DNA from: Patescibacteria group bacterium | GTDB taxonomy: Bacteria > Patescibacteriota > Patescibacteriia > UBA9934 > GWF2-40-263 | Length of the DNA stretch: 64,000 bases | NCBI GenBank assembly: GCA_018814025.1 | Contig: JAHJAM010000023.1 | Span: 1,896-65,895 of the forward strand | Direction: 5' to 3' | Shown: one piece after another, positions 1-64,000 of the stretch | Numbering within the stretch: position 1 is the first letter of the stretch | How the letters are laid out: each line of letters starts with the position of its first letter | Made by a program: the position numbers and the translations under genes | The notes under the pieces: model-generated | Told to the model about the DNA's origin: nothing | Databases searched by the model: none | What the model saw: only the letters and a program-made list of their open reading frames with translations

Positions 1-47
1 AAACTTTCCTAAACTTATCGGCCGGACTGCGCTATAATGTTGACACT

Positions 48-329
48 ATGCCGGTTCCGAATCTCACCCTTCCCTTGACCGCGTTCTTAATCCTTTACGG
101 GATTTTTATTTGTATTTACGCGCTCTACACTTTTTTCAACGCTTACCATCTGATCAAATTCGGTTTAATCGGCCGCACCACTCGCTCCATTATTGTGGTC
201 CAGGCCGGGCTTTCATTAATCCTGCTGATCGTCTCGCTTTTTCTCGTCACTTATCAAGATTGGACCGTCACTTGGAATTTGACGGAAATATTTCAGCGTG
301 ACGCCGAACAAATCTTCCCCGCTTTATGA
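48..329 (+). CDS. small hydrophobic membrane protein (YdbS-like partner of the downstream bPH protein?)
   Basis: 93-aa ORF with two predicted TM helices; its stop overlaps the start of the next ORF (ATGA at 326). Confidence 0.35.
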   Translation: MPVPNLTLPLTAFLILYGIFICIYALYTFFNAYHLIKFGLIGRTTRSIIVVQAGLSLILLIVSLFLVTYQDWTVTWNLTEIFQRDAEQIFPAL

Positions 330-865
330 TGGATTTAAAAAAACTTCCCAACCGGCAAAAGCATGAAAAGGTGGTTTTATTTCTGCGCCGTCATTGGTTT
401 GCGCCCCTGACCATCGCCTTGACTTTCATTCTGCTGATCGTGGTGCCCGCTGGCTTAGTCGGATATTTTGCGGACAAACAGCATTGGTTTTCTCACCCCA
501 CGCTCGGACCGCTCTTGGTTTTAGCCGGCAGCATGTACTTCATGGCCGTTTGGCTGATCGCCAGCATTGAATTTACCGACTATTACTTGGATACCTGGAT
601 TGTCACCAACGAACGCATCATCAACATTGAACAAATCGGCTTATTTCATCGTCACGCTTCTGAAATGCATCTGGCCAGCATCCAAGACATCACCTCGGAT
701 GCCGAAGGTTTTCTGCACACCATGTTCAATTACGGCCAAGTCAACATTCAAACCGCAGCTGAAGAAAAAAGATTTAATTTCAAAGACGTGCCTTTCCCGG
801 ATCAAGTGAAAGATACAATTCTCAAACTGGTGGAAGAGGACAAAAAACGCCACGGTCAAAAATAA
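326..865 (+). CDS. membrane protein with bacterial PH (bPH_2 / YdbT-like) domain
   Basis: N-terminal TM pair followed by a motif pattern (WIVTNERII ... GQVNIQTA) reminiscent of the bPH_2 family; assigned from my recall of that family. Confidence 0.45.
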   Translation: MMDLKKLPNRQKHEKVVLFLRRHWFAPLTIALTFILLIVVPAGLVGYFADKQHWFSHPTLGPLLVLAGSMYFMAVWLIASIEFTDYYLDTWIVTNERIINIEQIGLFHRHASEMHLASIQDITSDAEGFLHTMFNYGQVNIQTAAEEKRFNFKDVPFPDQVKDTILKLVEEDKKRHGQK

Positions 866-870
866 ACAAT

Positions 871-905
871 AAAAAATCCCCCGGTTCAGCCGAGGGATTT
901 TTGAT
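871..905. terminator. bidirectional intrinsic terminator between convergent genes
   Basis: AAAAAATCCCCCGG-loop-CCGAGGGATTTTTGA hairpin flanked by an A-run and a T-run. Confidence 0.6.
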
Positions 906-909
906 TCGA

Positions 910-1458
910 TTAATCCGTATATGTTTGAATGTGTTTGGCCTCCATCATCAGCCGTTGCAAATCATCCATAAAGGGCCCGTAAACCGCGGTCGTTCTTTCC
1001 GCTGTTTCGATCAAATAAAAAGGCTGTTCGCCTTCTATCCCCGACCAATTCGGGCGGGCATAAACTTCGATGGTTGACCTGCCAGCCTTGCCGTCGCCTT
1101 CCGGTGGGCAATCGTTGTTCATTTCGATGCTCTGAATCAATTGAAAACCCGCAGGTGCCCCGTTGAATTTTGTGGTGGATTCATGATCCCGTCGTCGCGC
1201 CAAATAGTTCACAAACGTTTCCTTCTCCACGTAGTGCACTTCAGTCAGCACCTCTTTGCTTGGTTCGGAAAAAATTTTATCTTTAATGCCGATGGTTAAT
1301 CGATTTTGCTCGGCCACGACCTTCTCTAGAGTATTCACCTGCATCACTAAAAATATCAAAAAGAAAATCACCCCGATACTCCCCATTACCCCCATCAAAT
1401 CCCAAACTTGAGTGTGAGTTTTCTTCGGCGCTTGCGTCACTTGTGGAAACTCCTCCAT
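910..1458 (-). CDS. hypothetical membrane-anchored protein
   Basis: 182-aa ORF with one N-terminal TM helix; I recognise no family. Confidence 0.4.
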   Translation of the reverse strand: MEEFPQVTQAPKKTHTQVWDLMGVMGSIGVIFFLIFLVMQVNTLEKVVAEQNRLTIGIKDKIFSEPSKEVLTEVHYVEKETFVNYLARRRDHESTTKFNGAPAGFQLIQSIEMNNDCPPEGDGKAGRSTIEVYARPNWSGIEGEQPFYLIETAERTTAVYGPFMDDLQRLMMEAKHIQTYTD

Positions 1459-1468
1459 AAATTTTTGC

Positions 1469-3355
1469 TTACTTCCAATATCTTTCTAACTCGATGCCTT
1501 GATAAAAATATTTGAGAATGTCTTCGTACAAATCCCCGTTATTGGCCATGCACAAAGCCTCGGTCGCGGACATGCCCACGCCATGGCCCCAGAGCGCGTA
1601 CCCCTTGCTCTTGTCGCACGGGCAAGCTACTGATTTTAACCAATCAACCTGGCCGTTCCAGACTTCGCTCCAGTCCCGGGTTCGTCCATCGGTTCTTGAA
1701 AAATAAGGCGTCAAAGCCAACTCGCCGTTATAAGTGACAATTTGACCCCGCGATTCATCTACGGACTGCACAATGCGCGGACTGCGCGCTTCTTGGCCAT
1801 AGCCGCGATACACCTGGTCGTCCGCGTAGGCGGTCACGTGGAAAAACTCTTTGGCTCGCTTGGTATTTCTCTGCCAATGGTAAGTGGCGTAAGTCCGAGC
1901 CGCCGTCACCAAGGCTTTTTGATACTCCAGGTGCGAAATATTCGAGGTCTCGCCCAAGCCCTTCAAATAATAATCCATGGGCAACTCGTTAATGAGCCAA
2001 GTTCGATCTTTGTAATCATTGTAATGCAGTTCCAAAACATTGCGGAAAGTATTATCCGCGTGCGTGTAGTCCCGCGTGACTCGGCGGTCGAAATTCTCCA
2101 CCGTGCAAACTGCGTTTGGCACTTTAGGCACAAACCGCAACGCATAAGTTGATTGTTCCAAGCCTTGGCCGCGATCAAAATGGTATCGGCCATTCTTGTA
2201 AAAAGCCGAGACCGATTTTCCCGCCGGCAATTCGCCGAGCAGCGCGTTGTTGATGTCCCGCAATTCCCAATCCGTGGCGCAGCTGATGTCCACTTCCCAG
2301 TCCGTTTCCTCATCCACAATCAGCACTCCGACGCGCAGCATCAAAGGCGCGTCATATTTATAACTGGCTTGGACATTCGGTTCCGCGCCCGGCCGAGTCG
2401 GCGCCTTGATCACTTCAGGTGCGTTTGAAGTTACTTCCACCGGAATATCAATATAAAAATCCGGCACCTTCACGTCATCCACGGCTAATTGATAGCGGAC
2501 CACGTGCGCGCCTTGTGTCCGCGGCGCGGAAAAAGTGAAATCGATAAAATCCAAAGCGCCGGGTGCCACTGTGCCATTGTCATTGACCGCCAACTGCGTG
2601 GCTGACGACCAAGAAGTGTGATAAGTGTCCGCTTCAGACGAAGCTAAAGAAATATCCGGCAAGCGAATTTGTCTTTTTCCCCAAGTTTTGGTTCCGGTAT
2701 TTTTAATTCCGACTCGAAATGACACTGCTTCCCCGCCTCGCGCGGTCACGGTCTTGGCGCTGCGCAGCAAAAGCATGGCGGATAAACCCTCCGTGGCCGG
2801 ATCAGCGATTGCTTCCGGCGCCGGTTCAACTGTGGCCGTCGGGGTTGGCGTTTCTGCTTCAGCCACTACTTCAATCACCACCGCAAACTGGCCGCCCGGA
2901 ATCCAAGCCGTGTTTTCCGCTGCCAGCCAAAACACTTCCCGATAAACGCCGGTTTTCTCTGGAGCATCGAAAGTAAAATAAATGTGGCCCTTGCCGCCCG
3001 GCGCCACTCGCTCTTCTTCCAATCGCGCCGGCTGATCCGAACCATACCAAGATTCATCTTCAAAAATACTGGTTCGATATTTTGGTTCGTAGGTATAAAT
3101 TGACACGAATTCTGATCCGCCTCGCGTCCAGGCTTTGGCTCCGGTATTTTGAAACTCAACCATGAATCGAATATCTTGGCCGGCTTGCACCCGAATCGTT
3201 CCATTGCCGGTCGCGCCCGTCTGCACGCTTTCATAGCCGTGAAGCAGCGCCGCTTGGGCTTGATTGATGCCCAAAAACGAAAAGATAATAAACGCGGCCA
3301 GCATGCCGACCATTGTTTTTGAAATGGATAATTTACGAAAAAATGAGATATTCAT
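1469..3355 (-). CDS. secreted SpoIID/LytB-domain protein with N-terminal Ig-like repeats
   Basis: Signal peptide; C-terminal motif DYYLKGLGE...ALVTAARTYA fits the SpoIID/LytB amidase-enhancer domain. Confidence 0.6.
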   Translation of the reverse strand: MNISFFRKLSISKTMVGMLAAFIIFSFLGINQAQAALLHGYESVQTGATGNGTIRVQAGQDIRFMVEFQNTGAKAWTRGGSEFVSIYTYEPKYRTSIFEDESWYGSDQPARLEEERVAPGGKGHIYFTFDAPEKTGVYREVFWLAAENTAWIPGGQFAVVIEVVAEAETPTPTATVEPAPEAIADPATEGLSAMLLLRSAKTVTARGGEAVSFRVGIKNTGTKTWGKRQIRLPDISLASSEADTYHTSWSSATQLAVNDNGTVAPGALDFIDFTFSAPRTQGAHVVRYQLAVDDVKVPDFYIDIPVEVTSNAPEVIKAPTRPGAEPNVQASYKYDAPLMLRVGVLIVDEETDWEVDISCATDWELRDINNALLGELPAGKSVSAFYKNGRYHFDRGQGLEQSTYALRFVPKVPNAVCTVENFDRRVTRDYTHADNTFRNVLELHYNDYKDRTWLINELPMDYYLKGLGETSNISHLEYQKALVTAARTYATYHWQRNTKRAKEFFHVTAYADDQVYRGYGQEARSPRIVQSVDESRGQIVTYNGELALTPYFSRTDGRTRDWSEVWNGQVDWLKSVACPCDKSKGYALWGHGVGMSATEALCMANNGDLYEDILKYFYQGIELERYWK

Positions 3356-3466
3356 GTTGATCTTGAATGTTCACTGCCTAAGCGTGATTTATTTTTGTTT
3401 GTTCCCCTATTTTACCTTTCTTGCTACTTAGGGTCAATCCAATTACTATCATCTTGAAAGTCCGTC

Positions 3467-4906
3467 GTGATACACTATTTCCATATGACTTCCGCGGCCA
3501 AATTTTCCCAAAACATGACCATCCAAATCGCGGGTAAAATCGCGGCCGTTTTTGTCGGCTTGGGCATCATGGCCATCCTCACCCGCTCGCTTGGCCCCGA
3601 AGGTTTTGGCGAATACACCACGGCCGTCACCTTTCTGCAGTTATTTGGCGTAATCGTTGATTTCGGCTTAACTCTCACCTTGTTGGTCATGATTTCCGAA
3701 GTCGGCGCTGATCAAAATAAAATTACTAGTAACATTTTAACCCTGCGTCTTTTCTCCGGCTTGATTCTCTTCGCCTTGGCTCCTTTGGCCGTCCTGCCGT
3801 TTGCTTGGTCCGCCAACGTTAAGCTCGGCGTGGCCGTGGGCGCGGCCGCTTTCCTCTTTATGTCCGGCGCCACCATGCTGGTCGGCGTGTTCCAGCGCCA
3901 TGCTTGCCTGTGGCGGTCAGCCTTGGCGGAAATGTTGAACCGTTTTATCCTGATCGCTTTAGTGGCCTTGCTGGCTTACCTTAATTTGGGCGTGGTCTGG
4001 ATGATCGGCGCCATGATTGTCGCCAACCTTGCCTGGCTGGTTTCCATGATCTATTTCGCCCGGCCTTTCATCGCCATCCGGCCCCGATTTGATTGGCCGC
4101 TTTGGAAAAAAGTTATCTCCCGCTCCTGGCCCATCGCCGTTTCGATCATCTTCAACCTGCTTTACCTCAAGGGCGATATTCTTTTCCTGGCTTATTTCCG
4201 CGACGCCGCCGAAGTCGGTCTCTACGGCGCCGCCTACAAAATCATCGATGTCTTGACCGCCTTGCCGGTCATGTTCATGGGGCTTTTGCTCCCCATCTTG
4301 GTCAGCAGTTGGAGCGCCAATGATCGACCGGAATTCAAAAAACGTTTGGCCAGAACTTTTGACATCTTTATGATCAGCGCCATTCCGATTGTCATCGGCA
4401 CTCAAGCCGTGGCCGAGCCTCTGGCCCTCTTGTTTGCCGGCCCCGGCTTTGCCGCCACCGGCTCGGTTTTGCGCTGGCTGATTATTTCCATCATCGGGGT
4501 GTTCTTGGGCGCGCTTTACGGCCATACCGTTGTCGCTTTAAACAAACAAAAGCAAATGATCTGGGGCTATGTGGCCGTGGCCGTGCTTTCGATCATCGGC
4601 TATCTCTGGCTCATACCTTTATATGGGATGTACGGCGCCGCCTATGTCACGATTTTTTCCGAACTGCTCATCGCCTTGATTACTTTCTTGATGGTCTGGC
4701 GCGTTTCCCAAGCCCTACCCAGCTTATTAGTCACTCTGAAAGCCCTGGTTTCCGCGGCCATCATGTTTGGGGTGATCCAATCTCTGCCCAGCCTGCCGGT
4801 TCTGCTGACTGTCCTGATTGGCGCTTTGGTTTATCTGGGTTTGATGATCTTCTTGCGCGGCCTCAACCCCAAAGAACTCAAACTTCTGATCGCTGACCAA
4901 TCATAA
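3467..4906 (+). CDS. polysaccharide biosynthesis protein / Wzx-like oligosaccharide flippase (MOP superfamily)
   Basis: Polytopic protein of 12-14 TM helices of the expected length; native codon usage; the start could instead be 3485 or 3515. Confidence 0.6.
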   Translation: MIHYFHMTSAAKFSQNMTIQIAGKIAAVFVGLGIMAILTRSLGPEGFGEYTTAVTFLQLFGVIVDFGLTLTLLVMISEVGADQNKITSNILTLRLFSGLILFALAPLAVLPFAWSANVKLGVAVGAAAFLFMSGATMLVGVFQRHACLWRSALAEMLNRFILIALVALLAYLNLGVVWMIGAMIVANLAWLVSMIYFARPFIAIRPRFDWPLWKKVISRSWPIAVSIIFNLLYLKGDILFLAYFRDAAEVGLYGAAYKIIDVLTALPVMFMGLLLPILVSSWSANDRPEFKKRLARTFDIFMISAIPIVIGTQAVAEPLALLFAGPGFAATGSVLRWLIISIIGVFLGALYGHTVVALNKQKQMIWGYVAVAVLSIIGYLWLIPLYGMYGAAYVTIFSELLIALITFLMVWRVSQALPSLLVTLKALVSAAIMFGVIQSLPSLPVLLTVLIGALVYLGLMIFLRGLNPKELKLLIADQS

Positions 4907-4907
4907 T

Positions 4908-6212
4908 ATGTTCCCGATCTTAATTGTCGCCGCTCTCCTGCTCTTTACCGGCTTGGCCTGGCGTGATTTGCGCCTGGGTCTTTTTCTCATCGCCGCCGCC
5001 CTGCCCAGCTACCTCATCCGTTTTTCCCTTCAAGGCTTCCCCACCACTCTTTTGGAAGTGCTTATCATTATCCTTATTATTATCTGGCTCATCAAAAGAC
5101 CGTTTTCAATCCGATCGGACCAAATTCGGTCATGGTTGATACCCATCGCTCTGCTCATCATCGCCGCCACTCTTGGCATCTTTGTTTCCCCGGATAAAAT
5201 GGCCGCCTTAGGCGTCTGGAAAGCCTACTTCATCGAACCGCTCATTATTTTTTTCATCGCGCTTGATCTGCTCAAAGAAAAGTCAGACCAAGCCAAACTC
5301 ATGAATTACCTAGGTATTGGGGCTTTGTTCATCGCGTTCTTTGCCATTTGGCAAAAATTCACACTCTGGGGCATTCCCGCTCCCTGGAATATTGAAGGCC
5401 GGGTCGTGAGCATCTTCCCCTATCCCAACGCCGTGGGTTTATATCTTGGTCCGATTATTGCCTTGGGCTTCTTCTCTCTCATTTCCAACATGCAAAATAT
5501 CACCAGGCAAAGCCTGGTCCGGCTCCGCCGGATTTCCCGCCCGCGTCAATTTATTTCCAACCCATTTAACATTTTCTGGCTTGCGACCATTACCCTTTCC
5601 TCTCTCGCCATCGTCTTCGCCCAAACCGAAGCCGCCTATTTTGCCCTGCCCGCGGCCGTGGTGCTGATCCTGATCTTCTTCACCAAGTATCAAAAACCCG
5701 CGATTGTCATCGCGCTGATTATCATCGCCCTGCTCGCGATTATTCCCCCGGCCCGCCACGCCGTTTGGCAAAAAATTTCCCTGCAAGATTATTCCGGCAC
5801 GGTTCGTTTAGCCCAATGGCAGGAAACTTGGCATCTGCTTAAAGATCAACCTTTGTTTGGCGCCGGCTTGGCCGGCTATCCCACCGCGCTCGCGCCCTAT
5901 CACGCCCGGACCGATCTGGAAATTTTCCAATACCCGCACAATCTCATCCTTAATACCTGGACCGAACTCGGCCTGCTGGGTTTACTGGCCAGTCTGATCT
6001 TCATCTGGCTCTTGGGTCACCGTCTTTTTATTCCAACCTCGGCTCAGCGCTCCTGGCTTACCCTGGCCGCCGCCGCCGCTTTATTGGAAATGATCATTCA
6101 CGGCCTGGTTGATGTCCCGTATTTCAAAAATGATCTGGCGGTTTTAACCTGGCTGATTATCGCCCTCGTGCTATTATCAACCAAACCCCGATCCCCCAAG
6201 CTCAACCTCTAA
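4908..6212 (+). CDS. O-antigen ligase / Wzy_C-domain polymerase-like membrane protein
   Basis: Polytopic protein; a periplasmic loop carries the YPHNLILNTWTELGLLGL motif typical of Wzy_C; lies directly after the flippase gene. Confidence 0.6.
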   Translation: MFPILIVAALLLFTGLAWRDLRLGLFLIAAALPSYLIRFSLQGFPTTLLEVLIIILIIIWLIKRPFSIRSDQIRSWLIPIALLIIAATLGIFVSPDKMAALGVWKAYFIEPLIIFFIALDLLKEKSDQAKLMNYLGIGALFIAFFAIWQKFTLWGIPAPWNIEGRVVSIFPYPNAVGLYLGPIIALGFFSLISNMQNITRQSLVRLRRISRPRQFISNPFNIFWLATITLSSLAIVFAQTEAAYFALPAAVVLILIFFTKYQKPAIVIALIIIALLAIIPPARHAVWQKISLQDYSGTVRLAQWQETWHLLKDQPLFGAGLAGYPTALAPYHARTDLEIFQYPHNLILNTWTELGLLGLLASLIFIWLLGHRLFIPTSAQRSWLTLAAAAALLEMIIHGLVDVPYFKNDLAVLTWLIIALVLLSTKPRSPKLNL

Positions 6213-6218
6213 TCCCTT

Positions 6219-6905
6219 ATGCTCGACCGCCTAATTTTTCGCCACCAAAACAAACGCGAACGGCAAGCCTCCTGCTTGCTGGTGGTTATTGGTCTGATTA
6301 TTATCTCGGTTTTCTTGATTCAAATTACTGATTTTAAAATCAAACCGCCCACGGCCCCGCTTTTGCCTCCTTCTTCATCCCTGGTTCAAGCCTCCGATTT
6401 GGCTCAAGCCCAAAATCAAACCGACACCCGAATCTTCATCCCCGAAGAACTTTTTGGCTCAACCCTTCACACCATCGGCATTTATCATCAGGCCGTCGGC
6501 AACCTGCCCGCTGAATCAGTGGTTGTGGTTTTGAAAAAAGATGATTGGCGATTCGCGGAAATCACCCAAAGACCCGGACGCAGCCTGGCCCAAGAATTAA
6601 CCGAACAGACCAGATTTTCCCAAACCCCGATTCAACTCGGCCCCCTGGCCGGCGTGCTAATTGAGACTGATCCGGATTTTGAGCACTGCCTTGACCCGCA
6701 AGCTGACGGCACACCCGGTTTTTGCCTGCTCACCCACAAAATTATTTTTGAAATGGCGGGACAGCTCTTCACCGTGGCCGGTTCTGAACCTTCCATCACC
6801 CCCGGCGAACTGATTAGCCTGTCCCGTTCGATTGTTGCACAAGGATCCCCGCCAATTGACGCCGATGATTCTCCGCCGACCATTGACGAAACGATTTTGG
6901 AATGA
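6219..6905 (+). CDS. hypothetical membrane-anchored protein
   Basis: 228-aa ORF with a single N-terminal TM helix, continuing the same gene string. Confidence 0.35.
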   Translation: MLDRLIFRHQNKRERQASCLLVVIGLIIISVFLIQITDFKIKPPTAPLLPPSSSLVQASDLAQAQNQTDTRIFIPEELFGSTLHTIGIYHQAVGNLPAESVVVVLKKDDWRFAEITQRPGRSLAQELTEQTRFSQTPIQLGPLAGVLIETDPDFEHCLDPQADGTPGFCLLTHKIIFEMAGQLFTVAGSEPSITPGELISLSRSIVAQGSPPIDADDSPPTIDETILE

Positions 6906-6945
6906 TAGCCTGACTCCTCACTGCTTAATCTTTTTACCCAATTAC

Positions 6946-7035
<90 letters not shown>

Positions 7036-7037
7036 AC

Positions 7038-7070
7038 CAAAAAGTCCCGGCCAACGGTCGGGGCTTTTTG
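7038..7070. terminator. intrinsic terminator after tRNA-Ser
   Basis: AAAAAGTCCCGG-loop-CGGGGCTTTTT hairpin. Confidence 0.55.
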
Positions 7071-7156
7071 GTTTCCTCATTCTCTTCATTGCCGGGAACA
7101 TCCACTTGGCCTACAGTATATCTTAAGCTCTTCCATCTTATTTATCTTTATTATAT

Positions 7157-7978
7157 ATGAAGAAAAAACTTTTCACTTTAGCCGCCATTATCGTGGCGAT
7201 ATTTGCCCTTTACCTCATCCTTCCGGTTTCCCCGTTGCACGCGCCCGCGCCTGAAACTCCTGAGGATAATCTGGTTCGCCTTAATGATTTCCAGCCCGGT
7301 CAACTAATTGAGAGCCCCTTCGCCTTAACTGGCCAAGCCCGCGGTACTTGGTTTTTTGAAGACAGTTTTCCAGTCGAACTTCTGGATGACCAAGGCCGCG
7401 TCCTGGTCCAAACTCCGGCCCAAGCCCAAGCCGATTGGATGACCGAAGACTTTGTGCCTTTTTCCGTCACCCTAGATTTTATCCCCGCCTCCGCCACCGG
7501 CACCCTGGTCCTGAAAAAAGACAATCCTTCCGGCTTGCCGGAAAATGATGACGAGCGCCGCTTCCCAGTCAAGTTTAAAACGGCTGAAACCCAAACCGTG
7601 CAAGTCTATTTTGGCAATGACCAAACCGACCCCGGCATCATGCATTGTGAACGAACCTATCCCGCGGTCCGCGCCATCGCTCAAACCCCGGCCGTGGCCC
7701 GCGCCGCTCTTGAGGAACTGCTCAAGGGGCCGACCGCAAGCGAACAAGCCCAAGGCTTTCTGACTTCCTTGCCCGCGGGCGTAGCGATTCAGAGTCTCAC
7801 CATTGAAAATCGCGTGGCTCGGGTTGATTTTAATGAAGCCCTGGAATTCCAAGTCGGCGGCTCCTGCCGCGTGGCCGCCATCGTGTCGCAAATCACCAAT
7901 ACCTTGTTGCAGTTTTCCACCGTGGACTCGGTCGTCATCTCCATCAACGGCCGCACCCAAGACATTCTTCAACCCTGA
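7157..7978 (+). CDS. secreted GerMN-domain protein with N-terminal Ig-like (Gmad2-like) domain
   Basis: Signal peptide; C-terminal block ...ARAALEELLKGPT...GSCRVAAIVSQITNTLLQF... fits the GerMN domain; paralog of the gene at 53036. Confidence 0.55.
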   Translation: MKKKLFTLAAIIVAIFALYLILPVSPLHAPAPETPEDNLVRLNDFQPGQLIESPFALTGQARGTWFFEDSFPVELLDDQGRVLVQTPAQAQADWMTEDFVPFSVTLDFIPASATGTLVLKKDNPSGLPENDDERRFPVKFKTAETQTVQVYFGNDQTDPGIMHCERTYPAVRAIAQTPAVARAALEELLKGPTASEQAQGFLTSLPAGVAIQSLTIENRVARVDFNEALEFQVGGSCRVAAIVSQITNTLLQFSTVDSVVISINGRTQDILQP

Positions 7979-8072
7979 TTTCCATCCCCACCGCCCGGCA
8001 AACCCGGGCGGTTTTTCATTTCCAAAAATCAATTTTTTCCGCTATAATATCCTCAATAAAAACCTTCAGCTT

Positions 8073-8939
8073 ATGAGCCAAATTCGCAAAGCCATTATCC
8101 CGGTCGGCGGCATGGGCACTCGCTTCCTGCCCGCTTCCAAAGCCCAGCCCAAAGAAATGCTGCCTGTAGTTGATAAACCGGTTATTCAATATATCGTTGA
8201 AGAGGCGGTCAAAAGCGGCATTGAAGAAATCGTTTTCGTCACGGCCATTGGCAAGCGCGCCATTGAAGATCACTTCGACCGCAACTTCGAACTTGAATAC
8301 CGCCTTGAGCAAAAAAAGAAAGTCAAAGAGCTCAAGGAAGTTTCCGCCATTGGCCGGCTGGCCAAATTCGCTTTCGTTCGCCAGCACAAGCCCATGGGCG
8401 ATGGTCATGCGGTTTTATCTGCTCTGCCGTTTGTTGATGCCCACGAACCCGTGGCCATTCTCTTTGGCGATGATATCATCGATGCCAAAATCCCGGCCCT
8501 CAAACAGCTCATGCAGGTTTACGACAAATATCAGGATCCGGTCATTGCTTTGCAGGCCGTGCCCAAAAACGAAGTTTCCAAATACGGCGTCATCGGCGGT
8601 CATCAGGTTACGGACAAAATTTGGGAAATCAATCAATTTATCGAAAAACCCTCCCCGGCCAAAGCCCCGTCCAACTTGGCCGTGGTCGGCCGCTACATCA
8701 TCACCCCGGAAATTTTTAATATTCTGCAAAAACAAAAACCCGGCCCGGATGGCGAAATTCGTTTAGCCGATGCTTTTGCCGCTTACCTCAAACAAAAGCG
8801 CGCCCTTTACGGCCGAATTTTTGATGGCACGCGCTATGACTGCGGCAACAAGCTCGGTTTTCTGCGCGCCCAAATCGAACTAGGCAAAAAGCACCCGGAA
8901 ATCGGCAAAGAATTTAAAAAATATCTCAAAACGATTTAA
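8073..8939 (+). CDS. galU: UTP--glucose-1-phosphate uridylyltransferase
   Basis: MSQIRKAIIPVGGMGTRFLPASKAQPKEMLPVVDKPVIQY... is the canonical GalU N-terminus; a TATAAT element lies at 8043-8048; the long upstream part of ORF 7803 is rejected. Confidence 0.85.
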   Translation: MSQIRKAIIPVGGMGTRFLPASKAQPKEMLPVVDKPVIQYIVEEAVKSGIEEIVFVTAIGKRAIEDHFDRNFELEYRLEQKKKVKELKEVSAIGRLAKFAFVRQHKPMGDGHAVLSALPFVDAHEPVAILFGDDIIDAKIPALKQLMQVYDKYQDPVIALQAVPKNEVSKYGVIGGHQVTDKIWEINQFIEKPSPAKAPSNLAVVGRYIITPEIFNILQKQKPGPDGEIRLADAFAAYLKQKRALYGRIFDGTRYDCGNKLGFLRAQIELGKKHPEIGKEFKKYLKTI

Positions 8940-8976
8940 CCCTTTGACCCTACCTACTTTTACCCTACCTACCCTT

Positions 8977-10356
8977 ATGTTTCGAAAAACCCTCCCCATC
9001 TTCCTCCTGCTCACTTTCCTCTTCACCACCGGCCAAGGCTGCGGCGGTCCTTCGGTGGCCGAGCAAGCGGCCGCTCAGCCCGTCACTTTAACTATCTGGC
9101 GAGTTTTTGATGAAGACGACACCATGAAGGACATCATGAATGCCTACCGAACCCTTCACCCCAATGTTTCTTTTGAATATCGCCAAATGCGGGTTGATGA
9201 ATACAAAAACGAACTTTTGCGCGCTTTTGCCGAAGGCACGGGCCCGGATATCTTTTCCATCCATAACACCTGGATGAATGAATTCAAAAGTTTGATCGGT
9301 CCCTTGCCCGCCTCGCTGACCATTCCCTACATCGAAATCAAAGGCACTATTAAACAAGAAAAAATTATCACTTTGCGCGAAGAGCCTTCGATTACTCCGG
9401 CTCAAGTTCGCCGCGATTTCGTGGATGTGGTGGCTCAAGACGCGGTCATGCGCTATCAGCCCAATCCCAAAGACGTGCCGCAAGAACGAATTTTTGGCCT
9501 GCCCATGTCCGTGGACACCTTGGCCATGTTCTATAACAAAGATTTATTAAACGCGGCCGGGATTGCGCAGCCCCCGACCAACTGGGCCGAATTTCAAGCG
9601 GCCGTCGTCGCTCTCACCAGTATTGGCACGGATGATTTAATTATTCAATCCGGCGCCGCCTTGGGCGGCAGTGCGAACGTGGAACGAGCTTTTGATATCG
9701 TTTCTTTGCTCATGATGCAAAACGGCACGCCCATGATTGATGATCGCGGCAATTGCACCATTGGCTGGAATGATCGAGATAAACAAACCGTGCCCGGCGC
9801 GGACGCAGTCCGCTTTTACACTGATTTCGCCAACCCGCTCAAAGAGGTCTATGCCTGGAATGCCAGCCAGCCCAACTCCTTTGATGCTTTCACTTCCGGC
9901 AAAACCGCTTTCTTCTTCGGTTATTCTTACCACCTGCCTCAAGTCCGCTCGCGCGCCCCGAAACTCAATTTTGCCGTGGCCCCCACCCCGCAAATCAGCG
10001 GCGGCCACACCGTCAATTACGCCAACTATTGGGTGGAAACCGTTTCCAAAGCCACCAAAGCCAACAATTGGGCCTGGGATTTTGTCCAATTCGCCACCAA
10101 GGCCAACCAAGTTCAAAGCTATCTGAAAATCGCCAACCGGCCCACGGCTCGCCGCGATTTAATCAACAGCCAAATCGATGATGAAGATTTAAATCCCTTC
10201 GTCAGCCAATTGCTCACGGCTCAAAGCTGGTACCGCGGCCAAGACATTGAAGTGGCCGAACAAGCTTTCCTGGATTTAATCGATGCGGCTTTAGCTGGAA
10301 AAATTATCGAAGATGAAATTGATCTGACCCAAAGCAAAATCAACCAAACTCTATGA
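8977..10356 (+). CDS. extracellular solute-binding protein, family 1 (sugar-type ABC transporter SBP), lipoprotein
   Basis: Signal/lipobox (..TTGQGC); family-1 signature region ...VDTLAMFYNKDLLNAAGI; no permease or ATPase gene adjacent. Confidence 0.5.
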   Translation: MFRKTLPIFLLLTFLFTTGQGCGGPSVAEQAAAQPVTLTIWRVFDEDDTMKDIMNAYRTLHPNVSFEYRQMRVDEYKNELLRAFAEGTGPDIFSIHNTWMNEFKSLIGPLPASLTIPYIEIKGTIKQEKIITLREEPSITPAQVRRDFVDVVAQDAVMRYQPNPKDVPQERIFGLPMSVDTLAMFYNKDLLNAAGIAQPPTNWAEFQAAVVALTSIGTDDLIIQSGAALGGSANVERAFDIVSLLMMQNGTPMIDDRGNCTIGWNDRDKQTVPGADAVRFYTDFANPLKEVYAWNASQPNSFDAFTSGKTAFFFGYSYHLPQVRSRAPKLNFAVAPTPQISGGHTVNYANYWVETVSKATKANNWAWDFVQFATKANQVQSYLKIANRPTARRDLINSQIDDEDLNPFVSQLLTAQSWYRGQDIEVAEQAFLDLIDAALAGKIIEDEIDLTQSKINQTL

Positions 10357-10781
10357 GGAAAATCATCCTAACAATTTTTGTCGGCTGTCTTTTTCTCCTA
10401 TCCGCTGCCCCGGCCTTGGCCGATGTGTGCAAAAGTGATAGCTGTTCTAAAACCGAAGTCGGCGCTTTCATGCAAGATATTGCCGCCAAATGCTACAACA
10501 CCGGCGATTGTTCCTTGGCCGACATCATGATCGTGATTAACAACGTGGGAATTTATGTCCTGGGCATCATCGGCTCTCTGGTTCTGCTCATGTATGTCAT
10601 CGGCGGCATCATGATGCTGACCTCAGAGGGAGGAGATCGGAAAGTCCAAGGAAAAAAGATGATCGTCGGTGCCACTGTTGGCATGATCATTGTCTTTGCC
10701 GCTTACGCCGCCATCATCACCCTGGACAGTGTTTTGCGCAATCGCGGCCTGGCCGAAACCATTAGCGAACAACAAAAGTAA
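10353..10781 (+). CDS. T4SS-pilin-like (TrbC/VirB2-like) small membrane protein, paralog 1, with 4-Cys insert
   Basis: Signal peptide; C-terminal GGIMMLTSEGG..K..GKK.I..A.VG.II..AAYA two-TM motif shared with the four downstream genes; ATGA start/stop overlap with the SBP gene. Confidence 0.55.
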   Translation: MRKIILTIFVGCLFLLSAAPALADVCKSDSCSKTEVGAFMQDIAAKCYNTGDCSLADIMIVINNVGIYVLGIIGSLVLLMYVIGGIMMLTSEGGDRKVQGKKMIVGATVGMIIVFAAYAAIITLDSVLRNRGLAETISEQQK

Positions 10782-10808
10782 CCAAATCCAACCAATAATC
10801 TTTATCTT

Positions 10809-11159
10809 ATGAGAAAACAATACTGGCTTGGCACTTTCCTGGGGATAACTCTGGCCTGTCTGCCCCTGATCGCCTTTGGCGCCAAATTAACTAATCCCCT
10901 GGGCGAAGGTCCTGATGCCGCGGATTTCCGTGTTATAATAGGCCGAGTTATTCAGTTTCTTTTGGGCTTATCCGGCTCCTTGGCTTTGCTCATGTTTGTT
11001 TGGGGCGGCGTTCAGTGGATGATTTCCGGCGGCGTTCCGGACAAAATCAAAAAAGGCAAAGACACTTTGATTTGGGCAACTATCGGACTTGTGGTAATAT
11101 TTACTGCATACACGCTGGTCAGCACCCTGATCAAGGCTCTGGCCAACAGTCCGGCTTAA
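10809..11159 (+). CDS. T4SS-pilin-like (TrbC/VirB2-like) protein, paralog 2
   Basis: Same architecture: WGGVQWMISGG..DKIKKGKD...GLVVIFTAYTLVS. Confidence 0.55.
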   Translation: MRKQYWLGTFLGITLACLPLIAFGAKLTNPLGEGPDAADFRVIIGRVIQFLLGLSGSLALLMFVWGGVQWMISGGVPDKIKKGKDTLIWATIGLVVIFTAYTLVSTLIKALANSPA

Positions 11160-11221
11160 CTCGTATCTTTATCAAATAACTTAATTAACCTCACTATAAA
11201 CTTAAGAGGTAAAACATCCAT

Positions 11222-11614
11222 ATGAAAGAACTTTATTACAAAATCGGCACCAAGTTAGCCATTTTGCCCGTGCTCTTAGCCCCTAAAGCCACCTTCGCCC
11301 AAGCTTTGGGACAAGAAGATCTTTTCGGCGGCATAGGTTCAGAAGAGTTTGCTGGCTCTGCCGGTTTGGGAAGCGCTAATTTGACCGATACCATTGCTTC
11401 CATCATCCGCACCATCCTCGGATTTTTAGGCATCATCGCCGTGGTCATTATCCTCTTCGGCGGTTTCAAGTGGATGACTTCCGGCGGCGCTGAAGAAAAA
11501 GTTAAAGATGCCAAAAAACTCATCATCTCCGGCATTATCGGTTTGGTAATTGTACTCTCGGCCTTTGCCATTGCCTCATTTGTCATCACCAACATCGCTC
11601 AGGTTGCTGCTTAA
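11222..11614 (+). CDS. T4SS-pilin-like (TrbC/VirB2-like) protein, paralog 3
   Basis: FGGFKWMTSGGAEEKVKDAKKLIISGIIGLVIVLSAFAIASFVITN. Confidence 0.55.
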   Translation: MKELYYKIGTKLAILPVLLAPKATFAQALGQEDLFGGIGSEEFAGSAGLGSANLTDTIASIIRTILGFLGIIAVVIILFGGFKWMTSGGAEEKVKDAKKLIISGIIGLVIVLSAFAIASFVITNIAQVAA

Positions 11615-11687
11615 TCGAAACGATTTTCTTGGGCCAACCATTGGTTGGCCCATAACGCAAGCGGATAATTTTTTATCCCTTCGCGTT

Positions 11688-12149
11688 ATGAAAAAGATCC
11701 TCAACGCCTTTTTCTTGATCATTATCGGTCTGTTCTCGTTCAGTGCCGTCCCGGCCTTGGCCCAAGGCGGCGTGGCTTTGGAAGGCCTGGATAAAACCGC
11801 GGGCGTGGCCGAATACACCACTGGCGAATCCGCCAATCTGACTAATGTCGTGGGTGGGTTGATTGGTTCGCTTCTGGGCGTACTCGGCATCGTTTTCGTC
11901 ATCCTGCTTATCTATGGCGGCATCAGATATATGACCGCCAGCGGTGATGAAACGCACGTCAAAGAAGCCAAAAGCCTTTTAATCGCAGCCACTGTCGGAT
12001 TAATTATCACGATTTCTGCTTACGCCATTGCCTCATTTACCCTGTCGAGATTATCCATTGGCTTAGGTATTGATAATCAGGGAAAACTAATCTGCGATCC
12101 GGAAACCGGCGTCTGTGTTCAAGGCGGACCAGCCGTTCCCTCTGACTAA
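11688..12149 (+). CDS. T4SS-pilin-like (TrbC/VirB2-like) protein, paralog 4, with Cys-containing C-terminal tail
   Basis: Start placed at MKKILNAFFLIIIGLFSFSAVPALAQG (signal peptide); YGGIRYMTASGDETHVKEAKSLLIAATVGLIITISAYAIASF; the upstream extension of ORF 11550 is rejected. Confidence 0.5.
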   Translation: MKKILNAFFLIIIGLFSFSAVPALAQGGVALEGLDKTAGVAEYTTGESANLTNVVGGLIGSLLGVLGIVFVILLIYGGIRYMTASGDETHVKEAKSLLIAATVGLIITISAYAIASFTLSRLSIGLGIDNQGKLICDPETGVCVQGGPAVPSD

Positions 12150-12194
12150 TTGCAACATAAATTTTATTTATAATAATCAATTATCTAAATCGCT

Positions 12195-12578
12195 ATGAAA
12201 AACATGTTCTACAAAATCGGAGCCTGGATCTCCGTTCTCCCGGTCCTTCTGCTCCCCACCGCCACTTATGCCGGACTTACCGATGCTGGCACTAACCTGT
12301 CTCAAGTTGGCGATGCCGCTAGTTTATCGCAAAACGAAAGAAGCTTACCGAAATTGATTGGTGGTTTGATTAACGTCATTATTAGTGTCTTGGGAATTGT
12401 CTTCGTGATTCTAATTGTCTACGCGGGTATCCTTTATATGACCGCCGGCGGCGAAAAAGACAAAGTCGAAAAAGCCAAAAATCTGATGATCCAAGCGGTG
12501 ATTGGTTTAGTCATCATTGTGGCCGCTTACGCCATTTCAAGCTTTGTTATCACCCAACTCACCACCATCACTTCATAA
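12195..12578 (+). CDS. T4SS-pilin-like (TrbC/VirB2-like) protein, paralog 5
   Basis: YAGILYMTAGGEKDKVEKAKNLMIQAVIGLVIIVAAYAISSFVITQ. Confidence 0.55.
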   Translation: MKNMFYKIGAWISVLPVLLLPTATYAGLTDAGTNLSQVGDAASLSQNERSLPKLIGGLINVIISVLGIVFVILIVYAGILYMTAGGEKDKVEKAKNLMIQAVIGLVIIVAAYAISSFVITQLTTITS

Positions 12579-12586
12579 TCTAAATC

Positions 12587-12618
12587 CAAAAACACCCCGC
12601 TTGGGCGGGGTGTTTTTT
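12587..12618 (+). terminator. intrinsic terminator ending the pilin array
   Basis: AAAAACACCCCGC-TTG-GGCGGGGTGTTTTTT. Confidence 0.7.
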
Positions 12619-12622
12619 AATT

Positions 12623-12650
12623 AAAAAAGCCCTCGACCGAAGTCGAGGGC
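12623..12650 (-). terminator. intrinsic terminator of the minus-strand lipoprotein genes
   Basis: On the minus strand AGCCCTCGACTTCGGTCGAGGGCTTTTTT. Confidence 0.65.
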
Positions 12651-12677
12651 TGTGTCAGAGAAAGAACGGAAAGGAGA

Positions 12678-13220
12678 TCAGTAGTACTGATCCACGCTGT
12701 CGACCGGTCCGTTGCCTCGACGCGCGCGCTTTTCCCAGACCTTGCGGCATCGGCCCTGATAGTCGCAGGACAAACCCACAACCACGATCTGAGCTCCGGG
12801 CTGGTCAATCGGCACCCACAAGGCCTGCCCGATCGGCGCCGCCTTGTAAGACACGCTGTCATAGCGCCCGTCGCCGTCCAAGTCCGCAAAGACCTGAGCC
12901 AGCGGCATACCGAAGCAGTTGGTCGATAGCAGATACACGCCCATCGATTCGAAGTTTACCACCATGTGGCTGGCCGTCGGCGCCTTCTTCTCCATGTGCT
13001 GGATCTCGAAGCCGCGGAAACCCACGGGCTTGCACGCCTTGGCCGACAGATGAGAGGCCGCCTTGTTGTACTCCTGCACCTCCACGGACTGGCCTGCCCA
13101 ATTGGGCTGCATGATTCGGGCCGAAGCCAGCTGACCGCGCGAACCCGGGTTATAGGTGAAAGGCACCATCCCGCAACCCACGCTTGCCGCTGCCAGAATG
13201 AGGATTATGAAACATTTCAT
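12678..13220 (-). CDS. hypothetical lipoprotein (GC-rich, atypical codon usage)
   Basis: Signal peptide with lipobox (AASVGC); 180 aa; I recognise no family; composition differs from the flanking genes. Confidence 0.45.
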   Translation of the reverse strand: MKCFIILILAAASVGCGMVPFTYNPGSRGQLASARIMQPNWAGQSVEVQEYNKAASHLSAKACKPVGFRGFEIQHMEKKAPTASHMVVNFESMGVYLLSTNCFGMPLAQVFADLDGDGRYDSVSYKAAPIGQALWVPIDQPGAQIVVVGLSCDYQGRCRKVWEKRARRGNGPVDSVDQYY

Positions 13221-13249
13221 GATTCTTCTCCCTTCTGTTGTAGTGGTTG

Positions 13250-13909
13250 CTACTTCTGATCGAACTCGCCACCCAGCAGGATCTCGTTATCCTTCTTGAT
13301 GACGGTCATCTCGTCCTTCATGACCTTGTTCTCCGTTTCGGCCGCCACCACTCGCTCTTCAAGCTTCTTAAGAGCTTCGGCACCGGCCGCTGACAGGCTG
13401 GCTGTTCCTGACTGGCCGGTTGGCGTATTGGCGAAACCTTGCTGAACCGGCATCGAAGTGCCGCCCAAAGCCGAAACCGGAACTGCCGTCGGCGCCTGCA
13501 CCCCATTCATCCTCATCATCTGATCCCGAAGGGCCATCTGAGAATCCATGAGGTAGATCTGATCGATCCCGCCGCCGAACATGTTACCCATGCCCGGCAT
13601 ACCCATCATACCCATACCATTGCCACCAGAGGCTGCCTGGACCACACTCGCGTCGCCTGTGGCGGCGCGCTTGCAGTTCCCGAAATTGTCGCAGTCCTCG
13701 ATCTGGGCGTTCTTGCCTTCTTCCATGGCCTTAGCCGTTGCCTTAGCCACCACCGTATCCGCGGTCTCGAACCCGTGGGTCTTCTTCTCTACCCTGACCT
13801 TGGCATGGGTCTCGGGATCTGTCTCGTACCGGACCTTGGACTCGGAAGTGTAAGCACATCCCGAGAGCATCGAAATCGCCAACGCGATCATCATCACTCG
13901 CTTCATCAT
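13250..13909 (-). CDS. Met/Gly-rich lipoprotein with C-terminal coiled coil
   Basis: Start placed at MMKRVMMIALAISMLSGC (lipobox LSGC); low-complexity GNGMGMMGMPGMGNMFGGG segment; C-terminal heptad-like KKLEERVVAAETENKVMKDEM. Confidence 0.45.
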   Translation of the reverse strand: MMKRVMMIALAISMLSGCAYTSESKVRYETDPETHAKVRVEKKTHGFETADTVVAKATAKAMEEGKNAQIEDCDNFGNCKRAATGDASVVQAASGGNGMGMMGMPGMGNMFGGGIDQIYLMDSQMALRDQMMRMNGVQAPTAVPVSALGGTSMPVQQGFANTPTGQSGTASLSAAGAEALKKLEERVVAAETENKVMKDEMTVIKKDNEILLGGEFDQK

Positions 13910-14111
13910 CGCCTCCTGCTGGTTAAAACCAGACGTTCTGACTGTTAATATTTCAAGGTCCAAAAAAGGCACCAACTCGAGGGGATGTTATACGCCCGGT
14001 AGTCCAACCAATGGTTGCACTTCCGGGTCAAGCCGGAACGTCGTTTCGTTTGGCTTCATAACATAAGTTAGCACCTTTTTTGACCCCTCAAATGTCATTT
14101 TGCAACAGCTA

Positions 14112-14140
14112 AATATATCACAATTTTACGATTTTGTCAA
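14112..14140 (-). promoter_or_regulatory. consensus sigma70-like promoter (TTGACA-N17-TATATT) for the lipoprotein genes
   Basis: Minus-strand TTGACA at 14135-14140 and TATATT at 14112-14117 with an exact 17-nt spacer; a leader of about 190 nt reaches the gene start near 13909. Confidence 0.5.
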
Positions 14141-14197
14141 CCCGATAGGACAGCAAACGGTTGTACTACCGGGTCAAGGGTTTGAGGCTAATTTTAG

Positions 14198-14238
14198 TAA
14201 AAAAAGAGCCCAAGCGCGTGTAACAACGCGCTTGGGCT
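14198..14238 (-). terminator. intrinsic terminator of the 799-aa membrane protein gene
   Basis: Minus strand AGCCCAAGCGCG-TTGTTACA-CGCGCTTGGGCT followed by CTTTTTTT. Confidence 0.65.
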
Positions 14239-14243
14239 AGAAG

Positions 14244-16643
14244 TTAAAAGGACTTGCAATTCTTATCGAACTTAGCCTTGGCCGCCTGATTGTTGGCCAT
14301 CAGCTCCTTCCAATTGGCACACAGAGCCTGCTGTCTGGGCGTGAGCTTCGGCTTTCCTCCCTGCTTCTTGCCGCCAGTCCCAATGGACCGAACAACCGGG
14401 CTTGCTCTGGGCAGATCGTTCTTGGAAACCTCGCCCCTGAACAGGAGCCAGCCCAGGAAGATGGCAACCAACATGGCCGATATTGTAGCGATCAAACCGG
14501 CCAAGTCAGGGCTGAAAGCGCTCAGCCCATCTTTGTACGAGCGTTGCATGCTTGCCCTGACAACCCCGCCGATCACCAAACAAATGATGATAGACAGAAT
14601 CACGAACAGTGCCTTACCACTGAGATCAGGCAGCTGATCAACGCCCATGATCGACAGAGAACTGTCGTTGATCATGTATTTCTGCTGGCCGGAAGGCGTC
14701 TCCACGGTCTTGACCAGAACTCCGGGCAAATTGACCATCGTGCCCTTGGGCAGGACCACGATCCCGGCCGCTCCGTCGCACGTGAAGTGCTCGACCAAAG
14801 CCTTTTTCTGCGCTTTAGCCTCAGTCTGCTTGCTGACGTTGTTCTTATTCTCCTCAGTCAACAAGCACTTGTCAGTCAAAGCCGCACTCAGCTTCTCACC
14901 GAAGACCTTGAGGGCCGGCTCGTAGCGCTGGCCCGGCAAAGGCACAACCAGGGTGTTAACCTGCTCGCCCTTGTCCGAAAACTCAGCCTGCCAAGCCACG
15001 GTCACGGGAAAAGCTGCACTCTCGCGCAAATCGTTGATCACGGCCGCTCGGCCGCACACCAACAACATCACGATCGCCAGCAAGATCGGCCAAGTGCCGA
15101 TCCGCTCTTCGCTTTTGGCCGAAAACAGCCAGGCCGAGAGCAGCAGCGCCGCCAACGTTCCCACCACTCGGCCGAACATCGCAAAGTCAGCCAAGTTAAT
15201 GAACACGCACAGGACCATGTTGAGCACGATCGCCCAAGCCAGACCCCGAGCGTAATTCACGCCCCAATGGAAATCTCGGCCGGCCGCGATTTCCGTGACT
15301 CGATCCAGCACTGCCTCCACAGCCTTCACCGGAAGCAGTAGCAAGGCAAGCGGCAGTCCCAGCCCCATGGCCAGCCCAATCGCCAAGACCGGGTAACCGA
15401 TCAGTGTGGCCAACCATGGCAAAGCCAGGAGCAACACCGCGATCAGCAAGCCCACAATGGACCGCTTGACCCAGGTCCAGATGAACTGTTTTCGGCGCGT
15501 GGCGACTTGGTCGCCTCCCTCATCGTCCGTAAACAAAGAGAGAATCGTCGATTTCCACTCCTGGAAGGGCGCCAATTCCGCGCCGCTCACATCAAGAGCG
15601 GTGATGTATTCGATCATGAACTCTTCCGGCATTGTGCCGTCAGGCTCAATTTTTCCCTCGAGCTGATGAGCCAGCTCTTCCAGGACCTGCACATTGCGAA
15701 TCGTCGCCGGATTATTGACCGCTTCCAAGAACTTCTCAAAGTTCTTGTACTTGACTGAGGTGAAGCTCAGCGAAGTCGTCCCGCGCATCCGACGTGCCAC
15801 CGACCTGATCACGGCCACGTGGACCTTGATCAACAGCGGACTGGCCTGGTCGAAATTCTTGACCGAAGGCTGGGTAGCGGTTGAAGCTTTCTTTTGAAGA
15901 TCAACCTCACCCACATTCCCCATGCACACCGGACAGAAGAATTTCTTCTGAGCCAAAGCGATGCCGATGGGATGAACTTCGACTTTCCAGAGCTTGCCTC
16001 CGACCAGCACATCCTTTTTTAACTTGTTGTCCCACCGTGTGGTCTGGGCATTCAGCTCCTCAAACATAGCCTCCGCACTCGCATACAGCTCGCACGGAAC
16101 CACCGGATTGCCATTCTCCTTCTTCATGACCGTCCCGTCGGCATTGAGCGCCACGCGATGCGCACCAGCCACCCGGGGGGCGACCGCTGCCATCTCGTAC
16201 TCGCCCACCGACGCGGCCGTCGTACCCGCGGCCGGCGTACCCAATTTCTCATCAACCGTCCGGTCAATGAGATCTTCGAGATCCGCATCCGCCAGCCCGT
16301 CCACAGCACCGAAGCACAGATGAGGAATCAGGGCCTTGATCACGGCTTTGGTCTTGGGCTTCAAGTAAGCGCTTGGAATAAAATCCACGAGCCACTCAGC
16401 CGCCCCGCCGACCGCTCGTCCGAACATCTCGAACCCCGGCAGTTTGCGCGCGCCATTGATCAACAGGAAGAAGGACTTGGCGAACTCGTTCTCATTCTGG
16501 CGCTTGGCCAGCTCCACCAGCAATGAACCGGCCACGTTCCGAGCCCCTTTCTCAAAGGTCTCGGTTCCGACCGCCTTGCCGGCAGTACCAAAAAAGTCTC
16601 CAAACCTGCTCAAATCCAAGTCTCCAAAAGTCACCTTGGCCAT
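14244..16643 (-). CDS. large polytopic membrane protein of unknown function (about 400-aa soluble N-terminal region with a CPVC motif, then two TM clusters and a basic C-terminal tail)
   Basis: 799-aa ORF with a good SD (GGAGGAAAGAG) before the ATG; GC-rich with AAG-preferring codon usage unlike the flanks; I recognise no known domain. Confidence 0.5.
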   Translation of the reverse strand: MAKVTFGDLDLSRFGDFFGTAGKAVGTETFEKGARNVAGSLLVELAKRQNENEFAKSFFLLINGARKLPGFEMFGRAVGGAAEWLVDFIPSAYLKPKTKAVIKALIPHLCFGAVDGLADADLEDLIDRTVDEKLGTPAAGTTAASVGEYEMAAVAPRVAGAHRVALNADGTVMKKENGNPVVPCELYASAEAMFEELNAQTTRWDNKLKKDVLVGGKLWKVEVHPIGIALAQKKFFCPVCMGNVGEVDLQKKASTATQPSVKNFDQASPLLIKVHVAVIRSVARRMRGTTSLSFTSVKYKNFEKFLEAVNNPATIRNVQVLEELAHQLEGKIEPDGTMPEEFMIEYITALDVSGAELAPFQEWKSTILSLFTDDEGGDQVATRRKQFIWTWVKRSIVGLLIAVLLLALPWLATLIGYPVLAIGLAMGLGLPLALLLLPVKAVEAVLDRVTEIAAGRDFHWGVNYARGLAWAIVLNMVLCVFINLADFAMFGRVVGTLAALLLSAWLFSAKSEERIGTWPILLAIVMLLVCGRAAVINDLRESAAFPVTVAWQAEFSDKGEQVNTLVVPLPGQRYEPALKVFGEKLSAALTDKCLLTEENKNNVSKQTEAKAQKKALVEHFTCDGAAGIVVLPKGTMVNLPGVLVKTVETPSGQQKYMINDSSLSIMGVDQLPDLSGKALFVILSIIICLVIGGVVRASMQRSYKDGLSAFSPDLAGLIATISAMLVAIFLGWLLFRGEVSKNDLPRASPVVRSIGTGGKKQGGKPKLTPRQQALCANWKELMANNQAAKAKFDKNCKSF

Positions 16644-16830
16644 CTCTTTCCTCCGTATACGGCTAAGCCGATTTGTTTTTAGGTTGTTAACGATCTATTT
16701 AAACTCGGCTAAGCCGAGAGATCTCCCCATATGGGATTGCCGATTAATCGGCCTACCCGCATACGAAAGACACGTAAATATACCATATTTTAGCCAAAAT
16801 GTCAACCCTGTCTGACAGGGCCCTTGAAAC
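16644..16830 (-). promoter_or_regulatory. promoter (TTGACA-N17-TATATT, minus strand, 16777-16805) plus a palindrome-rich 5' leader for the 799-aa gene
   Basis: Palindromes CCCTGTCTGACAGGG (16806-16820, abutting the -35), GCCGATTAATCGGC (16739-16752), CGGCTAAGCCG twice (16660-16670, 16706-16716) and CCGTATACGG (16653-16662). Confidence 0.45.
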
Positions 16831-16864
16831 AAAAAATTCCATCACCGGGTGATGGAATTTTTAC
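16831..16864. terminator. bidirectional intrinsic terminator (ends the Fe-S operon on the minus strand)
   Basis: AAAAAATTCCATCACC-GG-GTGATGGAATTTTT, a symmetric hairpin with A and T runs. Confidence 0.65.
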
Positions 16865-16879
16865 AATATTTAAGCTGAA

Positions 16880-18085
16880 TTAAGCCAAAATCTCCTGATC
16901 AATACCCTGCCAATTCATCACTTTCGCCAAATCCCCGGTTCTTTGGTCAATCACCTTTGTCAGCGGTACTCGATCGCTGTTGCGCCCCATCACCACCGCC
17001 CCCACTAATTTGTTATCCCTCATCAACATTAATGTTGGACCATGCTCGTCTCCTTTTCTCACCAAAACCTTGTCCGCAGCTGCTAGTTCTACATCACCCA
17101 CAAAAGTAATATCCAATCCCAAAATCTCCATTGCATAACTTGGCACTTGTTGATATTCACTCCGCTCACCTGCCATAGACTTCGCCACCACTCGTCCTTG
17201 GCTCATGGCTTTTTGCCAATTGCCAAACATAATGTGCCGATTGGCGACTACGTCAAAATATTCCGCCACATCCCCAACCGCCCAGACGTCTTCAACATTG
17301 GTTTCTAAAAACTCATTCACTTTCACTCCGCGATCAACTTCAATCTCTGCATCCTTAATCCAACCCAAATCACTCTGGACCCCAATTCCAATTCCCAAAA
17401 TATCACACTCAACTTTTTGATTTTCCAGTTTCATTCCCTCTAATTCCTTTTCACCTTCGACTCCTAAAAATTTTTGTTCAGTCAAAATTTTCACACCTTG
17501 CTGGCGCAAATGTTCATTTAAAAATTCACCGGCTTCTTCATTCAAATTCTTGCTCCAAAAGTGTTGGCCGCGCAAAGCGATGGTGGTCGGCAATTCATGA
17601 GCAACAAATAGGTTCAAGTATTCGCAAGCGATTAAACCGCCGCCCCAAACCGCGGCCGGGTCGCCTTTTTTTCGCTCATTTAACAACTGTTTTAAGTGAT
17701 CCGCATCATCCAAACTCCGCAAATAAGAGACTCCACGCACATCTCCATCCACCACTCTTGGTTCATTTCCCGAAGCAATTAACAATTTATCATAAGGCAA
17801 CTCACGCCCATCAGAGAGTTCCACAAACTTATTTTTGGTATCACATTTCACTACTTCCACCCCACGCAACCATTCAATATTTTTCTCTTCATACCAACTT
17901 TCCTTTTTCAAAAACACCCGTTCGCGTTCTACTAAACCTTTTAAGTAATGCGGCAACAACACCCGCGAATATAACGGATGTTGTTCTTGGCTGATTAAAA
18001 TAATCTCACCGTCTGAATCAAGTTTTCGCAGTTCTTCGGCCGCTGTTGTACCAGCCACGCCTCCGCCCACGATTACGTACTTCAT
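16880..18085 (-). CDS. FAD-dependent pyridine nucleotide-disulfide oxidoreductase (ferredoxin/rubredoxin-reductase or NADH-oxidase-like)
   Basis: MKYVIVGGGVAGTTAAEEL Rossmann GxGxxG at the N-terminus; a second NAD-binding motif (GGGLIACE); about 400 aa. Confidence 0.7.
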   Translation of the reverse strand: MKYVIVGGGVAGTTAAEELRKLDSDGEIILISQEQHPLYSRVLLPHYLKGLVERERVFLKKESWYEEKNIEWLRGVEVVKCDTKNKFVELSDGRELPYDKLLIASGNEPRVVDGDVRGVSYLRSLDDADHLKQLLNERKKGDPAAVWGGGLIACEYLNLFVAHELPTTIALRGQHFWSKNLNEEAGEFLNEHLRQQGVKILTEQKFLGVEGEKELEGMKLENQKVECDILGIGIGVQSDLGWIKDAEIEVDRGVKVNEFLETNVEDVWAVGDVAEYFDVVANRHIMFGNWQKAMSQGRVVAKSMAGERSEYQQVPSYAMEILGLDITFVGDVELAAADKVLVRKGDEHGPTLMLMRDNKLVGAVVMGRNSDRVPLTKVIDQRTGDLAKVMNWQGIDQEILA

Positions 18086-18086
18086 A

Positions 18087-18353
18087 TTATAATTCTGGAA
18101 AAATTTGCTTGCCCTCTTCATTGTAAATAAATACTGCCAAAGTCGGACAAGACTGTGCGCCTAAAAGTATATTTTCCTTTTCTTCTTCACTCACTTCAAT
18201 CACTCGTTCATATTTGTTTCCCTCCGGACTTTGGCCGTGATCCAAAACCCAAGCTTTGTTCTCTTCATTAAGTTGAAAAGTCTCCGGCGCAATGGTCACG
18301 CATGAGGCCGCTCCAATACACAGTTCCGGATCGACTTTGATGGTTATCTTCAT
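18087..18353 (-). CDS. small ferredoxin (4Fe-4S / 3Fe-4S single-cluster type)
   Basis: CIGAASC...C..CP cysteine pattern within 88 aa; the stop abuts the oxidoreductase start. Confidence 0.55.
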   Translation of the reverse strand: MKITIKVDPELCIGAASCVTIAPETFQLNEENKAWVLDHGQSPEGNKYERVIEVSEEEKENILLGAQSCPTLAVFIYNEEGKQIFPEL

Positions 18354-18357
18354 AAAA

Positions 18358-18876
18358 TTATTTGTTACATTGATCTTTAAATGGACAAAAGAATTGCTCC
18401 TTTGGAGTTATTTTATCATTTTTACCCTGGCGTTCGTAATAATCATTCACCGCCGCCCGCAAAGCTTGATCCCCCAAAACGCTGCAATGAATCTTGCGCG
18501 CCGGCAAGCCCGAAAGCCGTTCAATGATATCCTGTGGCTTGAGTTTTTGGGCTTTATCTAGCGACATTCCGCCCTTCTCCATCACCATTTCCGAAAGCAT
18601 GGAAGTCGCGGCAATGGCGCTGGCGCAGCCAAAAGTTCGCCACTTGAATTCGGTAATCTTTTCCCCTTTTGGATCAACCTTGATCCAAACATGCATTTTG
18701 TCTCCGCAAGCCGGCGACCCGACCTGGCCCTCTCCATCGTATTCCCCTTCTTTGGGATCGGCTTTTAAAAAATTTCTGGGATTGAAAAAGTGATCTTTCA
18801 CCGTTTCCGAATAAAACCAAGATTGAGCCTGATCCGGACTTTCCACGTCTGTCAGTTTTTGTTCTTCATCAGCCAT
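18358..18876 (-). CDS. Fe-S cluster assembly scaffold NifU/IscU-like with a Cys-containing C-terminal extension
   Basis: Conserved Cys in GSPACGD, GCASAIA and HCS, as in IscU/NifU N-terminal domains. Confidence 0.7.
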   Translation of the reverse strand: MADEEQKLTDVESPDQAQSWFYSETVKDHFFNPRNFLKADPKEGEYDGEGQVGSPACGDKMHVWIKVDPKGEKITEFKWRTFGCASAIAATSMLSEMVMEKGGMSLDKAQKLKPQDIIERLSGLPARKIHCSVLGDQALRAAVNDYYERQGKNDKITPKEQFFCPFKDQCNK

Positions 18877-18877
18877 A

Positions 18878-20059
18878 TTATTTTGATAAATTCACTGGCG
18901 ATATCTCGCGGAGTTTTTCCACTAAAGGCGGCAATTTCTCCAGCACATAATTAATGTCTGCTTCGGTGGTCGAACGCCCCAAGGAAAATCGCAATGATCC
19001 GTGAGCTTCTTCAAATGGCCGGCCCGTGGCCACGATGACGTGCGAAGGATCAAGCGACGCGCTCGTGCAAGCCGAACCGGTCGAAGCGTAAATCCCTTGC
19101 GCATCCAAATATAAAACCAAAGCTTCGCCTTCGATATCCAAAAATGAAAGATTAACATTGTTGGGCAAGCGCTTGATTGCGTGTCCATTTATATAAGTCT
19201 TCGGCACTCGCTTTTGAATGCCCGCCATCAACTGGTCGCGCAGTTTAACCAGTCTGGCCGATTCCTTCTGTTTATTTTTTTGAGCGATTTCCAAGGCTTT
19301 GGCCATGCCCACGAATCCGGCCACGTTTTCCGTACCCGGCCGCAAGCCTTTTTGCTGATGCCCGCCGTGCATAATCGGTTTGATTTTCGTGCCTTTTCGA
19401 ATGTACAAAACCCCGACTCCTTTCGGCCCGTAAATCTTGCCCCCGTTTAAAGTCATCAAATCCACATGCAATTTTTCCACGGACAAATCCAAATATTCCG
19501 GCGCCTGGCAAGCATCCGTGTGAAAAACCGGCCGCGCCTTTTCGCCCCGCAGTTTCACGATTGCCTTGCCGATTTCAGCGATCGGCAAAATCGTGCCAAT
19601 CTCGTTGTTGGCGTACATGATCGAAACTAAAATCGTGTTCGGACGCATCGCGGCCATGACCTGTTCGGCAGTGATTAAACCGTCCGCATCCGGGGTCAGA
19701 TAAGTTACCTCAAATCCTTGCTCTCTTTCCAAATATTGAATGGTTTCCAAAACCGCGTGATGTTCAAACTTGGTGGTGATGATGTGCTTGCCCTGATCTT
19801 GATTGGCCCAAGCCGCGCCCAGGATGGCCAGATTGTCCGACTCGGTCCCGCCGGAAGTAAAAATAATTTCCGAAGCCCTGGCCTCCAAAATCTTCGCCAC
19901 GGTTTCACGCGCTTGATCCATGGCGTCTTTGCCTTTTTTCCCCGGCGTATGAAAACTCGAAGGATTGCCAAAATCCTCAGTCAAATAGGGTTTCATGGCC
20001 TCAAACACCTGTAAATCTAAAGGTGAAGTGGCCGCGTGATCAAGATAAACTTCTTTCAT
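18878..20059 (-). CDS. cysteine desulfurase (NifS/IscS, class V aminotransferase)
   Basis: MKEVYLDHAATSP...; PLP-lysine region; about 390 aa; immediately upstream of the scaffold gene. Confidence 0.8.
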   Translation of the reverse strand: MKEVYLDHAATSPLDLQVFEAMKPYLTEDFGNPSSFHTPGKKGKDAMDQARETVAKILEARASEIIFTSGGTESDNLAILGAAWANQDQGKHIITTKFEHHAVLETIQYLEREQGFEVTYLTPDADGLITAEQVMAAMRPNTILVSIMYANNEIGTILPIAEIGKAIVKLRGEKARPVFHTDACQAPEYLDLSVEKLHVDLMTLNGGKIYGPKGVGVLYIRKGTKIKPIMHGGHQQKGLRPGTENVAGFVGMAKALEIAQKNKQKESARLVKLRDQLMAGIQKRVPKTYINGHAIKRLPNNVNLSFLDIEGEALVLYLDAQGIYASTGSACTSASLDPSHVIVATGRPFEEAHGSLRFSLGRSTTEADINYVLEKLPPLVEKLREISPVNLSK

Positions 20060-20127
20060 AGTTCACGAATCTTAACAAAAAAACCCTTGCTCGGCAAGGG
20101 ATCGGCCAACTTTAATCATTCGCGTCA

Positions 20128-20709
20128 TTACGGCAAATCGACTCCAAAATAATAGCTGACTAAGCGCCCGACGCCATAACCCAGCATGGCCGCCCCCAAA
20201 GAAATCCCGGCCATTTCCAATCCGCTTTTCACTCGCGAACGTTTTGTGTATTTCGCGCTCCAAACCCCAAGCAGATACAGCACCGCCACCGTGGCCAGAA
20301 TCGATGGCAAATAAGAATCTTTAATCGGCAATAAAAAATACGGCAGTAAAGGCACGAAACCGCCCGCAAAATAACACACCCCCATTACCAATCCGGCTCG
20401 AATCGGCTGAACCAAAACATGTTCGCAATCTTTGTGTTTGTTATTCAAGGCCGAGGTTTGAGCCGCCGCGTAAGATTTTGACGACAAATAACTACCCGCG
20501 GCCATTGAAGACGCTTCCACCGCGATTAAAGTTAATCCAGCCAAAATCACCATGTAAGTATTCTGCGCCCCGGCCGCGATCCCGGTTACCGCTCCCAAAG
20601 TCGAAACTAAACTGTCTTCCAAACCGAAAACAATCTCGCGAATATTGCTGACAATTGCCTTTGGTCTGATCTTTAAAAACATATTAAAACAATTATACCA
20701 TTCTTTCAC
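20128..20709 (-). CDS. VIT1/CCC1-family iron/manganese transporter
   Basis: FGLEDSLVSTLGAVTGIA...EASSMAAGSYLS matches the VIT family motifs; 5 TM helices. Confidence 0.6.
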   Translation of the reverse strand: MKEWYNCFNMFLKIRPKAIVSNIREIVFGLEDSLVSTLGAVTGIAAGAQNTYMVILAGLTLIAVEASSMAAGSYLSSKSYAAAQTSALNNKHKDCEHVLVQPIRAGLVMGVCYFAGGFVPLLPYFLLPIKDSYLPSILATVAVLYLLGVWSAKYTKRSRVKSGLEMAGISLGAAMLGYGVGRLVSYYFGVDLP

Positions 20710-20759
20710 TCATGCTATACTGTAAAGGCATTAACATTCTATCCCCACTTTAATCCCCT

Positions 20760-21209
20760 ATGCACATTCCGCAGGAATACGGACAATTTGCCGAACCGAC
20801 CATGATCGTGGCCACTGACAGCCAGCAAGCGCGGCTCTTTCTGGCTCGGCAAAACCTCGTGGAGGAAGTCGGGGTGGTTGAAAGCCATTATCCGCCTAAG
20901 GATGATATGGAACGCACTTCCGGACAATCCCCCAGTGGCGATCACTTCGCTGAACAAAACGAATCCACCAAGACCATCTCGCGCGAAAAGCTTTATCAAG
21001 CGTTATCTGAAGAATTAATGAACCGCTTTCATCGCCAAGAGTTCTCCAGTCTAATTTTGGCCGCGCCTGAGGAACATTTAAACGAATTGCGCGATTCGCT
21101 TCATCTGGATTTGATCAAACGAACTCAGGCGTTCATCCCCAAACTTCTGACTTCCGAAGATTTGCTCGACATTATCATCCACGCCCAAGATGCATTAGCT
21201 GAAAACTAA
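20760..21209 (+). CDS. Host_attach-family protein (release-factor-like fold; 'protein required for attachment to host cells' family)
   Basis: MIVATDSQQARLFL...LILAAPEEHLNELRDSLH...IPKLLTSEDL resembles the Host_attach/baeRF-like family as I recall it. Confidence 0.4.
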   Translation: MHIPQEYGQFAEPTMIVATDSQQARLFLARQNLVEEVGVVESHYPPKDDMERTSGQSPSGDHFAEQNESTKTISREKLYQALSEELMNRFHRQEFSSLILAAPEEHLNELRDSLHLDLIKRTQAFIPKLLTSEDLLDIIIHAQDALAEN

Positions 21210-21218
21210 ACTCAAATC

Positions 21219-21252
21219 AAAAACACCCCGGTTGAGCCGAGGTGTTTTTATT
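21219..21252. terminator. bidirectional intrinsic terminator
   Basis: AAAAACACCCCGGTTGAGCCGAGGTGTTTTTATTT. Confidence 0.65.
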
Positions 21253-21259
21253 TCTGCCG

Positions 21260-24200
21260 CTATTGGACGGCCGGCGCCTCAGCGAAAGGATTCAAGACCG
21301 GCAAATCAATTTCTCCTTCTTCGCCCGTACCCGCTTCGCTCGCCGCTACCGCTGCTTTAGCCACCACATGAACTACAATGCCGGCTGTTTCCAATTGTCC
21401 GCCGTTTTTTTCTTCCGCCACTGCCCGCAAAGCCCAGTCGCCCGAAGACGGCAAACCCCAAGTGAAAGTCAAAAATGGTGACTCGGGATTAATTTTCGCG
21501 GCCACGCTTTGCTGATCCCCAAGACCGATTGGTTGGGCCAACACTGTTACCAAACGATACTTGGTCGGCTGATCGATTGAGACCACCACGTCAAACTCAT
21601 TCTGTCCCTCCGACCACTCAATGGTTTGGCCATTCTTGGGATCAATAATTTCGAACCCGCTGGCCGCGGCCTCGCTCATAATCCGCAGACCCTCGGTATC
21701 GGACCCGCTATTGCCCACATCATCATAAGCCACCACTTTCAAAGTGTGGTAGCCCCGCTCCACCGTATTGGGTATAATCGCCTGCAAGTTGTAGGGAAAA
21801 TATTGATCATATCCCAGGAAAAAACCGTCCAGATAAAATTCCACTCGAGCCACGCCGCGCGCCGCTTCCGCTTCCACTTCAATCATCACCCCTCGATCGT
21901 TAATGTCTGTGTTATCGCGCGGACTGTTAATCTGCACGGATGGAAAATTCTCCGGCACATGCACGTCATCAAACTCAGTCGGCGCTTCGGCTCGCATGAT
22001 TTCCACCCCGGTCTCTTCTTGTTTCTTTTGAATCCAGATTTCAATGGCTGCTTCCCAGTTTTTATAATATGGATCCTGATCCGGCTTGCCGGGTGCGGCC
22101 CCCAAAACATCGCTCCGATCCACGTAATGCAATAAGGAGTGATATTGCGCGAATAGTTTTTCTTCCTTGTATTGCGGTGGCGTGTATTCGGTGGCTAATT
22201 TTCCCGTAATCTTATCAACCGTTACTTGTTTTTGCTCCAACTGTCCGTCTAAAACCGCTTTTCCCGTGATTGGAATATTTGGAGCGGTAAATGATTCCAC
22301 GGCCTCGCCTTCCAAAGCTTTGCGCATGAATGAATTCCAAATCGGTCCGGCCACGGTTGAGCCGCCCGCGCCTCGGTGCATTTCTGCATTGTCATTATTG
22401 CCGCCCCAGACCCCGGCCGCCAAAGACGGCGTATAGCCCACGGTCCAAGCGTCATGATAATCATTGGTCGTGCCGGTTTTGGCCGCCACTGGCCGCCCGC
22501 CCAAAGTCAGCGGGCTATTGCTGCCAAAAAACGGAGTTCTGGCCGCATTATCCGACAAAACATTAGTCATCATGCGAGCCACGTTCTCGTCCATGACTTT
22601 ATATCCGCTCGTTTCTTTCCACTCTCGCAGCACTTGTCCCTCGGCATCTTCCACTTTCAAAATGACCACCGGGTCATAATGAACTCCCTCATTGGCAAAC
22701 GCGGCAAAAGCGTTGACGTGTTCCAAAAGTTTCACTTCTCCGCCACCCAAAACAATTGCCAAACCGAATCGGGACCGATCGGCAAAAGACGTGTAACCCA
22801 GGTCTTCCGCAAAGCCCAAGGCATTTTCCACCCCGACCATATACAGCATTTTTACCGCCGGGATATTCAAAGAGCCTTGGATGGCATCGCGCACCCGAAT
22901 TGGGCCTCTTTCTTTCAAATCATAATTGTTCGGCGAATAGTTGCCCGTAGCCGTGGGGAAATCCGTCTTCACATCCCAAAGCACCGTATTGGGCGTATAA
23001 CCCATATCAAAAGCCTTGGCGTAAACGATCGGTTTGATGCTTGAACCCGGCTGGCGCAAGCGGGTGGAAACATTAACCATGCCGTCAATCTCATCATCAA
23101 AATAATCCTTACTGCCCACCATAGCTAAAATCTGGCCGTTTTTCGGATCAATTGCCACCAAGGAAGCATTGTTGAAACCCAAAGCTTCGCCATTGGCTTC
23201 CACTCCTTCCCAAACCGCCTCTTCCGCGGCTTCTTGTTTTTCAAAATCTATGGTCGTAATCACTTTTAATCCGCCATCCTCAACCATGCGCTGCCCATAT
23301 TCTTCCTCCAGCATTTCTTTAACGTAAAAAACGAAATGCGGCGCTTTAATATTTGTCACGCTGACTTCAACCGGCGTGATCTCGGCTTTGGCTTTATCTG
23401 CCTCCTCCCGGCTGATAAATTCCAAATCAACCATCCCATCCAAAATCCAGTTTCGACGCGTCTCCAGGCTTTCCTGGTCATTCAGATAAGCCGTTGGCGC
23501 CTGTGGCAAAGCCGCTAAGGTCGCGGCTTCAGCCAAAGTTAGCTGATCCACTGTTTTTCCAAAATAATTTTGCGCCGCGGCCTGAACGCCATAATAAGTT
23601 GATCCGTAAGGAATCTCATTGAAATAAATTTGCAGAATTTCGTCCTTGGAATAGCGCCGTTCCAACTCCAAGGAGATAAGTAATTCCTTGATCTTTCTGA
23701 TCACGGTTCGCTCCGGTGACAAAATCGCATTCTTCACCAACTGCTGAGTCAGAGTCGATCCACCACCCTTTTTGCCCCGATAGACCACCGCCCGCAGCAA
23801 ACCCGTAAAACTAAAACCGTGATGAGAACAAAATTTTCGATCCTCGGCCGCAATTGTAGCTTGGAGCACGAAAAGCGGGATGCCGTTTAAATCCTTCTCC
23901 ATTTGATCGTCATCGTTGCAAAACCCTTCTTGAATTTTTACTAAAGTCCGATTTTCATCTCCGAAAATTTCATAAAGCAAATGCTCGCCGGTTCGGTCAT
24001 AAATTTTCGTACTCTGGCTGATCGACCGTTCGGTCAAAGAATTGGGATCCGGCAAATCTCGACTGATGAAAGCAAACAACCCGAGCAAAAACAATGAGCC
24101 TGCCACCCCCAAAACCACGGCCAGCAAGATTAAGTTCTTCATAATCTCTCTGGGCTGCCAGCCGCCGCTGTGATGATATGTTGTATTTGATCGGACCGTG

Positions 24201-24313
24201 CTCTTTTTCCAACCGTGTCCTTGAGAATATTTTTTACCCATATTGTCTTTAGAATAGCCTAAATCTACCATTTTTCCAAGCCTTAATTTCCTTTGAATAC
24301 CATTTCGACTCAT
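21260..24313 (-). CDS. penicillin-binding protein 1A (bifunctional GT51 transglycosylase / transpeptidase) with a long C-terminal Ig-like extension
   Basis: GT51 motif IAAEDRKFCSHHGFSF; transpeptidase motifs SSIKP, SLN and KTGT; N-terminal TM helix; the start may be internal (MKNLILLAV...). Confidence 0.8.
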   Translation of the reverse strand: MSRNGIQRKLRLGKMVDLGYSKDNMGKKYSQGHGWKKSTVRSNTTYHHSGGWQPREIMKNLILLAVVLGVAGSLFLLGLFAFISRDLPDPNSLTERSISQSTKIYDRTGEHLLYEIFGDENRTLVKIQEGFCNDDDQMEKDLNGIPLFVLQATIAAEDRKFCSHHGFSFTGLLRAVVYRGKKGGGSTLTQQLVKNAILSPERTVIRKIKELLISLELERRYSKDEILQIYFNEIPYGSTYYGVQAAAQNYFGKTVDQLTLAEAATLAALPQAPTAYLNDQESLETRRNWILDGMVDLEFISREEADKAKAEITPVEVSVTNIKAPHFVFYVKEMLEEEYGQRMVEDGGLKVITTIDFEKQEAAEEAVWEGVEANGEALGFNNASLVAIDPKNGQILAMVGSKDYFDDEIDGMVNVSTRLRQPGSSIKPIVYAKAFDMGYTPNTVLWDVKTDFPTATGNYSPNNYDLKERGPIRVRDAIQGSLNIPAVKMLYMVGVENALGFAEDLGYTSFADRSRFGLAIVLGGGEVKLLEHVNAFAAFANEGVHYDPVVILKVEDAEGQVLREWKETSGYKVMDENVARMMTNVLSDNAARTPFFGSNSPLTLGGRPVAAKTGTTNDYHDAWTVGYTPSLAAGVWGGNNDNAEMHRGAGGSTVAGPIWNSFMRKALEGEAVESFTAPNIPITGKAVLDGQLEQKQVTVDKITGKLATEYTPPQYKEEKLFAQYHSLLHYVDRSDVLGAAPGKPDQDPYYKNWEAAIEIWIQKKQEETGVEIMRAEAPTEFDDVHVPENFPSVQINSPRDNTDINDRGVMIEVEAEAARGVARVEFYLDGFFLGYDQYFPYNLQAIIPNTVERGYHTLKVVAYDDVGNSGSDTEGLRIMSEAAASGFEIIDPKNGQTIEWSEGQNEFDVVVSIDQPTKYRLVTVLAQPIGLGDQQSVAAKINPESPFLTFTWGLPSSGDWALRAVAEEKNGGQLETAGIVVHVVAKAAVAASEAGTGEEGEIDLPVLNPFAEAPAVQ

Positions 24314-24480
24314 GGAACAGTAAAAGTATGAAATTCGTTATTACTTTGCTGTTCAAACTCTGAATCGTCAAATTGCCAGCGTGGATATCTGGGATTGACG
24401 ATTCTCCATTTTTCTGATAACATGCTTCCAGCTCCCAAAGGGGGGCTTTTCTTATTTCCGGGAGGCTTAATTGTATCCCT

Positions 24481-25020
24481 ATGGCCGCAAGCAAAAAACA
24501 ATTCACCCCACAAACCATCCTCTCGGCTTGCCGCCGTCATTTTGTGGACTTTAGTTTTGTCATCTTGGCCGGCATCTTAGCCTTCAATGTGATTTTTGCG
24601 ACAGCCGTCAGTGCTGACAGCAATCAAGCCGCCCAATTCCCCAAAAAAGAAACCGTGGCCATGATGGTTGAAGCCATGCAAAATCAAACCACCGGTTACG
24701 GTTCTTTGCCTGAAGCCGGGGTGGGCCAACCGCGCTGGAGCATCACTGTTCCGGTTACCGCCTACTCTTCCGAACCCTGGCAAACCGATGACACCCCCTT
24801 CATCACCGCTTCCGGCACCCATGTCCGCGACGGCATTGTGGCCGCCAACTTTCTTCCGATCGGCACCCAAGTTCGCATCCCCGAAGTCTATGGTGATAAA
24901 GTCTTTGTGGTTGAAGATCGCATGAACCCCCGTTACTACTACCACCTGGATATTTGGATGTCCCAAACGCCTGAAGCCAAAAACTTTGGACGCAAACACT
25001 TAAAAATTGAGGTATTTTAA
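24481..25020 (+). CDS. 3D-domain (MltA-like) membrane-anchored protein
   Basis: TM anchor; C-terminal TAYSSEPWQTDDTPFITASGTHVRDGIVAANFLPIGTQVRIP...HLDIWM fits the 3D domain. Confidence 0.55.
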   Translation: MAASKKQFTPQTILSACRRHFVDFSFVILAGILAFNVIFATAVSADSNQAAQFPKKETVAMMVEAMQNQTTGYGSLPEAGVGQPRWSITVPVTAYSSEPWQTDDTPFITASGTHVRDGIVAANFLPIGTQVRIPEVYGDKVFVVEDRMNPRYYYHLDIWMSQTPEAKNFGRKHLKIEVF

Positions 25021-25073
25021 GCTAAAGAATTGATCAATCAGTTAATTTCTGTTACATTTTGACCAAGAATTCA

Positions 25074-25148
25074 GGCCACGTGGCGAAGTGGTAACGCAGC
25101 GGTCTGCAAAACCGCGATGCGCCGGTTCAAATCCGGCCGTGGCCTCCA
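25074..25148 (+). tRNA. tRNA-Cys (anticodon GCA)
   Basis: Acceptor GGCCACG/CGTGGCC; anticodon stem GCGGT/ACCGC with loop CTGCAAA; T-loop TTCAAAT; CCA is encoded. Confidence 0.8.
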
Positions 25149-25164
25149 AAATCATCTAATCATC

Positions 25165-25194
25165 AAAAACCCCCGCTTTTGCGGGGGTTTTAGT
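25165..25194. terminator. bidirectional intrinsic terminator (tRNA-Cys / dnaN)
   Basis: AAAAACCCCCGC-TTTT-GCGGGGGTTTT. Confidence 0.65.
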
Positions 25195-25202
25195 TTGAAA
25201 TT

Positions 25203-26336
25203 TTATTGTTTGATCGGCATCACGATGTAAAGATATTCCTTTTTTTCTTCTTTTGGGGTGATCAAACACGGATTTGACGGATCGATCATTTCAAATAATA
25301 TCTTCTCAGTTGAAATTGCATTCAGTCCATCCAGCAAATATCGATAATTAACCGTCACATTATTAACTTCTCCGGTAATTTCCGCCGTGCAAGTCGCCAC
25401 ATTCTCACCCCGGTTATTGTCCACGGCTCTGATTGAAAATTCGCCTTTACTTGGCGCAATTTCCAAGGTCACATCAAAAAGTCCGGTCTTTGAAAACAAA
25501 CTTGCCGCTTTCACCGCTTTAATAAAATCTTCACGGTCAATCATCACGGAAGTTCGATATTGTTTAGGGATAATTTGCCGATAATCAGGGTAATTTCCTT
25601 CAATTATACGTGAAATTAACTCCACCGAACCATAATTGAATACCACCTGATTTTCGGACAAATTCATCACTATCTCGCCTGGTGCATCAACCGAATCCTT
25701 GAAAACCGAAAGAATGCGGCCAACCTCAGATAAAGCTTTGGTTGGTACGATCACTTCCATATCCTCAAGCGGCGCCTTGGCTAATGGCAAGGTTCGCTCG
25801 GCCAGTCGATAAGAATCAGTCGCCGCCAAAACAACCTGTCCCCCGCCGTCTTTTGTAAACCGCATAAAAACCCCGGTTAACTCCGGTCGAGATTCATTCA
25901 AAGCCGAAGCGAATAAAACTTGCGTCAAAGCCCGGCGAAAATCATCTGCTTTAATTTGATATGACTTACTCGCTTCGACGGTTGGGATCAAAGGAAACTC
26001 TGAGGCTGATACGCCATTAATCCGCGTCTTATGATTTCCACACACCACCCTCATACCGTCATCCTTAATTTCCATCTCCACAGTTTCATTCGGCAGCAAA
26101 GAAACATAGTCTAAAAATAATTTTGTCGGAGTCGTATATTCGCCCGGCGCATCAACCTTTCCCCTTACGCTGCAGCTGATCGCCGTTTCCAAATTGGTCG
26201 TAGTAAAACGAATATTTCCGCCTTCTGCCTTGATCAAAACATTCTGCAACACCGGTAAATTAACTCCTTTGTTAATTAAATGTCCGGTAACCGACAAACC
26301 TTGATATAAGTTTTCCCTTGTACAAGAAATTTTCAT
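25203..26336 (-). CDS. dnaN: DNA polymerase III beta sliding clamp
   Basis: 377 aa, MKISCTRENLYQGLS..., three-domain clamp length, directly downstream of dnaA. Confidence 0.85.
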   Translation of the reverse strand: MKISCTRENLYQGLSVTGHLINKGVNLPVLQNVLIKAEGGNIRFTTTNLETAISCSVRGKVDAPGEYTTPTKLFLDYVSLLPNETVEMEIKDDGMRVVCGNHKTRINGVSASEFPLIPTVEASKSYQIKADDFRRALTQVLFASALNESRPELTGVFMRFTKDGGGQVVLAATDSYRLAERTLPLAKAPLEDMEVIVPTKALSEVGRILSVFKDSVDAPGEIVMNLSENQVVFNYGSVELISRIIEGNYPDYRQIIPKQYRTSVMIDREDFIKAVKAASLFSKTGLFDVTLEIAPSKGEFSIRAVDNNRGENVATCTAEITGEVNNVTVNYRYLLDGLNAISTEKILFEMIDPSNPCLITPKEEKKEYLYIVMPIKQ

Positions 26337-26612
26337 ATTCTTTCCTCCCGCTTTTTATTATAATTTTTTCTTTATATATAACAGTAGTAACAATAAGGTA
26401 TGTGGATGGTTTGGATAACTCATTTTAACCCTGATTTTACAGGCTGTTCTTATTACGCAGATGTGCGCTTCTTTGTGTGGTGAACCTGCTTAGAATGAGG
26501 ATACTTTACTCTTTGATTCTGAACACAATATTTATCTACAGTTACCAAGTGTTTGTTCCACAGCTTTATTCACAATCGAGAGTTCACTTTTCCACAGTCT
26601 GATCACAGAAAT
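26337..26612. promoter_or_regulatory. putative oriC segment (dnaA-dnaN intergenic) with a DnaA-box cluster and an AT-rich unwinding element
   Basis: Near-consensus boxes TTATCTACA (26532), TGTTCCACA (26553), TTATTCACA (26568), TTTTCCACA (26588) and TGTGGATGG (26401); AT-rich run 26350-26395. Confidence 0.55.
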
Positions 26613-28019
26613 TTAAAGTGCGTACAGTCTTTGCTTAATCAATTCAATATCATGTCTTAATTTTTCATCTTCCTCCAAGCAGCCATTAATTTTTTCATAA
26701 GCGTGCATGGCTGTGGTGTGGTCGCGACCGCCTAATTCTGTGCCAATCGTCGGATAACTCATCTTCATTTCTTCCCGCATAATGAACATGGTAATTTGAC
26801 GGGGAAAGGCCAAACGTTTTTCTCGACTCTTGCCTAAAAGGTCTTCGATTTCCAGGTCAAAATATCCGGCCATGGTTTGGATTAGCTGTCGCGGGGTTAC
26901 ATTCTTTCGTGTTCCGGTCGGCTTAAAGCTGGCCATGATCGGTTGCACGGTATCAACGGTCGGTGAAATATTTTTAAATTGATGGAAAGCGATAATTTTA
27001 TTCAATGCCCCTTCCAATTCTCGCACATTGCTTTGGACGGCCATGGCCATGCAATGGAGTACTTCATTAGCCAGTGGATAACCTTTTTCTTGGCACTTCG
27101 TTTCCAGGATGGCCACGCGCGTTTCAAAGTCCGGACTGCCGACATCGGCCATCATCCCGCACTCAAATCGGGAAATTAACCTGCTTTCCAGGGTTGGGAT
27201 GGCTTTTGGTGGTCGGTCAGAAGTGATCACAATCTGTCTGTTTGACTGATATAATTGGTTAAAAGTGTGAAAAAACTCCTCTTGAGTGCCTTCTTTTCCG
27301 GTAATAAATTGGATATCGTCAACCAGTAGCAAATCGACATTTCTATAGCGATTTTTGAATTCTCGAGCCTGTCCGCCCCGAACCGCATTAATAAAGTCAT
27401 TGGTAAAACGCTCGCAAGTCACGTATAAAACTTTAACATTTGGGTTTTTATTGATCATTTCGTTCCCGATCGACTGCAACAGGTGAGTTTTTCCCAGACC
27501 CACCCCACCATAGATAAATAATGGGTTATAAACTCCTCCTGGCTGGGCCGCCACCGCCTGAGCTGCCGCATGAGCCAGCTCATTTTGTTTACCCACCACG
27601 AAATTTACAAAATTATATTTGCTGTTTACGGTTAAATCTCCTGAAACTTGTGATTGGCTGCCGGCTGATGGCATTGGTTGATGAGTCTGTAAGTTTTCTT
27701 GGTCGGGGATGGACTCTGGCCTATTCCCCATCACCTCTGCAGGGATCATTTGTGGTGATGCTGGGCGATTTTCAACTCGGTAGACGATCGTCTTAGTCCG
27801 GTTTCCGGTCAGATTCTGCAACGAAGTCATGATCTCTTTGTGATACTTCTTCTCAAGCCAGGCTTTGGTAAAAAGATTAGGTACGCCAATTATGACCTCC
27901 TCCTCCCGGCAAGATGCGATAAAAGTATTTTTAAACCAAGTGGTGAAATTAGCTTTGCTTAAAGAGAGTTCAAGCTCTCCCAAGACCGCCTGCCACAACT
28001 CATTTGAATCCATACTCAC
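26613..28019 (-). CDS. dnaA: chromosomal replication initiator protein DnaA
   Basis: N-terminal domain I (WQAVLGEL), AAA+ Walker A GGVGLGKTHLL, C-terminal DNA-binding domain. Confidence 0.9.
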   Translation of the reverse strand: MSMDSNELWQAVLGELELSLSKANFTTWFKNTFIASCREEEVIIGVPNLFTKAWLEKKYHKEIMTSLQNLTGNRTKTIVYRVENRPASPQMIPAEVMGNRPESIPDQENLQTHQPMPSAGSQSQVSGDLTVNSKYNFVNFVVGKQNELAHAAAQAVAAQPGGVYNPLFIYGGVGLGKTHLLQSIGNEMINKNPNVKVLYVTCERFTNDFINAVRGGQAREFKNRYRNVDLLLVDDIQFITGKEGTQEEFFHTFNQLYQSNRQIVITSDRPPKAIPTLESRLISRFECGMMADVGSPDFETRVAILETKCQEKGYPLANEVLHCMAMAVQSNVRELEGALNKIIAFHQFKNISPTVDTVQPIMASFKPTGTRKNVTPRQLIQTMAGYFDLEIEDLLGKSREKRLAFPRQITMFIMREEMKMSYPTIGTELGGRDHTTAMHAYEKINGCLEEDEKLRHDIELIKQRLYAL

Positions 28020-28292
28020 CCCAGAGATTGAAGAAATAAATCAAAGACTAGCTTCGACAGTGTAAACCATATATCCACAAGCAGGCAAGTCCTGTGAGTA
28101 AACTTGACAAATTCATAAAAGTCCATAAAATCAAGCTCTCAAGAGGGTCTTCTAATAAACAACAACAAAAGACCATCATCCCTGTTGCGGTTGTTCACCG
28201 ACCGCTCATTCATCAAAAATAACAGTTGATAAACTGTGGATGATTTGTTAATATGGGGAACAGTTAATGCTGAATTTGTAATCAATAATTTT
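28020..28292. promoter_or_regulatory. dnaA/rpmH divergent promoter region with DnaA boxes (possible second oriC half)
   Basis: ATATCCACA at 28070-28078; TGTGGATGA at 28235-28243; TAATAT -10-like element at 28248. Confidence 0.45.
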
Positions 28293-28448
28293 ATGGCCAC
28301 CAAAAGAACCTATCAGCCCAAAAAAAAGCGCCGAGCCAAAGTCCACGGCTTCCGGAGCAAAATGAAAACCGCCAGCGGCCGCAAAGTGCTGAGCGCTCGT
28401 CGTGCCAAAGGCCGCAAAAAAGTTTCCGTTCAAGCTAAGAAGAAATAA
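28293..28448 (+). CDS. rpmH: 50S ribosomal protein L34
   Basis: [44 protein letters not shown]; the upstream part of ORF 28236 is rejected. Confidence 0.9.
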
Positions 28449-28449
28449 C

Positions 28450-28788
28450 ATGCTGCCCAAGGAAAATCGTCTTCGCCTTGATAAAGATATCAAAACGCTC
28501 TTTGCCAAAGGAAAGGGCGTTTTTGGTGTTATTTGTGGAATCAAATATCGTTCAAATCATTTGTCGGTTTCTCGCTTCGCGGTTGTGGTTGGCATCAAAG
28601 TTTCCAAAAAGGCTGTGGTTCGTAATCGTTTGCGCCGGCAGATTCGGGCCATGCTTCGCCAGGAGCTTGAACATTTTCGTCCCGGTTATGATCTGATGAT
28701 TTTGGTTCGCCCGGCCGCCGTTAATCAAACCCGCGATGAGATTCAGACAGATTTGTTGAAAAACCTGAAGAAAACCCCGGTTTTATAG
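28450..28788 (+). CDS. rnpA: ribonuclease P protein component
   Basis: MLPKENRLRLDKDIKTLFAKG...; basic protein of about 112 aa directly after rpmH. Confidence 0.8.
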   Translation: MLPKENRLRLDKDIKTLFAKGKGVFGVICGIKYRSNHLSVSRFAVVVGIKVSKKAVVRNRLRRQIRAMLRQELEHFRPGYDLMILVRPAAVNQTRDEIQTDLLKNLKKTPVL

Positions 28789-28792
28789 TTTT

Positions 28793-29068
28793 ATGATCGA
28801 ATGGATTTTGCGCTTGCCTCGACGTCTGGCCATGCTGATCATTCGCCTTTATCAAAAGACCTTGTCTTTTGATCATGGTTTGCCCAGATTTCTTTTCCCG
28901 CACGGTTATTGTCGGTTTCATCCTACCTGTTCCCAATATGGATATGAGTGCTTTCGAGCCCACGGCCTGATCAAAGGAAGTTTATATGCCGTCTGGCGCA
29001 TTCTCAGATGCAATCCTTGGTCCCGGGGCGGCCATGATCCGATTCCCAAAAATAAATCCGGCTTTTAA
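28793..29068 (+). CDS. yidD: membrane protein insertion efficiency factor YidD
   Basis: HGLPRFLFPHGYCRFHPTCSQYGYEC...CNPW is the conserved YidD core. Confidence 0.8.
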   Translation: MIEWILRLPRRLAMLIIRLYQKTLSFDHGLPRFLFPHGYCRFHPTCSQYGYECFRAHGLIKGSLYAVWRILRCNPWSRGGHDPIPKNKSGF

Positions 29069-29310
29069 GCCGGATTTTTGAATGCTTGATCAGGGATTTC
29101 GAATTGTTTCATTCTCGTCGTTGCCCCTCGGATCAGTTCAATTTGTGAAGGCGCAATCTTCAGCTCTTGCGAGAGCAGTTTAATAACCGCCTCATTCGCC
29201 CTCCCCTTTTCCGGTGCGGCCACCACCGCCACTTTCACTGTTTCCCGATCCAGCCAAGCGATTACCTTGTTGCTTTTTGCTCTGGGTTTAACGTGTACAG
29301 TCAGGATCAT
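29065..29310 (-). CDS. DUF167 (YggU-like) protein
   Basis: LTVHVKPRAKSNKV...KVAVVAAPEKGRANEAVIKLLSQELKIA fits DUF167; start chosen at MILTV to minimise overlap with the upstream gene. Confidence 0.5.
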   Translation of the reverse strand: MILTVHVKPRAKSNKVIAWLDRETVKVAVVAAPEKGRANEAVIKLLSQELKIAPSQIELIRGATTRMKQFEIPDQAFKNPA

Positions 29311-30115
29311 AGGTGCATTCGGCCGCTTCAATCGTTTCCGTGGCCTTGATAATTTCTTCATGGATATGTCCGTTAGAAGCCACCAAATCTCGGCAGCAAA
29401 CATTCCAAGGATGTCCGCAATAATCAGTAATTCCCCCGCCGGCTTCTTTTACCAGCAAGGCTCCGGCCGCCGTGTCCCAGGATTTCGCGCCAGTTAAGAT
29501 GACCCCCTCGGTCCGTCCGCAAGCCACGGTTGTCAGCATGATGGCCGCTGAACCCAGGCGGCGGAAATACGAAGTGGTTTTTTCCAAAGCATACAAGATT
29601 TGTCCGTGCCGAATCACGCTTTCGTTATCATGCGCTCGTCCGGCCATCAGCATTCTTCGGCCGTGCATGTCTCGATCGGAAACCATAATTTTTTCTCCAT
29701 TTAAAGTTGTGCCCTTGCCAGCTTCGGCCAAGAATAATTCATCCTGTATTGGATCATAGATTAATCCCAAAACCGGTTCCTTGTCTTTGATCAACGCAAT
29801 CGTAATCGCAAACAAGGGGATGCCGCGCGTAAAATTTGAAGTGCCGTCCAAAGGGTCGATCACCCAGGTTAATTGGTCTGACATTTCAAAGTTATCGGAG
29901 TTTTCCATTTCCTCACTCAAGATTGAATAGTTTGGAAACGCGGATTTGAGTCTTTCGATAATTATTTTATTTGAGGCCAAATCCACTTCCGAAACCGGTT
30001 CATTATGCTTTTTGTAAGTGATGTTATTTGCATGTTTGGATTTAAAAGCCGACCGAAGAATTTCTCCGGCCTCGTTGGCTACACTGATGGCAATATCCGC
30101 TTCTTTTTCGTACAT
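29288..30115 (-). CDS. inositol monophosphatase family protein (SuhB-like)
   Basis: WVIDPLDGT and WDTAAG motifs; start placed at MYEKEADIA. Confidence 0.8.
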   Translation of the reverse strand: MYEKEADIAISVANEAGEILRSAFKSKHANNITYKKHNEPVSEVDLASNKIIIERLKSAFPNYSILSEEMENSDNFEMSDQLTWVIDPLDGTSNFTRGIPLFAITIALIKDKEPVLGLIYDPIQDELFLAEAGKGTTLNGEKIMVSDRDMHGRRMLMAGRAHDNESVIRHGQILYALEKTTSYFRRLGSAAIMLTTVACGRTEGVILTGAKSWDTAAGALLVKEAGGGITDYCGHPWNVCCRDLVASNGHIHEEIIKATETIEAAECTYDPDCTR

Positions 30116-30185
30116 ATTCACTAAAAAACACAACATTCACCTTACCGCGTCTGGAGATTATTGCAAGCCTCAAGGTTTCATCAAT

Positions 30186-30217
30186 AAAAAAACCCCGCGT
30201 CTAGATCGACGCGGGGC
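30186..30217 (-). terminator. intrinsic terminator of the secreted-protein gene
   Basis: Minus strand CCCCGCGTCGATCTAGACGCGGGG followed by a T-run. Confidence 0.6.
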
Positions 30218-30237
30218 CGGGTTACAGAACTAAACTG

Positions 30238-31416
30238 TTATTTCTTGGCCGACATCTTTTTGTTAGCCTTCTTCTTCTTTTTTGCCGAAGCGGCCGTTAG
30301 CCCTTCAAGCTGAGCACCAGGGTAAGTTCCGTCGACCAAATATTGGCTGAACAGAGACTTGGTCATCTCTCGGAGATCCTCGGTAAAAACTTCCGGGGTC
30401 GTCTGTTTTTCTCGAGTTCCCACAAAAGAACCAATTCTCATTTCTACTCGGCAGGGAGTCATCGAAATCACCTTTCCCTCGATGGGGTCTTCGGCCTGCA
30501 TTCCGGAAACAGTTACCGAAACCGTAGTGATGCCTTCTTGGTTGGCAGCTGCCACCACCACCTGTCCGCCCATGGCCTTGATCATGGAATGCAGATCAGC
30601 TCGTACGGCATTGGCGGCCGCGTTCATCGGGAACACGCCCGTATCAGTCTCCTCAATCGTTCGGGTCACCAGCACCCCAAATTTCTGATCCTTGAAGTTT
30701 GGGATCTGAGCGATCTGTTGGGCCTGGTTCTTGGCTCCCAAAGCCGCCAGACACTTCTCCTGCATGCCGCGCGCTTCGTCGCTGATCCGCGCCATGTTCT
30801 GAACGCAGAACTTCTCGAACACGCTTTCTTCCTGGCTGTCGTGTTCGCATCCATACTTGTCCGAGTTTGAGAATTCAGCTAAAGCTCGACACTGCTGGCG
30901 CAGGCCATCAAGCTTCAGAGCCAAATCGCCCGCATCCTCCCAAAGACCCATGGCCACAATCCGCTCGTAACGCAGTTTTGTGTTGCCCAGGGCTTCACGA
31001 TTGTCCAGGATTTTCTGCCTGGCCTTGGCTCGGTTCTCGCGCTTGAGTTCAAGCACAGTGTCCGCTTGCTTCCTGATCCCCAAAAACTCGGCGCACTTCA
31101 GACCCTCATCGGGCCAGTGCTCGAGCAAAGGCTGGAAAGCTGCCTGGCAAAATTTTCGGTATTTCACTTCCGTGGGCGAACTCTGCTCAATGGACACGCC
31201 GTCCTGGAGTGCATAGTAGTCATTGTCCAAGGCGTCTTGCCAAGCCGAGAAAGCCACCAGCAGCGCCTGGGGCTGTCCCGAGCTCTGCCAATTTGCAGTT
31301 GCTGCCTTGGCCGCCCGGACATATGCCTCGTTGCTCTCCTGCGCCAAAGCTGGCGGAACCGTAATCCATGCGATCATCAAACAAGAGACAGAAAGAAACT
31401 GTTTGTGAAGGTGCAT
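30238..31416 (-). CDS. secreted hypothetical protein with poly-Lys C-terminal tail
   Basis: Signal peptide (..ITVPPALAQE); 392 aa; C-terminus SAKKKKKANKKMSAKK; good SD (AGGAGG); no family recognised. Confidence 0.45.
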   Translation of the reverse strand: MHLHKQFLSVSCLMIAWITVPPALAQESNEAYVRAAKAATANWQSSGQPQALLVAFSAWQDALDNDYYALQDGVSIEQSSPTEVKYRKFCQAAFQPLLEHWPDEGLKCAEFLGIRKQADTVLELKRENRAKARQKILDNREALGNTKLRYERIVAMGLWEDAGDLALKLDGLRQQCRALAEFSNSDKYGCEHDSQEESVFEKFCVQNMARISDEARGMQEKCLAALGAKNQAQQIAQIPNFKDQKFGVLVTRTIEETDTGVFPMNAAANAVRADLHSMIKAMGGQVVVAAANQEGITTVSVTVSGMQAEDPIEGKVISMTPCRVEMRIGSFVGTREKQTTPEVFTEDLREMTKSLFSQYLVDGTYPGAQLEGLTAASAKKKKKANKKMSAKK

Positions 31417-31481
31417 ATCTCTCCTCCTAACCTCAATCAGGTTGTTTTGTCTAAGGTTAGATTGTCATCATTTGACCGCTA

Positions 31482-31540
31482 ACTATAGCAAAAAAATCAC
31501 CTTTTGTCAACCCCGTACCACCATGCACTGTGGTACGGGG
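31482..31540 (-). promoter_or_regulatory. consensus promoter (TTGACA-N17-TATAGT) with an 11-bp-stem hairpin abutting the -35
   Basis: Minus-strand -35 at 31505-31510 and -10 at 31482-31487; hairpin CCCCGTACCAC-N8-GTGGTACGGGG at 31511-31540, flanked by direct GTCAAC repeats. Confidence 0.45.
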
Positions 31541-31586
31541 TCAACCCTTGTAAGCAAAAAACCGCCCATTTTTGGGCGGTTTTCAG

Positions 31587-32879
31587 TTATTTCACCATGG
31601 CATTTCTGAGCAAATCAATCACTTTTCGGTTGCGTTGCATGCTTTCCATGTATTCCCGATAGACCGGGGAATATATTTGTTTTTTCGCCTCTTCATTATC
31701 TTGATATCGTTCAGCCAAAGCGTCTAATTCCTGATCCATTTCTTTTTGATCAACTTCTACTTTCTCTCGTCTGGCAATTTCGCTCAAGAGCAAAGCTACT
31801 TTGATTCGCATTAAGGCTTGCGGGGTAAAATCCAGTTTCAAATCCGCCAAGGTTCTCTTAATGCTTTCTAAATATTTATCAAATTCCATGCCCTGATCTT
31901 CCACTCGGTGCTGCAGCTCGTGGGCCATTTTATTAATTTCTTCATTCAAGAGCAGATCCGGGATATCTTCAAAACGCGATTTATCCGCAATCAATTCTAA
32001 CATCTCTTTTTCTTGTCGAAACTTTTCTTCACTGTCTTTTTCCTTTTGCAGATTCTCTCGGATCAAGCCTTTCATGGTTTCCAAATCTTTTTGCCCCAGG
32101 CTCTTGGCAAACTCATCGTTGATTTCTGGCAAATCCAAGTGAAAGATTTCTTTAATCGCCACTTCGAATTCCACTTCGGCGCCGGCAATCATTTTTTGCA
32201 CGTGGTCCTCGGGAAAAGTTAAAACAAATTTCTTTTCTTCCCCCTCTTTCAAACCCAGCAATTGTTCTTTAAACCCCGGGATATAATATTCCTCGCTTAA
32301 AAAAATCGCATGATTTGGTGATTGTCCGCCATCCACGGGCACGCCGTCTTTTTTCATGTTCACGGATAGGACGACCTTGTCTTGATCATCAACTATCGAA
32401 CCTTCTTTGCCCCGTGTTTCTTTGGTTTGCATGCGCTGCAAATCCTTCAAGGCCAAATCAATATCCTTATCCTCAATCTCCGGTTTCTTCGCCTTGACCG
32501 ACAAGGTTTTAAAATCAGCCAGCTTGGTCACCTTTGGCATGCGAGTTACTTCAGCCGTATACACCAAATCATTGCTTGGCACCATTTTTTCCATCTCAAT
32601 TTTTGGCTGGCCCACTGTGTCGATTTCCTGCTCCAAAACCGCTTGCACAAAAGTTTTGCGCACAATATTTTCTAAAGCCTCTTCCAAGATTTTCATTTCT
32701 CCAAACTTTTGCCTAATCACTTCATAATCGGCTTTGCCCGGGCGAAAGCCGTCAATCTTGGTGTTTTGCGCCAGGCGCTTCGCCGCCTCTTCCATGTGAG
32801 GTCGGGTTTCTTCTTTGGGTACGGTAATGGTTAATTTGACGCGATTTTTTTCTAAATCTTCTCTTGTATGTGTAGCCAT
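31587..32879 (-). CDS. tig: trigger factor
   Basis: 430 aa with an N-terminal ribosome-binding domain (KIDGFRPGKA motif), a PPIase-like middle domain and a C-terminal domain. Confidence 0.85.
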   Translation of the reverse strand: MATHTREDLEKNRVKLTITVPKEETRPHMEEAAKRLAQNTKIDGFRPGKADYEVIRQKFGEMKILEEALENIVRKTFVQAVLEQEIDTVGQPKIEMEKMVPSNDLVYTAEVTRMPKVTKLADFKTLSVKAKKPEIEDKDIDLALKDLQRMQTKETRGKEGSIVDDQDKVVLSVNMKKDGVPVDGGQSPNHAIFLSEEYYIPGFKEQLLGLKEGEEKKFVLTFPEDHVQKMIAGAEVEFEVAIKEIFHLDLPEINDEFAKSLGQKDLETMKGLIRENLQKEKDSEEKFRQEKEMLELIADKSRFEDIPDLLLNEEINKMAHELQHRVEDQGMEFDKYLESIKRTLADLKLDFTPQALMRIKVALLLSEIARREKVEVDQKEMDQELDALAERYQDNEEAKKQIYSPVYREYMESMQRNRKVIDLLRNAMVK

Positions 32880-32951
32880 AAGATATTTTTGCTTTTTAGT
32901 CCCCGGACTATAACCAAAAACCTCATTATTGTCAATAATATCAGAGATAAA

Positions 32952-32980
32952 TCAAAACACCCCGGACTAGCCGGGGTGTT
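32952..32980 (-). terminator. intrinsic terminator after the pyrophosphatase gene
   Basis: AAAACACCCCGG-ACTAG-CCGGGGTGTTT. Confidence 0.6.
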
Positions 32981-32992
32981 TACTAATCTTTC

Positions 32993-34990
32993 TTATCCCA
33001 AGATAAAGGCCACAATCAGAATTGCCACAATGTTCAAGATCTTGATCATCGGGTTGATGGCCGGTCCGGCCGTATCTTTATATGGGTCGCCCACGGTATC
33101 GCCAGTCACAGCTGCCGCGTGAGCCGGGCTGCCTTTGCCGCCGAAGTGTCCGGACTCAATGTATTTCTTGGCATTGTCCCAAGCTCCCCCGCCAGCCGTC
33201 ATGGAGATGGCCACGAAAATACCGGTAATGATTGAGCCAATCAATAATCCGCCCAAAGCTTCCGGTCCCAGGCCAAAGCCAACTACTACTGGGGCCAACA
33301 CCGCCAAGAGCGATGGCGCAATCATGTAATGAATCGCGTCCTTAGTGACCAAATCCACGGCCTTCCCATAATCCGGCTTGGCCGTGCGATCCATAATGCC
33401 CGGAATTTCTTTGAACTGTCGGCGCACTTCCATTACCACGCCTTTCGCCGCTTTGCCCACTGCCTCCATAGCCAGGGCCGCAAATAAATAAGTGACCAGT
33501 CCGCCCAAGAACAAACCCGCGATCACTGATGGGTTTTCCAAACTGAATACCACGAATTTTCCTTCAGCCTCAATCGTGTGAATGTAATCGCTGAACAAAA
33601 TCACGGTTGCCAAACCGGCTGAGCCAATTGCGTAAGCCTTGGTTACGGCCTTGGTCGTGTTGCCGACCGCATCCAATGGATCAGTCACGTCGCGCACCTC
33701 CTCAGGCAGCTCAGCCATCTCCGCAATCCCGCCCGCGTTATCCGTAATCGGTCCGAAAGCATCAATCGCCACAATAATTCCGGTTAAAGACAGCATGGAC
33801 ATGGCCGCAATCGCGATTCCGTAGAGTCCGGCTAATTGATAGGCCAAAAGAATTCCAATCACGATCGTTAAGACCGGCAGGGCGGTCGATTTCATGGACA
33901 AAGCAATACCGCTGATAATATTGGTGCCATGTCCGCCCTCAGACGATTCCGCCAATTTTTTCACCGGTGAATATTGAGTGCCGGTGTAGTACTCGGTAAT
34001 CATGATGAGGAGTGCGGTAATCACCAATCCCAGCAAAGCCGAATAGAAAATATTATTCGTGTTAATCCCTTCAATTCCCGTGAGCATTTTTTGGGTGATC
34101 GGCCAGAAGCCTAAAGCCGCTAATACGCCAGCCACTCCCAATCCTTTATATAAAGCACCCATGATATTCTTGTTCTTTCCCAGCTTGATGAAGAAGGTGC
34201 CTAAGATCGAAGCCACAATCGCGATCGCGCCCAAAGCTAAAGGATATAAAATCACATTGGTGACATTTGGAAATAACAGTGACCCCAACAGCATAGTGGC
34301 CACGCAAGTCACGGCGTAAGTTTCAAACAAGTCCGCGGCCATACCCGCACAGTCGCCCACATTGTCGCCCACGTTATCAGCAATCACGGCCGGGTTGCGC
34401 GGATCATCTTCCGGAATTCCCGCTTCAGTTTTTCCCACCAGGTCAGCGCCCACGTCAGCGGCCTTGGTAAAGATTCCGCCGCCCAAGCGAGCAAACACGC
34501 TAATCAAAGATCCGCCAAAACCCAATCCGATCAAAGCGTGGACATTACCGGTGACCGCATAAAATCCCGTCACCCCCAACAAAGCTAAACCCACCACAAA
34601 AAGTCCGGTCACGGATCCGCCGCGCACGGCCACATCCATGGCCTTGGATAAACCATCTTTGGCCGCCTCCGTGGTTCGCACATTGGCTCGCACTGAAACC
34701 GACATGCCAATCACGCCAGCTAAACCGGACAAAACAGCACCGATGGCAAAAGCCACGGCCATGGTCCAGCCCAAAGTGAAGCCGAGCACAAAAAAGATCA
34801 CAATTCCAATCATGGCGATCATCTTATATTGGCGAGCCATGTAAGCGTTGGCTCCTTCTTGAATGGCATGCGCGATGCCTTTCATTTTTCCGTCCCCGGC
34901 CGGCAGCTTTAATATCCAATTAGTTAGCACTGCTCCGTAAACGAGTGCCAAGATCCCGGCACCCAAAGCGTAATAAATGATGTTATCCAT
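32993..34990 (-). CDS. hppA: membrane-bound proton/sodium-translocating pyrophosphatase
   Basis: [17 protein letters not shown] and DNVGDNVGD signature motifs; 665 aa; about 15 TM helices. Confidence 0.9.
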
Positions 34991-35079
34991 ATTGTGCGTT
35001 AATTTTGACTCAAATAAAGTTAGTGAGATTTAGTAAGAATACGGTGGTATACTAGGGAAAATTAGCTATTTAGTCAATC

Positions 35080-35676
35080 ATGCAAACCCCCACCTATCTA
35101 ATTGAGCGCGAACTCATTGATCAAGGATTTCAAGCCATTGTTGGGGTTGATGAAGCCGGCTGTGGCGCCTTAGCCGGACCGTTGGTGGCCGCGGCCGTGG
35201 TTCTGCCCATTAATTCCCGCCTCAAATTACTTCGCGATTCTAAACTCCTTAGTTCGCGTCAGCGCGATCAGCTTTATGATCTGATTATCGACAAAGCCGC
35301 GGCCTGGGCCGCCGGTTCTGTTTCTGTGGAGGAGATTTACCAACTTGGCCTGCGTCCGGCCAATTACCTCGCCATGCGTCGAGCCATTGATCAAATCCCA
35401 AGCGTTGATTTTGTCTTGGTCGATGCTTGGACCCTGCCCGGACTCCCCTATCCGCAGCGAGGCATCATTCGGGGCGACCGTCTGGTCAAATCAATTGCCG
35501 CCGCCTCCATCATTGCCAAGGTGACTCGCGATCGTCTCATGAAAAACTTGGCCGTTGAATATCCGGAGTATCATTTCGGAGTTCATAAAGGCTACGGCAC
35601 TCTGCTTCATCGCCAAGCCATTAAAGAACATGGCCCATGCCCCATCCATCGTCTCAACTATAAAACTTTTCGCTAA
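35080..35676 (+). CDS. rnhB: ribonuclease HII
   Basis: VGVDEAGCGALAGPLVAAAVVL active-site motif; 198 aa. Confidence 0.85.
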   Translation: MQTPTYLIERELIDQGFQAIVGVDEAGCGALAGPLVAAAVVLPINSRLKLLRDSKLLSSRQRDQLYDLIIDKAAAWAAGSVSVEEIYQLGLRPANYLAMRRAIDQIPSVDFVLVDAWTLPGLPYPQRGIIRGDRLVKSIAAASIIAKVTRDRLMKNLAVEYPEYHFGVHKGYGTLLHRQAIKEHGPCPIHRLNYKTFR

Positions 35677-35755
35677 TCTATCAGCAATTTCCATCCCAGA
35701 CCATTGACGAAAAGCCTTTTTCTCGATAATCTGTGGGTTACCATTAACTTGAGTC

Positions 35756-37084
35756 ATGAAAATATTCTTCCAACAATATTTTGTCCGCTTTCTATTATTT
35801 CTGCTTCGCAGTTTAATTTTGGTTAAACGTTACGGCGGTCCTCTGCTTAAAAAAATCTTCGCTCCCCCAACCGCGGTTGGGCGTTTTTTATTGCGCACCA
35901 TCGGCGTTCCTGTTTATCGTCTGATTTTCAAAATCAAAAATCATTTTTCCCGGATCATTCTGCCGGCCAAAAGCCGTGTCCTCTATCTGGTGTCCAATCG
36001 GTTCGTGATTCACGGCGCCATCATCGCCATCACCTTGTTAACCATTGGCTTAAGCTTCGGCCAAGGCGAAGTCCGGGCTGAAACTTTTGGCACCCGTTCC
36101 TTGCTTTACTCCATGGTTGCTCAGGATGATTTTGCTATTATTGAAGTTGTCTCCGCCGCCGAACTCCCCGAAGCCAACCCGGTTTCTTATTTGGGCAACA
36201 ATGCCATTGATCCGCTCGATCATTTGGATATCGATATCAATTATGTTAATTCTGAATCCGGTCTTGATAACGGTTCGGCTTTAGCCTCGCATGCCGACCC
36301 GGTCAATGTGCCCAAGCGCGAAGCAATTATTGATTACACCATCGAGTCCGGCGACACTTTGGGTGGTATTTCTGAAAAATTCGGTTTAAGTCTGAGTACG
36401 GTTTTGTGGGCCAATGATTTAACCTACCGCAGCACCATCCAACCTGGCGATACTTTGAAAATCCTACCCGTCGATGGTTTGTTGCACACCGTCAAAGACG
36501 GCGATACGCTAAATAAGATAGCCAATTCTTATAATGCCGATGTTGATGAAACTCAGCGCGTCAATAAATTAGCAAGCCGTGATGATATCAATATCGGCGA
36601 AGTGTTGCTGGTGCCCGGCGGCGAAAAGCCTGCGCCCGTGGCCGCCAGCATTACTGCCCCGGTCAGCAGCATCTTTACCGCCCCCAGCACATCTTCTACC
36701 GCTGCTCGCGGTTCATCCACTGGCAGCGGTGATTGGGTTTGGCCTTCAGATTGGCGGGTCATTACCCAATACTATTCTTGGCGCCATACCGGTTTAGATA
36801 TCGACGGCGATTACAATACCAATAACTACGCGGCCGCGGCCGGCGTGGTTACTTACAGCGGTTGGTACAATGGTTACGGGTACACTGTTGATATCGATCA
36901 CGGCGACGGTATCATGACCCGCTACGCCCACCACTCCAAACTTTTTGTCGATGTCGGCGATACAGTTTATGCTGGTCAAGCTCTAGGAAAAACCGGTACC
37001 ACCGGCCGTTCCACCGGTACCCACCTTCACTTTGAAGTGCGAGTTAACGGGGTCACCCAGAACCCGCTTGATTGGATCAGATAA
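35756..37084 (+). CDS. LysM-domain M23 family metallopeptidase
   Basis: Two LysM repeats (YTIESGDTLGGISEKFGLS.., HTVKDGDTLNKIANSYNAD..) and an M23 core HTGLDIDG...HLHFEV. Confidence 0.8.
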   Translation: MKIFFQQYFVRFLLFLLRSLILVKRYGGPLLKKIFAPPTAVGRFLLRTIGVPVYRLIFKIKNHFSRIILPAKSRVLYLVSNRFVIHGAIIAITLLTIGLSFGQGEVRAETFGTRSLLYSMVAQDDFAIIEVVSAAELPEANPVSYLGNNAIDPLDHLDIDINYVNSESGLDNGSALASHADPVNVPKREAIIDYTIESGDTLGGISEKFGLSLSTVLWANDLTYRSTIQPGDTLKILPVDGLLHTVKDGDTLNKIANSYNADVDETQRVNKLASRDDINIGEVLLVPGGEKPAPVAASITAPVSSIFTAPSTSSTAARGSSTGSGDWVWPSDWRVITQYYSWRHTGLDIDGDYNTNNYAAAAGVVTYSGWYNGYGYTVDIDHGDGIMTRYAHHSKLFVDVGDTVYAGQALGKTGTTGRSTGTHLHFEVRVNGVTQNPLDWIR

Positions 37085-37125
37085 AACGAGCCTCCGGGCT
37101 CGTTTTTTGATATAATTGTTTTCGT

Positions 37126-37509
37126 ATGAAGAATCAGTGCGCCAATTGCCAAGCTCAAGTCAAAGCTCTTAACGAGAAATGCCAAGGTTGTGGCTTCAAA
37201 ATCGTTATGGAACCCGAGGAACAAATCCGCGCTCGCTATTTGCGTGCTCCGTCTCTCGGGGCCCTATTTTTCACCCAAGGCTGGACCTTCGGCGCCAAGC
37301 TTTATCTCTGGTTTGTCTTATCCTTCATCCCCATCGTCGGCTTTGTGGCTTTATTCGCTTGCTTCTTTTTTGGCCGCCGCTGGTCTTGGGAACAAGGCGG
37401 CTGGGGTAGTTGGGAAGAATTCCAAAAGCGCATGCGCTTGCTGGATATTATTGCCACCGTTTGGATTCTCGGCTTGGTTATGGTTTGGTACCTCGCTTCC
37501 CGTCCTTAG
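37126..37509 (+). CDS. zinc-ribbon membrane protein (hypothetical)
   Basis: N-terminal CxxC...CxxC (CANCQ...CQGCG) followed by 3 TM helices. Confidence 0.4.
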   Translation: MKNQCANCQAQVKALNEKCQGCGFKIVMEPEEQIRARYLRAPSLGALFFTQGWTFGAKLYLWFVLSFIPIVGFVALFACFFFGRRWSWEQGGWGSWEEFQKRMRLLDIIATVWILGLVMVWYLASRP

Positions 37510-37560
37510 TCTTGAAAACATGACTCATCCGTGCTAAGTTCCGGATGATTTTTATTACCT

Positions 37561-38244
37561 ATGAAACATCTCGCCATTATTTTAGACGGCAATCGCCGCT
37601 GGGCCAAAGCTCAAGGCTTGCCAACTTTCGAAGGCCATCGCCGCGGTTATGATCGCGTCAAAGAAATCGGCCTAGCCGCCCTGGAACGAGGCATCGAACA
37701 CCTCACGGTTTTTGCTTTCTCCACTGAAAATTGGAAACGTTCCGAAGAAGAAGTTGGTTACTTAATGGATCTCCTGCTTAAAGCCCTAACCAAAGACCTG
37801 GATTTCTACATGAAGCATCAGGTGCGTCTGAAAGTCATTGGCCGCCGAACCGGTCTTTCTGACAAAATTCAAGCCGCTATTGCCGAAGCTGAAGACAAAA
37901 CCAAAGGCAACACCGCCGGCCAAATCAATCTTTGCATCAACTACGGCGGCCGCGCCGAACTCGTCGATGCGGTCAAAGACATCGTCGCTTCCGGCGTAAA
38001 TCCGGAACAAGTCACCGAAGAACTTATTTCCTCCAAAATCTGGATGAAAGATATTCCGGATCCCGATCTTATTATCAGAACTTCCGGTGAACAGCGCACT
38101 TCCGGTTTCCTCACTTGGTCCGGCACTTACAGCGAAATTCTTTTTGTGGAAAAACCCTGGCCCGACTTCACAGTTGAAGATCTGGACGCCGCCATTGATA
38201 ATTTTTCAAACCGCGACCGCCGCTTTGGGGGAAACAGCAAATAA
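37561..38244 (+). CDS. uppS: isoprenyl transferase (undecaprenyl diphosphate synthase)
   Basis: HLAIILDGNRRWA and ENWKRS motifs. Confidence 0.85.
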   Translation: MKHLAIILDGNRRWAKAQGLPTFEGHRRGYDRVKEIGLAALERGIEHLTVFAFSTENWKRSEEEVGYLMDLLLKALTKDLDFYMKHQVRLKVIGRRTGLSDKIQAAIAEAEDKTKGNTAGQINLCINYGGRAELVDAVKDIVASGVNPEQVTEELISSKIWMKDIPDPDLIIRTSGEQRTSGFLTWSGTYSEILFVEKPWPDFTVEDLDAAIDNFSNRDRRFGGNSK

Positions 38245-38272
38245 AAAAACGAGCCGGCTGGCTCGTTTTTTA
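38244..38272. terminator. bidirectional terminator between uppS and the ComM/YifB gene
   Basis: AAAAAAACGAGCCGGCTGGCTCGTTTTTT. Confidence 0.6.
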
Positions 38273-39787
38273 GTCAAACAACTCCGCTGGCCGATAGCGC
38301 AGCGCCTCGGCAATATGAGTGGCCGTAATCATCTCCTCGCCTGCCAAGTCCGCGATCGTGCGCGCGACTTTTTTGACCCGTGTAAACCCGCGCGCGGACA
38401 GTCGTTGGGCATCCAGCGCCTGTTTTAAAAGAGCTGTCCCCTCTTTTTCTATCTCACAATGTTGTTTTAAACTCGAAGTCGGAATCTCCGCATTGGTTAG
38501 ATAATTTGTTTTCTTATACCTCTTTTCTTGGAGCCGGCGTGCCACCCCAACTCGCTGGCGAATTGTTTTTGAATCCTCCGCATCTTTTTCTCCCATCAAT
38601 TTATCAACTTCCACGTTCGGCACCTCGATTATCAAATCGAATCTGTCGAGCAACGGTCCGGAAATTCTTTTTCGATACTGACTAATATTTCGCGCCGAGC
38701 AAATACACGCTCGATGCGGATCACTCGCGTACCCGCACGGACAAGGATTCGTGGCCGCCATCAAAAGAAATCTTGAAGGGAATCGTACGCTCGCGGCCGC
38801 TCGCGACACATGAACGAAGCCATCTTCCAATGGCTGACGCAAATGTTCCAACACATGTCGAGAAAATTCCGCCAGCTCATCCAAGAATAAAACACCGCGA
38901 TGAGCTAACGTCACCTCGCCTGGCCGCGGCCAGGTTCCTCCACCTACTAAAGAGATAGCCGAACATGAATGATGTGGTGTGCGAAACGGTCGTTCCCTGA
39001 TCAAACCGCCCTGTATTGGCAAGGTTCCAGCCACGGACGCAATCGAAGTCACCTCCAAAGATTCTTCATGCGTGAGCGGTGGCAGGATTGAAGGTAAGGA
39101 TCGAGCCAGTAGCGTCTTGCCCGTCCCCGGCGGTCCCTTGAGCAAAACATTGTGTCCGCCCGCCGCCGCAATCTCCAGTCCCCTTTTTGCCTGTTCTTGG
39201 CCTTTTATGTGTTTAAAATCGATATATGAATCCAAACACACTTTATTCATTTTCACCGGAATCGCCTCCGGAATTGCGTTTATGTTTTTTAAGTGTTCAA
39301 CCACTGATAGCAGACTCGTCGCCGGCAATACTCGCAATTTCCCCACCGCCAAAGCCTCCTGAATATTTTGTTCGGGTACGAATATCGTCATGTATCCTAA
39401 ATTTTTCGCCATCAAAGCCGAAGTTAAAACACCGGTTACGGGACGAACTTGCCCGTCCAAAGCCAGCTCACCTAAAAATAAAGTTTTATCCAAATCCGTC
39501 CGATCAAATTCGCCTTGTGCCAATAAAATTGCCAAAGCGATTGGCAGGTCGAAGCTCGAACCTTGTTTCTTGATGTCTGCCGGCGCCAAGTTCACGGTCA
39601 CTCGCGTACGCGGAAAACTAAAGCGCGAATTTTTTATGGCCGCGCGAATCCGATCGCGCGCTTCTTTAACCGATACGTCCGGCAAACCCACAATATTAAA
39701 ATTCGGCATGCCAGGCGATACATCTGCTTCCACGGTAATTGGCCGAGCCTCTATCCCAATTACCGCGCTGGAAAGAATATTAAACAT
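38270..39787 (-). CDS. YifB/ComM-family Mg-chelatase-like AAA+ ATPase
   Basis: N-terminal Lon-like domain, Walker A GPPGTGKT and a ChlI-type C-terminus; start placed at MFNILSSAV. Confidence 0.8.
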   Translation of the reverse strand: MFNILSSAVIGIEARPITVEADVSPGMPNFNIVGLPDVSVKEARDRIRAAIKNSRFSFPRTRVTVNLAPADIKKQGSSFDLPIALAILLAQGEFDRTDLDKTLFLGELALDGQVRPVTGVLTSALMAKNLGYMTIFVPEQNIQEALAVGKLRVLPATSLLSVVEHLKNINAIPEAIPVKMNKVCLDSYIDFKHIKGQEQAKRGLEIAAAGGHNVLLKGPPGTGKTLLARSLPSILPPLTHEESLEVTSIASVAGTLPIQGGLIRERPFRTPHHSCSAISLVGGGTWPRPGEVTLAHRGVLFLDELAEFSRHVLEHLRQPLEDGFVHVSRAAASVRFPSRFLLMAATNPCPCGYASDPHRACICSARNISQYRKRISGPLLDRFDLIIEVPNVEVDKLMGEKDAEDSKTIRQRVGVARRLQEKRYKKTNYLTNAEIPTSSLKQHCEIEKEGTALLKQALDAQRLSARGFTRVKKVARTIADLAGEEMITATHIAEALRYRPAELFD

Positions 39788-39853
39788 AAAACTTCCACCG
39801 CTATTGGTGGAAGTCAATTTCTATTCATAACTTATCAGAAAAAAATTGCTTTG

Positions 39854-40360
39854 TCAAATATCATCCTCACCCGACTTCAGTTGTTTTCGTTGAGTCAAGA
39901 TCAATAACCCAGCCACACCGACCAAAATCACCACATCAGAAAAATTTATGGCCAAACGACTGAAAAACATAATGTAATCAACCGTGAACCCGTAAACCAG
40001 ACGATCATACATGTTTCCGGCGGCTCCGATAATGATAATCATCGCCATCAATGAGACTTTTGGTCGGTTTCCCCAATTCCGAATGATGATTTGGATCAAG
40101 AAAAAGCCGATAACCAATGAAATCAAGACAATCACCCACATTTTAAAAGGAATATCAAAGGCAATTCCGAAATTTTTGTGAATTGCCAAGGAAAAAAAAG
40201 CCGGATCAACAAGACTCCCCTCGTCGGGGAGTATTTTTAAGGCAGTGAATTTTACAATTTCATCGGCAATAACAATTAATACAAATATTATCGCATATCC
40301 GATGATGTTGATTTTCTTGATTAAACCTCTTGTGTCAAGGTTTTCTTGCATTTGATGCAT
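39854..40360 (-). CDS. lspA: lipoprotein signal peptidase II
   Basis: Four TM helices with the NxGxAF and GAAGNMYDR..G.V.D motifs. Confidence 0.75.
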   Translation of the reverse strand: MHQMQENLDTRGLIKKINIIGYAIIFVLIVIADEIVKFTALKILPDEGSLVDPAFFSLAIHKNFGIAFDIPFKMWVIVLISLVIGFFLIQIIIRNWGNRPKVSLMAMIIIIGAAGNMYDRLVYGFTVDYIMFFSRLAINFSDVVILVGVAGLLILTQRKQLKSGEDDI

Positions 40361-40695
40361 GAACTTGAAGTCGGACGAGCTAACAGGCGCTTTTCGTCAA
40401 TTTCTTGTTTACAGTACTTACAAATACCGTAAACCCCCTTCTCGAGCTGTCTAAGGGCTGATTCTACGTCTCTTAAGGCCTTTTCTAGCTCACTCTCCAA
40501 TGAAAGATTATTGCTAAATTGAGCTACTTCCGAGGCATTCTCATCTTCCTTATCACCCAGATTAGGAAAATCTGCATTAAAATCAGTTTCTGCTGCTTGG
40601 GGGTTTCGATGTGCGAATTTAGATAATTCTTGTTCTAAACGTGTTTTTTCCTCTGACAACCGCTCTTTCATTTGTTCTACAATTTGCTTATCCAT
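40321..40695 (-). CDS. DksA/TraR-family C4 zinc-finger protein
   Basis: Coiled-coil N-terminal part followed by C..C-x17-C..C (CKYCKQ...CIKCKK). Confidence 0.65.
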   Translation of the reverse strand: MDKQIVEQMKERLSEEKTRLEQELSKFAHRNPQAAETDFNADFPNLGDKEDENASEVAQFSNNLSLESELEKALRDVESALRQLEKGVYGICKYCKQEIDEKRLLARPTSSSCIKCKKTLTQEV

Positions 40696-41272
40696 AAAAT
40701 AAGAAATTACTTATTGTTTCCTTATCTTAGCATCGAATTACTTACAAGGCAATAGTTCGACAGGACAATTTAACAAATAAAAAAGGGTCTCATAGCCCCT
40801 AAATGAAGATTTTGTGGGTGAGACCCTAAGCTGTAGATCGTGGCTTGAGACATGCCGGGTTCTGGGCTCGAGGGAACCTCACAACTCGACATGCCTTTTG
40901 GCACATGCGATCTTGGCGTCAACTCAGCCCCTCTACCATTCAATGGTCGTCTTCGCGGATGCTCATCTGGCGAGCAACTTTTGTGCGAGCTGACCGAGGA
41001 TGGTGATTCTGTTTTATTTCTATTTTATGGTGAACAGTAAAGAGGTGGGGTATTTTCCGAAAGTCATGATGAACAGGTGTGGGGGACCTATTGCCGGACT
41101 AACCGGACACCTTCGGAAAACTTCCCAGAGTTGGGAACATGGAAAGAACGTTTACTCATCTATAATATCATGTTGAACACTAAATGTCAACGCTGAAATA
41201 CTAATCTAATATTAGGTAAAAACATCACTGAAAATAAAAAAAGTGTTCAAGAACACAATCCAATCTAAAAAG

Positions 41273-41312
41273 TTATCCACAATTATGTCGAATTATATAC
41301 AAGTTATCCACA
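41273..41312 (+). promoter_or_regulatory. pair of perfect DnaA boxes (TTATCCACA x2, direct orientation, 31-bp pitch)
   Basis: Exact 9-mers at 41273-41281 and 41304-41312 within an AT-rich noncoding stretch. Confidence 0.5.
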
Positions 41313-41313
41313 A

Positions 41314-42591
41314 TCAATTACATAGCAAAATCTTTGTATCAAATAGGCTATTTCGAATACCCACAGAGGAATAGGCCTCGGTGATCGGAAAAGCAATTTG
41401 CCAGTTTCGTGTATGCAAATTATTAGCCGACAGACCAACCCAGGAATCAACATTCATAAACCCACTCGTTCCACCACAAGGTGCCTCACGAAGAGAATTA
41501 TCCTCGCCGGTTAGCCAGAATCGAACTAACGCTTCTCGATTGCTGATTACCAACCGGCCACGATCATATCCAGAAAATAGATAATGTGTTGGATCAACCA
41601 AAACTCGCGACCATGGCACACCAGCTATCACCAATTCCTCAACCGATATTGCAGCCGGGTCAACCGAAATCTCTTGAGCTGTTGAATTATCAGACAAGAC
41701 GAAATCAGATATTCGCGGAGAATGTAAAGCTGCTGATAATTTGATTAGTTTCTTATGCATTTCCGGGTCATTTTCATCCTGATAACTGCTTATCAAGAAT
41801 CCAACCCCGTCTTCATCGTTTGAAAGCATTACAAGCTCAATGTTTTGTTCGAAAATACGTGTAAAACTAGCTAAATTTTGATCAAATTCTTCTATTAGTG
41901 GATAAACAGGCAAATTTGAATGAACTGAGAAGTTTGTCAAGAATGGCGTTGACATAATTCCAAACACGTCTTCAGGTATTGTTTTCCAAGGCAGTGCTGT
42001 CAAATCCGATTTTGGCAAAGAAATTTCCAAGTTATTTCCATCCCCATATATGTCACCTCTAATTAGAGGGTCATTCAATATCAATATCTGACCCAACAGC
42101 TTTGTTTCAAACATAAATGGAATATTCGGCAGGTTCCACCCCCTTTTGAGTTGAGTTGTGGAAAAAGGCATGATCTGATTGGCAAGAAAAAGATGATTTG
42201 GTCCGATTTCCCGCACGACAATCCCCTGAGCATCCAGTTCATCCCGGGGTAAGGTGTTTAATGACCCTCGAATTCCGACTGACATATTTCCGTCATTTTG
42301 GATATATATTGCCACTTCGCCCTGAGCAAATCCCACCAAGTCCGATATGGTTAAAGATTTTCCGGTTATTAGGGGAATATTGAGCAGGTTCTTCTCAATA
42401 ATAGGCCAAGTATTTCGATCCGGTGCCAGACGAATAATGGCTATGGTTCCATCCGGGACAATCTCGGAGATTGTTTGTCGAGAAAACCACCAAAAAGAGG
42501 CACAGTACGCCAACACTGTTAGCAATAGTGCCAAAAGCAATATCCAAACAACCCGCCGTGAACGGCGGGTTGTTTTATACGAATTACGCAT
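41314..42591 (-). CDS. hypothetical membrane-anchored protein
   Basis: Start placed at MRNSYKTTRRSRRVVWILLLALLL (TM helix) so that it does not overlap pnp; no family recognised. Confidence 0.4.
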   Translation of the reverse strand: MRNSYKTTRRSRRVVWILLLALLLTVLAYCASFWWFSRQTISEIVPDGTIAIIRLAPDRNTWPIIEKNLLNIPLITGKSLTISDLVGFAQGEVAIYIQNDGNMSVGIRGSLNTLPRDELDAQGIVVREIGPNHLFLANQIMPFSTTQLKRGWNLPNIPFMFETKLLGQILILNDPLIRGDIYGDGNNLEISLPKSDLTALPWKTIPEDVFGIMSTPFLTNFSVHSNLPVYPLIEEFDQNLASFTRIFEQNIELVMLSNDEDGVGFLISSYQDENDPEMHKKLIKLSAALHSPRISDFVLSDNSTAQEISVDPAAISVEELVIAGVPWSRVLVDPTHYLFSGYDRGRLVISNREALVRFWLTGEDNSLREAPCGGTSGFMNVDSWVGLSANNLHTRNWQIAFPITEAYSSVGIRNSLFDTKILLCN

Positions 42592-42613
42592 TGGAATATT
42601 CAGCTTTTGCACA

Positions 42614-44857
42614 TTATTTTCGGAATGGTTTCTTGAAGCGACTAAATCCTCCCTTTTTGTCATCGCGGTTATAAGGTTTCCGATCTCCACTCGGGGCTGC
42701 ATTAGCCGGCTTTTCCGGATAGACATTGCCCTCGGCTTGTTTCATGGAAAGGTTTACCCGTCCCTTGTCATCGATTTCGATCACCTTAACATTAACCTCA
42801 TCGCCAATTTTTACGATATCAGACACCTTTTCAACTCGCCAAGGAGCCAATTCACTGACGTGAACCATTCCATCCTTTTTTGGCAGGATTTCTACAAACG
42901 CACCAAAGTCCATTAACCGAACGACTTTGCCTTTATAGATTTCACCGACTTCGATATCTTTGACGATTCTTTCCACCCAAGCCTTGGCTTTATCAGCAGC
43001 TTCTCCACCGATTGAAGTAATCATAACCAATCCGCTATCTTCAATATCAATTGATTGTACGCCTGTGGTATCAATAATTTCATTAATCATTTTTCCGCCC
43101 GGACCGATTACTTCACCGATTTTTGCCGGATCAATCTGCACAGTAATAATGCGTGGAGCGTATGGTGACATCTCTGCGCGTGGTTCAGGAATCGTCTTCT
43201 GGATTACATCCAAAATTTCCATTCGCGCCTCGCGTGCTTGTTTGAAAGTTTGTTCCACGATTTCGCGGCTCAAGCCCTCGGTTTTGGTATCCATTTGAAT
43301 TGCAGTGATTCCCTCTCGGCTGCCCGCGATTTTGAAGTCCATGCCGCCTTTGCCGTCTTCCAGATCTTGAATGTCAGTCAGAACTTTCCAATCACCCTTA
43401 TCATTGGTGGCCACGCCCATGGCAATTCCGGCCACCGGCGTCTTAATCGGCACGCCTGCGTCCATCAAAGCCAAGGTCGATCCGCAAGTTGAAGCCATGG
43501 AACTGGATCCATTGGAGCCCATTGTTTCCGAGACCAAGCGGATGGTGTACGGGAAATCTTCTTTGCTTGGAATCATTGGCGCCAAAGCCTTTTCCGCCAA
43601 AGCGCCATGGCCGATATCGCGTCGGCTTGGGCCGCGCATGGGTTTAACTTCTCCTACTGAGTAAGGAGGAAAGTTATAGTGATGGAAAAAGCGCTTGGTG
43701 CCCATGAATTCCATTCCATCCATTGTTTGTTCATCGCCCGGCGCCCCTAAAGTCGTGACAGTTAACACCTGGGTCTCACCGCGCGAGAAAAGTCCGCTGC
43801 CATGCACTCTCGGCAACAATTGAACCTCACCAACCAGTTTTCGGATTTCTGTAATCTTTCGGCCGTCAACTCGTTTATCATTTTCAATAATCTCGCGAGT
43901 TACCTCGTCTTCCAGCACTTCAATCACCGTATCCAGGCCATAGCGCACCTCTTCGGGATCAACCCCTTGTTCTAATAAGAAAGCCTCTGTTCGCTTCTTC
44001 AATTCTGTCTTTTGTTGATAGCGTTCAGTTTTCGTTGCTTGTGGTTGTCCAAAAAACAATTCTTTCACTTGTGCCACAATAAACGGTCGAGCTTTCGCGG
44101 CAATCTCTTCTTTCTTAATAACCAAAGCTTTCTCTTCATCAGTCTTCGGGGCATTTAAGTCAACTTTTTCTTTACCCACTTCTTGACGGATTTTTTCAAT
44201 CAAAGCCACCGGTTCTTTAAGGTTTTCCATGCCGTACCAAAAAGCTTCCAGTACAGTATCTTCCGGAGCTTCATTGGCCCCGGCTTCAACCATGATGATG
44301 TTTTCTGAAGTTCCGGCAAAGGCTAGATCCAAAAGTGATTTTGCACGTTCTTCATAAGTTGGATTGATTATCCAGGCGCCATCAACTTGTCCGATTCGAA
44401 TGTCGGCGATTGGACCGTTCCAAGGGATTTGGCTTATGTGCAAAGCACAGCTCGCTCCAATCAAACCCAGGATGTCTGCATCATTTTCCCCATCAAACGC
44501 CAAGCAAGTCACAATTACTTGCACTTCATTTCGCATGCTTTGGTCGAACAAAGGGCGAATCGCTCGATCGATAAAGCGTGATGTCAAAATCGCCTCATCG
44601 ACGGCTCGGCCTTCGCGTTTCATAAACCGTGAGCCTTTAATGCGGCCGGCCGCGTACATTTTTTCTTCGTAGTCGACCATGAGCGGAAAGAAATCAACTC
44701 CTTCCCGAGCGCTTTCGCTCATTACCACTGTGGCCAAGACCACGGTTTCGCCATACTGCACCAAGCAGGCTCCATGAGCTTGCTCAGCGTACTTGCCTGT
44801 GGAAATGGTCAAAGTTTTGCCACCCCACTGGGTCTCAAATTTCTTGAGTTCTGTCAT
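42614..44857 (-). CDS. pnp: polyribonucleotide nucleotidyltransferase (PNPase)
   Basis: Two RNase PH domains, KH and S1 domains; start placed at MTELKKFETQWGG. Confidence 0.9.
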   Translation of the reverse strand: MTELKKFETQWGGKTLTISTGKYAEQAHGACLVQYGETVVLATVVMSESAREGVDFFPLMVDYEEKMYAAGRIKGSRFMKREGRAVDEAILTSRFIDRAIRPLFDQSMRNEVQVIVTCLAFDGENDADILGLIGASCALHISQIPWNGPIADIRIGQVDGAWIINPTYEERAKSLLDLAFAGTSENIIMVEAGANEAPEDTVLEAFWYGMENLKEPVALIEKIRQEVGKEKVDLNAPKTDEEKALVIKKEEIAAKARPFIVAQVKELFFGQPQATKTERYQQKTELKKRTEAFLLEQGVDPEEVRYGLDTVIEVLEDEVTREIIENDKRVDGRKITEIRKLVGEVQLLPRVHGSGLFSRGETQVLTVTTLGAPGDEQTMDGMEFMGTKRFFHHYNFPPYSVGEVKPMRGPSRRDIGHGALAEKALAPMIPSKEDFPYTIRLVSETMGSNGSSSMASTCGSTLALMDAGVPIKTPVAGIAMGVATNDKGDWKVLTDIQDLEDGKGGMDFKIAGSREGITAIQMDTKTEGLSREIVEQTFKQAREARMEILDVIQKTIPEPRAEMSPYAPRIITVQIDPAKIGEVIGPGGKMINEIIDTTGVQSIDIEDSGLVMITSIGGEAADKAKAWVERIVKDIEVGEIYKGKVVRLMDFGAFVEILPKKDGMVHVSELAPWRVEKVSDIVKIGDEVNVKVIEIDDKGRVNLSMKQAEGNVYPEKPANAAPSGDRKPYNRDDKKGGFSRFKKPFRK

Positions 44858-44992
44858 ATTTTTGGTCCTGTTGAAGCTCAAGAAGTCGAGATCTCTCTCG
44901 AAATCTTTCTGTCTCAACAGGACAGTTATTAATTAAGTGGCACATAAGTGCCAGATTTAGGTCAGGGATTAATCCCTGACCGGATCTGTTAC

Positions 44993-45553
44993 CTAAAATG
45001 TCATCCGTCTTTCTCTTGCCCCTTTGTTTTTATCACCGCCACCATCAGTTCGGGCGTTGGCTAAAATGTATTTTTTCGGTGCATCAGACAAGTTTGTATA
45101 ATGATCCACGACTTCGACTAATCTTGAAGAAGTGGTTTCGCGAAAGGCCATGACTTCCACGATCCGCCCGCGGTTTCTCACATATTCGACCAGCGGAATG
45201 TAATCCCCGTCCCCGGAAACCAGGACGATCACGTCCAGCATATCCAGCATGCGGATGATATCCACGGTCAGACCCACATCCCAATCCGCTTTTTTCTGGC
45301 CGGATAAATATTCCATCAATTCTTTCTCCTTGGTTTCAATGCCGGCTTTTTGCAAAGCTTCGAAAAAGGGCGATTCTTCATGGGTTTTGGTTCGCACCAC
45401 GTAAGCAATGGCTCGAATTAATCTTCGCTTGCCCACGGCATCAGCTAAGATTCCCTTAAAATTTACCTTGCGCTGAAAAAGGTGTCGCGCACTGTAATAC
45501 ATGTTTTGCGTGTCGATAAATACGCCCACGCGCTGCTCCGGATTCTGTATCAT
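44993..45553 (-). CDS. NYN-domain (LabA-like, PIN-like) protein
   Basis: VGVFIDTQNMYYS...IVLVSGDGDYIPLVEYVRNRG fits the NYN/LabA domain. Confidence 0.65.
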   Translation of the reverse strand: MIQNPEQRVGVFIDTQNMYYSARHLFQRKVNFKGILADAVGKRRLIRAIAYVVRTKTHEESPFFEALQKAGIETKEKELMEYLSGQKKADWDVGLTVDIIRMLDMLDVIVLVSGDGDYIPLVEYVRNRGRIVEVMAFRETTSSRLVEVVDHYTNLSDAPKKYILANARTDGGGDKNKGARERRMTF

Positions 45554-45639
45554 ATTGTTAAAATTAGCGGGAACCGGTCAATCCAGCCCCATGGTTATAA
45601 AAAGTGAAAAGCCCGGCCAATGATAAGCCGAGCTTTCGT

Positions 45640-45906
45640 TTATTTCAATTTAAGCGCTTCTTTAATTTTGTTTGCCGCTTTGGCATCCTCGCGCTCTAAG
45701 TATTTCAGCAATCGGCGTCGCTCATTTACTTTTTTGATTAAGCCGCGCCGAGAAGAATAATCTTTTTTATGCTCCTTCAAGTGCTTGGTCAGCATTTGAA
45801 TTTCGCTGGTCAAAATCGCGATCTGCACTTGGGGCGAACCAGTGTCTGATTCGTGAGTGCGATATTTTTCAATTATCTTCTGCTTCTGTTTGACGTCTAA
45901 CATAGT
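45640..45906 (-). CDS. rpsO: 30S ribosomal protein S15
   Basis: ...[47 protein letters not shown]; start placed at MLDVKQK. Confidence 0.85.
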
Positions 45907-46087
45907 TTCATATTTCGTGCGCTGATCCGAGTGCCGGGAGACGAGCCCCAAACCCAGAAAAACGACCTTAATTATGTGCCGAGCTTAACAATCGAACCCC
46001 AATTTGTCAAGTTTTCACCCTCTTTTGACTTCAGTTGGTCCACCTTCTATACTTAAGAACATAATCATCACCATAACTAAAAATATT

Positions 46088-46501
46088 ATGTTTAGTGAAG
46101 GCGGTTCATATCCCGAAGAAGCAAAAATAAAATGGGAACAAAGAAGGGCTGAAGAACAACACCAAAAAGAACTTCAGCAAATAAAAGATAAGTTCGCAGC
46201 CGAAGATGTTCGTGGACAGTTTAAGCAATATGCTGACGAAGCAATGGCCAAGCTTTTTGAAATTCCTGCTATTGCTCAGCGCTTTGATCAAGACCCGGCT
46301 TTCCGTCAAGAAATTGAAGATCTTAAGGCGGCTCTTGTGAGTGCCAAGGATTTTGACCAGGCTAACAAAATCGTCGAATCTTTTTCACCAGAAGCGGGTG
46401 CCGCCATGAAAGATTTCTTGCCGGTTGTTGAGGGCACGGTTATTCATGAACCCATCGATTTGGAATATTCAAAAGATGCTTCGCCTTCACTTGAAAGTTA
46501 A
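46088..46501 (+). CDS. hypothetical protein
   Basis: ORF 46004-46501; start ambiguous (M at 46004 or 46088); charged, helical; followed by a terminator at 46514-46560. Confidence 0.35.
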   Translation: MFSEGGSYPEEAKIKWEQRRAEEQHQKELQQIKDKFAAEDVRGQFKQYADEAMAKLFEIPAIAQRFDQDPAFRQEIEDLKAALVSAKDFDQANKIVESFSPEAGAAMKDFLPVVEGTVIHEPIDLEYSKDASPSLES

Positions 46502-46560
46502 AAGCAACTTAATAAAAATCCCCCGCTTAGCCGTTTGCTGAGCGGGGGATTTGTGTTTTG

Positions 46561-46956
46561 CTACGAAAGTAGTCTTCTGGTTCGGAGTACCAAACCGACC
46601 TTCCATCGTACTTGATCTCGGCGTTCTTTCGGCCCCTCCAAAGAGGTCTGGCACAAGCCCAAGGCCAAAAGTTCGCGATTATCGAGAAACCCATATTCAT
46701 CAATCGGATCTTTCGGATCCGAGAAAATGCTTTTGAGCACAGCTTCTGGCAAGTAGTCCGGCAGCTCGATTGATTCCAAGGTATGAAAGAAGCTCACTTG
46801 CTGTCCTTCGTCCAGCTCTGACAGGTTGAGCATTTGTATAAAAATCGGATTGCGCATCTCCCAAGTCTCTTTGCATTCATGCAAAAAGCTTTGCGGATTG
46901 CGACGATACCAAGCCGCATCGTGCTGGGACAGGTTAAGGTGCATGTTTTCCTCCAT
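46561..46956 (-). CDS. hypothetical small protein (divergent partner A)
   Basis: Start placed at MEENMHLNL; about 130 aa; promoter in the left arm of the 46986-47030 palindrome. Confidence 0.4.
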   Translation of the reverse strand: MEENMHLNLSQHDAAWYRRNPQSFLHECKETWEMRNPIFIQMLNLSELDEGQQVSFFHTLESIELPDYLPEAVLKSIFSDPKDPIDEYGFLDNRELLALGLCQTSLEGPKERRDQVRWKVGLVLRTRRLLS

Positions 46957-46969
46957 TGAAGAACAGCGA

Positions 46970-47046
46970 AATCTATCATTTAATTGCGGTTTTGTCAAGC
47001 CTCTGACCGTCTGGGGCTTGACAAAACCGCCAAAATCAACTACTAT
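46970..47046. promoter_or_regulatory. divergent consensus promoters embedded in a perfect 45-bp palindrome
   Basis: GCGGTTTTGTCAAGCC-N13-GGCTTGACAAAACCGC (46986-47030); plus strand TTGACA(47018)-N17-TACTAT(47041); minus strand TTGACA(46993-46998)-N17-TAGATT(46970-46975). Confidence 0.55.
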
Positions 47047-47071
47047 CATCAGTTCAATCGTGGAGGAAGAA

Positions 47072-47500
47072 ATGGAAATGGACACCAACCAACCCATTAA
47101 CCTGTTTTCTCACCCCAGGTTCGATCAGAAATTCTTTGGCAAGCTGCACAGCATCTTACAGATCCACAATCCGCTTGAAGGTTGTTGGGCCCAGGCTCCA
47201 GTCGCGGCCGCTCGGATTACGCTCGAGCTGATCGCGGATGCCGAGTTGCCGCCTGAGTGGCTCAAGAATCATCTCACTATCTGGCTTATCGGCCACGGTT
47301 GTGACGTGATTCTGACCATTCAAAACATTGTGGATAAGCGCTGGGGCGAAGATAGGTATTTCCATCTTCAGGTCACAACCTGGCCGACGCACCCCATCTC
47401 TCTGGATCAGTTCCAGGACATCCACCTAGTATCATCCAGCGGCCAATGCTGGTCATCCCCCCTTGCAACTTTACGGATTCAGAAAGTCAGCCACGGCTAA
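47072..47500 (+). CDS. hypothetical small protein (divergent partner B)
   Basis: GGAGG six nt upstream of ATG 47072; about 142 aa; weak resemblance to partner A around an ELP..EWL segment. Confidence 0.45.
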   Translation: MEMDTNQPINLFSHPRFDQKFFGKLHSILQIHNPLEGCWAQAPVAAARITLELIADAELPPEWLKNHLTIWLIGHGCDVILTIQNIVDKRWGEDRYFHLQVTTWPTHPISLDQFQDIHLVSSSGQCWSSPLATLRIQKVSHG

Positions 47501-47593
47501 CCGCCTTCCAACCACAGTCTCCGGACTGTGGTTTTTTCTATTATCCTGCCCCAAAATGTGATACATTGTAAGCAATTCTTAATCGAAAATTTT

Positions 47594-48670
47594 ATGTCAA
47601 CCAGTCCAGAAATGCGCGGCTACGTGCCCGAAGCAGCCAAACCTAAAGCCGAGTTTGATGTTCTCAAAGAAGCTCAAGTTGAAAAAGCCGAGAAGCTCAA
47701 GCAATTGGACCAATTCGCGGAGAGATTTGCCAAGCTTCAAGAGCAAGCGGCTCAGATGAGTACCACTTCAGCGAAAGACCGTTTTAACCAACTTCATAAT
47801 CTTGTTGAAAGTTTAGCTGAACAACAAAATGAATTTTTAACCTACGTTCAAAATAAGATCTATCAAGCGGACGAAGGTGGTTTTTACCACGGCGAAGTTC
47901 CAAAAGATCTGCTTTCCCGAATCAATGAGGTCGCTACCGTGAGTCATATTCTCGAAGTCCGGGCCAATGTTGAATATAATGATATGCTGCCCAAAATGCA
48001 GACACTAAGTGAAGCCAGGGAACAGCATCGAGATGAATTAGAAAACATGAATACTGTTGTTGATAAAACATCCGGAGTCAAAGTGGCCGGTGTTCAGCAA
48101 TTTGAAGTCGATCCCAATACTGATTTGGGCAAAACCGCGATAGATGATTTGCGAGCCGATCTTAATACCAGCCAAGGAGAGGTATTTTCTTCTCGATCAA
48201 AAGACCAAGTCATCTCTGAAACCGTCAAACAAGAACCAGAAAATTTTATCCCTACTCAAATCGATACTAAAGTTGATCGTGATGAGCACATTTTTACCAC
48301 CCCAGACATTAATGCCGATACCATCCGCGAAGAACTAATCAAAACCAAGATTGAAGCTCCGAAAACGATCGTTAAAGATGTAAGAACCACCAAAGTCGGA
48401 GGTCCAGGAACCGTGGTTGAAGATCTGCCTTTTGCCAAGCCCGAAGATGTCATTGCTCTGGACCCAGATGTAACCGAAAAGACTATTGTCGAACCGGCCG
48501 CTCAAGATCAAACCGTGGTCGATGATAAAATCGGCGCCAAAGTTTTTGCCAATGAGGTCGAGCGGATTTCCGGCCGGGCTCAAAAGACCCAAGTCGATAC
48601 CCATCCCCTGTCCGAACTGATAGGTGACGAAGAAGTCACCCAAGTCGCCCGTCCGCCCAAGGCCGCATAA
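47594..48670 (+). CDS. hypothetical acidic coiled-coil protein
   Basis: Start placed at MSTSPEMRGY; 358 aa, Glu/Asp/Gln-rich; no family recognised. Confidence 0.4.
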   Translation: MSTSPEMRGYVPEAAKPKAEFDVLKEAQVEKAEKLKQLDQFAERFAKLQEQAAQMSTTSAKDRFNQLHNLVESLAEQQNEFLTYVQNKIYQADEGGFYHGEVPKDLLSRINEVATVSHILEVRANVEYNDMLPKMQTLSEAREQHRDELENMNTVVDKTSGVKVAGVQQFEVDPNTDLGKTAIDDLRADLNTSQGEVFSSRSKDQVISETVKQEPENFIPTQIDTKVDRDEHIFTTPDINADTIREELIKTKIEAPKTIVKDVRTTKVGGPGTVVEDLPFAKPEDVIALDPDVTEKTIVEPAAQDQTVVDDKIGAKVFANEVERISGRAQKTQVDTHPLSELIGDEEVTQVARPPKAA

Positions 48671-48673
48671 ACT

Positions 48674-49879
48674 ATGCCTTTTCATCCCTTCACCTCCCAT
48701 CCGTTTTGCCTGCCTCGCCAGGGTCTGTCCCCGGCCAGTCTATTCCCGACCTTGGTGATGAACCGATTGATCGGCTTTTTATCCGGTTCGCTCCTCAACC
48801 TGTTTTTCCCGATTTTTCTCTATCAAATTCTTCACTTCTCCATTCAGTATGTTCTGCTTTGGTATGGCTTGAACTATCTGATCCGAATCCCCTTTTTCGT
48901 GCCCGGCTCAAAATTATTTACTCGTTTCGGTTTGGTGCCGGCCATGGTGGTCGGGACCATCGGCGCTTTTGTCTTTCATTTGTGCGTTTATCTTTTAAGC
49001 GCCGGCGCCACTGAAATCTGGTTTTGGCTTTCCCTGGCCGCCATCGGTTTGGCCTTTAACAATATTTTTTATTGGTCGCCTTTTCACGTTGATTTTGCTC
49101 AGATGACGGTTAAAGATCATCGCGGCCGCCAGATCAGCCGATTTTATGCCATTCACCAGCTGATCAGTTTTATCTCGCCCATCATCAGCGGTTACGTGAT
49201 TGCGGTCTACGGTTTTTCTTTTGTCTTCCTGTTTGCCACGATTTTGCAGATTCTCAGTTTAGCTCCTCTGGCCTATCTGCCCAACTCTTTTGTGAAATAT
49301 GAATTCGGTTACTGGGAAACCCTGCGCAAGCTGGTGAGCAAAAAGTACCGCAACATGTGCTTGGCCATGGCCGCCAATGGCGCGGAAAACTTGGTGGGCG
49401 TGATTATCTGGCCGATTTTTCTTTTCATGATTTTCGACGGCCAATATTTGGATTTAGGAGTTTTTGCTTCCGTTATCATTATGATCAGCCTCATGTTGGA
49501 ATTATTCATTGGCAAAAAAACCGACTCGAAATCCAAAAGAAAGCTTTTGCGGCTCGGGACCGGGATCTATTCTCTGGGTTGGGTGGCCAAGGCCGCGGTT
49601 TCAACCGTGGTTGGGGTTTTTGCCGCCGCCACTTTTCACAGTTTCGGTTCGATTCTTCTGCGCACGCCCTTGGCCGCTGTGATTTATGAACAAGCTGCGG
49701 ACTCCGGCCATTATATTGATGAATACACAGTCCTGCGTGAAATTGGACTGAACATCGGCCGGGTGCTGATGGTTGTTGTGTTGATGTTGCTGATGCACTG
49801 GTTCTCGATTGCTTGGTCGTTTGTCATCGCGGCCGTGGTTTCGCTGGGTATGACCAAAATCGGTCAGCGAGTCAGTTAA
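48674..49879 (+). CDS. MFS-type transporter
   Basis: About 12 TM helices in two six-helix halves separated by a charged loop (KKYRNM). Confidence 0.5.
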   Translation: MPFHPFTSHPFCLPRQGLSPASLFPTLVMNRLIGFLSGSLLNLFFPIFLYQILHFSIQYVLLWYGLNYLIRIPFFVPGSKLFTRFGLVPAMVVGTIGAFVFHLCVYLLSAGATEIWFWLSLAAIGLAFNNIFYWSPFHVDFAQMTVKDHRGRQISRFYAIHQLISFISPIISGYVIAVYGFSFVFLFATILQILSLAPLAYLPNSFVKYEFGYWETLRKLVSKKYRNMCLAMAANGAENLVGVIIWPIFLFMIFDGQYLDLGVFASVIIMISLMLELFIGKKTDSKSKRKLLRLGTGIYSLGWVAKAAVSTVVGVFAAATFHSFGSILLRTPLAAVIYEQAADSGHYIDEYTVLREIGLNIGRVLMVVVLMLLMHWFSIAWSFVIAAVVSLGMTKIGQRVS

Positions 49880-49887
49880 CAGCAAAA

Positions 49888-49927
49888 CAAAAACACCCCG
49901 ACCAGCGTCGGGGTGTTTTATTTTTTG
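49888..49927. terminator. bidirectional intrinsic terminator
   Basis: AAAAACACCCCGACCAGCGTCGGGGTGTTTTATTTTTT. Confidence 0.65.
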
Positions 49928-49928
49928 A

Positions 49929-50702
49929 TTACGCGCCCAGCAAGCTGTCAATAATCTGTTTGACTGATTCGTATGGCAGCGCGCCGCGGATCGGTACTGC
50001 TCCGCCGTCCGCGCCAATCACGAATGATCCCGGAGTGCCTTCCACCCCGGCCGCGGCTCCGCCCTGGGCTTGGGTTCTGATTTTCGCGATATATTTTTCG
50101 CTTTCCAAGCAATCATTAAACTGGGTCATTTTCAGGCCAAGTTTGGTTGCGGTCTGTTTAAAGAAGTCCATGCCCAATGATTCTTGATCCCCGAACATAA
50201 TGCTGATGAATTCGTAAAATTTTCCCTGTTCACCCGCGCATTCGGCCGCGTTGGCCGCTGGTTCGGCCTGGGGGTGAAAAGATAATGGAAAGTGGCGGAA
50301 CACCCAGCGCACTTGGCCCGGATATTCATTAACTGTCTGCTGAGCATTCGGGTGGAATCTCTCACAGAAAGGGCATTCAATATCTGAGTATTCAATCACG
50401 GTAATCGGCGCATTGGGGTCGCCTAAAATATAATCATCCTCGGTCACGATCGGGATGCCGGCCGGTTGAGTATCCACCGTGTCAGCGGGGTCATTAACCA
50501 CAATCGGGTTATTATCCGCGGCCTGGCCTGGCAGCGCACAGCCACCCTTGAGCAGACAGCTGCCCAAAATAATAAATCCAATGGTTCCCAACACTAGAAT
50601 CGCGGCTATGAATCCACCGATAAACGCGGTTTTCGGAGGCATGGTTTCCAAAAACGATGGTTTTGGTTTGGTTGGAACCGGATGGGGAGTGTATGAAGGC
50701 AT
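49929..50702 (-). CDS. DsbA-like thiol:disulfide oxidoreductase, membrane anchored
   Basis: Thioredoxin-fold CPFC active site (EYSDIECPFCERFH); N-terminal TM helix. Confidence 0.7.
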   Translation of the reverse strand: MPSYTPHPVPTKPKPSFLETMPPKTAFIGGFIAAILVLGTIGFIILGSCLLKGGCALPGQAADNNPIVVNDPADTVDTQPAGIPIVTEDDYILGDPNAPITVIEYSDIECPFCERFHPNAQQTVNEYPGQVRWVFRHFPLSFHPQAEPAANAAECAGEQGKFYEFISIMFGDQESLGMDFFKQTATKLGLKMTQFNDCLESEKYIAKIRTQAQGGAAAGVEGTPGSFVIGADGGAVPIRGALPYESVKQIIDSLLGA

Positions 50703-50814
50703 GTCCATAAAAATTATTTTCAAAAGTTAGTATAAGTGGATTTATCCTACCGTTGATTCCGGATTTTGACAACCGGATGCAAATCTTTGTGTTGTGTCGT
50801 ATAATATAGATGAT

Positions 50815-51738
50815 ATGGCCGTCCCCCTCTCAAAATTAATTACTGATTTTTTGGAGTATCTTGAAGTTGAGCGCGGGCGTTCGCAAAGAACTATTCGCAA
50901 TTATGATTTCTATTTGCGCCGTTTCAGCGAATGGGCCAAGAATCCCGCTCCAGCCAAAATTGATCGGGACATGATTCGCCAGTATCGCCTTTGGCTAAAC
51001 CGTTCTTTGCCTGGCCGGGCTGAAGAGAATTTAAAAAAGAGCACGCAAAACTATCATCTCATTGCCTTGCGTTCATTTTTGAAATATTTATCCAAGCGCG
51101 ATATCTCTTCCCTGCCCCCGGAACAGATCGAGCTATCCAAACAAAGCCAGCGTACGGTCGAATTTTTGGAAGCTGATGAATTAGCTCGACTTTTAGCCAT
51201 TCCGGCCAAGCATGATGATTTAATTTCCCTGCGCGACCATGCAATTCTCGAGCTCCTCTTCTCTACTGGTCTGCGCGTTTCCGAATTAGCCAATCTCAAA
51301 ATCGATCAAGTTAATCTCGAGCGTGATGAATTCACGGTCCGCGGCAAGGGTGATAAACCTCGGATCGTGTTTTTGTCTGACGATGCCAAAGCTTCGGTCA
51401 AGACATATCTTAAAAAACGCCAAGATCCTGCGCCGTTCATGTTTGTTTCCCACGATCGCGCCAAAATTGGCCGTCAAGAACAAAAACCCATCACCGCCCG
51501 ATCCATTGAACGCTTAGTCGAGCGCTACGCCAAGCAAGCCGGCATTACCAAAAAAATCACTCCTCACACCCTGCGCCACACTTTTGCCACCGATCTTCTT
51601 CTAGCCGGCGCTGACATTCGATCCGTCCAATCCCTGCTGGGGCACGAATCCATCACCACCACGCAAATCTACACCCACATCACCAACCAGCAATTAAAGG
51701 ATGTCCACAAAAAATTCCACGGGAAAAACCGCAAATAA
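50815..51738 (+). CDS. tyrosine site-specific recombinase XerC/XerD family
   Basis: N-terminal SAM-like domain (LEYLEVERGRSQRTIRNY) and C-terminal catalytic ...HTLRHTFATDLL...LGHESITTTQIYTH. Confidence 0.8.
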   Translation: MAVPLSKLITDFLEYLEVERGRSQRTIRNYDFYLRRFSEWAKNPAPAKIDRDMIRQYRLWLNRSLPGRAEENLKKSTQNYHLIALRSFLKYLSKRDISSLPPEQIELSKQSQRTVEFLEADELARLLAIPAKHDDLISLRDHAILELLFSTGLRVSELANLKIDQVNLERDEFTVRGKGDKPRIVFLSDDAKASVKTYLKKRQDPAPFMFVSHDRAKIGRQEQKPITARSIERLVERYAKQAGITKKITPHTLRHTFATDLLLAGADIRSVQSLLGHESITTTQIYTHITNQQLKDVHKKFHGKNRK

Positions 51739-51766
51739 AAAACACCCCGGCTGAGCCAGGGTGTTT

Positions 51767-52597
51767 TTAAATCGACAAGAAATACCCGATAATCATGCCC
51801 GCGGCCAGCATGGGCATGGCCGGGATGCCGGTTTTGATCACGGTCGCCAGTATCGTGTTTATCAGTCCGCCAATAATGGCGCCGGCCAAGACCGCCAAAG
51901 CTACCGGAATCGTGTGGGAAAAACTCACGGCCGCAATGAAGATTCCTGGCAGGAATAAATCACCGGCGCCCAGCATGGCACTGCTGTCTTTTAAATTCGG
52001 TTTGGCCTTCCAGGCAATATGAGCGCGCGGCGCCAATAGTAATAAAGGGACGTTTTGTTCCACGGCCGTCGCTGCCAAGCGCGGAATAAAGCGCGTAGCA
52101 AAAACACCCAAGACATCGTAAACGCTAATGATTATCAAGACCATGATTATGAGCTCCACCGAATATCCCAGCCCGATTGGCAGTGATCCAAACAACACGG
52201 CCGCCAGGATGAAAACATTATTCGAGATGAAGCTGCGATACATGCGCTCGTAAATCAGCAAACCCATCGCCAAGAAGAAAGCCAGCTCCACACTAAAATA
52301 AATCGCGGCGCCGCCAAAAATTAGAAAGGATAAAATCATGGCCACGAGTGTTCCAAAGATATGCCGTCGTCGCACCAGATATAAAATGAACAGCGCAATC
52401 AACAAGGATAATAAGAAATCCAGCAAAGTAATTTGACCGGATTGTGATGAAACATATTGCAGGGAAGCAATAATTTTTGGCGAGGTCAGGCTGGCGAATA
52501 GAATAATCAAAAGCCAAACCAGCATTCCGCTGGCGATCAGCATCAGAATGCTATTGGCCCGTTCGCGTTTTTTCAATTGTTTCACTCCTCCTGGCAT
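51767..52597 (-). CDS. presenilin / signal-peptide-peptidase-like intramembrane aspartyl protease (A22 family homolog)
   Basis: Polytopic protein with YD (ISVYDVLG), GxGD (MLGAGDLF) and a PAL-like (IPAMPM) motif in successive TM helices. Confidence 0.5.
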   Translation of the reverse strand: MPGGVKQLKKRERANSILMLIASGMLVWLLIILFASLTSPKIIASLQYVSSQSGQITLLDFLLSLLIALFILYLVRRRHIFGTLVAMILSFLIFGGAAIYFSVELAFFLAMGLLIYERMYRSFISNNVFILAAVLFGSLPIGLGYSVELIIMVLIIISVYDVLGVFATRFIPRLAATAVEQNVPLLLLAPRAHIAWKAKPNLKDSSAMLGAGDLFLPGIFIAAVSFSHTIPVALAVLAGAIIGGLINTILATVIKTGIPAMPMLAAGMIIGYFLSI

Positions 52598-52666
52598 ATC
52601 GTGCTAATATTGTAGCATACGATTGACAAAGCTGGTGAAATCAAGTAACATTCCCTGCTACAATAT

Positions 52667-52743
52667 GCACCCGTAGCTCAACCGGATAGAGCAGGAGGGT
52701 TCTAACCTCAAGGTTGCAGGTTCGAGTCCTGCCGGGTGTACCA
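52667..52743 (+). tRNA. tRNA-Arg (anticodon TCT)
   Basis: Acceptor GCACCCG/CGGGTGT; D arm GCTC..GAGC; anticodon loop GTTCTAA; T-loop TTCGAGT; CCA encoded; unusual G27-A43 mismatch and G32. Confidence 0.7.
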
Positions 52744-52944
52744 TCGAGCTTGGCTCGAACAGATAGTAATTTCTCATGGCGACTATGGTGTAACGGTTAG
52801 CACATCAGTTTGTGGTACTGATAGCGAGGGTTCGACTCCCTCTAGTCGCCCCATCGAGCTTAGCTCGATTGTTTCGCGGTTAGCCAAAGCTAAGCTTTGG
52901 CCGTACTCGAGATAAGCTCGATGATCAGGCCAGCTGAGCTGGCC
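52744..52944 (+). repeat. cluster of five AGCT-core palindromic hairpins trailing the tRNAs
   Basis: TCGAGCTTGGCTCGA (52744), TCGAGCTTAGCTCGA (52854), GCCAAAGCTAAGCTTTGGC (52883), TCGAGATAAGCTCGA (52907), GGCCAGCTGAGCTGGCC (52928). Confidence 0.5.
52778..52853 (+). tRNA. tRNA-His (anticodon GTG) with encoded G-1
   Basis: G-1 pairing with C73; acceptor GCGACTA/TAGTCGC; anticodon stem TCAGT/ACTGA with loop TTGTGGT; T-loop TTCGACT. Confidence 0.75.
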
Positions 52945-52960
52945 CACCAAAACAAATAAT

Positions 52961-52983
52961 CTCCCTTTTGGGGAGGTTTTTTG
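52961..52983 (+). terminator. intrinsic terminator closing the tRNA cluster
   Basis: CTCCC-TTTTG-GGGAG followed by GTTTTTT. Confidence 0.55.
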
Positions 52984-53035
52984 TATTAATCCTTTACTAA
53001 TCCGCCTCAAATCAGTAAGCTATGGGCGCTATTCT

Positions 53036-54061
53036 ATGAAACGATTCCTCCCCACAATTTTAGCGGTCATTCTGGTTATTGGCGCCAGTTGTTTCGTTTA
53101 TCCCCGGTCAGAAACTCCGGCCGTGCCAAATCTCACCGCCCCCGCTCCCTCAACCATTGTTGAGGATCTATTTGGCGTCATCGATCAAATCAATGCTGCC
53201 GATCGCATTATGAGGATTCTTTTGCCCGATGGCGGTCTGGAAGAAGTTATTTTCACCGATCAACACTCCATCGTCGCTTCTGATCTCGGTCTATTGGCTC
53301 ATGTCTCAGGAGAACGCGAACTTTCAACCCGCCAAATCAAAGCTGACGCCATCCAACTGATCGGTTCACCCAACCTGTTTATTACTTCTCCCGAACCCGG
53401 TGCGGTTGTCACCTCCCCCATTATCGTGTTTGGCTTTGGCCGCGTTTTTGAACAAACCTTTCTTTGGCGCCTTAAAGATTCCAGCGGAGCCGTAGTTGGT
53501 CATGGTTACGCCATGACTAGCGCGCGCGACCTGGGTCAATTCGGTCCGTTTCGCTTGGAAATATTTCCGCCAGTTTTGCCTGACAAGTCTTTCACTTTAG
53601 AAATTTTTGCAGCTTCGCCGCGCGATGGCAGCGAACAAGATTTAGTGTCTGTCCCTCTTCATCTATTGTCCGCCGAGGCCACCACTTTCAATATTTTTCT
53701 TAGCAACCCTAATCAAGGCTCAGCTCATGATTGTTCTTTGGTCTATCCCGTGACCCGCACCATCGCCAAAACCAGTGCCGTGGGTCGCGCCGCTTTGCTT
53801 GAACTTTTGGTCGGTCCCACCCCGGAAGAAAAGTCCCAAGGCTACCAAACCCAGATCCCCGTTGGCACCCGGTTAAATTCTCTCAGCATCACCAGCGATA
53901 CCGCTATCGCGGATTTCTTTTTTCCTCCATATAATATTGCTGGCTCATGTCGAGTCATGGCCATTAATGAAGCAATCAACCAAACACTTTTGCAGTTCTC
54001 CACCGTAAATAATGTGGATATCTTAGAAAATGGCGGCTATCCGGTCAGTCTTGAGCCTTAA
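53036..54061 (+). CDS. secreted GerMN-domain protein with Ig-like (Gmad2-like) domains (paralog of 7157-7978)
   Basis: Signal peptide; C-terminal ...VGRAALLELLVGPT...GSCRVMAINEAINQTLLQF... Confidence 0.55.
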   Translation: MKRFLPTILAVILVIGASCFVYPRSETPAVPNLTAPAPSTIVEDLFGVIDQINAADRIMRILLPDGGLEEVIFTDQHSIVASDLGLLAHVSGERELSTRQIKADAIQLIGSPNLFITSPEPGAVVTSPIIVFGFGRVFEQTFLWRLKDSSGAVVGHGYAMTSARDLGQFGPFRLEIFPPVLPDKSFTLEIFAASPRDGSEQDLVSVPLHLLSAEATTFNIFLSNPNQGSAHDCSLVYPVTRTIAKTSAVGRAALLELLVGPTPEEKSQGYQTQIPVGTRLNSLSITSDTAIADFFFPPYNIAGSCRVMAINEAINQTLLQFSTVNNVDILENGGYPVSLEP

Positions 54062-54127
54062 ACATATTGAACAAAATTTAGTAAATCCGCTCCATTGAGC
54101 GGTTTTTTGTTTTCATAACTAAATCCC

Positions 54128-54156
54128 TTGACAGTCTCTTAACCCTGAGATATTAT
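54128..54156 (+). promoter_or_regulatory. consensus promoter TTGACA-N17-TATTAT driving the GC3-extreme orphan gene
   Basis: Exact hexamers with a 17-nt spacer; followed by the leader hairpin CCGCAAAATTTGCGG (54168-54182) plus TTTTGCTCTTTT. Confidence 0.55.
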
Positions 54157-54343
54157 ACCCGCCATCGCCGCAAAATTTGCGGTTTTGCTCTTTTCAAGTG
54201 AAGTGTTCAAAGCAGTTAAAAACGATCTCCTCCAGTTTCACTGGTGGCCTCGGATTCCGAAAGGACCGAGTCTGGCATACGAAATATCTCGGTGCCAGCG
54301 ATCGTTCTTAAAGATGCCCCAAAAAGGGCAGCGGGAGTGCCAG

Positions 54344-55429
54344 ATGACTCAGAACCAGAACCGGAACCGGAACACCACCACGGGCAACAACCGCCGCTAC
54401 CGCCGGCACGAAAACGAGCCAACCAAGCTCACCAAGTTTTCGTACGCCACCGATGGCGGCAGCCTCGACGTGGTCACCGGTCCCATGCACTCGGTGCACG
54501 GGTACCTTCAGCGGACCAAGGACAAGATCGCCATCTCGGCCATCTCGCTGAGCACTCTGCTCAAGCAGGCCATTGTCTCGGTGATCGTGTTCAAGAGCGA
54601 CAAACCCGGCATGTTCTCAACCAAGACCTTGATCCCCAAGGCCATCCTCGATGAGGTCTACCGAACCGCCAGCTACTACAGCGGCGTGCCCATCCAGATG
54701 GCCTGGCTGCGCCTCTTCGGGGATCTGGACCACAAGGTCCGCGTCGCCAGCTTCGACAGCGAGATCTTCAACGACAACTTCGGCTTCCTGGTCAACCGGT
54801 TCATGAAGGAGTTCAGCTTCATCTTTAAGGGCGGTCTGCTCAACGGCCATGCCGACACCAACACGCTGGTTCTCACCGCCCCGTACAACCCCAAGGCCAC
54901 GCGCCAGACCTACGCAAGCAACGGCACCAACTTCGGGCCGCTGCCCACGGTCACCGACAAGTCGGTCTGCCAGAGTGTCTTCGGCAAGAACCTGCTGGTG
55001 CAGGCCGAGCGCGGCGGTAACATCATGTTCGGGCTCACCAGCCAGAACCTGAGCGACTACCTCAACCACAAGATCGCCAAGCCCGACTGGGTCAAGGCCG
55101 GCAAGTTCGATGGCAACATCATCGAGCTCTCCAGCATCCCGGTCAACGCCGGCGTCATGGTCGTCACCACCGAGCGCAAGGGTGACCGTCGCTTCGACCT
55201 GGTTCGCGTGAACTGGGACAAGGATCTGCCCGTGATCCGGCCGGATCGCCAGATCCAGGTCATGGGGATCGCTCCGGTGATCCGCACCGACCAGAATGGC
55301 ATCATCACCTACGGCAGCGACCTGGACAACAGCTTCATCGGCATCATCCCGACTGACCAGCTGGGCTCCGAGTTCGCGGGCCTGATCGCCACCCCGCCGG
55401 TCGCCTCCACCCTGCCGAACATCATGTAG
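54344..55429 (+). CDS. orphan protein of foreign composition with an Asn/Arg-rich N-terminal arm (unknown function; capsid-like N-terminus is speculative)
   Basis: GGGAG six nt before ATG 54344 (alternative ATG at 54314); 362 aa; codons almost all C/G-ending (AAG, TTC, AAC, GAC, ATC), unlike the neighbours; N-terminus MTQNQNRNRNTTTGNNRRYRRHENE. Confidence 0.55.
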   Translation: MTQNQNRNRNTTTGNNRRYRRHENEPTKLTKFSYATDGGSLDVVTGPMHSVHGYLQRTKDKIAISAISLSTLLKQAIVSVIVFKSDKPGMFSTKTLIPKAILDEVYRTASYYSGVPIQMAWLRLFGDLDHKVRVASFDSEIFNDNFGFLVNRFMKEFSFIFKGGLLNGHADTNTLVLTAPYNPKATRQTYASNGTNFGPLPTVTDKSVCQSVFGKNLLVQAERGGNIMFGLTSQNLSDYLNHKIAKPDWVKAGKFDGNIIELSSIPVNAGVMVVTTERKGDRRFDLVRVNWDKDLPVIRPDRQIQVMGIAPVIRTDQNGIITYGSDLDNSFIGIIPTDQLGSEFAGLIATPPVASTLPNIM

Positions 55430-55487
55430 TTCGGCCCAGAACACTTCCCCCTTTCCCCAGTACTCTCTCCGGGTCGCTGGGAAACCT

Positions 55488-55524
55488 CGCCGGTGCGCAC
55501 CTCGTGTGTGCACCGGCTTTTTTG
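55488..55524 (+). terminator. intrinsic terminator of the orphan gene
   Basis: GCCGGTGCGCAC-CTCGT-GTGTGCACCGGC followed by TTTTTT. Confidence 0.65.
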
Positions 55525-55584
55525 TTGACTTAACTTTTCTCTCTGGATAACCTAACCCCAGGTCTTTTACTGAAAGGGACAAAC

Positions 55585-56052
55585 ATGAACCATAAGCCGC
55601 CGATTTTTATCGGAGCTGATCACGCTGGTTGGGAATTGAAGCAAGCCATCAAAAAATATTTTTTCGACTCAGGGTATGATGTCACGGATTTTGGCAATCT
55701 TGATCTTGATCCCAATGATGATTATCCGGACTTTGCTCTGGCCGTGGCTCAAAACGTCGCCGCGGTTGAAAACGCTCGCGGTTTTCTCTTCTGCGGCAGC
55801 GCTCAGGGCATGGTCATGTGCGCCAACAAGGTCAAAGGTATTCGTGCCGCCTTGGGTTGGAGCATCAATGCCGCCCGAAGTTCCCGCCGGCACAACGATG
55901 CCAACATCCTTTGTCTGCCGGCCCGCGATCTGGCCTTGAGCCTGGCCAGGCAGATCGTGGACCTGTGGCTGTTCACTCCCAAGAGTTCGGAAGAACGCCA
56001 TGCTCGCCGGGTGCAAAAAATCGCCGAGTACGAAGCTCAACAGACCAATTAG
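55585..56052 (+). CDS. rpiB: ribose-5-phosphate isomerase B (RpiB/LacAB family)
   Basis: IFIGADHAGWELKQ ... LFCGSAQGMVMCANK motifs; 155 aa. Confidence 0.8.
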   Translation: MNHKPPIFIGADHAGWELKQAIKKYFFDSGYDVTDFGNLDLDPNDDYPDFALAVAQNVAAVENARGFLFCGSAQGMVMCANKVKGIRAALGWSINAARSSRRHNDANILCLPARDLALSLARQIVDLWLFTPKSSEERHARRVQKIAEYEAQQTN

Positions 56053-56127
56053 GTCGCTCAAACCGACGCCTCTGCGCGTCGGTTTTTTAGTGGACTAAGG
56101 CCCCAAAAGCCCGTAAGATACCACTAT

Positions 56128-58773
56128 ATGGCTAATCGCAAAGAAACCTTTTTAATCCTCGATGGCAACGCGCTTCTGCACCGCGCCTGGCACGCTCTTC
56201 CCCCGTTAACCACCAAAGATGGCACCGTGGTTCATGCCGCCTACGGTTTTGCCATGGTGCTTGAGAAAATGCTCGAGCAGTATCAACCCACTTACATGGC
56301 GGTTGCTTGGGACACCAAAGAACCCACTTTTCGTCATGAGAAATTTAAGGCCTACAAAGCCCAGCGCGAGGAAAAAGCCCAGGAGCTTTATGATCAAATT
56401 CCCATCATCCAAAATATTCTGAGCGTCTTTAATATCCCGTCTCTGGCCGCGCCCGGTTTTGAAGCTGATGATATTATTGCCACTTTGGCTGATCAAGCTT
56501 CTCAAAAAGAAATTCATACTTTCATCGTCACCGGCGATTTGGACGCGCTTCAGCTGGTTGATCCCACCAACACCGTGGTCTTTTTTCAAAAAGGCATTTC
56601 CGAAACCAAACATTATGATGAACAGGCCGTGTTTGATCGTTACGGTTTTACTCCCAAACAGTTGGTTGATTATAAAGCCTTGCGCGGCGACCCGTCCGAC
56701 AACATTCCGGGCGTGCCTGGCATTGGGGAAAAAACCGCTGTCCTTCTAGTTCAAGAGCATCATGACATTGCTGGGATCATTCAGGCCCTGAAAGACGGTC
56801 TGATTCCGGAAAAATTCGCCAAAAAACTCAAAGGCCAGGAACAGGTTATGCAAGATTCTCTTGATCTGGTCAAAATGGTCCATGATGTGCCCATCTCTTT
56901 TAAATTTTCCCATTCCAAAGTCAGACAACCGGATCTGAACAAACTTCTCAGCCTTTATCGCGATTTGGAATTTCGTTCTCTATTGCGCAAGCACGCTCAA
57001 GAGATCCCGCCGCCGCCCGCGCCCAAGAAACCGATTTTCAAAAAATCTCCGTTAACCGTGGTCCGCCACCTCAATCAGTTTCAAACCGATCTTCATCAGC
57101 TTGCCAATGATGCTTTAGGTATTATGTTGCTCGAACAGGCTCAAGATCTCTTTGGTGCCACTCTATCCGGCTTAATTATTTCTGATGGCTCTCGGACCAT
57201 CATCTTTCCCAACCCAAATCAAGCCGCCCTTGATTTAACCGAGCAAAAATTGACTCAAGCCTCTTCGGTCATCGTCCACGATCTCAAAAAACTTGCACAT
57301 CTGACTGGCTGGCCCGCGGCTGATCGGTATTTTGATCTCATGCTCGCTTCCTATCTTTTACATTCCGGTTCTCGTTCCCACGATCTCGCCTCCATCGTCA
57401 ACGAACACCTGCAATTGAAGATTGCCGAAATTCCCGAGCATTGCGCTTCAGACAAAGAACATGCAAGCCTGGCCGCTCTGGTCAGTGCTTATCCCAAATT
57501 AGCGAAAATCATGTCAGACGAATTGGCCTCAACCAACATGACTAAGGTATTTAAAGAGATTGAAATGCCCCTGATCCCAGTTTTATTTGAACTTGAACAA
57601 AATGGTATCAAACTTGATGTCAAAGCCTTGGCGGTATTTTCCAAAGAATTGAAAAAAGAACTTGATCGCTTGACCAAAGCCATTCATGAACAGGCCGGTG
57701 AAGAATTAAATATCAATTCTCCTTCTCAACTCGCGACCATTCTATTTGAGAAACTAAATCTGCCCACCAAAGGCATTAAAAAAACGCAAAAAGGCTTTTC
57801 CACGGCCGCGCCCGAGCTGGAAAAGCTCACGGCCGCGCACCCGATCGTGCCGCTTATCTCTGAATACCGCGAACTTGCCAAACTCCAATCAACTTATGTC
57901 GAAGCCCTGCCCGAGTTGGTCGGTCAGGACGGCCGCTTGCACACCACCTTCAACCAAACCGTGACCGCCACCGGTCGTTTATCATCCTCCAATCCCAATT
58001 TGCAGAACATCCCGATTAAAACCGAACTGGGCAACAAAATCCGCCAAGCTTTCATCGCGGACAAGGGTCAGAAATTAATCGCGGCCGATTATTCGCAAAT
58101 CGAATTGCGCCTGGTTGCGCATTTAGCCAAAGATAAGTCTTTCATCAACGCTTTTAATGAAGGTGCCGACATTCACATCCGGACCGCGGCCGAGATTGCC
58201 GGCATCGCTGAGGACCAAGTCACCAAAGAAATGCGCCGCGCCGCCAAAGCCATCAACTTTGGGGTGATCTACGGCATGGGCGCGCATGCTTTGGCTCGAT
58301 CCACCGGCCAATCATTCCGCGAGGCCCAAGACTTCATTGATCGCTACTTTATTCTGCACAAATCGGTTCGAGAGTATCTAGACGGCACCAAAGCTTTTGC
58401 CCACGCCGAAGGTTACGTGGAAACTCTTTTCGGCCGCCGCCGTTATCTGCCCGAACTTGAGAGCGGCCTGCCCATGCTGGTTGCCTCAGGCGAGCGTATG
58501 GCCATCAACATGCCGGTTCAGGGCACGGCCGCGGATTTAATGAAAATGGCCATGATTGAAGTGCATGGCTGGTTGAAGCAAAGCGGCTGGCCCGCCAAAA
58601 TGTTATTGCAGGTACATGACGAAATCGTGATCGAAGTCGCTAGCGATGCCGTGGACAAAGTCGCCAAAGGTATTAAGGAAATCATGGAAAACATCGCCCA
58701 ATTATCCGTCCCGCTGGTTGTCGATGTGGAAGTCGGAACCAACTGGGGAGAGATGGAAGCCTGGAAAAAATAA
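56128..58773 (+). CDS. polA: DNA polymerase I
   Basis: 5'-nuclease domain (ILDGNALLHRAWHA), central exonuclease-like region, family A polymerase motifs (DYSQIELR, KAINFGVIYG, QVHDE). Confidence 0.9.
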   Translation: MANRKETFLILDGNALLHRAWHALPPLTTKDGTVVHAAYGFAMVLEKMLEQYQPTYMAVAWDTKEPTFRHEKFKAYKAQREEKAQELYDQIPIIQNILSVFNIPSLAAPGFEADDIIATLADQASQKEIHTFIVTGDLDALQLVDPTNTVVFFQKGISETKHYDEQAVFDRYGFTPKQLVDYKALRGDPSDNIPGVPGIGEKTAVLLVQEHHDIAGIIQALKDGLIPEKFAKKLKGQEQVMQDSLDLVKMVHDVPISFKFSHSKVRQPDLNKLLSLYRDLEFRSLLRKHAQEIPPPPAPKKPIFKKSPLTVVRHLNQFQTDLHQLANDALGIMLLEQAQDLFGATLSGLIISDGSRTIIFPNPNQAALDLTEQKLTQASSVIVHDLKKLAHLTGWPAADRYFDLMLASYLLHSGSRSHDLASIVNEHLQLKIAEIPEHCASDKEHASLAALVSAYPKLAKIMSDELASTNMTKVFKEIEMPLIPVLFELEQNGIKLDVKALAVFSKELKKELDRLTKAIHEQAGEELNINSPSQLATILFEKLNLPTKGIKKTQKGFSTAAPELEKLTAAHPIVPLISEYRELAKLQSTYVEALPELVGQDGRLHTTFNQTVTATGRLSSSNPNLQNIPIKTELGNKIRQAFIADKGQKLIAADYSQIELRLVAHLAKDKSFINAFNEGADIHIRTAAEIAGIAEDQVTKEMRRAAKAINFGVIYGMGAHALARSTGQSFREAQDFIDRYFILHKSVREYLDGTKAFAHAEGYVETLFGRRRYLPELESGLPMLVASGERMAINMPVQGTAADLMKMAMIEVHGWLKQSGWPAKMLLQVHDEIVIEVASDAVDKVAKGIKEIMENIAQLSVPLVVDVEVGTNWGEMEAWKK

Positions 58774-58782
58774 TTGAGAATT

Positions 58783-58815
58783 AAAAACCCCGAGCGCGTC
58801 TCGCTCGGGGTTTTG
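58783..58815. terminator. bidirectional terminator (polA / methyltransferase)
   Basis: AAAAACCCCGAGCGCGTCTCGCTCGGGGTTTTGA. Confidence 0.6.
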
Positions 58816-58817
58816 AG

Positions 58818-59390
58818 TTACGGTTTCATCAAGATCAGTTCTCGGATGAGGTGGGTATGAGGCAAAGGTTCTATGTCGAACCGTTGGAAATCATCGGTCT
58901 GGACGACCCGAAACAAACGAGTCCAATCTGCGATCGTTGCTTCCGGCAGTTCGTAGTCGATCTGACCAGCGTGGTCAGTGATTCGCCGATTGAAATGAAC
59001 CAAGAAATGCCCGCCCGGCTTCAGGACGCGAAATATCTCCGCGATCGCCACCGCTGCTTTTAAGTAATGAATCACGTTGACCATATAGGCCGCGGCCACG
59101 GTTTCGGAAGGAAATCGCAGCTCATGGGCGTCCATCAAACGGATTGTCACATCGGGATTGTGCAAGCTGGCCAGCGCAATTTCATCGAGATCGTTATCCA
59201 AGCCCACAATTCGCAAGCCGTTTTTCTTGAACACTGCCACGTCCCGACCGCTGCCGCAGCCGACATCAAGCACTGTTCCTACCAGGCCGAATTTCTTAAG
59301 GAAACCGGCAAAGCGAACCGCGTACTTGTCCGGGTGGTTATCCCAGTGTCGACCCTCAACATACTTTTCAAAGAGCGCTTGGTTTTCCAT
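58818..59390 (-). CDS. class I SAM-dependent methyltransferase
   Basis: VLDVGCGSGRD (motif I) ... LKPGGHFLV; start placed at MENQALFEKY. Confidence 0.7.
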   Translation of the reverse strand: MENQALFEKYVEGRHWDNHPDKYAVRFAGFLKKFGLVGTVLDVGCGSGRDVAVFKKNGLRIVGLDNDLDEIALASLHNPDVTIRLMDAHELRFPSETVAAAYMVNVIHYLKAAVAIAEIFRVLKPGGHFLVHFNRRITDHAGQIDYELPEATIADWTRLFRVVQTDDFQRFDIEPLPHTHLIRELILMKP

Positions 59391-59474
59391 GTTTTCCTCC
59401 TGGGAAGAAGCTGAAAATATATAAGTTGCCGGCAATTTTGTCAATCATCAGAAATCAGGTAAGATGCCACCACT

Positions 59475-60449
59475 ATGCTTATCTTTATTTTCGGCGAAGA
59501 TTCTTTCCAAGTACAAGAAAAGGTCAAGGAAATGAAGGACGCTTTTGCCAAAAAGTTTGACCCCACTGGTTTGAATACTCAAATTTTCCCGCCCGAAGGC
59601 TCGGACAAGCTTGAGACCGGTGAAATCCTGCAGGCCGCCTGTTCCTACCCTTTTATGAGTGAGCGGCGCTTAGTCGTGATTCGTGATTTGATCGCTCGCG
59701 TTAAGAAAGATGAGGAAGCTGTCTGGATCCAAGGCCTTTCTCGCATCCCGGATTCTTCAATTGTCATTTTTTGGGAAACCATGGATCCCAAAGCCCTTGA
59801 AAAAAAGTCCTTGTTTAAAGAATTAAAAAAATTTTCTCAAGTTTATTTTTATCCATTCCCGGAATTACAAGGTTCTGAACTGCAAAAGTGGGCCGCGGCC
59901 CGAATTTCGTCTCGGGCCGGTCGGATCGATTCCCCTGCTTTGCGTACGCTAGTTGAACGCGTCGGATCAGATCTGTGGCAGCTGGCGAGCGAGATCGAGA
60001 AACTCGTCGCTCTGGCCGACGGCCAGCTCATCAATCAGCAAATGATTGAGGATAATGTCAGCGCGTCCTTCGAGGGCGAGATCTTCGCGCTCATCGACGC
60101 GGTCGCTAACAAAAAAGGCGTTGATGCGCTTCGTCGTTTGCAGCGCGAACGTTGGGCTGGTACCAATGATTTTTATTTGATTAGTATGCTCGCCCGCCAA
60201 GTCCGCATTCTCCTGGCCGCGCGCTCGATGCTGGATGAGAATCCTCGCGCTCTTAAACAAGATCTGGCCGATGCCATGGCTCTTCATCCGTTTGTGGCCC
60301 AAAAAGCCCTGCAACAGGCGCGCGCCTTCTCCTTTACCGATCTCAAACACACTCACGACCTGCTTTTCGAATTTGATTGGAAAATGAAATCCGGCCTTAT
60401 CAGTGCAGATTTGGCCGTGGATTTAATAACAACTGATTTACTGAAATAA
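59475..60449 (+). CDS. holA: DNA polymerase III delta subunit
   Basis: MLIFIFGEDSFQVQEKVKEM... N-terminus and a three-domain, 324-aa layout typical of HolA. Confidence 0.6.
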   Translation: MLIFIFGEDSFQVQEKVKEMKDAFAKKFDPTGLNTQIFPPEGSDKLETGEILQAACSYPFMSERRLVVIRDLIARVKKDEEAVWIQGLSRIPDSSIVIFWETMDPKALEKKSLFKELKKFSQVYFYPFPELQGSELQKWAAARISSRAGRIDSPALRTLVERVGSDLWQLASEIEKLVALADGQLINQQMIEDNVSASFEGEIFALIDAVANKKGVDALRRLQRERWAGTNDFYLISMLARQVRILLAARSMLDENPRALKQDLADAMALHPFVAQKALQQARAFSFTDLKHTHDLLFEFDWKMKSGLISADLAVDLITTDLLK

Positions 60450-60488
60450 AAAAGCCCCGACCATTTCTGGTCGGGGCAGTGCGTTTTC

Positions 60489-60779
60489 TCAACCCATTAT
60501 CTCAAACCGGATCACTTCCACTTGATCTTGTCCGCCTTCGGATTTAACTTTCTCTATCTCAACATCAGAAACCCCAAGATTCACCAATTGATCCAAATCC
60601 ACCATCTGTACATCCTTGATCAGAACATTCACATCCCAATCTTCCCCATCATAAGACTCGGCTCGATAAGTTTCACCAACCCGATACTTCCCCATCTCCT
60701 CGCCCACCCGAATCGTCATGTTTTTAAATCGGTCTAACAATGCTTGTTTATAATCTGCTGGAAATAAAATATTTTTCAT
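60489..60779 (-). CDS. hypothetical small acidic protein (possibly ASCH/PUA-like)
   Basis: 96 aa; terminator at 60447-60477 downstream; no confident family. Confidence 0.35.
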   Translation of the reverse strand: MKNILFPADYKQALLDRFKNMTIRVGEEMGKYRVGETYRAESYDGEDWDVNVLIKDVQMVDLDQLVNLGVSDVEIEKVKSEGGQDQVEVIRFEIMG

Positions 60780-60821
60780 ACAATTTCATTATATCAAAAA
60801 CGGCCCCGCAGGGCCGTTTTC

Positions 60822-61088
60822 TTATTTTCCTAAAGCATTGAGCTTTTTCATCATGCGAGACTTGTAGCGAGCCGCCGTGTTCTTTTTGAGAACGCCTTTG
60901 GCCAAAGCCTTATCAAATTTCTTTCCCAGCAACTTGGCCACTTCCGCAGCCTCGCTTTTCTTATTGGTGTCGATCAGTTTTCGAAATTTGACCCGCAATG
61001 ATTTTAGCTCTGCTTTGACTAGCATGTTGCGCCGGGCACGCTTGACGTCCTGTCGCAAAGACTTTTTTGCACTGGCTAGATTTGGCAT
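60822..61088 (-). CDS. rpsT: 30S ribosomal protein S20
   Basis: MPNLASAKKSLRQDVKRARRN...AARYKSRMMKKLNAL. Confidence 0.85.
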   Translation of the reverse strand: MPNLASAKKSLRQDVKRARRNMLVKAELKSLRVKFRKLIDTNKKSEAAEVAKLLGKKFDKALAKGVLKKNTAARYKSRMMKKLNALGK

Positions 61089-61152
61089 ATTTCTTATCTT
61101 TGAGCGTGATAATTAATAGCGTGGGCTCAGTATAGCTTATCTATCCGACTTG

Positions 61153-62268
61153 TCAATCGTTGCTACCGGGCGCCTCGATTTCCAACGGGTCCAATTCTTT
61201 TAATGTTGTGCCCTCGGTAATTCGATATATATCCTTATCGATTTTTTTCAATTCTTTTGATGAATCAGAATATGCTCGAAAAGTTGTTTCAATATGTTTA
61301 CCTAATTTATTATGGTGCTCCTCATAAGCCTTCATGTGGCGCATGAGCTGTTCGGCGTGCTTTTGAATATCTTTGACCGATTCTTCGATTTGTAGGGCTT
61401 TCAAGCCCAAAATAACCGTTTGCAGATAAGCAAAGAAAGAAGTCGGAGATACGATCATCACTCTCTTTTCAAAAGCGTATTCAATCAAGTTACGAGTATT
61501 AACCGGAACTGCTCCGACCGAAGAAGTTATTAAATTATGATAAACACCTTCGGCCGGTACAAACATAAATGCAAAATTCGTCGTTCCCTTTTCCGGTCGG
61601 ATATATTTGCTCGTCTCATCTATTCGTTTCTTCACGTCTGATTTGAATCCTTTCTCCAGTTCCGCCCGAAGGTTCGGTTCCTGTTCTTGCGAAATCTTAT
61701 TATAGTTCTCTAAGGAAAATTTTGCGTCAATCGGTATCAACATTTCTTTGACGAAGATTACTGCATCAGGAATTAGCTTCTGTCCCGTGTTCTCATCAAT
61801 CCCAAGATCATATTGCATTCGATATTGCGTAGGTTGTAAAACCTGGCCCAAAAGAGTTTCCAGCCAGAATTCTCCCAATATCCCCCGCTGCTTTGGATTC
61901 TTCAGAATGTTTTCTAAACTTTGTAGTTGCTCGGAAAATCCAAGAACCTGCTTATTGGTTTCATCTAGTTTGGTTAATTTTTCGGTCACGTCTTTCACGA
62001 TGGTCGAGGTGTGCTCAAATTGCTTCTGCATGGTTTTTGATGACTCTCCCATGTTGCGCATCAATTGATTGTTCATGTTATCGATGCGTTCTTGTATCTC
62101 GCTTCGATCCCGGTTGGTGGCTTGCATCAATTCCTTGCGAAAGTCATTCATTAAAGACACAACACCGCTCGATTCGGTCATCCCGGAAGATCGGCGCGAT
62201 ATTAAAAGGAACACGATAATGATACTTATGAGGATTAGAATACCTAACAGGATTGTTGTAAGTTCCAT
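61153..62268 (-). CDS. rmuC: DNA recombination protein RmuC
   Basis: N-terminal TM helix, coiled coil, conserved IPDAVIFVKEMLIPIDAKF core. Confidence 0.7.
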   Translation of the reverse strand: MELTTILLGILILISIIIVFLLISRRSSGMTESSGVVSLMNDFRKELMQATNRDRSEIQERIDNMNNQLMRNMGESSKTMQKQFEHTSTIVKDVTEKLTKLDETNKQVLGFSEQLQSLENILKNPKQRGILGEFWLETLLGQVLQPTQYRMQYDLGIDENTGQKLIPDAVIFVKEMLIPIDAKFSLENYNKISQEQEPNLRAELEKGFKSDVKKRIDETSKYIRPEKGTTNFAFMFVPAEGVYHNLITSSVGAVPVNTRNLIEYAFEKRVMIVSPTSFFAYLQTVILGLKALQIEESVKDIQKHAEQLMRHMKAYEEHHNKLGKHIETTFRAYSDSSKELKKIDKDIYRITEGTTLKELDPLEIEAPGSND

Positions 62269-62369
62269 AATCTAATGTTTACTGGTGAATTGCATTAGAG
62301 TATCATATCGCTCATAGTCAGTATAGGAAATTAGAGTCCATTAACATTTTACGACACATAAGATTAAGA

Positions 62370-62444
62370 GCCCCTGTAGCTCAACGGATAGAGCGGATCC
62401 GTCCTAAGGATAGGATGGGGGTTCAATTCCCTCCGGGGGCACCA
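62370..62444 (+). tRNA. tRNA-Arg (anticodon CCT)
   Basis: Acceptor GCCCCTG/CGGGGGC; anticodon loop GTCCTAA; T-loop TTCAATT; CCA encoded; same G27-A43 and G32 features as tRNA-Arg(TCT); followed by CGAGCTGAGCTCG. Confidence 0.7.
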
Positions 62445-62760
62445 CCGAGCTGAGCTCGTTTGATGTTCACTTCCGATGGAGTCTTTTTTATTCATATCAG
62501 AACTAATTCAAGATTTGGATTGATGTACATTTAGTTTATTACTCCAAAGCATTAATTAGATATACTGTGATGTCTGACATATCCAAAGTCTGATTAAGAA
62601 TTGTATACAAAACCAAAGATTCTATCGTATCAATATTCAAAAATCCTTAATCAATATCTCGGGGGGATCGAATACAAGTGAGGTATACCAAAATCGAGTT
62701 CCATGTGAAACAAATCAAAATTTTCTTAAGTCGTATACGTTATCAAAATACCAAAGTTAT

Positions 62761-62836
62761 GGGCCTGTAGCTCAGTTGGTAGAGCGCTGCATTCGCATTG
62801 CAGAGGTCAGGAGTTCGACTCTCCTCAGGTCCACCA
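62761..62836 (+). tRNA. tRNA-Ala (anticodon CGC)
   Basis: G3-U70 pair; anticodon stem CTGCA/TGCAG with loop TTCGCAT; T-loop TTCGACT; CCA encoded. Confidence 0.8.
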
Positions 62837-62837
62837 G

Positions 62838-62868
62838 TAAAAACACCAGCTTAGCTGGTGTTTTTACT
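62838..62868 (+). terminator. intrinsic terminator after tRNA-Ala (contains a CCAGCTTAGCTGG core)
   Basis: AAAAACACCAGCTTAGCTGGTGTTTTT. Confidence 0.6.
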
Positions 62869-63318
62869 TATCAGCAAAATCTGAACCGTTGATGGGAAAA
62901 GAAAATATCTAAACCGTAACAATATGTATATATTGAGAAACAATAACGAATGAGTGAATACATCCGCAAACAAAATATAGTTTTGTATTCGCAACCAAAT
63001 CATCGATTACTCAACTCAGCAACTTATCAGTAACCGACATATTGGTCGCAATTCAATCAGCCGATCCTCATAAATGATTTGAAAAAAGGGAATCGAGGTG
63101 CAAATTGAATATATAATAGAACAATATAGATTGTCTAAACTAGTCTAGACAAACAAATTTTTTGGGGATAAGTCAGAGTTTTTTTCAATTTTATAGCATT
63201 TTATGTCAAATTTGAGACTTATCCACACCAGTATATCTACATTTTTTAGCTAATCTTAGCATAAAAACAACTTGACGACAATTCTTATTCATGGTATTTT
63301 GCGTGCAGGTCGAATTCT

Positions 63319-64000
63319 ATGCGTTTTTCAATTTTCACGATCATCTTTGTGGGGATCTTGACCAGTGCCTTCGTCGCACACGGTCAGATGTCTTCTACAA
63401 ATTTTGAAATCCAATGGGATTCTGTGGGAATTGGCGGAGCCGATACGAGTAGCTCTACCAACTATGAACTTCGCGATACTGGCGGCAATTCATCAATAGG
63501 AAATTCCTCAAGCACTTCCTATCAAGTTGCCTCCGGATATCGAGCCGGCATTTTCGATCAGATCATTACATTTGATGTATTCGCTCAAAACAATGCTTCA
63601 GAGCGAGCAGCTACTGGTCTGTCCGGCACCACAGTCACCACTTCAACTGCCGGATTATCGATCGGCGACCTGGTAGTTGTTGTCCAAGACAAAGGCGCAA
63701 CCCAAGTTTCAGGAATTGGCCGCATCGCTTCAATCGGTGCTGGAACCATCATCCTGGATGAGCTTAAAGACAGCGGCACAACTCCAGTGTTCGACGGTTC
63801 CAATGATTATGTCTACCGGTTGTCCGGCACCTCTGCCAATCTGGGTGACATTGTCACCTCAGCCATTAGCACTTCTGTCATCGGTTTTGATGTATCCGCG
63901 GATTTGGATGGGGGATACGTGATTCAGGTTTATGAAGATGGCAATCTGCGCGATGGAGCCAATGATATAAATGATGTAGCTGACACGGCCGTCTCTACCG
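63319..64000 (+). CDS. secreted Ser/Thr/Gly-rich surface protein (5' part; runs off the window end)
   Basis: ATG at 63319 with signal peptide MRFSIFTIIFVGILTSAFVAHG; frame 1 stays open to position 64000; not in the supplied ORF track because no stop lies within the window. Confidence 0.5.
   Translation, partial: MRFSIFTIIFVGILTSAFVAHGQMSSTNFEIQWDSVGIGGADTSSSTNYELRDTGGNSSIGNSSSTSYQVASGYRAGIFDQIITFDVFAQNNASERAATGLSGTTVTTSTAGLSIGDLVVVVQDKGATQVSGIGRIASIGAGTIILDELKDSGTTPVFDGSNDYVYRLSGTSANLGDIVTSAISTSVIGFDVSADLDGGYVIQVYEDGNLRDGANDINDVADTAVST

Follow-up and report, generated by a model that had tools for sequence, protein, structure and literature searches.

The palindromes that crowd the region in front of a gene for a 799-aa membrane protein in a Patescibacteria group bacterium mostly reflect, at the DNA level, a conserved 5' leader that is heavily folded. 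Their main structural element is a 25-nt long-range inverted repeat, which brings the extreme 5' end of the predicted mRNA together with the Shine-Dalgarno (SD) region in a closing helix, here termed P1. As modelled, P1 has the hallmark of an SD-sequestering leader, namely a helix between an upstream strand and the SD that is conserved with compensatory changes. From the predicted folds we hypothesize, with moderate confidence, that the leader is a default-closed translational lock, in which the 5' end pairs with the SD and thereby hides the ribosome binding site (RBS) and caps the 5' end of a strongly transcribed mRNA.

A conserved layout upstream of a rare orphan gene

On the minus strand of the 64-kb stretch of DNA that was analysed (the window), the order from 5' to 3' is oxidoreductase stop codon, terminator, palindrome, promoter, a leader of about 128 nt, SD and ATG, and the genes 5' of the locus are nifS, nifU, ferredoxin and oxidoreductase. 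The features are as follows.

16880, minus strand: stop codon of the upstream operon, at the end of the Pyr_redox_2 oxidoreductase gene
16826 to 16862, minus strand: intrinsic terminator of the upstream nifS-nifU-ferredoxin-Pyr_redox operon, with a 15-bp stem (AAAAAUUCCAUCACC/GGUGAUGGAAUUUUU, 100% complementary) and a U-run
16806 to 16820, minus strand: palindrome CCCTGTCTGACAGGG (CCCTGTCAGACAGGG on the minus strand) adjoining the -35 hexamer
16777 to 16805, minus strand: sigma-70-type promoter TTGACA-ttttggctaaaatatgg-TATATT (-35 at 16805-16800, -10 at 16782-16777, TG extended -10, score 11/12)
16771, minus strand: probable transcription start G, from promoter geometry, 6 nt past the -10 hexamer; the G is invariant in five loci
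16757 to 16770, minus strand: P1 5' strand UCUUUCGUAUGCGG, the 'anti-SD' arm, transcript nt 2-15, at the extreme 5' end of the predicted mRNA
16746 to 16755, minus strand: 5' strand of the P1 extension (UAGGCCGAUU), overlapping the 5' half of P2
16739 to 16752, minus strand: hairpin P2, GCCGA-UUAA-UCGGC (palindrome GCCGATTAATCGGC), alternative to the P1 extension
16721 to 16735, minus strand: hairpin P3, CCC-AUAUG-GGG, with the SD-like block CAUAUGGGGAGAU (16733-16721), a candidate decoy
16726 to 16735: palindrome CCCATATGGG
16692 to 16723, minus strand: outer helix P4, GAUCU/AGAUC, invariant, enclosing P4b and the conserved loop UUUAAAU
16704 to 16718, minus strand: hairpin P4b, CUCGGC-UUA-GCCGAG, variable, containing the copy of palindrome CGGCTAAGCCG at 16706-16716
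16670 to 16690, minus strand: G-free, CA/A-rich single-stranded tract UUAACAACCUAAAAACAAAUC, unpaired in every minimum free energy (MFE) fold
16660 to 16673, minus strand: 3' strand of the P1 extension (AAUCGGCUUA); alternatively hairpin P5, CGGC-UUA-GCCG, at 16660-16670 (the other copy of CGGCTAAGCCG)
16653 to 16662: palindrome CCGTATACGG
16649 to 16662, minus strand: P1 3' strand CCGUAUACGGAGGA, which holds GGAGG (16650-16654) and CCGTATACGG
16746 to 16770 with 16649 to 16673: the 25-nt long-range inverted repeat, located with a repeat finder
16650 to 16654, minus strand: Shine-Dalgarno sequence GGAGG
14244 to 16643, minus strand: downstream gene for the 799-aa polytopic membrane protein, ATG at 16643-16641

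The original prediction, made from this sequence, had estimated a leader of about 120 nt, in good agreement with the 128 nt that separate the predicted start G at 16771 from the ATG at 16643.

The 799-aa protein matched no Pfam, NCBIfam or PHROG family, and NCBIfam and PHROG searches of its neighbours gave nothing informative. The one exact copy in the databases, from a Patescibacteria group bacterium (GCA_018822945.1), is annotated as hypothetical. Word-indexed homologue searches returned three clusters only, GTDB genomes scanned with a pattern of the protein gave no match, and an exhaustive HMM search across 1.84 billion representative proteins yielded just four strong matches, the query proteins included, and eleven weak ones; from these few matches we conclude that the family is rare and fast-evolving. 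An AlphaFold2 model built on a three-sequence alignment was unusable (mean pLDDT 42.8). Small T4SS_pilin genes (PF18895) lie at 11550-12578 on the plus strand, about 0.1 kb downstream of the group formed by the 799-aa, 219-aa and 180-aa genes and on the opposite strand to it, and may hint at a cell-surface role for the orphan proteins.

Because protein homologues were few, further leaders were reached through the conserved upstream Pyr_redox gene. The protein search had yielded L001 and L002/L003 (44% and 41% identity), and walking from the oxidoreductase gene added L010, L011, L012, L014, L016 and L017; the L010 leader is the same as that of L001, and the L011 leader is partial and the same as that of L002. 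The layout nifS-nifU-ferredoxin-Pyr_redox, intergenic region, large orphan membrane protein is shared by the loci compared, which supply seven syntenic leaders and represent five or more lineages. Wherever the locus is complete, the oxidoreductase gene is followed by one for a large orphan protein, inverted in L017. The inverted gene of L017 retains a related promoter (TTGACTttttgcccaaaatatgcTATATT) and an identical leader start (GUCUUUC) at 4407-4488, and a divergent promoter of the same consensus lies about 25 nt away, pointing in the opposite direction. The orphan proteins form a chain of weak homology across the loci: 25-26% identity between the window and L012, 35% over the N-terminal 212 residues between L012 and L014 (E 3e-26), and matches at E 1e-7 between L012 and L017 and at E 4e-4 between L002 and L016.

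Among the four close relatives (window, L001, L002 and L012), promoter and leader share 84-88% identity, against 74-76% for the upstream enzyme gene at the DNA level and 25-44% for the downstream proteins. Blocks invariant among the four are TTGACATTTTGGCTAAAATATG, TGTCTTTCGTAT, GGGAGATCTC, ATAGATCGTTA, CGGCTT.GCCG and CGGAGG. Given a leader conserved at 84-88% in front of a protein conserved at 25-44%, we propose that there is strong selection on the expression of this fast-evolving membrane protein. The leader interiors of L014, L016 and L017 differ from those of the four, and when the four were made into a covariance model, it detected neither a further copy in the window nor a match in L014, L016, L017 or two more contigs that carry the promoter block (L005 and L006, described below). 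A DNA pattern for the leader core matched a viral coding region, and shorter promoter patterns matched coding sequence in a Phocaeicola response regulator (peptide DILAKIW) and in a viral contig; these matches were rejected as chance.

The predicted 5' end of the leader pairs with the Shine-Dalgarno region

Folded singly, all seven syntenic leaders have MFE structures that are closed by a helix between the 5' end and the SD region, around all other hairpins. The z-scores of the folds against shuffles are -5.7, -4.8, -4.7, -4.8, -3.6 and -5.6, and L017 folds alike. The 5' strand of P1 begins 4-6 nt past the -10 hexamer in every locus, and its 3' strand ends at the SD. When the P1 alignment was registered on the -10 box and the SD alone, 90.5% of its cells were paired and 10 of the 14 pairs were changed on both sides (among six distinct sequences). 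The covariation score of 0.795, compared with 0.234 for shuffles, was reached by none of 500 shuffles, and slid registers gave only 36-60% pairing. Structure prediction with covariation, which the original prediction had proposed as a check, thus supports the helix between the 5' end and the SD, with compensatory double changes in those 10 of 14 pairs. Within the four close relatives the changes in P1 are one-sided wobble changes only, and the compensatory changes come from the three distant leaders, which were registered by hand and escape the covariance model.

P1 is extended in the window genome by a second helix of 10 bp, giving 14 + 10 bp with one mismatch; it measures 18-21 bp in L002, L012 and L014, and is branched in L001, L016 and L017. 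Duplex energies between the 5' and 3' strands range from -16 to -30 kcal/mol at 37 °C, values matched by 0 of 1000 shuffles for the four close relatives, 2 of 1000 for L014, 12 of 1000 for L016 and 111 of 1000 for L017. An RNA thermometer of the ROSE or fourU type was rejected on these energies, which are not those of a weak, mismatched helix. The SD is predicted to be unpaired with a probability of 0.002-0.2, and the predicted cost of opening the RBS is 8.7-16 kcal/mol across the leaders. For the 799-aa gene this cost is 13.1 kcal/mol, a high value that is nevertheless no outlier, ranking fourth when 27 window genes, called crudely, are compared (median 8.0, sd 3.7). In L014, P1 covers the first G of the SD and the rest of GGAG is covered by weaker, mismatched pairs. 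The CUUUC:GGAGG segment retains G-U wobbles in five of the seven leaders.

Most palindromes are local hairpins enclosed by the closing helix

The palindromes listed by the original prediction are all found where it placed them, and its statement that their density is far above chance holds. Counting perfect inverted repeats with arms of at least 5 and loops of at most 4 per 187 nt, we found eight in 16644-16830, the maximum of the 64 kb (mean 1.12, sd 1.09; next-best 5); only 0.06% of window positions reach eight, all of them overlapping this interval. The list had missed CCCATATGGG and the 25-nt long-range repeat. It had also counted two copies of CGGCTAAGCCG: both are present, but the copy at 16706-16716 is really the 15-nt palindrome CTCGGCTAAGCCGAG (16704-18) and the pair is a coincidence of the window genome; in L012 the first copy reads CCCCGCCGUUGGCGGGG.

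Most of the palindromes are local hairpins within P1 (P2, P3, P4b and P5). The P2 sequence GCCGAuuaaUCGGC is replaced in orthologues by GCUGAaaaaUCAGC or GCCaaaacGGC, and in L001 the hairpin reads GCUGA-AAAA-UCAGC, with a compensatory change of C-G to U-A. In P4b, by RNAalifold and pair counting, four of the six pairs are doubly changed and 98.5% of cells are paired, and CUCGGCuuaGCCGAG becomes an 8-bp, 7-bp or 22-bp hairpin of unrelated sequence in orthologues. An extensively folded 5' UTR, one of the two readings offered at the outset, is therefore borne out by low-energy folds (z -3.6 to -5.7), by stems that pair despite sequence change and by a closing helix that covaries.

No terminator-like site was found between 16643 and 16777, which speaks against a transcription attenuator, and no plus-strand promoter was found within the leader. 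A leader peptide was rejected because the 17-codon and 10-11-codon open reading frames are not conserved, L001 stopping after two codons and L002 reading GUG UAG. The shorter frame (AUG GGG AGA UCU ..., 16697-16732, minus strand), found in the window, L001 and L012, begins in the P3 loop and has no SD, and it probably encodes no leader peptide.

A single-stranded tract and a candidate decoy suggest possible routes of release

All seven leaders have a G-free, CA/A-rich run 24-38 nt before the AUG, 20-29 nt long in six of them and 14 nt in L016, and none of the MFE folds pairs it. By analogy, this tract resembles the single-stranded standby platforms that permit initiation at structured sites (PMC5934652, PMC7708055). 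A second candidate element is the SD-like block CAUAUGGGGAGAU, identical in the window, L001 and L012 and variant in L002. When successively longer prefixes of the transcript were folded, the 5' arm sat on this block until the 3' arm had been made (five of seven leaders). Compared with leaders whose interiors were shuffled, the duplex between arm and decoy lacks significance (p 0.02-0.86), and L017 and L014 form it only weakly; we regard the pairing, seen in predicted folds, as a possibility. The barrier from the early to the closed fold, computed with findpath, is 2-10 kcal/mol, and with so low a refolding barrier a long-lived kinetic trap is unlikely.

For the translational lock that we propose, the analysis shows the structure, how it is conserved and covaries and, in predicted ensembles, the occlusion of the SD; where transcription starts, how translation and stability are affected and how the lock is released are the parts that we infer. 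The RBS would be occluded at equilibrium and the 5' end buried, with about one unpaired nucleotide; because of this occlusion and burial, the strongly transcribed message would be long-lived and its translation low or conditional. Release might proceed by several routes. The conserved G-free, CA-rich strand could act as a standby or loading platform; the anti-SD of the rRNA could compete for the SD and, given access, would be expected to win, as it would pair with GGAGG better than does the wobble-rich CUUUC of the leader; and the decoy CAUAUGGGGAGAU could keep the anti-SD arm occupied during emergence of the RBS. Further candidates are processing and a trans-acting factor.

Alternative readings and known systems

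The first alternative is that the leader is a processing or stability element only, its quasi-continuous end helix of 18-25 bp being an RNase III-type stem or a protective 5' stem that sets mRNA half-life, with no translational switch. For an RNase III stem, a near-continuous duplex of at least 20 bp, roughly two turns of helix, would be expected. In favour of the reading are the length of P1 and its extension (14 + 10 bp with one mismatch in the window, 18-21 bp in L002, L012 and L014) and the approximately one unpaired nucleotide at the predicted 5' end, but branches break the helix in L001, L017 and L016, and the reading overlaps with the translational lock more than it excludes it. RNase III-type cleavage could free the SD, as reported for E. 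coli adhE. We think it rather unlikely that processing or stability is all that the leader serves.

Precedents for processing exist among type I toxin mRNAs, in which part of the 5' leader sequesters the RBS and activity comes via 5' processing and/or a standby region (tisB, dinQ, zorO; PMC5066626, PMC5397157, PMC7708055, PMC5934652); primary transcripts that are inert until the 5' end is removed are documented for dinQ (PMC5066626) and zorO (PMC5397157). The leader described here shares with these mRNAs a locked RBS and has a G-free single strand just upstream of it; unlike them it precedes a 799-aa membrane protein and not a small toxin, and no antisense promoter or sRNA was detected. A type I toxin-antitoxin leader was rejected as a candidate, given the 799-aa gene, the lack of a plus-strand promoter in the leader and a 10-11-codon frame that is not conserved in L002.

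The second alternative is purely kinetic control of the Levivirus type, in which a metastable hairpin between arm and decoy delays closing and confines translation to a brief period after synthesis. In the 5' UTR of the MS2 maturation gene, the SD is bound by a complementary strand from further upstream, an interaction that closes a cloverleaf, silences the RBS and is backed by covariation; a transient hairpin first sequesters that complementary strand (PMC4615214). The present architecture is the same in that a strand near the 5' end forms a long-distance helix with the SD, the helix covaries and an alternative hairpin for the upstream strand is predicted: in prefix MFE folds the arm stays with the decoy up to the point at which the 3' arm has been made. 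The differences are that our leader is cellular, has a sigma-70-type promoter and lacks sequence homology to MS2, that its helix has 14 bp plus the extension compared with 7 nt in MS2, and that the predicted barrier of the transient state is low. With findpath barriers of only 2-10 kcal/mol and a decoy duplex no better than chance, and weak in L017 and L014, we consider it doubtful that control is purely kinetic. By analogy, the translational lock would work like a Levivirus maturation-gene leader, and also like an inert type I toxin transcript, without homology to either.

The same logic has a further cellular parallel. Leaders of the rpoS type, in which the RBS region is paired with a strand from further upstream, need a factor that captures this strand in order to open, a role played by trans-acting sRNAs. 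Pairing of an upstream strand with the RBS and nearby A-rich (AAN)n single strands are common to both, whereas here the leader is far shorter and the strand that inhibits is the extreme 5' end itself. We know of no sRNA or Hfq for this lineage, and none was found.

A ligand-sensing riboswitch, in which the junction would be the aptamer and the arm, decoy and SD the expression platform, with a metabolite selecting the open or the closed state, appears improbable. The leader has the size (~130-175 nt), multi-stem junction and SD occlusion of Rfam cis-regulatory leaders and riboswitches; the four close relatives have conserved blocks that are unpaired or invariant (GGGGAGAUCUC, UUWAWAUAGAUCGUUACAA), the predicted pairings include mutually exclusive ones, and the noncoding sequence is better conserved than the flanking genes. 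Unlike those families, the leader has no conserved core beyond the four close relatives: the interior is not kept in L014, L016 and L017, where the four-leader covariance model finds no match at E <= 10, and much of the conservation of the invariant blocks could reflect double pairing roles. The covariance models of Rfam 15 returned only tRNAs at the gathering threshold over the whole window, and at E <= 10 the only match in the interval was a spurious one of mir-3938 to the upstream terminator hairpin; the regulated gene, moreover, encodes an orphan membrane protein without a metabolic link.

We assign a similarly low probability to a Patescibacteria-specific two-state RNA of a new class, in which a signal (host contact, a metabolite or a protein on the CA-rich platform) would shift the arm between decoy and SD and so activate a surface or membrane protein that diversifies rapidly; the 29-nt promoter block would then mark a shared, lineage-wide transcriptional programme.

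The promoter and the case for DNA operators

The minus-strand promoter TTGACA-N17-TATATT lies at the position given by the original prediction, as does the palindrome next to its -35 hexamer (CCCTGTCTGACAGGG, 16806-16820). The 17-nt spacer is the same in the window, L001 and L002, and one base is changed in L012; it contains two imperfect palindromes that had escaped the earlier listing. Other promoters of these loci follow a looser consensus, TTGACAwwwTsGCkAwwwTrTGsTATATT, which explains part, not all, of the conservation of the spacer. A sigma-54 reading of TGGC...TGG in the spacer was rejected on inspection, the spacing being off by one and the GC absent.

The exact 23-mer TTGACATTTTGGCTAAAATATGG also occurs in two JGI metagenome contigs (L005 and L006), where it is intergenic and precedes unrelated orphan genes beside housekeeping genes. 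The promoter 29-mer TTGACATTTTGGCTAAAATATGGTATATT is exact in L005 (2563-2592, 30 nt) and matches at 27 of 29 positions in L006 (1722-1750); the two contigs are unrelated and very different in G+C, with relA/topA/dprA and tyrS/valS as neighbours. The last codons of the oxidoreductase gene, GAGATTTTGGCTTAA (16878-16894), repeat the promoter spacer GACATTTTGGCTAAAA (16787-16803), and this direct repeat with its 91-nt spacing is kept in L001, L002 and L012.

The 15-nt palindrome at the -35 hexamer is not kept as a palindrome in orthologues and is specific to the window genome. Five of the seven loci keep its core CTGTCAG (16812-16818), which stands at a constant 6 nt on the upstream side of TTGACA (CTGTTAG in L001, also L002 and L012, and TGTCAG in L016; missing in L014 and L017), so that a protein site at CTGTCAG is possible. 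Terminator hairpins of different sequence stand at the corresponding position in orthologues.

Operator sites for dimeric regulators were the other reading offered by the original prediction, which suggested searching for a regulon. That search found nothing in the 64 kb: there are no further exact copies of the palindromes, and one-mismatch matches fall mostly inside long open reading frames. It is highly improbable that the leader palindromes are DNA operators of one or more dimeric transcription factors: the palindromes are perfect, CTGTCAG is fixed 6 nt upstream of the -35 hexamer in five of seven loci, and the spacer near-palindrome ATTTTnGCnAAAAT is the same in L001, L002 and the two unrelated contigs and one base off in L012, but the leader palindromes differ between orthologues in sequence, loop length and stem length while complementarity persists, as in RNA, no further copies lie outside coding sequence in the 64 kb, the palindrome at the -35 hexamer is specific to one genome, and much of the spacer similarity is a lineage-wide promoter consensus.

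Related elements were observed elsewhere in these genomes. A second TTGACA-N17-TATATT promoter lies within 13910-14140 on the minus strand of the window, followed by a leader of ~195 nt and a gene for a 219-aa putative lipoprotein (ATG 13909). This leader has a closing helix (UUUGAGGGG...CCCCUCGAG and AAAAAAGGUGC...GGUGCCUUUUUU, z -4.9), is kept in L002 (5913-6111), L012 (9849-9905) and L016 (7853-8060), has no Rfam match and may be a cis-regulatory RNA or an sRNA in its own right. The motif (G)GCTAAAATTAGCC, with the inverted repeat GCTAA/TTAGC, recurs in several of these genomes directly behind terminators or ahead of promoters: on the minus strand of the window (14186-14198), in L002 (~5892), in L013 (~1845) and in L014 (2745-2770). 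The CGGCTTAGCCG hairpins of the leader resemble a compressed form of it.

Significance

The mechanism class of the proposed translational lock is ordinary: locking of the SD is familiar, though not catalogued for this RNA. Less ordinary is a noncoding region that is better conserved than the coding sequence under its control. Little is known of RNA-level gene control in Patescibacteria (CPR); a perspective on the group mentions riboswitches only as future engineering tools (PMC11665869), and our literature search found no native regulatory RNA described for Patescibacteria. If the lock were confirmed, the leader would provide the seed alignment for a new RNA family and a concrete, mutable element for studying and engineering translation control in ultrasmall bacteria.

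Follow-up and report, generated by a model that had tools for sequence, protein, structure and literature searches.

The 64-kb stretch of patescibacterial DNA analyzed here (the window) contains an intergenic gap of 618 bp (40696-41313) with a group of DnaA boxes at its upper edge and an RNA gene between the boxes and a downstream gene for a DksA/TraR-type zinc-finger protein (Table 1). On the other side of the boxes lies a 470-aa ORF, followed by pnp, the gene for PNPase. The ORF has no Pfam match and is weakly conserved (23-31% identity to its counterparts in the five closest loci); a pattern scan of genome contigs returned no relatives, and the exact protein has no database record. The distance from the boxes to dnaA is 13.25 kb, in agreement with the 13 kb given by the first-pass annotation of this DNA. 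The dnaN protein of the window is also encoded on a Logan contig from metagenome run SRR2540949.

Table 1. Features of the window discussed in the text, in order of position.
Feature	Position	Strand	Remarks
dnaN	25203-26336	-	Pfam
dnaA	26613-28019	-	Pfam
comM-like	38270-39817		ComM-like Mg-chelatase ATPase; after lspA
lspA	39854-40360		after dksA
dksA	40321-40695	-	DksA/TraR-type zinc-finger gene; downstream of the RNA
Intrinsic terminator of the RNA	40775-40827	-	stem AGGGUCUCA/UGAGACCCU, conserved C-rich loop (CCCACAAAAUCU), then UUUUUU
Structured non-coding RNA gene, ~380 nt	40778-41155	-	ends inferred: 5' from the -10, 3' from the terminator
Central RNA domain	40923-41053	-	matched by covariance model R1, 93 bits
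Sigma-70-type promoter	41162-41190	-	11 of 12 consensus positions plus TG; conserved in relatives
Palindrome GTGTTC-AA-GAACAC	41243-41256		between boxes and promoter
Box c, exact TTATCCACA	41273-41281	+	20-bp pitch from box b
Box b, TTATATACA	41293-41301	+	fits TTATNCACA with one mismatch
Box a, exact TTATCCACA	41304-41312	+	reads TGTGGATAA on the RNA-sense (minus) strand
470-aa ORF	41314-42726	-	upstream of the boxes; stop codon abuts box a
pnp (PNPase)	42614-44917		beyond the 470-aa ORF

For comparison we used a set of 80 related pnp loci, amounting to 1.33 Mb and all from genomes of the CPR/Patescibacteria type; the closest PNPase relatives come from Candidatus Uhrbacteria MAGs (67-69% identity). 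The order nyn-pnp-(~1.9 kb)-dksA-(lspA)-comM can be recognized in about 50 of the 80 loci. The succession of NYN-domain protein, PNPase, variable ORF, RNA, DksA-like, LspA and ComM-like protein, seen at 37561-45553 in the window and across loci L002-L081, spans a wide range of CPR lineages, and tRNA-Arg(TCT) and tRNA-His recur a few kb upstream of it.

The first-pass annotation had described two perfect DnaA boxes at the site, in direct orientation with a 31-bp pitch. Both are present as exact copies of the 9-mer at that spacing (boxes a and c), but the count of two was incomplete: a scan in which up to two mismatches were allowed identified box b between them, and three boxes in all at this tolerance between 41100 and 41340. 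Box b is separated by 2 bp from box a (an 11-bp pitch, as in a "double box") and by 11 bp from box c, and the array thus consists of three boxes in one orientation with pitches of 11 + 20 = 31 bp, or approximately one and two helical turns. The first box after the stop codon of the 470-aa ORF is box a, which starts 1 nt past it. Exact copies of the 9-mer occur four times in the 64-kb window, the other two being at 47329 (-) and 63219 (+), while 0.35 ± 0.54 are expected from dinucleotide-preserving shuffles, none of 100 of which reached four; boxes with one mismatch number 30 across the window versus 12.5 expected. The earlier statement that no perfect box accompanies dnaA also held: the gene is flanked only by one-mismatch boxes, both in the dnaA-dnaN spacer (26410-26596) and upstream of the gene (28071 and 28235).

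The sequence between the boxes and dksA had been called a noncoding, AT-rich region of roughly 600 bp. The length is right, but the AT-rich composition is confined to the 157 bp beside the boxes (27% GC upstream of the RNA start); the next 382 bp, from promoter to terminator, have 48% GC and represent a structured RNA gene. Since this gene fills the gap from promoter to terminator, the supposed noncoding region is mostly an RNA gene. Its promoter is composed of a -35 TTGACA (41190-41185), a 17-bp spacer and an extended -10 TGaTATTAT ending at 41162, and the exact boxes c and a are located 91 and 122 bp, respectively, upstream of the start of the -35. The palindrome between boxes and promoter is an inverted repeat of the type TTGAACA-N-TGTTCAA (N(2-7)), which is also present upstream in L002, L003, L009, L043, L059 and L081, and a half-site of it, (G/T)GTGTTCAA, falls inside the promoter spacer at approximately 41173-41180. 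The repeat looks like the operator of a putative dimeric regulator, and the palindrome together with its half-site points to a possible second regulator at this promoter besides DnaA. In six more divergent loci (L043, L081, L055, L045, L019, L015) a box, an AT-rich tract, a TTGAC promoter, the RNA and a terminator follow each other in the same order.

The RNA of approximately 380 nt has a minimum free energy z-score of -5.2. We aligned nine homologues over their full length (the window, L002-L007, L012 and L041). The conserved parts are the block GUUCUUUCCA, a hairpin GGGAAGUUUUCCGAAG...CUUUCGGAAAA with the loop GUCCCCAC, a helix GUCGAGUU...AGAACCCG, a long-range helix CUCUuUACUG/..GGUAGAG, and an A-rich strand that reads AAAACAAAAACAAAA in relatives, among them the six divergent loci listed above. 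The RNAalifold consensus comprises 66 pairs, in 50 of which at least one sequence has changed on both sides with pairing retained. Paired cells amount to 83.7% of the total, compared to 43-50% when the 3' partners are slid by one to three columns, and the covariation score is 0.555, compared to 0.14-0.19 with slid partners; none of 500 column shuffles reached the observed values. A covariance model that covers the central domain (R1, built from A2) retrieves its own seeds and adds L024, L061, L069, L059, L055, L039, L010, L013 and L060, with L051 as a weaker match; its matches are always on the same strand as pnp and downstream of it. A search with nhmmer alone was less sensitive than the covariance model, adding a single locus.

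This combination of a covarying structure, a promoter and terminator of its own, and no conserved ORF is what is generally taken to characterize a structured non-coding RNA. No Rfam 15 family, including tmRNA, RNase P, 6S, SRP and the riboswitches, reached its gathering threshold in the window or in seven of the loci, and a search of three homologues at E≤10 returned only noise; ARAGORN called no tmRNA in the window, nor in any of 52 loci. A small protein gene in the same block was considered and discarded: there is no long or conserved ORF in the RNA region, and by inspection of the window against L002 the short ORFs present are not conserved in frame. A likeness to RNase P, suggested by eye from CAGAACCCGGCAUG and GGGAAGUUUUCCG, which recall the P4 strands, was also discarded, since these segments pair locally rather than with each other and are not kept in relatives. 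Finally, the RNA is not a leader or attenuator of dksA, because in several loci dksA has its own promoter past the RNA terminator, and because L060 has the RNA without dksA. The RNA family is absent from Rfam 15 and apparently undescribed; our search of the literature on DnaA boxes, origins and non-coding RNAs of the CPR, which was incomplete, such that an earlier description is possible, retrieved nothing on either the array or the RNA. The C-rich loops and the A-rich strand suggest that it may be a trans-acting or protein-sequestering regulator.

The association of the boxes with this RNA gene is conserved. The 80 loci contain 85 exact boxes versus 10.6 expected from a first-order Markov model, and 69 of these are within the 3.5 kb after pnp, which represent 19% of the sequence, while 16 are scattered in the other 81%; this enrichment ignores the phylogenetic relatedness of the loci, although the flanking sequence is not alignable. 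The first-pass annotation had held that boxes occurring at similar density throughout would make the pair unremarkable; in the related loci they are concentrated in the homologous interval. In L002 and L003 the same pair of boxes is found at -122 and -91 with respect to the -35, with a different sequence in the 22 bp between them. More generally, at least one exact box is present 58-132 bp upstream of the -35 in every one of the 25 loci in which the promoter could be located by pattern, in most cases reading TGTGGATAA on the RNA-sense strand. Among neighbouring boxes of the same orientation (TTATNCACA, at most one mismatch) the pitch is 11 bp in 7 cases and 20 bp in 10. The number of boxes varies from one to five across relatives, and so does their orientation (R-R-R, R-F-F, or a single box). 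The distance to the -35 varies as well, and the helical phases that it implies are spread out, with no clear preference.

The covariance model leads to the same association from the side of the RNA: 17 of its 18 matches at E<0.05 are preceded by an exact box, located 120-300 nt before the start of the domain (P ~5e-35 in a naive binomial estimate that ignores relatedness). As an example, in L060 dksA is replaced downstream by a large ORF on the opposite strand, while box, promoter and RNA persist, indicating that the boxes travel with the RNA gene; the box there starts 1 nt past the stop codon of a 455-aa ORF, like box a of the window. In L006 (~13690-13720), L007 (~14410-14445) and L008 (~13560-13590) a terminator-like hairpin followed by a T-run is found between the boxes and the RNA promoter, and the boxes of these three loci would therefore be in the 3' UTR of the upstream gene.

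The DnaA protein of the window contains the motifs AFPRQ, SYPTIG and GGRDHTTAMHA, as seen by alignment to the E. coli (1J1V) and B. subtilis (8BTG) structures, and these contain the base-contact residues of DnaA listed in PMC2533591. The DNA-reading residues in the DnaA of this organism are canonical, and the canonical box is therefore its expected high-affinity site.

These results can be interpreted in terms of control of the RNA promoter. The reading toward which we lean is that the site is a conserved DnaA operator array in the control region of a strongly promoted structured RNA gene of ~380 nt between pnp and dksA. Of the roles that the first-pass annotation had offered for the boxes, a DnaA-regulated promoter fits best with their position and with its retention in all 25 loci; what had been missed is the target, a conserved structured RNA. 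As judged from sequence, the boxes most likely tie expression of this RNA to DnaA and do not mark a replication origin. According to this hypothesis, DnaA would occupy the three boxes cooperatively and on the same helical face; either by itself or with a protein recognizing the TTGAACA/TGTTCAA palindromes, it would modulate the RNA promoter, and the level of the RNA would then follow the amount or the nucleotide state of the replication initiator. Binding of DnaA at this site in vivo, its effect on the promoter and the sign of that effect are what we infer from this arrangement. Because the promoter is already close to consensus, an effect that damps or represses it seems likelier than an activating one. 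The location of the boxes counts to some extent against the operator reading: their centres are ~120-155 bp upstream of the inferred transcription start, which is far for a direct contact with RNA polymerase, and they do not overlap the promoter, where DnaA usually represses. Their variable distance to the -35 without clear phasing counts against it as well, and so do the hairpins of L006, L007 and L008, which would suit an element that forms the end of the upstream gene. It is also conceivable, although we regard it as a tentative extension, that throughout the Patescibacteria concerned (Uhr-, Falkow-, Komeili-, Kerfeld- and Buchananbacteria and their relatives) the promoter of this ~380-nt RNA is under direct control of DnaA, as part of a core circuit of replication coupling. 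If true, a link between DnaA and an RNA would couple replication to regulation at the level of RNA or of RNA polymerase in these minimal genomes.

The main rival reading, which we consider possible though distinctly less probable than a promoter operator, is that the boxes form a titration or reservoir site that retains DnaA close to the dnaA region and thereby buffers initiation, with the promoter being close by incidentally or because the site is a convenient non-coding spot. The boxes are of high affinity, are deeply conserved and do not overlap the promoter, and in the window only 13 kb separate the site from dnaA; a location close to oriC is usual for the titration sites of E. coli and Bacillus (PMC2533591, PMC12371093). 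Like datA of E. coli, the array also has boxes of high affinity at a distance from oriC, where they could sequester DnaA. On the other hand, each locus has one to three good boxes, compared to at least four dense ones at the stable sites of B. subtilis (PMC2533591), and datA extends over ~1 kb and comprises five boxes plus an IHF site that is essential (PMC12371093), none of which is found at this array: there are only three boxes, and the IHF site WATCARNNNNTTR has no match on either strand of 40696-41330. Furthermore, a pure sink for DnaA needs no tie of 58-132 bp to one promoter in all 25 loci, and need not follow the RNA where dksA has been lost, as in L060.

A much less probable reading is that DnaA acts as a roadblock or insulator past the upstream stop codon, halting read-through from the pnp operon and shielding the RNA promoter. 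DnaA-box complexes can reportedly block an elongating RNA polymerase (Schaefer and Messer, at asnC/mioC), and in the window and in L060 the first box begins 1 nt past the stop codon with no intrinsic terminator between the two. However, an intrinsic terminator precedes the boxes in L048 and L073 and follows them in L006-L008, and thus a roadblock is not generally needed in loci that nevertheless keep their boxes.

We regard as quite improbable that the array is a DARS-like element, which reactivates DnaA by stripping it of ADP. Its closely spaced, intergenic and promoter-adjacent boxes are reminiscent of DARS1 (uvrB) and DARS2 (mutH). The DARS core is said by Fujimitsu and Katayama to have three boxes in a specific mixed orientation, and there is no such core with fixed mixed orientation and spacing here: the array of the window has a single orientation, box number and orientation vary among relatives, and an IHF site is missing. 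E. coli DARS2 does have a double box as well (PMC11317965). With two to three boxes per site, no IHF consensus and no DARS-type core, the anatomy required by the earlier suggestion of a datA/DARS-like locus is lacking, although a function of that kind is conceivable.

Equally improbable in our estimate is that the 9-mer is read by another, lineage-specific protein, or kept for a reason unrelated to binding, its match to the DnaA box being a coincidence. The second conserved palindrome does suggest that at least one other factor acts at the site; but the 9-mer equals the high-affinity box that is universal to DnaA, and it varies in just the ways that DnaA tolerates (TTATNCACA), domain IV of DnaA is canonical, and the dnaA-dnaN spacer contains the same family of motifs.

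The possibility that the array is part of the true origin, raised in the first-pass annotation together with a GC-skew inflection as the means of checking it, was tested in the window and in the relatives. On the + strand the window has a negative GC skew from end to end, and the cumulative curve decreases monotonically until it reaches its minimum at 63881, at the right edge; within the 64 kb there is no inflection at 41.3 kb, nor at dnaA/dnaN. The skew is -0.121 in the 10 kb to the left of the site and -0.076 in the 10 kb to its right. Of the 43 related loci that extend for 4 kb or more to either side of the homologous site, 41 have no switch there, the skew being of the same sign or negligible; in several relatives it is strong to the left and to the right alike (e.g. 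+0.23/+0.22, +0.18/+0.16), and in others negative on both sides. Since the sign is the same on the two sides and differs from relative to relative, the locus can be on either replichore and is neither origin nor terminus. The orientation of the boxes is also opposite to that of oriC with respect to the AT-rich tract, which in the window is 3' of the boxes read as TGTGGATAA, while in E. coli oriC the 13-mer DUE is 5' of the box R1 read in the same way (the oriC sequence used for this comparison is 100% identical in E. coli genomes). By inspection the sequence contains no tandem run of DnaA-trios. Overall, a skew change, a dense array of mixed boxes (typically at least five) and a correctly placed DUE with trios, as at an oriC, are all missing.

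Thus, an origin or unwinding module displaced from dnaA, with the 27%-GC tract as DUE and the strong promoter helping, is the least probable of the readings and largely refuted: that perfect boxes adjoin an AT-rich tract, and that the absence of a skew switch at dnaA-dnaN as well would allow an origin away from dnaA, is outweighed by the lack of a sign change both in the window and among the relatives (41 of 43), the two to three boxes, the missing trios and the tract on the wrong side compared to E. coli. By GC skew the origin of the window seems to be neither at dnaA nor at the array; it appears to be located to the right of ~58-64 kb, at least 30 kb from dnaA. An extension of the right end toward the skew minimum was sought, and the sole contig found ends at ~62.8 kb. 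The result cautions against relying on perfect DnaA boxes as a marker of origins in the CPR/Patescibacteria. The dnaA-dnaN spacer (26337-26612) has about six imperfect boxes (TTTGGATAA, TTATCTACA, TTATTCACA, TTTTCCACA and others) and an AT run beside dnaN, and looks like a classical oriC, yet without a skew switch.

As for systems already described, the array is akin to known clusters of DnaA boxes outside the origin, and by its anatomy is not an oriC, a datA or a DARS. The DnaA of B. subtilis uses such clusters to regulate sda, ywlC and yydA (Ishikawa et al. 2007, PMC2533591). The similarities to these clusters include boxes of the TTATNCACA type, an intergenic location near but outside the origin, conservation among related species and the same base-contact residues in DnaA. 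The B. subtilis clusters act on adjacent promoters, either positively or negatively; from its sequence alone the array may be likened to them in this respect. There are also differences: the B. subtilis clusters have 4-10 boxes rather than two to three, the target here is a non-coding RNA gene, and the conservation is wider (PNPases with 50-69% identity). At E. coli promoters, such as those of purH, polA, mutH/DARS2 and mioC, the sites preferred by DnaA are double boxes with 2-3 bp in between (Stringer et al. 2024, PMC11317965). The 2 bp between boxes a and b correspond to this stable-binding spacing, and the 11-bp pitch recurs in the seven neighbouring pairs of the relatives; unlike the E. 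coli sites, the array has a third box at a 20-bp pitch that is equally conserved, and is ~90-120 bp upstream of the -35 rather than at or over the promoter. With the basal unwinding system of oriC (boxes, DnaA-trios and an AT-rich DUE) the array shares perfect boxes beside an AT-rich stretch, and differs from it in lacking a skew switch and a trio array, in the opposite orientation of the boxes to the AT tract and in having too few boxes. A parallel in concept, namely a non-coding RNA that is transcribed under a master regulator of replication or of the cell cycle, is the cell-cycle-controlled CcnA of Caulobacter. It is described as tied to CtrA and GcrA, located at the origin and much smaller in scope (PMC8959179), and has no relationship in sequence or structure with the RNA described here.

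While DnaA boxes outside the origin are known, few cases are conserved so deeply, with the exact 9-mer retained between genomes whose PNPases are only 50-69% identical. What is new is this depth of conservation, the fixed link to a promoter, and a target RNA family absent from Rfam 15. The CPR/Patescibacteria are uncultivated, with genomes of ~1 Mb and very few regulators, and to our knowledge almost nothing is known of how replication or gene expression is controlled in them. In this context the locus represents a testable regulatory module, consisting of a box array, a palindromic operator, a strong promoter and a structured RNA, and the RNA is a new family to model and search for.

A few other sites were noticed in the course of the analysis. 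The exact box at 47329-47337 (-) is within overlapping ORFs without a Pfam match (46826-47500, +), with no promoter context seen, and may be a chance occurrence or a cryptic site. The remaining exact box of the window (63219-63227, +) is located with a one-mismatch box (63163-63171, -) in a gap of 32% GC (62837-63319) past tRNA-Arg(CCT) and tRNA-Ala, with a promoter TTGACG-17-TGgTATTTT 45 bp further downstream; exact boxes adjoin tRNA-Arg(CCT) also in L009, L015, L017 and L021, and this gap is a candidate for a second conserved DnaA site or for the origin. In L012 a perfect palindrome, TGTGGATAAAGGGGTC-A-GACCCCTTTATCCACA (3646-3678), is 6 bp upstream of a TTGACA promoter predicted to drive a terminator-ended transcript of ~110 nt ahead of tRNA-His, and the palindrome coincides with the point (3713) at which the cumulative skew of that locus is lowest. 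In L073 (13910-14500) a DnaA box overlaps a promoter, and after the box comes an element that contains a T-loop-like GTTCGAATCC and has complementary ends of 14 nt (GGAGAGCAGGATTC...GAATCCTGCTCTCC); ARAGORN calls it neither a tRNA nor a tmRNA.

Follow-up and report, generated by a model that had tools for sequence, protein, structure and literature searches.

The 64-kb stretch of Patescibacteria DNA analyzed here (the window) carries, between positions 46561 and 47500, two small divergent genes, A and B, separated by an intergenic region that is built around a perfect inverted repeat. The features of the locus, in order along the window, are as follows.

46516..46552, no strand assigned: hairpin terminator common to gene A and the convergent upstream gene (46004-46501), an inverted repeat found in the terminator scan
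46561..46944, minus strand: gene A, 127 aa plus stop; clade-specific, predicted all-helical, with a basic C-terminal helix
46949..46954, minus strand: ribosome-binding site (RBS) GGAGGA of gene A, 4 nt ahead of the ATG at 46944
46970..46978, minus strand: -10 hexamer TAGATT (46975-46970) with a preceding TGn, gene A promoter, from the promoter scan
46986..47001, minus strand: left arm, which on the minus strand reads GGCTTGACAAAACCGC; -35 hexamer (46998-46993) and flanks of the gene A promoter
46986-47030, 45 bp: the palindrome GCGGTTTTGTCAAGCC-N13-GGCTTGACAAAACCGC, with perfect 16-nt arms and its dyad center at 47008
47002..47014, no strand assigned: 13-nt central spacer, which separates the arms and evolves freely
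47015..47030, plus strand: right arm GGCTTGACAAAACCGC; -35 hexamer (47018-47023) and flanks of the gene B promoter
47041..47046, plus strand: -10 hexamer TACTAT of the gene B promoter, 17 nt past the -35 hexamer, from the promoter scan
47062..47067, plus strand: RBS GGAGGA of gene B, 4 nt ahead of the ATG at 47072
47072..47500, plus strand: gene B, 142 aa plus stop; a disordered N terminus with an NLFSHP motif, then a beta-sandwich
47510..47533, plus strand: intrinsic terminator behind gene B, from the terminator scan

The preliminary description had placed perfect 16-nt arms and a 13-nt spacer at 46986-47030, and the repeat was found exactly as claimed. It ranks first among all inverted repeats in the 64 kb of the window, the rest of which are, with few exceptions, terminator hairpins. 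The centers of its arms are separated by 29 bp, and its symmetry in the window reaches 22-nt arms with 91% complementarity and a 1-nt center; as single-stranded DNA, the 45-bp palindrome folds with -21.6 kcal/mol (z = -8.6 versus shuffles). The exact arm 16-mer occurs in the 64-kb window just at the two arm positions, and allowing up to 3 mismatches gave 5 matches, versus 0.83 expected. A search for further arm sites that could make up a regulon, with the 12-mer and the 16-mer, gave a number not above chance in the 64-kb window and none elsewhere in the related loci. An Rfam search at the palindrome site returned no RNA family. Two other perfect palindromes lie in the window, AAAAATTCCATCACC/GGTGATGGAATTTTT with 15-nt arms at 16832-16862, some 27 nt upstream of the -35 hexamer of a predicted promoter at 16805 (minus strand), and AGTAAAAACACCAGCT/AGCTGGTGTTTTTACT with 16-nt arms at 62836-62868; these may be terminators or operators.

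The promoter scan agreed with the proposed TTGACA hexamer in each arm and a -10-like hexamer at a distance of 17 nt. It returned TTGACA(47018)-17-TACTAT(47041-47046) on the plus strand and TTGACA(46998)-17-TAGATT(46975-46970), with a TGn extended -10, on the minus strand, each with a score of 10/12. The region between the divergent genes thus has, on each strand, an outward-facing -35/-10 combination at 17 nt, the arrangement of a back-to-back sigma-70-type pair. The mirroring extends to the translation signals: the ATG of A and the ATG of B are each exactly 64 nt from the dyad center, so that the start codons are 127 nt apart, and the distance from the -10 hexamer to the ATG is 25 nt on both sides. 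The two -10 hexamers are 65 bp apart. At the far end of gene B, the terminator hairpin occurs at the same place in the closest relative (described below), with compensating changes. In addition, 13 nt of the gene A initiation region (GGAGGAAAACATG, 46944-46956) are identical at the gene downstream of a predicted promoter at 59444 (minus strand), near 59400, and this shared stretch is probably a favored ribosome-binding context.

Both A and B are real genes under purifying selection. They are identical to two hypothetical proteins of a Patescibacteria MAG, KJ611_03370 and KJ611_03375, and a search of 5.8 billion proteins gave one close relative for each, with 62% identity for A and 55% for B. 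These relatives come from one sample, in which two contigs overlapping by 30 nt rebuild the same divergent pair (the closest relative). Between the window and the closest relative, synonymous sites are saturated, with identity at 124 of 295 four-fold sites (42%), and dN is 0.30 for A and 0.35 for B; the combination of such values with a saturated dS indicates that purifying selection acts on both genes. In the public annotation, gene B (KJ611_03375) spans 46943-47500 and encodes 185 aa, with a start upstream of the palindrome that overlaps the start of gene A. Since all homologs begin at the MxxN..NLFSHP motif, this annotated start probably lies 43 codons too early. The start of B may also be the second ATG, at 47078, instead of that at 47072.

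The two products had been called unannotatable, and no meaningful match has emerged since. Neither A nor B matched Pfam, NCBIfam, PADLOC, or PHROG at E values up to 1, and no DNA-binding domain was recognized in the sequence searches. Against PDB sequences, the B profile gave nothing significant, and the A profile gave a weak match only, to the IgG-binding repeat, a three-helix unit, of staphylococcal protein A. Tandem repeats inflate the score of this match, the per-domain E value being about 0.1, and the matching part is the A-family motif L.L..LD..Q.V.FF...E.I.LP (profile positions 24-58 of alignment A4); the likeness is most likely a chance helical resemblance. The AF2 model of A is all-alpha, a helical bundle with a pLDDT of 63 (low confidence), and that of B is a beta-sandwich with a core pLDDT of 70-79 (also low confidence) and a disordered N terminus; both models found generic fold matches only. 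A weak similarity between the two proteins, suggested earlier from the sequence, did not withstand alignment. BLASTP of A against B gave an E value of 0.26, outside the region that had been named, and hhalign of the two profiles gave a probability of 1.3%, for an alignment that is the very LP-motif pairing named before, while the predicted folds are all-alpha and beta-sandwich. We therefore rejected an origin of A and B as paralogs from an inverted duplication, in view of the lack of detectable homology and the difference in predicted folds.

The pair is embedded in a stable gene neighborhood. Gene order in the window is polynucleotide phosphorylase, an NYN-domain protein, ribosomal protein S15, an uncharacterized gene, A/B, a second uncharacterized gene, an MFS transporter, a DsbA-like thioredoxin, and a Xer-type recombinase, and this synteny (pnp-NYN-rpsO-x-A/B-x-MFS-DsbA-Xer) recurs wherever a contig of a related lineage reaches far enough. 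Six further full-length relatives of B came out of an exhaustive HMMER search that used the B alignment. On their contigs the gene order is preserved, and the place of A is taken by a small gene, which in L047, L042/L043, and L048 is clearly or distantly homologous to A; L047, L048, and L042 share the core synteny. In total, the divergent A/B pair and its back-to-back -35 boxes recur in six related lineages. A search for relatives of A or B on phages or plasmids found no match. The A/B pair is thus, by its genomic context, a core, syntenic, and vertically inherited unit and not a mobile one. A lower-GC relative, L046, has two B-family paralogs in tandem on one strand (1380-2372), directly behind an FHA-domain gene; this locus is without an A-like gene and without a palindrome.

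Comparison of the intergenic region among these lineages delimits what is retained. In the closest relative, both arms are identical to those of the window (32/32; 16/16 each), the central spacer has the same length and an identity of 7/13, and the remaining bases between the -35 and -10 hexamers are 16/20 identical. All 20 non-hexamer bases of the arms are thus unchanged, against an identity of ~42% at neutral sites. In an alignment of four lineages (the window, the closest relative, L047, and L042), the invariant positions are TTTTGTCAA on the left and CTTGACAAAACC on the right, the TA of each -10 hexamer, its final T on the plus strand and final TT on the minus strand, the TG ahead of the minus-strand -10 hexamer, a GTTC near the plus-strand start site, GGAGG, and ATG. 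The orthologous -10 hexamers read TGnTAGATT, TGnTAGCTT, and TGnTAATTT on the minus strand and TATCCT, TATTCT, and TATCTT, at the same position, on the plus strand. Such a set of invariant blocks is the pattern of two conserved promoters.

Extending the comparison to seven lineages, we found -35 hexamers placed back to back, with a TAnnnT 17 nt beyond each, in 7/7. The gap between the hexamers is 19, 19, 20, 19, 20, and 18 nt in six of them and 5 nt in L049, and the sequence and length of the central spacer vary in L047, L042, L048, L049, and L050. Over all seven lineages, the promoter elements are conserved above the neutral level (42% at four-fold sites). The two mirrored promoters proposed for the divergent pair are accordingly borne out, with the -35 and -10 hexamers, TGn, RBS, and spacing kept in up to seven lineages. 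Symmetry of the arms beyond the hexamers has a narrower distribution: it is 16/16 in the window and the closest relative, 15/16 in L047, in which CCA replaces CCG in both arms, 13/16 in L049, which has a different flank (arms CTTGACnGnAnCGGGA), weak in L048 and L042, and absent in L050. In the window, the closest relative, and L047, the two halves are alike over a longer distance, at 38/60 positions, including GTTC, the RBS, and equal distances.

We then compared the arms with the ordinary promoter context of this organism. Among the 15 other promoters predicted in the window, GG(G)TTGACAAA(A) is a frequent reading, which makes about 10 of the 16 arm bases a local norm. These bases fit the usual -35 context of the organism (GGnTTGACAAAA) and the remainder do not; five or six flank bases (C at -37, CCGC) fall outside the general promoter context. 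At the non-hexamer positions, the two arms share 10/10 bases, whereas the 105 other promoter pairs share a mean of 2.9 and a maximum of 9. The arm is alike with the predicted promoter at 14140 at 7/10 flank positions. Back-to-back promoter pairs are themselves enriched in the window (7 versus 0.9 in shuffles). A second such pair, TGTCAA-N14-TTGACT, lies ~1 kb upstream at 46003-46035, where rpsO on the minus strand and the 46004-46501 gene on the plus strand diverge; each of its hexamers is 17 nt from a -10-like box, and it is kept in the closest relative, including most of its center. The stretch at 45930-45990, upstream of the S15 (rpsO) coding sequence, is identical to that of the relative at 55/60 positions, above the surrounding coding regions; Rfam reported no family at 45930-45990, and the stretch could be an autoregulatory rpsO leader.

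Occurrence of the palindrome core in other genomes was assessed with scans for the exact 12-mer palindrome, with a variable gap, in genome, metagenome, and viral contigs. The scans found 10 genome loci and 29 metagenome loci, and none in the viral contigs. In two Uhrbacteria species, the 12-mer occurs with a 19-bp gap between the hexamers, 18- to 21-nt arms, -10 boxes at 17 nt, and RBSs, and there it separates the genes of an unrelated divergent pair, one for an L,D-transpeptidase-like lipoprotein and one for a membrane protein. With the same layout at a different gene pair, the mirrored arrangement is generic in the phylum and not tied to A/B. The other matches fall into about 11 unrelated families of long hairpins or repeats, on Actinobacteria-like, low-GC, and other contigs. 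Inverted 12-mers occur in the window at 0.22 per kb, and at this density, with the core fixed by the query, several matches are expected for any 12-mer in 596 Gb. We therefore dropped the idea of a widespread element conserved across phyla and treat the matches as coincidental, except for the Uhrbacteria loci, which share the promoter layout.

Two of the repeat families met in these scans deserve a description of their own. One is a multi-copy, nested palindromic element of ~120 nt (L005, L006, L008, L009, L011, L007, L012, L024, and L027). Five of its loci (L005, L006, L008, L009, and L011) come from one MAG labeled Melainabacteria, with a GC content of 0.67-0.69, and two (L007 and L012) from Amycolatopsis. 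Its outer stem (ccccgatc...gatcgggg) and middle stem vary in a compensating manner among the copies, and its loop, GTACTCTTTCCCGC, is nearly invariant; an Rfam search with the element gave no match. Given the GC content of 0.67-0.69, the Melainabacteria label looks doubtful, and the element common to this MAG and Amycolatopsis may be a REP/MITE-like repeat. In the other family, the arms (acttatctggattGGTTTTGTCAAGGG) are perfect over 27 nt and the flanks are conserved for more than 40 nt on each side; this family is found in metagenomes Ga01539xx with a GC content of 0.34-0.43 (L013, L015, L018, L019, L022, L028-L030, L032-L034, L037, L038, and L040). Its neighbors, judged by eye, differ from contig to contig and include type I restriction HsdM-like, helicase-like, AAA/TniB-like, and GTPase-like open reading frames; this element may be the boundary of a mobile element.

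Taken together, the data lead us to favor, at a probability of about 0.5, a reading in which the 45-bp palindrome lies at the heart of a compact promoter that works in both directions and co-expresses a conserved, vertically inherited, clade-specific A/B pair. Two sigma-70-type promoters would stand back to back, with their -35 hexamers 19 bp apart, and each would face outward and read through an ~18-nt leader into a small gene. Each arm would represent the upstream part of a promoter, roughly from -38 to -23, and would combine the -35 hexamer with a few more bases and with the flanks, rich in G and in A, that promoters of this organism typically have. The promoters would then be near-copies of one another, each kept by purifying selection, with template-switch correction of the quasi-palindrome possibly helping to keep them near-identical, and genes A and B would be co-expressed as the outcome. 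We infer from the sequence that both promoters fire and that A and B are expressed together, and the reason given here for the identity of the arms is likewise a reading of the sequence.

A plain promoter reading has to contend with the flanks of the arms, whose 10/10 identity exceeds that of all 105 other promoter pairs. With 20/20 of these bases unchanged while neutral sites are at ~42% identity, the non-consensus arm bases are under selection. The spacer sequence of sigma-70 promoters is usually without constraint, and the strict conservation of these arm bases is thus a hint of an extra ligand; the selection on them leaves room for one that is shared, at each arm. Accordingly, a possible though less probable alternative is that the arms are operator half-sites, at which a symmetric regulator, possibly A or B, would lie over both -35 regions and repress or activate the two promoters together. 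Such an operator would explain why the dyad symmetry exceeds the promoter consensus (10/10 versus a mean of 2.9) and why the non-consensus bases of the arms are perfectly conserved while the center drifts. In other lineages, the arms resemble one another and differ from those of the window, as in L049 (13/16) and L047 (CCA for CCG), which is as expected from a local regulator that co-evolves with its site, and the uniqueness of the motif in the window also fits a local rather than a global regulator.

Several observations weigh against an operator. A and B are without a recognizable DNA-binding domain, and their low-confidence models match generic folds only; a new fold for DNA binding is conceivable. 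The 29 bp between the arm centers is far for an ordinary helix-turn-helix dimer, and the change in the hexamer gap from 18-20 to 5 in L049 is hard to square with one dimer bridging the arms. Moreover, L042 and L050 keep the pair and both promoters with little or no arm symmetry, the same arm core is found at the unrelated Uhrbacteria gene pair, and the 64-kb window has no second site for the motif. A more specific version, which we regard as rather doubtful, is that the extended arms are the operator of an unrecognized DNA-binding protein, most plausibly the all-helical A, which would autoregulate its own divergent locus. If this were true, the specificity of A would have co-evolved with the arms, from AAAACCGC in the window clade to GnAnCGGGA in L049, and A/B would represent a new pairing of regulator and effector, conserved in the core genome within one Patescibacteria clade.

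It is improbable that the symmetry is a historical accident, left by an inverted duplication of promoter and leader or by template switching, with selection on the hexamers only. The likeness of the two halves over their full length in the window, the closest relative, and L047 (38/60) and the symmetric arms at the unrelated Uhrbacteria gene pair are consistent with such an origin, although A and B themselves are not duplicates of each other. Template switching during replication is a documented mutational process that can drive imperfect inverted repeats toward perfection (PMC7202029), and it could explain why the arms match within a genome and differ between lineages. It is a mutational process and not a functional element, and neutral homogenization would not lower the substitution rate between genomes. 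Neither gene conversion nor template switching can by itself account for the between-genome conservation of the arms, in which 20 non-hexamer bases are unchanged, against ~42% at neutral sites and 7/13 in the center.

Quite improbable, too, is a direct role of the palindrome as a DNA structure, in which negative supercoiling would extrude a cruciform or hairpin that hides both -35 boxes, so that the pair would respond to supercoiling. The stable hairpin predicted for the single strand and the extension of the window symmetry to 22-nt arms with a 1-nt center would suit this idea, and conserved arms around a free loop are the pattern expected of a selected stem. Cruciform extrusion in vivo requires short central spacers, and near-perfect central symmetry is not conserved: it is partial in the window and absent in the closest relative, L047, and L042, in which loops of 13-20 nt would result. 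Control by a cruciform is therefore unlikely; in addition, L042 and L050 are without extended arms. Finally, the preliminary description had likened the layout to toxin-antitoxin or sensor-effector pairs, a resemblance that is not supported. A toxin-antitoxin-like or defense-type two-gene module would account for two small, tightly linked, co-conserved, uncharacterized genes, and it is highly improbable for genes that are divergent and not in a single operon, match nothing in PADLOC, Pfam, NCBIfam, or PHROG, sit in core synteny between rpsO and the MFS/DsbA/Xer block in every lineage with enough contig, and have no plasmid or phage relatives.

To our knowledge, there is almost no experimental work on promoters and gene control in Patescibacteria. 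Under the bidirectional promoter reading, the locus would offer an unusually clean, evolutionarily validated promoter pair, complete with -35, extended -10, RBS, and short leader, which could serve as a test case or as a source of parts for heterologous expression, and mirrored back-to-back promoters recur in the phylum. The A and B families, being conserved, core-syntenic, and wholly uncharacterized, are candidates for clade-specific biology. Nothing at the locus points to a new mechanism.

In the classification of Beck and Warren, back-to-back divergent promoters are reportedly a classical class of bacterial divergent gene organization. The A/B region resembles this class in having complete sigma-70-type promoters on opposite strands, with abutting upstream ends and start sites about 90 bp apart. 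It differs in that the -35 regions are exact copies over 16 nt, which makes the region a perfect palindrome, and in that the layout, and in several lineages also the symmetry, is conserved across a clade. At the E. coli bioO/BirA and tetO/TetR systems, a single operator controls divergent promoters, and the half-sites of bioO are about 28-30 bp apart. As in bioO and tetO, dyad symmetry between the divergent A and B genes overlaps promoter elements on both sides, with a spacing similar to that of bioO, but the likeness to bioO is one of geometry only. The half-site TTGACAAAACC here points away from the dyad, unlike the TTGTAAACC of bioO, the genes on either side have nothing to do with biotin or tetracycline, and the arm spacing varies across lineages. 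Resemblances to BirA/bioO, CtsR, TnrA, and dif were set aside because half-site orientation, repeat type, or spacing did not agree.

Symmetry-based bidirectional promoters with a shared or overlapping -10 element have been described in E. coli and other prokaryotes, and RNA polymerase binds them in one orientation at a time (Warman et al., 10.1101/2020.01.31.928960; PMC12825309). They have in common with the A/B region divergent transcription from a pseudo-symmetric promoter region. The shared -10 type, whose start sites lie roughly 18 bp from each other, was rejected for A/B, since the -10 hexamers at 46970-46975 and 47041-47046 do not overlap. At A/B, with 65 bp between the -10 boxes and the symmetry in the -35 region, both promoters could be occupied together. 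In comparison with these systems, the locus is a tidy, conserved case of a known promoter layout rather than a new kind of genetic module.

Follow-up and report, generated by a model that had tools for sequence, protein, structure and literature searches.

Short structured repeats next to bacterial genes are known in several forms. The REP/BIME repeats of Enterobacteria and Pseudomonas are short imperfect palindromes with a conserved GTAG-type head, located in extragenic regions downstream of genes as solo units or clusters, transcribed as part of 3' ends, and dispersed in a genome while being tied to one gene family, that of the Y1 (HUH) RAYT transposases, whose genes are flanked by REPs. Rickettsia palindromic elements (RPE) and other bacterial MITEs (Correia, ERIC, BOX) are structured repeats of ~100 nt that are co-transcribed with neighbouring genes, RPEs being inserted in frame in ORFs, and transposase-mobilised MITEs are recognized by terminal inverted repeats and target-site duplications. 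IS200/IS605-derived elements (PATE) have subterminal hairpins, are inserted 3' of a fixed tetra- or pentanucleotide, and have TnpA or TnpB nearby. Free-standing GIY-YIG homing endonuclease genes lie next to conserved genes, as does SegB in the tRNA cluster of phage T4; SegB is the subject of a published paper (PMC13096335). In Neurospora mitochondrial DNA, GC-rich PstI palindromes built around a restriction-site-like core reportedly flank tRNA genes on both sides and were reportedly proposed as processing signals or mobile repeats (Yin, Heckman and RajBhandary 1981). Structured RNA between a tRNA and its terminator, released on processing, is represented by the tRNA 3' external transcribed spacers (e.g. 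E. coli 3'ETS-leuZ) and by RNase III processing stems. The locus described here carries palindromic hairpins fused to tRNA 3' ends, which belong to one ~95-base folded repeat element that is apparently undescribed and that, in many ultra-small (CPR/Patescibacteria) bacteria, is located exactly at the 3' end of tRNA and tmRNA genes and is often followed by a small GIY-YIG nuclease gene.

The window analysed is a stretch of 64,000 nucleotides from a Candidatus Uhrbacteria (Patescibacteria) genome (GCA_018814025.1, JAHJAM010000023.1:1896-65895). It encodes PolA (identical to one in GCA_018822945.1), HolA, a XerC/D-like recombinase and other chromosomal genes, and six tRNA genes, all with encoded CCA. 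An earlier note had claimed that palindromic hairpins built around AGCT-N-AGCT directly abut tRNA 3' ends, citing seven sequences, and this observation is confirmed: all seven sequences are present at the places given for them. The motif AGCTNAGCT occurs five times in the window against 0.43 expected from dinucleotide shuffles, with 0 of 100 shuffles reaching five, and all five lie within 150 nt downstream of a tRNA 3' end with none elsewhere in the 64 kb. Some details of the claim require correction. Two of the seven sequences are not exact AGCT-N-AGCT (AGCTTGGCT and AGATAAGCT); in relatives the conserved core is GC-TNA-GC, for example CGCTCAGCG in L004, one of the related loci (designated L) that were compared; tRNA-Ser and tRNA-Cys of the window have ordinary terminators without the motif; hairpins with a GCTNAGC apex also occur at three non-tRNA intergenic places in the window; and the hairpins after tRNA-His, which the note had taken for a stack of relatives, are parts of one element rather than independent. 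The features are listed in the table below.

Coordinates of the tRNA genes, hairpins and terminators in the window, with the basis for each assignment
Position	Strand	Feature	Basis
52667..52743	+	tRNA-Arg(TCT) with encoded CCA; host gene of the first solo hairpin	ARAGORN; Rfam tRNA, 61 bits
52744..52758	+	Solo H1 unit TCGAGCTTGGCTCGA (TCGAGC-UUG-GCUCGA), starting at the base after A76 of tRNA-Arg(TCT); U/A-class H1 with loop UUG instead of UNA	Sequence; 6-bp stem with a triloop; same H1 class as the tRNA-His copy
52779..52853	+	tRNA-His(GTG) with encoded CCA (C74-A76 = 52851-52853); host gene of the complete module	ARAGORN; Rfam
52854..52949	+	Complete long-form module (H1, P2/H2, S4, UG, H3, CACCA)	Covariance model R1: 69.4 bits, E 4e-12, on the + strand against 37 bits on the - strand; homologous copies in L004, L030, L051 and L085; alignment with L003
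52854..52868	+	H1, TCGAGCTTAGCTCGA (UCGAGCU-U-AGCUCGA), directly after tRNA-His; can fold locally (6-7 bp) or pair with S4	Folding; covariation of the outer pair
52883..52901	+	H2, GCCAAAGCTAAGCTTTGGC (GCCAAAGC-UAA-GCUUUGGC), the apex hairpin of the long arm	Folding; covariation
52907..52923	+	S4 plus UG (UCGAGAUAAGCUCGA-UG), with TCGAGATAAGCTCGA at 52907-52921; complementary to H1 and, through the UG, to C75-A76 of tRNA-His, giving helix P1 = 52852-52868 with 52907-52923	MFE folds pair these stretches, including C75 and A76; covariation of loop bases
52928..52944	+	H3, GGCCAGCTGAGCTGGCC (GGCCAGC-UGA-GCUGGCC)	Folding; present in the long forms although not part of the search pattern
52958..52984	+	Intrinsic terminator of the tRNA-Arg/tRNA-His transcript (stem-loop 52958-52978 plus T-run); not part of the module	Terminator scan; conserved in L003
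62370..62444	+	tRNA-Arg(CCT) with encoded CCA	ARAGORN
62445..62459	+	Solo, slightly decayed H1 unit (CCGAGC-UGA-GCUCGU) directly after A76 of tRNA-Arg(CCT), with CGAGCTGAGCTCG at 62446-62458, one base after the tRNA	Sequence; the same tRNA carries a full module in L004, L030 and L085
62836..62868	+	tRNA-Ala(CGC) terminator, a 15-bp perfect palindrome that starts at A76, with CCAGCTTAGCTGG at the apex (H3-like apex CAGCUUAGCUG; CAGCTTAGCTG); possible remnant or relative of the module	Sequence; folding

A PolA profile retrieved 80 loci from species-representative genomes, of which about 68 are Candidatus Uhrbacteria or other Patescibacteria (52-62% PolA identity for the Uhrbacteria-titled records) and the rest are Firmicutes and Actinobacteria that serve as an outgroup. 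In the orthologous trailers of related genomes, the same ordered set of elements recurs after different tRNAs: Arg-CCT in L004, L030 and L085, Ala-CGC in L051, and Arg-TCT in L054. The order is H1, YCGAGCTNAGCTCGR, directly after CCA; a linker; H2, a variable stem with apex AAGCTNAGCTT; a return linker that pairs with the first one to form P2; S4, either GCTN'AGCGAGG or GAGATN'AGCTCGA; UGA; and H3, with apex CAGCTNAGCTG. L004 shows compensatory changes, TCACGC-TCA-GCGTGA after tRNA-His and GGCAAACGC-TCA-GCGTTTGCC as H2, and the conserved core is therefore GC-UNA-GC at each apex rather than AGCT as such. The closest relative, L003, whose PolA is 86% identical to that of the window, has the same tRNA-His and the same terminator but lacks exactly the ~96 nt of the complete module, the indel falling between CCA and the terminator.

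A search of metagenomes with a pattern that contains no tRNA sequence (CGAGCTNAGCTCG, a gap of 12-26 bases, then AAGCTNAGCTT; 22 specified bases, estimated to give about one chance hit per terabase) matched at least 120 stretches, where about one match is expected by chance by the same estimate. The contigs carrying the module include the 785-kb Ga0233429_1000002 and the 478-kb Ga0233430_1000011. Of the 137 matches in 120 of these loci, 75 lie within 4 nt after a tRNA called by ARAGORN, of 16 amino-acid types (70 of them at exactly CCA + Y); at least 7 lie directly after tmRNA (4 by ARAGORN, others by Rfam or sequence); about 10 follow a duplicated last ~20 nt of a tRNA, displaced by a different ~170-nt insertion; and 14 are in tandem or inverted arrays. 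About 70% of copies are located at tRNA or tmRNA 3' ends, with H1 always first, in the orientation of the tRNA. Where CCA is not fully encoded, the first CC of H1 takes the place of C74-C75 (L051, L090, L208, L214), and so the module starts where the encoded tRNA ends, with zero spacing to the CCA or, where CCA is not fully encoded, to the discriminator, rather than at a CCA string. The same pattern had no exact match in IMG/VR, blastn found no match in GenBank phages, and a protein comparison with phages gave only one weak hit, leaving no support for a phage origin. The earlier note had set two conditions under which its observation would fail, namely that the motif be equally common away from tRNA genes or absent from all other tRNA loci, and neither holds: in the Uhrbacteria loci, which were not selected for the motif, AGCTNAGCT is 20-fold denser in the 150 nt after tRNAs (0.45 per kb) than elsewhere (0.022 per kb), and it is present at many other tRNA loci. 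Nevertheless, only 5 of 164 tRNAs in the unselected Uhrbacteria loci carry the motif, and the non-CPR outgroup loci have none in 232 kb. The covariance model built from 40 copies finds no further copies in the Uhrbacteria loci, but recovers L051, which was not in the seed, at 69 bits.

For an alignment of 40 non-redundant long-form copies, pairs were counted for a structure consisting of P1 (H1 with S4), P2, H2 and H3. Of the cells, 85% are paired against 75% in shuffles, and the covariation score is 0.283 against 0.113 in shuffles (0 of 500 reach it) and 0.04-0.08 for slid partners. Changes on both sides occur in 5 of 8 pairs in each of P2 and H2, 3 of 7 in H3 and 2 of 10 in P1. The apex sequences of H1 and H2 were fixed by the search pattern, so that their invariance is uninformative, but S4, H3, P2 and the outer H2 stem are independent observations, and the loop U and A are invariant in H3 as well. 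The loop base N of H1 pairs with N' of S4 as C-G 13, G-C 9, U-A 7 and A-U 1, i.e. in 30 of 40 copies, where about 12 standard pairs would be expected from the column compositions, and a tandem G.A/A.G inside P1 is kept in 38 of 40 copies. The outer Y-R pair of H1, which was not part of the search pattern, is C-G in 91 and U-A in 42 of 137 copies. Both the local H1 hairpin and the long-range P1 are therefore supported, which suggests two alternative conformations. In the MFE fold of the window copy, the UG after S4 pairs with C75-A76 and only C74 stays unpaired between the acceptor stem and P1; unconstrained MFE folding prefers P1 in most copies. In minimal forms, found in the Collierbacteria, Levybacteria and L214 loci, the first palindrome itself includes the last bases of the tRNA, as in UCACCAAGCUNAGCUUGGUGA. 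G.U outnumbers A.C 49 to 7 in P2, H2 and H3, and the covariance model scores 69-85 bits in sense against 24-37 in antisense; the fold is therefore selected on the tRNA-sense strand, either as RNA or conceivably as top-strand single-stranded DNA. No Rfam family, self-cleaving ribozymes, T-box and tRNA-like elements included, accounts for it: only tRNAs pass the gathering score in the whole window, and at E<=10 the module region gives only chance-level hits of 10-18 bits. Readings of the conserved GA/GGUGA as K-turn, hammerhead or T-box-like were rejected because the sequences do not fit the consensus and Rfam gives no support.

Several features of the distribution are signs of mobility. Occupancy is patchy among close relatives. 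In L054, a second, partial copy of 47 nt (H1+H2) matches the tRNA-Arg copy of the same genome at 44 of 50 positions and lies antisense and in frame inside an ndh-like ORF, where it replaces a conserved stretch and adds 7 residues relative to the L034 orthologue. In L090, a copy interrupts a GIY-YIG ORF, with duplication of the first 30 nt of the ORF. Tandem second copies are located a few bases after the terminator of the first copy. A ~90-aa GIY-YIG protein is encoded on the same strand, starting 54-310 nt downstream of H1, in about 24 of 120 metagenome loci. It matches Pfam PF01541, its relatives with solved structures are the UPF0213 proteins 1ZG2 and 1YWL, and more than 2,000 relatives were found at E<=1e-10. 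In some loci the ORF follows directly after H2, with an S4-like segment after the ORF, whereas in others it follows a complete module, a terminator and a promoter-like stretch. In a reciprocal test, four homologues were chosen only by homology and by the extent of the contig they lay on: P0059 (Yanofskybacteria), P0135 (Collierbacteria), P0141 and P0146 (Levybacteria). All four lie directly behind a tRNA whose spacer is made of AGCUNAGCU hairpins, while the other ten of the 14 tRNAs in those loci have none. The Collierbacteria and Levybacteria cassettes (L212 versus L217) are about 97% identical over the spacer and the 5' two-thirds of the ORF, but their host tRNAs (Glu-CTC and Glu-TTC) are about 75% identical, the flanks are unrelated, and similarity stops about 30 nt after the stop codon. 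No GIY-YIG gene is present in the window or in any of the ~68 Uhrbacteria PolA loci, so that the nuclease link is by family, not local.

The best explanation, held with moderate confidence, is that the hairpins of the window are ORF-less copies of a widespread, horizontally mobile cassette family of Patescibacteria that occupies the position immediately 3' of the last encoded base of tRNA and tmRNA genes. The window would hold one complete copy after tRNA-His, solo H1 units after the two tRNA-Arg genes, and possibly a remnant in the tRNA-Ala terminator. In this view, the constant part of the family is the ~95-nt module, which would be transcribed as the 3' trailer of the tRNA (co-transcription being inferred from zero spacing, sense orientation and the position upstream of the terminator) and would fold as RNA into hairpins capped by GC-UNA-GC, with H1 pairing either with itself or with S4 in a helix that also draws in C75-A76; many copies bring their own terminator; and the GIY-YIG protein is taken to be the partner that drives or once drove the spread. 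The analysis demonstrates the module, its exact position, the conservation of its structure, its association with the nuclease gene and its patchy and horizontal distribution; what remains inference is the molecular role, namely that the fold acts as a self-contained processing and insulating trailer so that insertion leaves the tRNA maturable, by the same logic as self-splicing introns, as suggested by the RNA-level constraints, the pairing with the CCA end and the frequent built-in terminator, together with any transcript or processing product, any site-specific cleavage of an empty target by the encoded enzyme, and the notion that the window copies are non-autonomous leftovers with little or no current function for the host. 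Some observations weigh against this explanation. The nuclease is a bare catalytic domain with no DNA-binding domain, unlike characterised homing endonucleases; the terminator and promoter-like sequence that separate the module from the ORF in many loci imply that the gene could be a later settler next to the module rather than its driver; no target-site duplication was found, the sequence after H3 not repeating the last bases of the host tRNA, with only a CA(C) that can pair with the (G)UG before H3 recurring in about half of copies; no transposition mechanism is known that would give zero-spacing insertion after 16 different kinds of tRNA; and ORF-less copies keep their structure over deep divergence, which also fits a host-useful RNA.

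The interpretation offered in the earlier note is partly supported. Of its three options, a miniature repeat family that targets tRNA-distal sequence is the best supported, although the unit is a multi-hairpin module, found across CPR lineages and linked to a GIY-YIG nuclease gene, rather than single hairpins. A hairpin for processing or protection in tRNA 3' maturation, or more generally a host-encoded signal, a trailer helix that starts at or includes CCA and is recognized or cleaved by a host RNase or blocks 3' exonucleases, whose repetition would reflect common function rather than mobility and which would define the mature 3' end in these reduced genomes, fits the zero spacing to the CCA or discriminator, the pairing of C75-A76, the strand-specific structure with covariation, the occurrence at both tRNA and tmRNA (the two RNAs with a tRNA-type 3' end), and the location of the module in the spacer between tRNA-Arg(CCT) and the next tRNA-Ala in L004 and L085. 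However, it cannot be a general maturation signal when only about 3% of tRNAs in unselected Uhrbacteria loci carry the motif, the closest relative lacks it at the same tRNA and most tRNAs in the GIY-centred loci lack it, and the copies inside ORFs and the far greater conservation of the cassette than of its host tRNA make a purely host-beneficial signal unlikely. The third option, a recognition site for a DNA-binding protein or recombinase, is not excluded, since the loop U and A are invariant and a nuclease gene is associated. The neighbouring XerC/D-like recombinase is not implicated, because it is syntenic in relatives that lack the motif at these tRNAs.

A DNA-level reading nevertheless remains as a partly compatible rival, though a doubtful one: the 9-bp palindromes AGCT-N-AGCT may be binding or cleavage sites, as duplex, cruciform or single-stranded hairpin, for a dimer of the GIY-YIG nuclease or another dimeric protein, analogous to REP sequences and their RAYT transposase, the RNA fold being incidental. 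The same 9-mer recurs 3-5 times per module with different flanks; the invariant loop U and A cannot pair inside a triloop and are not explained by hairpin pairing; and the nuclease association is consistent with it. C-TNA-G resembles the CNNNG cleavage motif of the I-TevI GIY-YIG domain, GCTNAGC is the BlpI/Bpu1102I site, and Hpy188I (TCNGA) is a GIY-YIG restriction enzyme. Against this, the excess of G.U over A.C indicates that only one strand's fold is under selection, variable stems with compensatory changes and the H1-S4 loop covariation point to base pairing and not duplex reading, no nuclease gene is present in the window or in Uhrbacteria loci, and GCTNAGC as such is neither enriched nor avoided (23 observed against 15.6 expected in the window, and 303 in 1.4 Mb of loci), counts of GCTNAGC and AGCT being near expectation outside hairpins. 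That the hairpins are ordinary terminators or attenuators sharing a stable loop by chance or base composition is ruled out: two hairpins with this apex in the window are true terminators (tRNA-Ala and about 51740-66) and the module is followed by a terminator, but H1, H2, S4 and H3 (52744-58, 52854-52944, 62445-59) are not followed by T-runs, the terminator scan calls only 52958-78 in this region, the motif count exceeds expectation, at least 120 independent contigs carry the two-hairpin pattern with a conserved third hairpin and conserved linkers, and the outgroup lacks the motif. A more speculative possibility, considered unlikely, is that the module is a new class of cis-acting self-processing trailer RNA that, by pairing with the CCA end and presenting UNA-capped hairpins, would direct precise release of the tRNA or tmRNA 3' end, either by its own catalysis or by recruiting an RNase or the GIY-YIG protein, with the H1/H1:S4 alternative pairing as the switch; tRNA 3' ends would then be a safe landing site for a selfish nuclease gene, and the trailer would be the 3'-end counterpart of self-splicing introns and inteins, which neutralise their own insertion.

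If the favoured explanation is right, tRNA and tmRNA 3' ends in the candidate phyla radiation are colonised by a previously unnoticed family of structured repeats tied to the very common but functionally unassigned UPF0213/YhbQ-type GIY-YIG proteins. It would give this protein family a first genomic context and candidate substrates (AGCTNAGCT hairpins and tRNA-gene ends), give a marker for horizontal exchange among CPR genomes, and add a class of 3' trailers that any tRNA-processing model for these reduced organisms must handle. The fusion to CCA with zero spacing, with the CCA drawn into a helix, would be a concrete handle on how bacteria with few RNases make tRNA 3' ends. For annotation, these ~100-nt blocks would explain part of the unusually long tRNA-distal spacers in CPR genomes, and should not be read as small-RNA genes or terminators.

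Full-text literature searches on CPR tRNA trailers and repeats, on GCTNAGC, and on GIY-YIG proteins together with tRNA found no description of this element, and it is best regarded as a structured repeat or selfish cassette that differs from each of its nearest analogues. Like REP/BIME repeats, it occurs as short palindromes, solo or clustered, tied to one gene family, but it has no GTAG head (copies are preceded by CCA), its partner is a GIY-YIG protein rather than a Y1 HUH protein and is not flanked on both sides by the repeats, downstream flanking hairpins are seen in only a few loci, and it is a fixed multi-hairpin unit at exactly +1 after tRNA or tmRNA. It resembles RPEs in size and in the in-frame copy of L054, but no target-site duplication was found, and the preference for tRNA and tmRNA 3' ends is not known for any bacterial MITE. 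H1 and S4 are inverted-repeat-like, although internal to the module since H3 lies beyond S4, and no transposase-type terminal inverted repeat is apparent. With respect to PATE, insertion is 3' of NCCA or of the discriminator, CCA alone cannot explain the tRNA specificity, and no tnpA or tnpB was noticed among the genes called next to the loci examined, which were not searched systematically for them. It shares with free-standing GIY-YIG homing genes such as SegB the lodging beside tRNA genes, a sporadic distribution and a cassette more conserved than its surroundings, but the CPR protein is only ~90 aa, the cassette carries a conserved structured leader that also survives without the ORF, and the hosts are cellular genomes. 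The Neurospora palindromes have a different sequence and belong to a different domain of life, and no nuclease partner or multi-hairpin module is known for them. The P1-P2-H2 rod is inferred to be long enough to be an RNase III-type substrate, but tRNA 3' external transcribed spacers are single-locus, vertically inherited sequences, not a repeat family that moves between tRNA genes and genomes. None of REP/RAYT systems, free-standing GIY-YIG homing genes such as SegB, the Neurospora PstI palindromes and RPE-type MITEs combines a fixed multi-hairpin module, zero-spacing fusion to tRNA and tmRNA 3' ends, and a UPF0213 nuclease partner.

The GCTNAGC core found at the apices of the tRNA-associated hairpins also occurs elsewhere in the window. 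Two hairpins with apex GGCTAAGCC (the same GCTNAGC core; CTCGGC-TAA-GCCGAG) lie in the 236-nt gap between two minus-strand genes, one encoding a protein with no Pfam hit and the other a Pyr_redox_2 protein; they are not next to a tRNA and may be a related hairpin type in a 5' leader. The convergent terminator between the XerC/D-like recombinase gene and the presenilin-like protease gene has apex GCTGAGC, and a second terminator carries two GCTNAGC motifs in its loop. The apex motif is therefore also used in ordinary terminators of this genome. A different palindrome of 14-16 bp, (T)GTTTCACGTGAAAC(A), recurs between tRNA-Arg(CCT) and tRNA-Ala(CGC), or just after tRNA-Ala, in many Uhrbacteria loci, including the related locus L004; the window holds a degenerate copy, GTTCCATGTGAAAC. 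This palindrome looks like a conserved operator or promoter-associated site.

Positions of hairpins, palindromes, insertions and neighbouring genes in the window and in related loci
Sequence	Position	Strand	Feature
Window	14244-16643	-	Gene with no Pfam hit
Window	16662-16672		Hairpin with apex GGCTAAGCC
Window	16704-16718		Hairpin with apex GGCTAAGCC
Window	16880-18121	-	Gene for a Pyr_redox_2 protein
Window	46525-46543		Second terminator, with two GCTNAGC motifs in the loop
Window	~51740-51766		Convergent terminator with apex GCTGAGC
Window	62698-62711		Degenerate copy, GTTCCATGTGAAAC, of the 14-16-bp palindrome
L003	1150-1251		tRNA-Arg(TCT)-to-tRNA-His spacer with ~100-nt long hairpin
L004	~19946-19962		14-16-bp palindrome
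L054	404-1654		ndh-like ORF
L054	about 1195-1300	-	Module copy (H1+H2) within the ndh-like ORF
L093	2059-2231		Insertion with duplicated tRNA 3' end

In locus L054, the ndh-like ORF stays open through an antisense copy of the first two hairpins (H1+H2) of the tRNA-trailer module, which replaces the conserved GRI.VD stretch and adds 7 residues relative to the orthologue in locus L034.

Other structures were also found after the 3' ends of tRNA genes. In the closest relative (locus L003), the spacer between tRNA-Arg(TCT) and tRNA-His is a different long hairpin of ~100 nt (CCAAAC...GTTTGG) that also starts right after the CCA, and trailer helices that begin at the tRNA end may be a wider habit in this lineage. 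A second, unrelated trailer family is present after tRNA-Arg(TCT) in loci L009, L038 and L063, after tRNA-Arg(CCT) in locus L021 and after tRNA-Ala(GGC) in locus L208; it starts directly after CCA with (T)TCGACT, followed about 30-40 nt on by GCTCATGGT (GCTCGTGGT in L208). In L208 this trailer is followed by a different GIY-YIG gene, encoding 133 aa, which hints that pairing of structured tRNA trailers with GIY-YIG genes is a general theme in CPR genomes. Finally, insertions of about 170-190 nt that duplicate the last ~20 nt of a tRNA were observed in loci L093, L131, L143, L173/L176 and L190, with similar sequences after tRNA terminators in loci L015, L020, L022, L026 and L065. The order of elements is the intact tRNA, its own terminator, then (in most of these loci) a GGGAATCGAAC-like stretch, the duplicated tRNA 3' end and then the old trailer, which is a classical integration signature of another small element that targets tRNA 3' ends.
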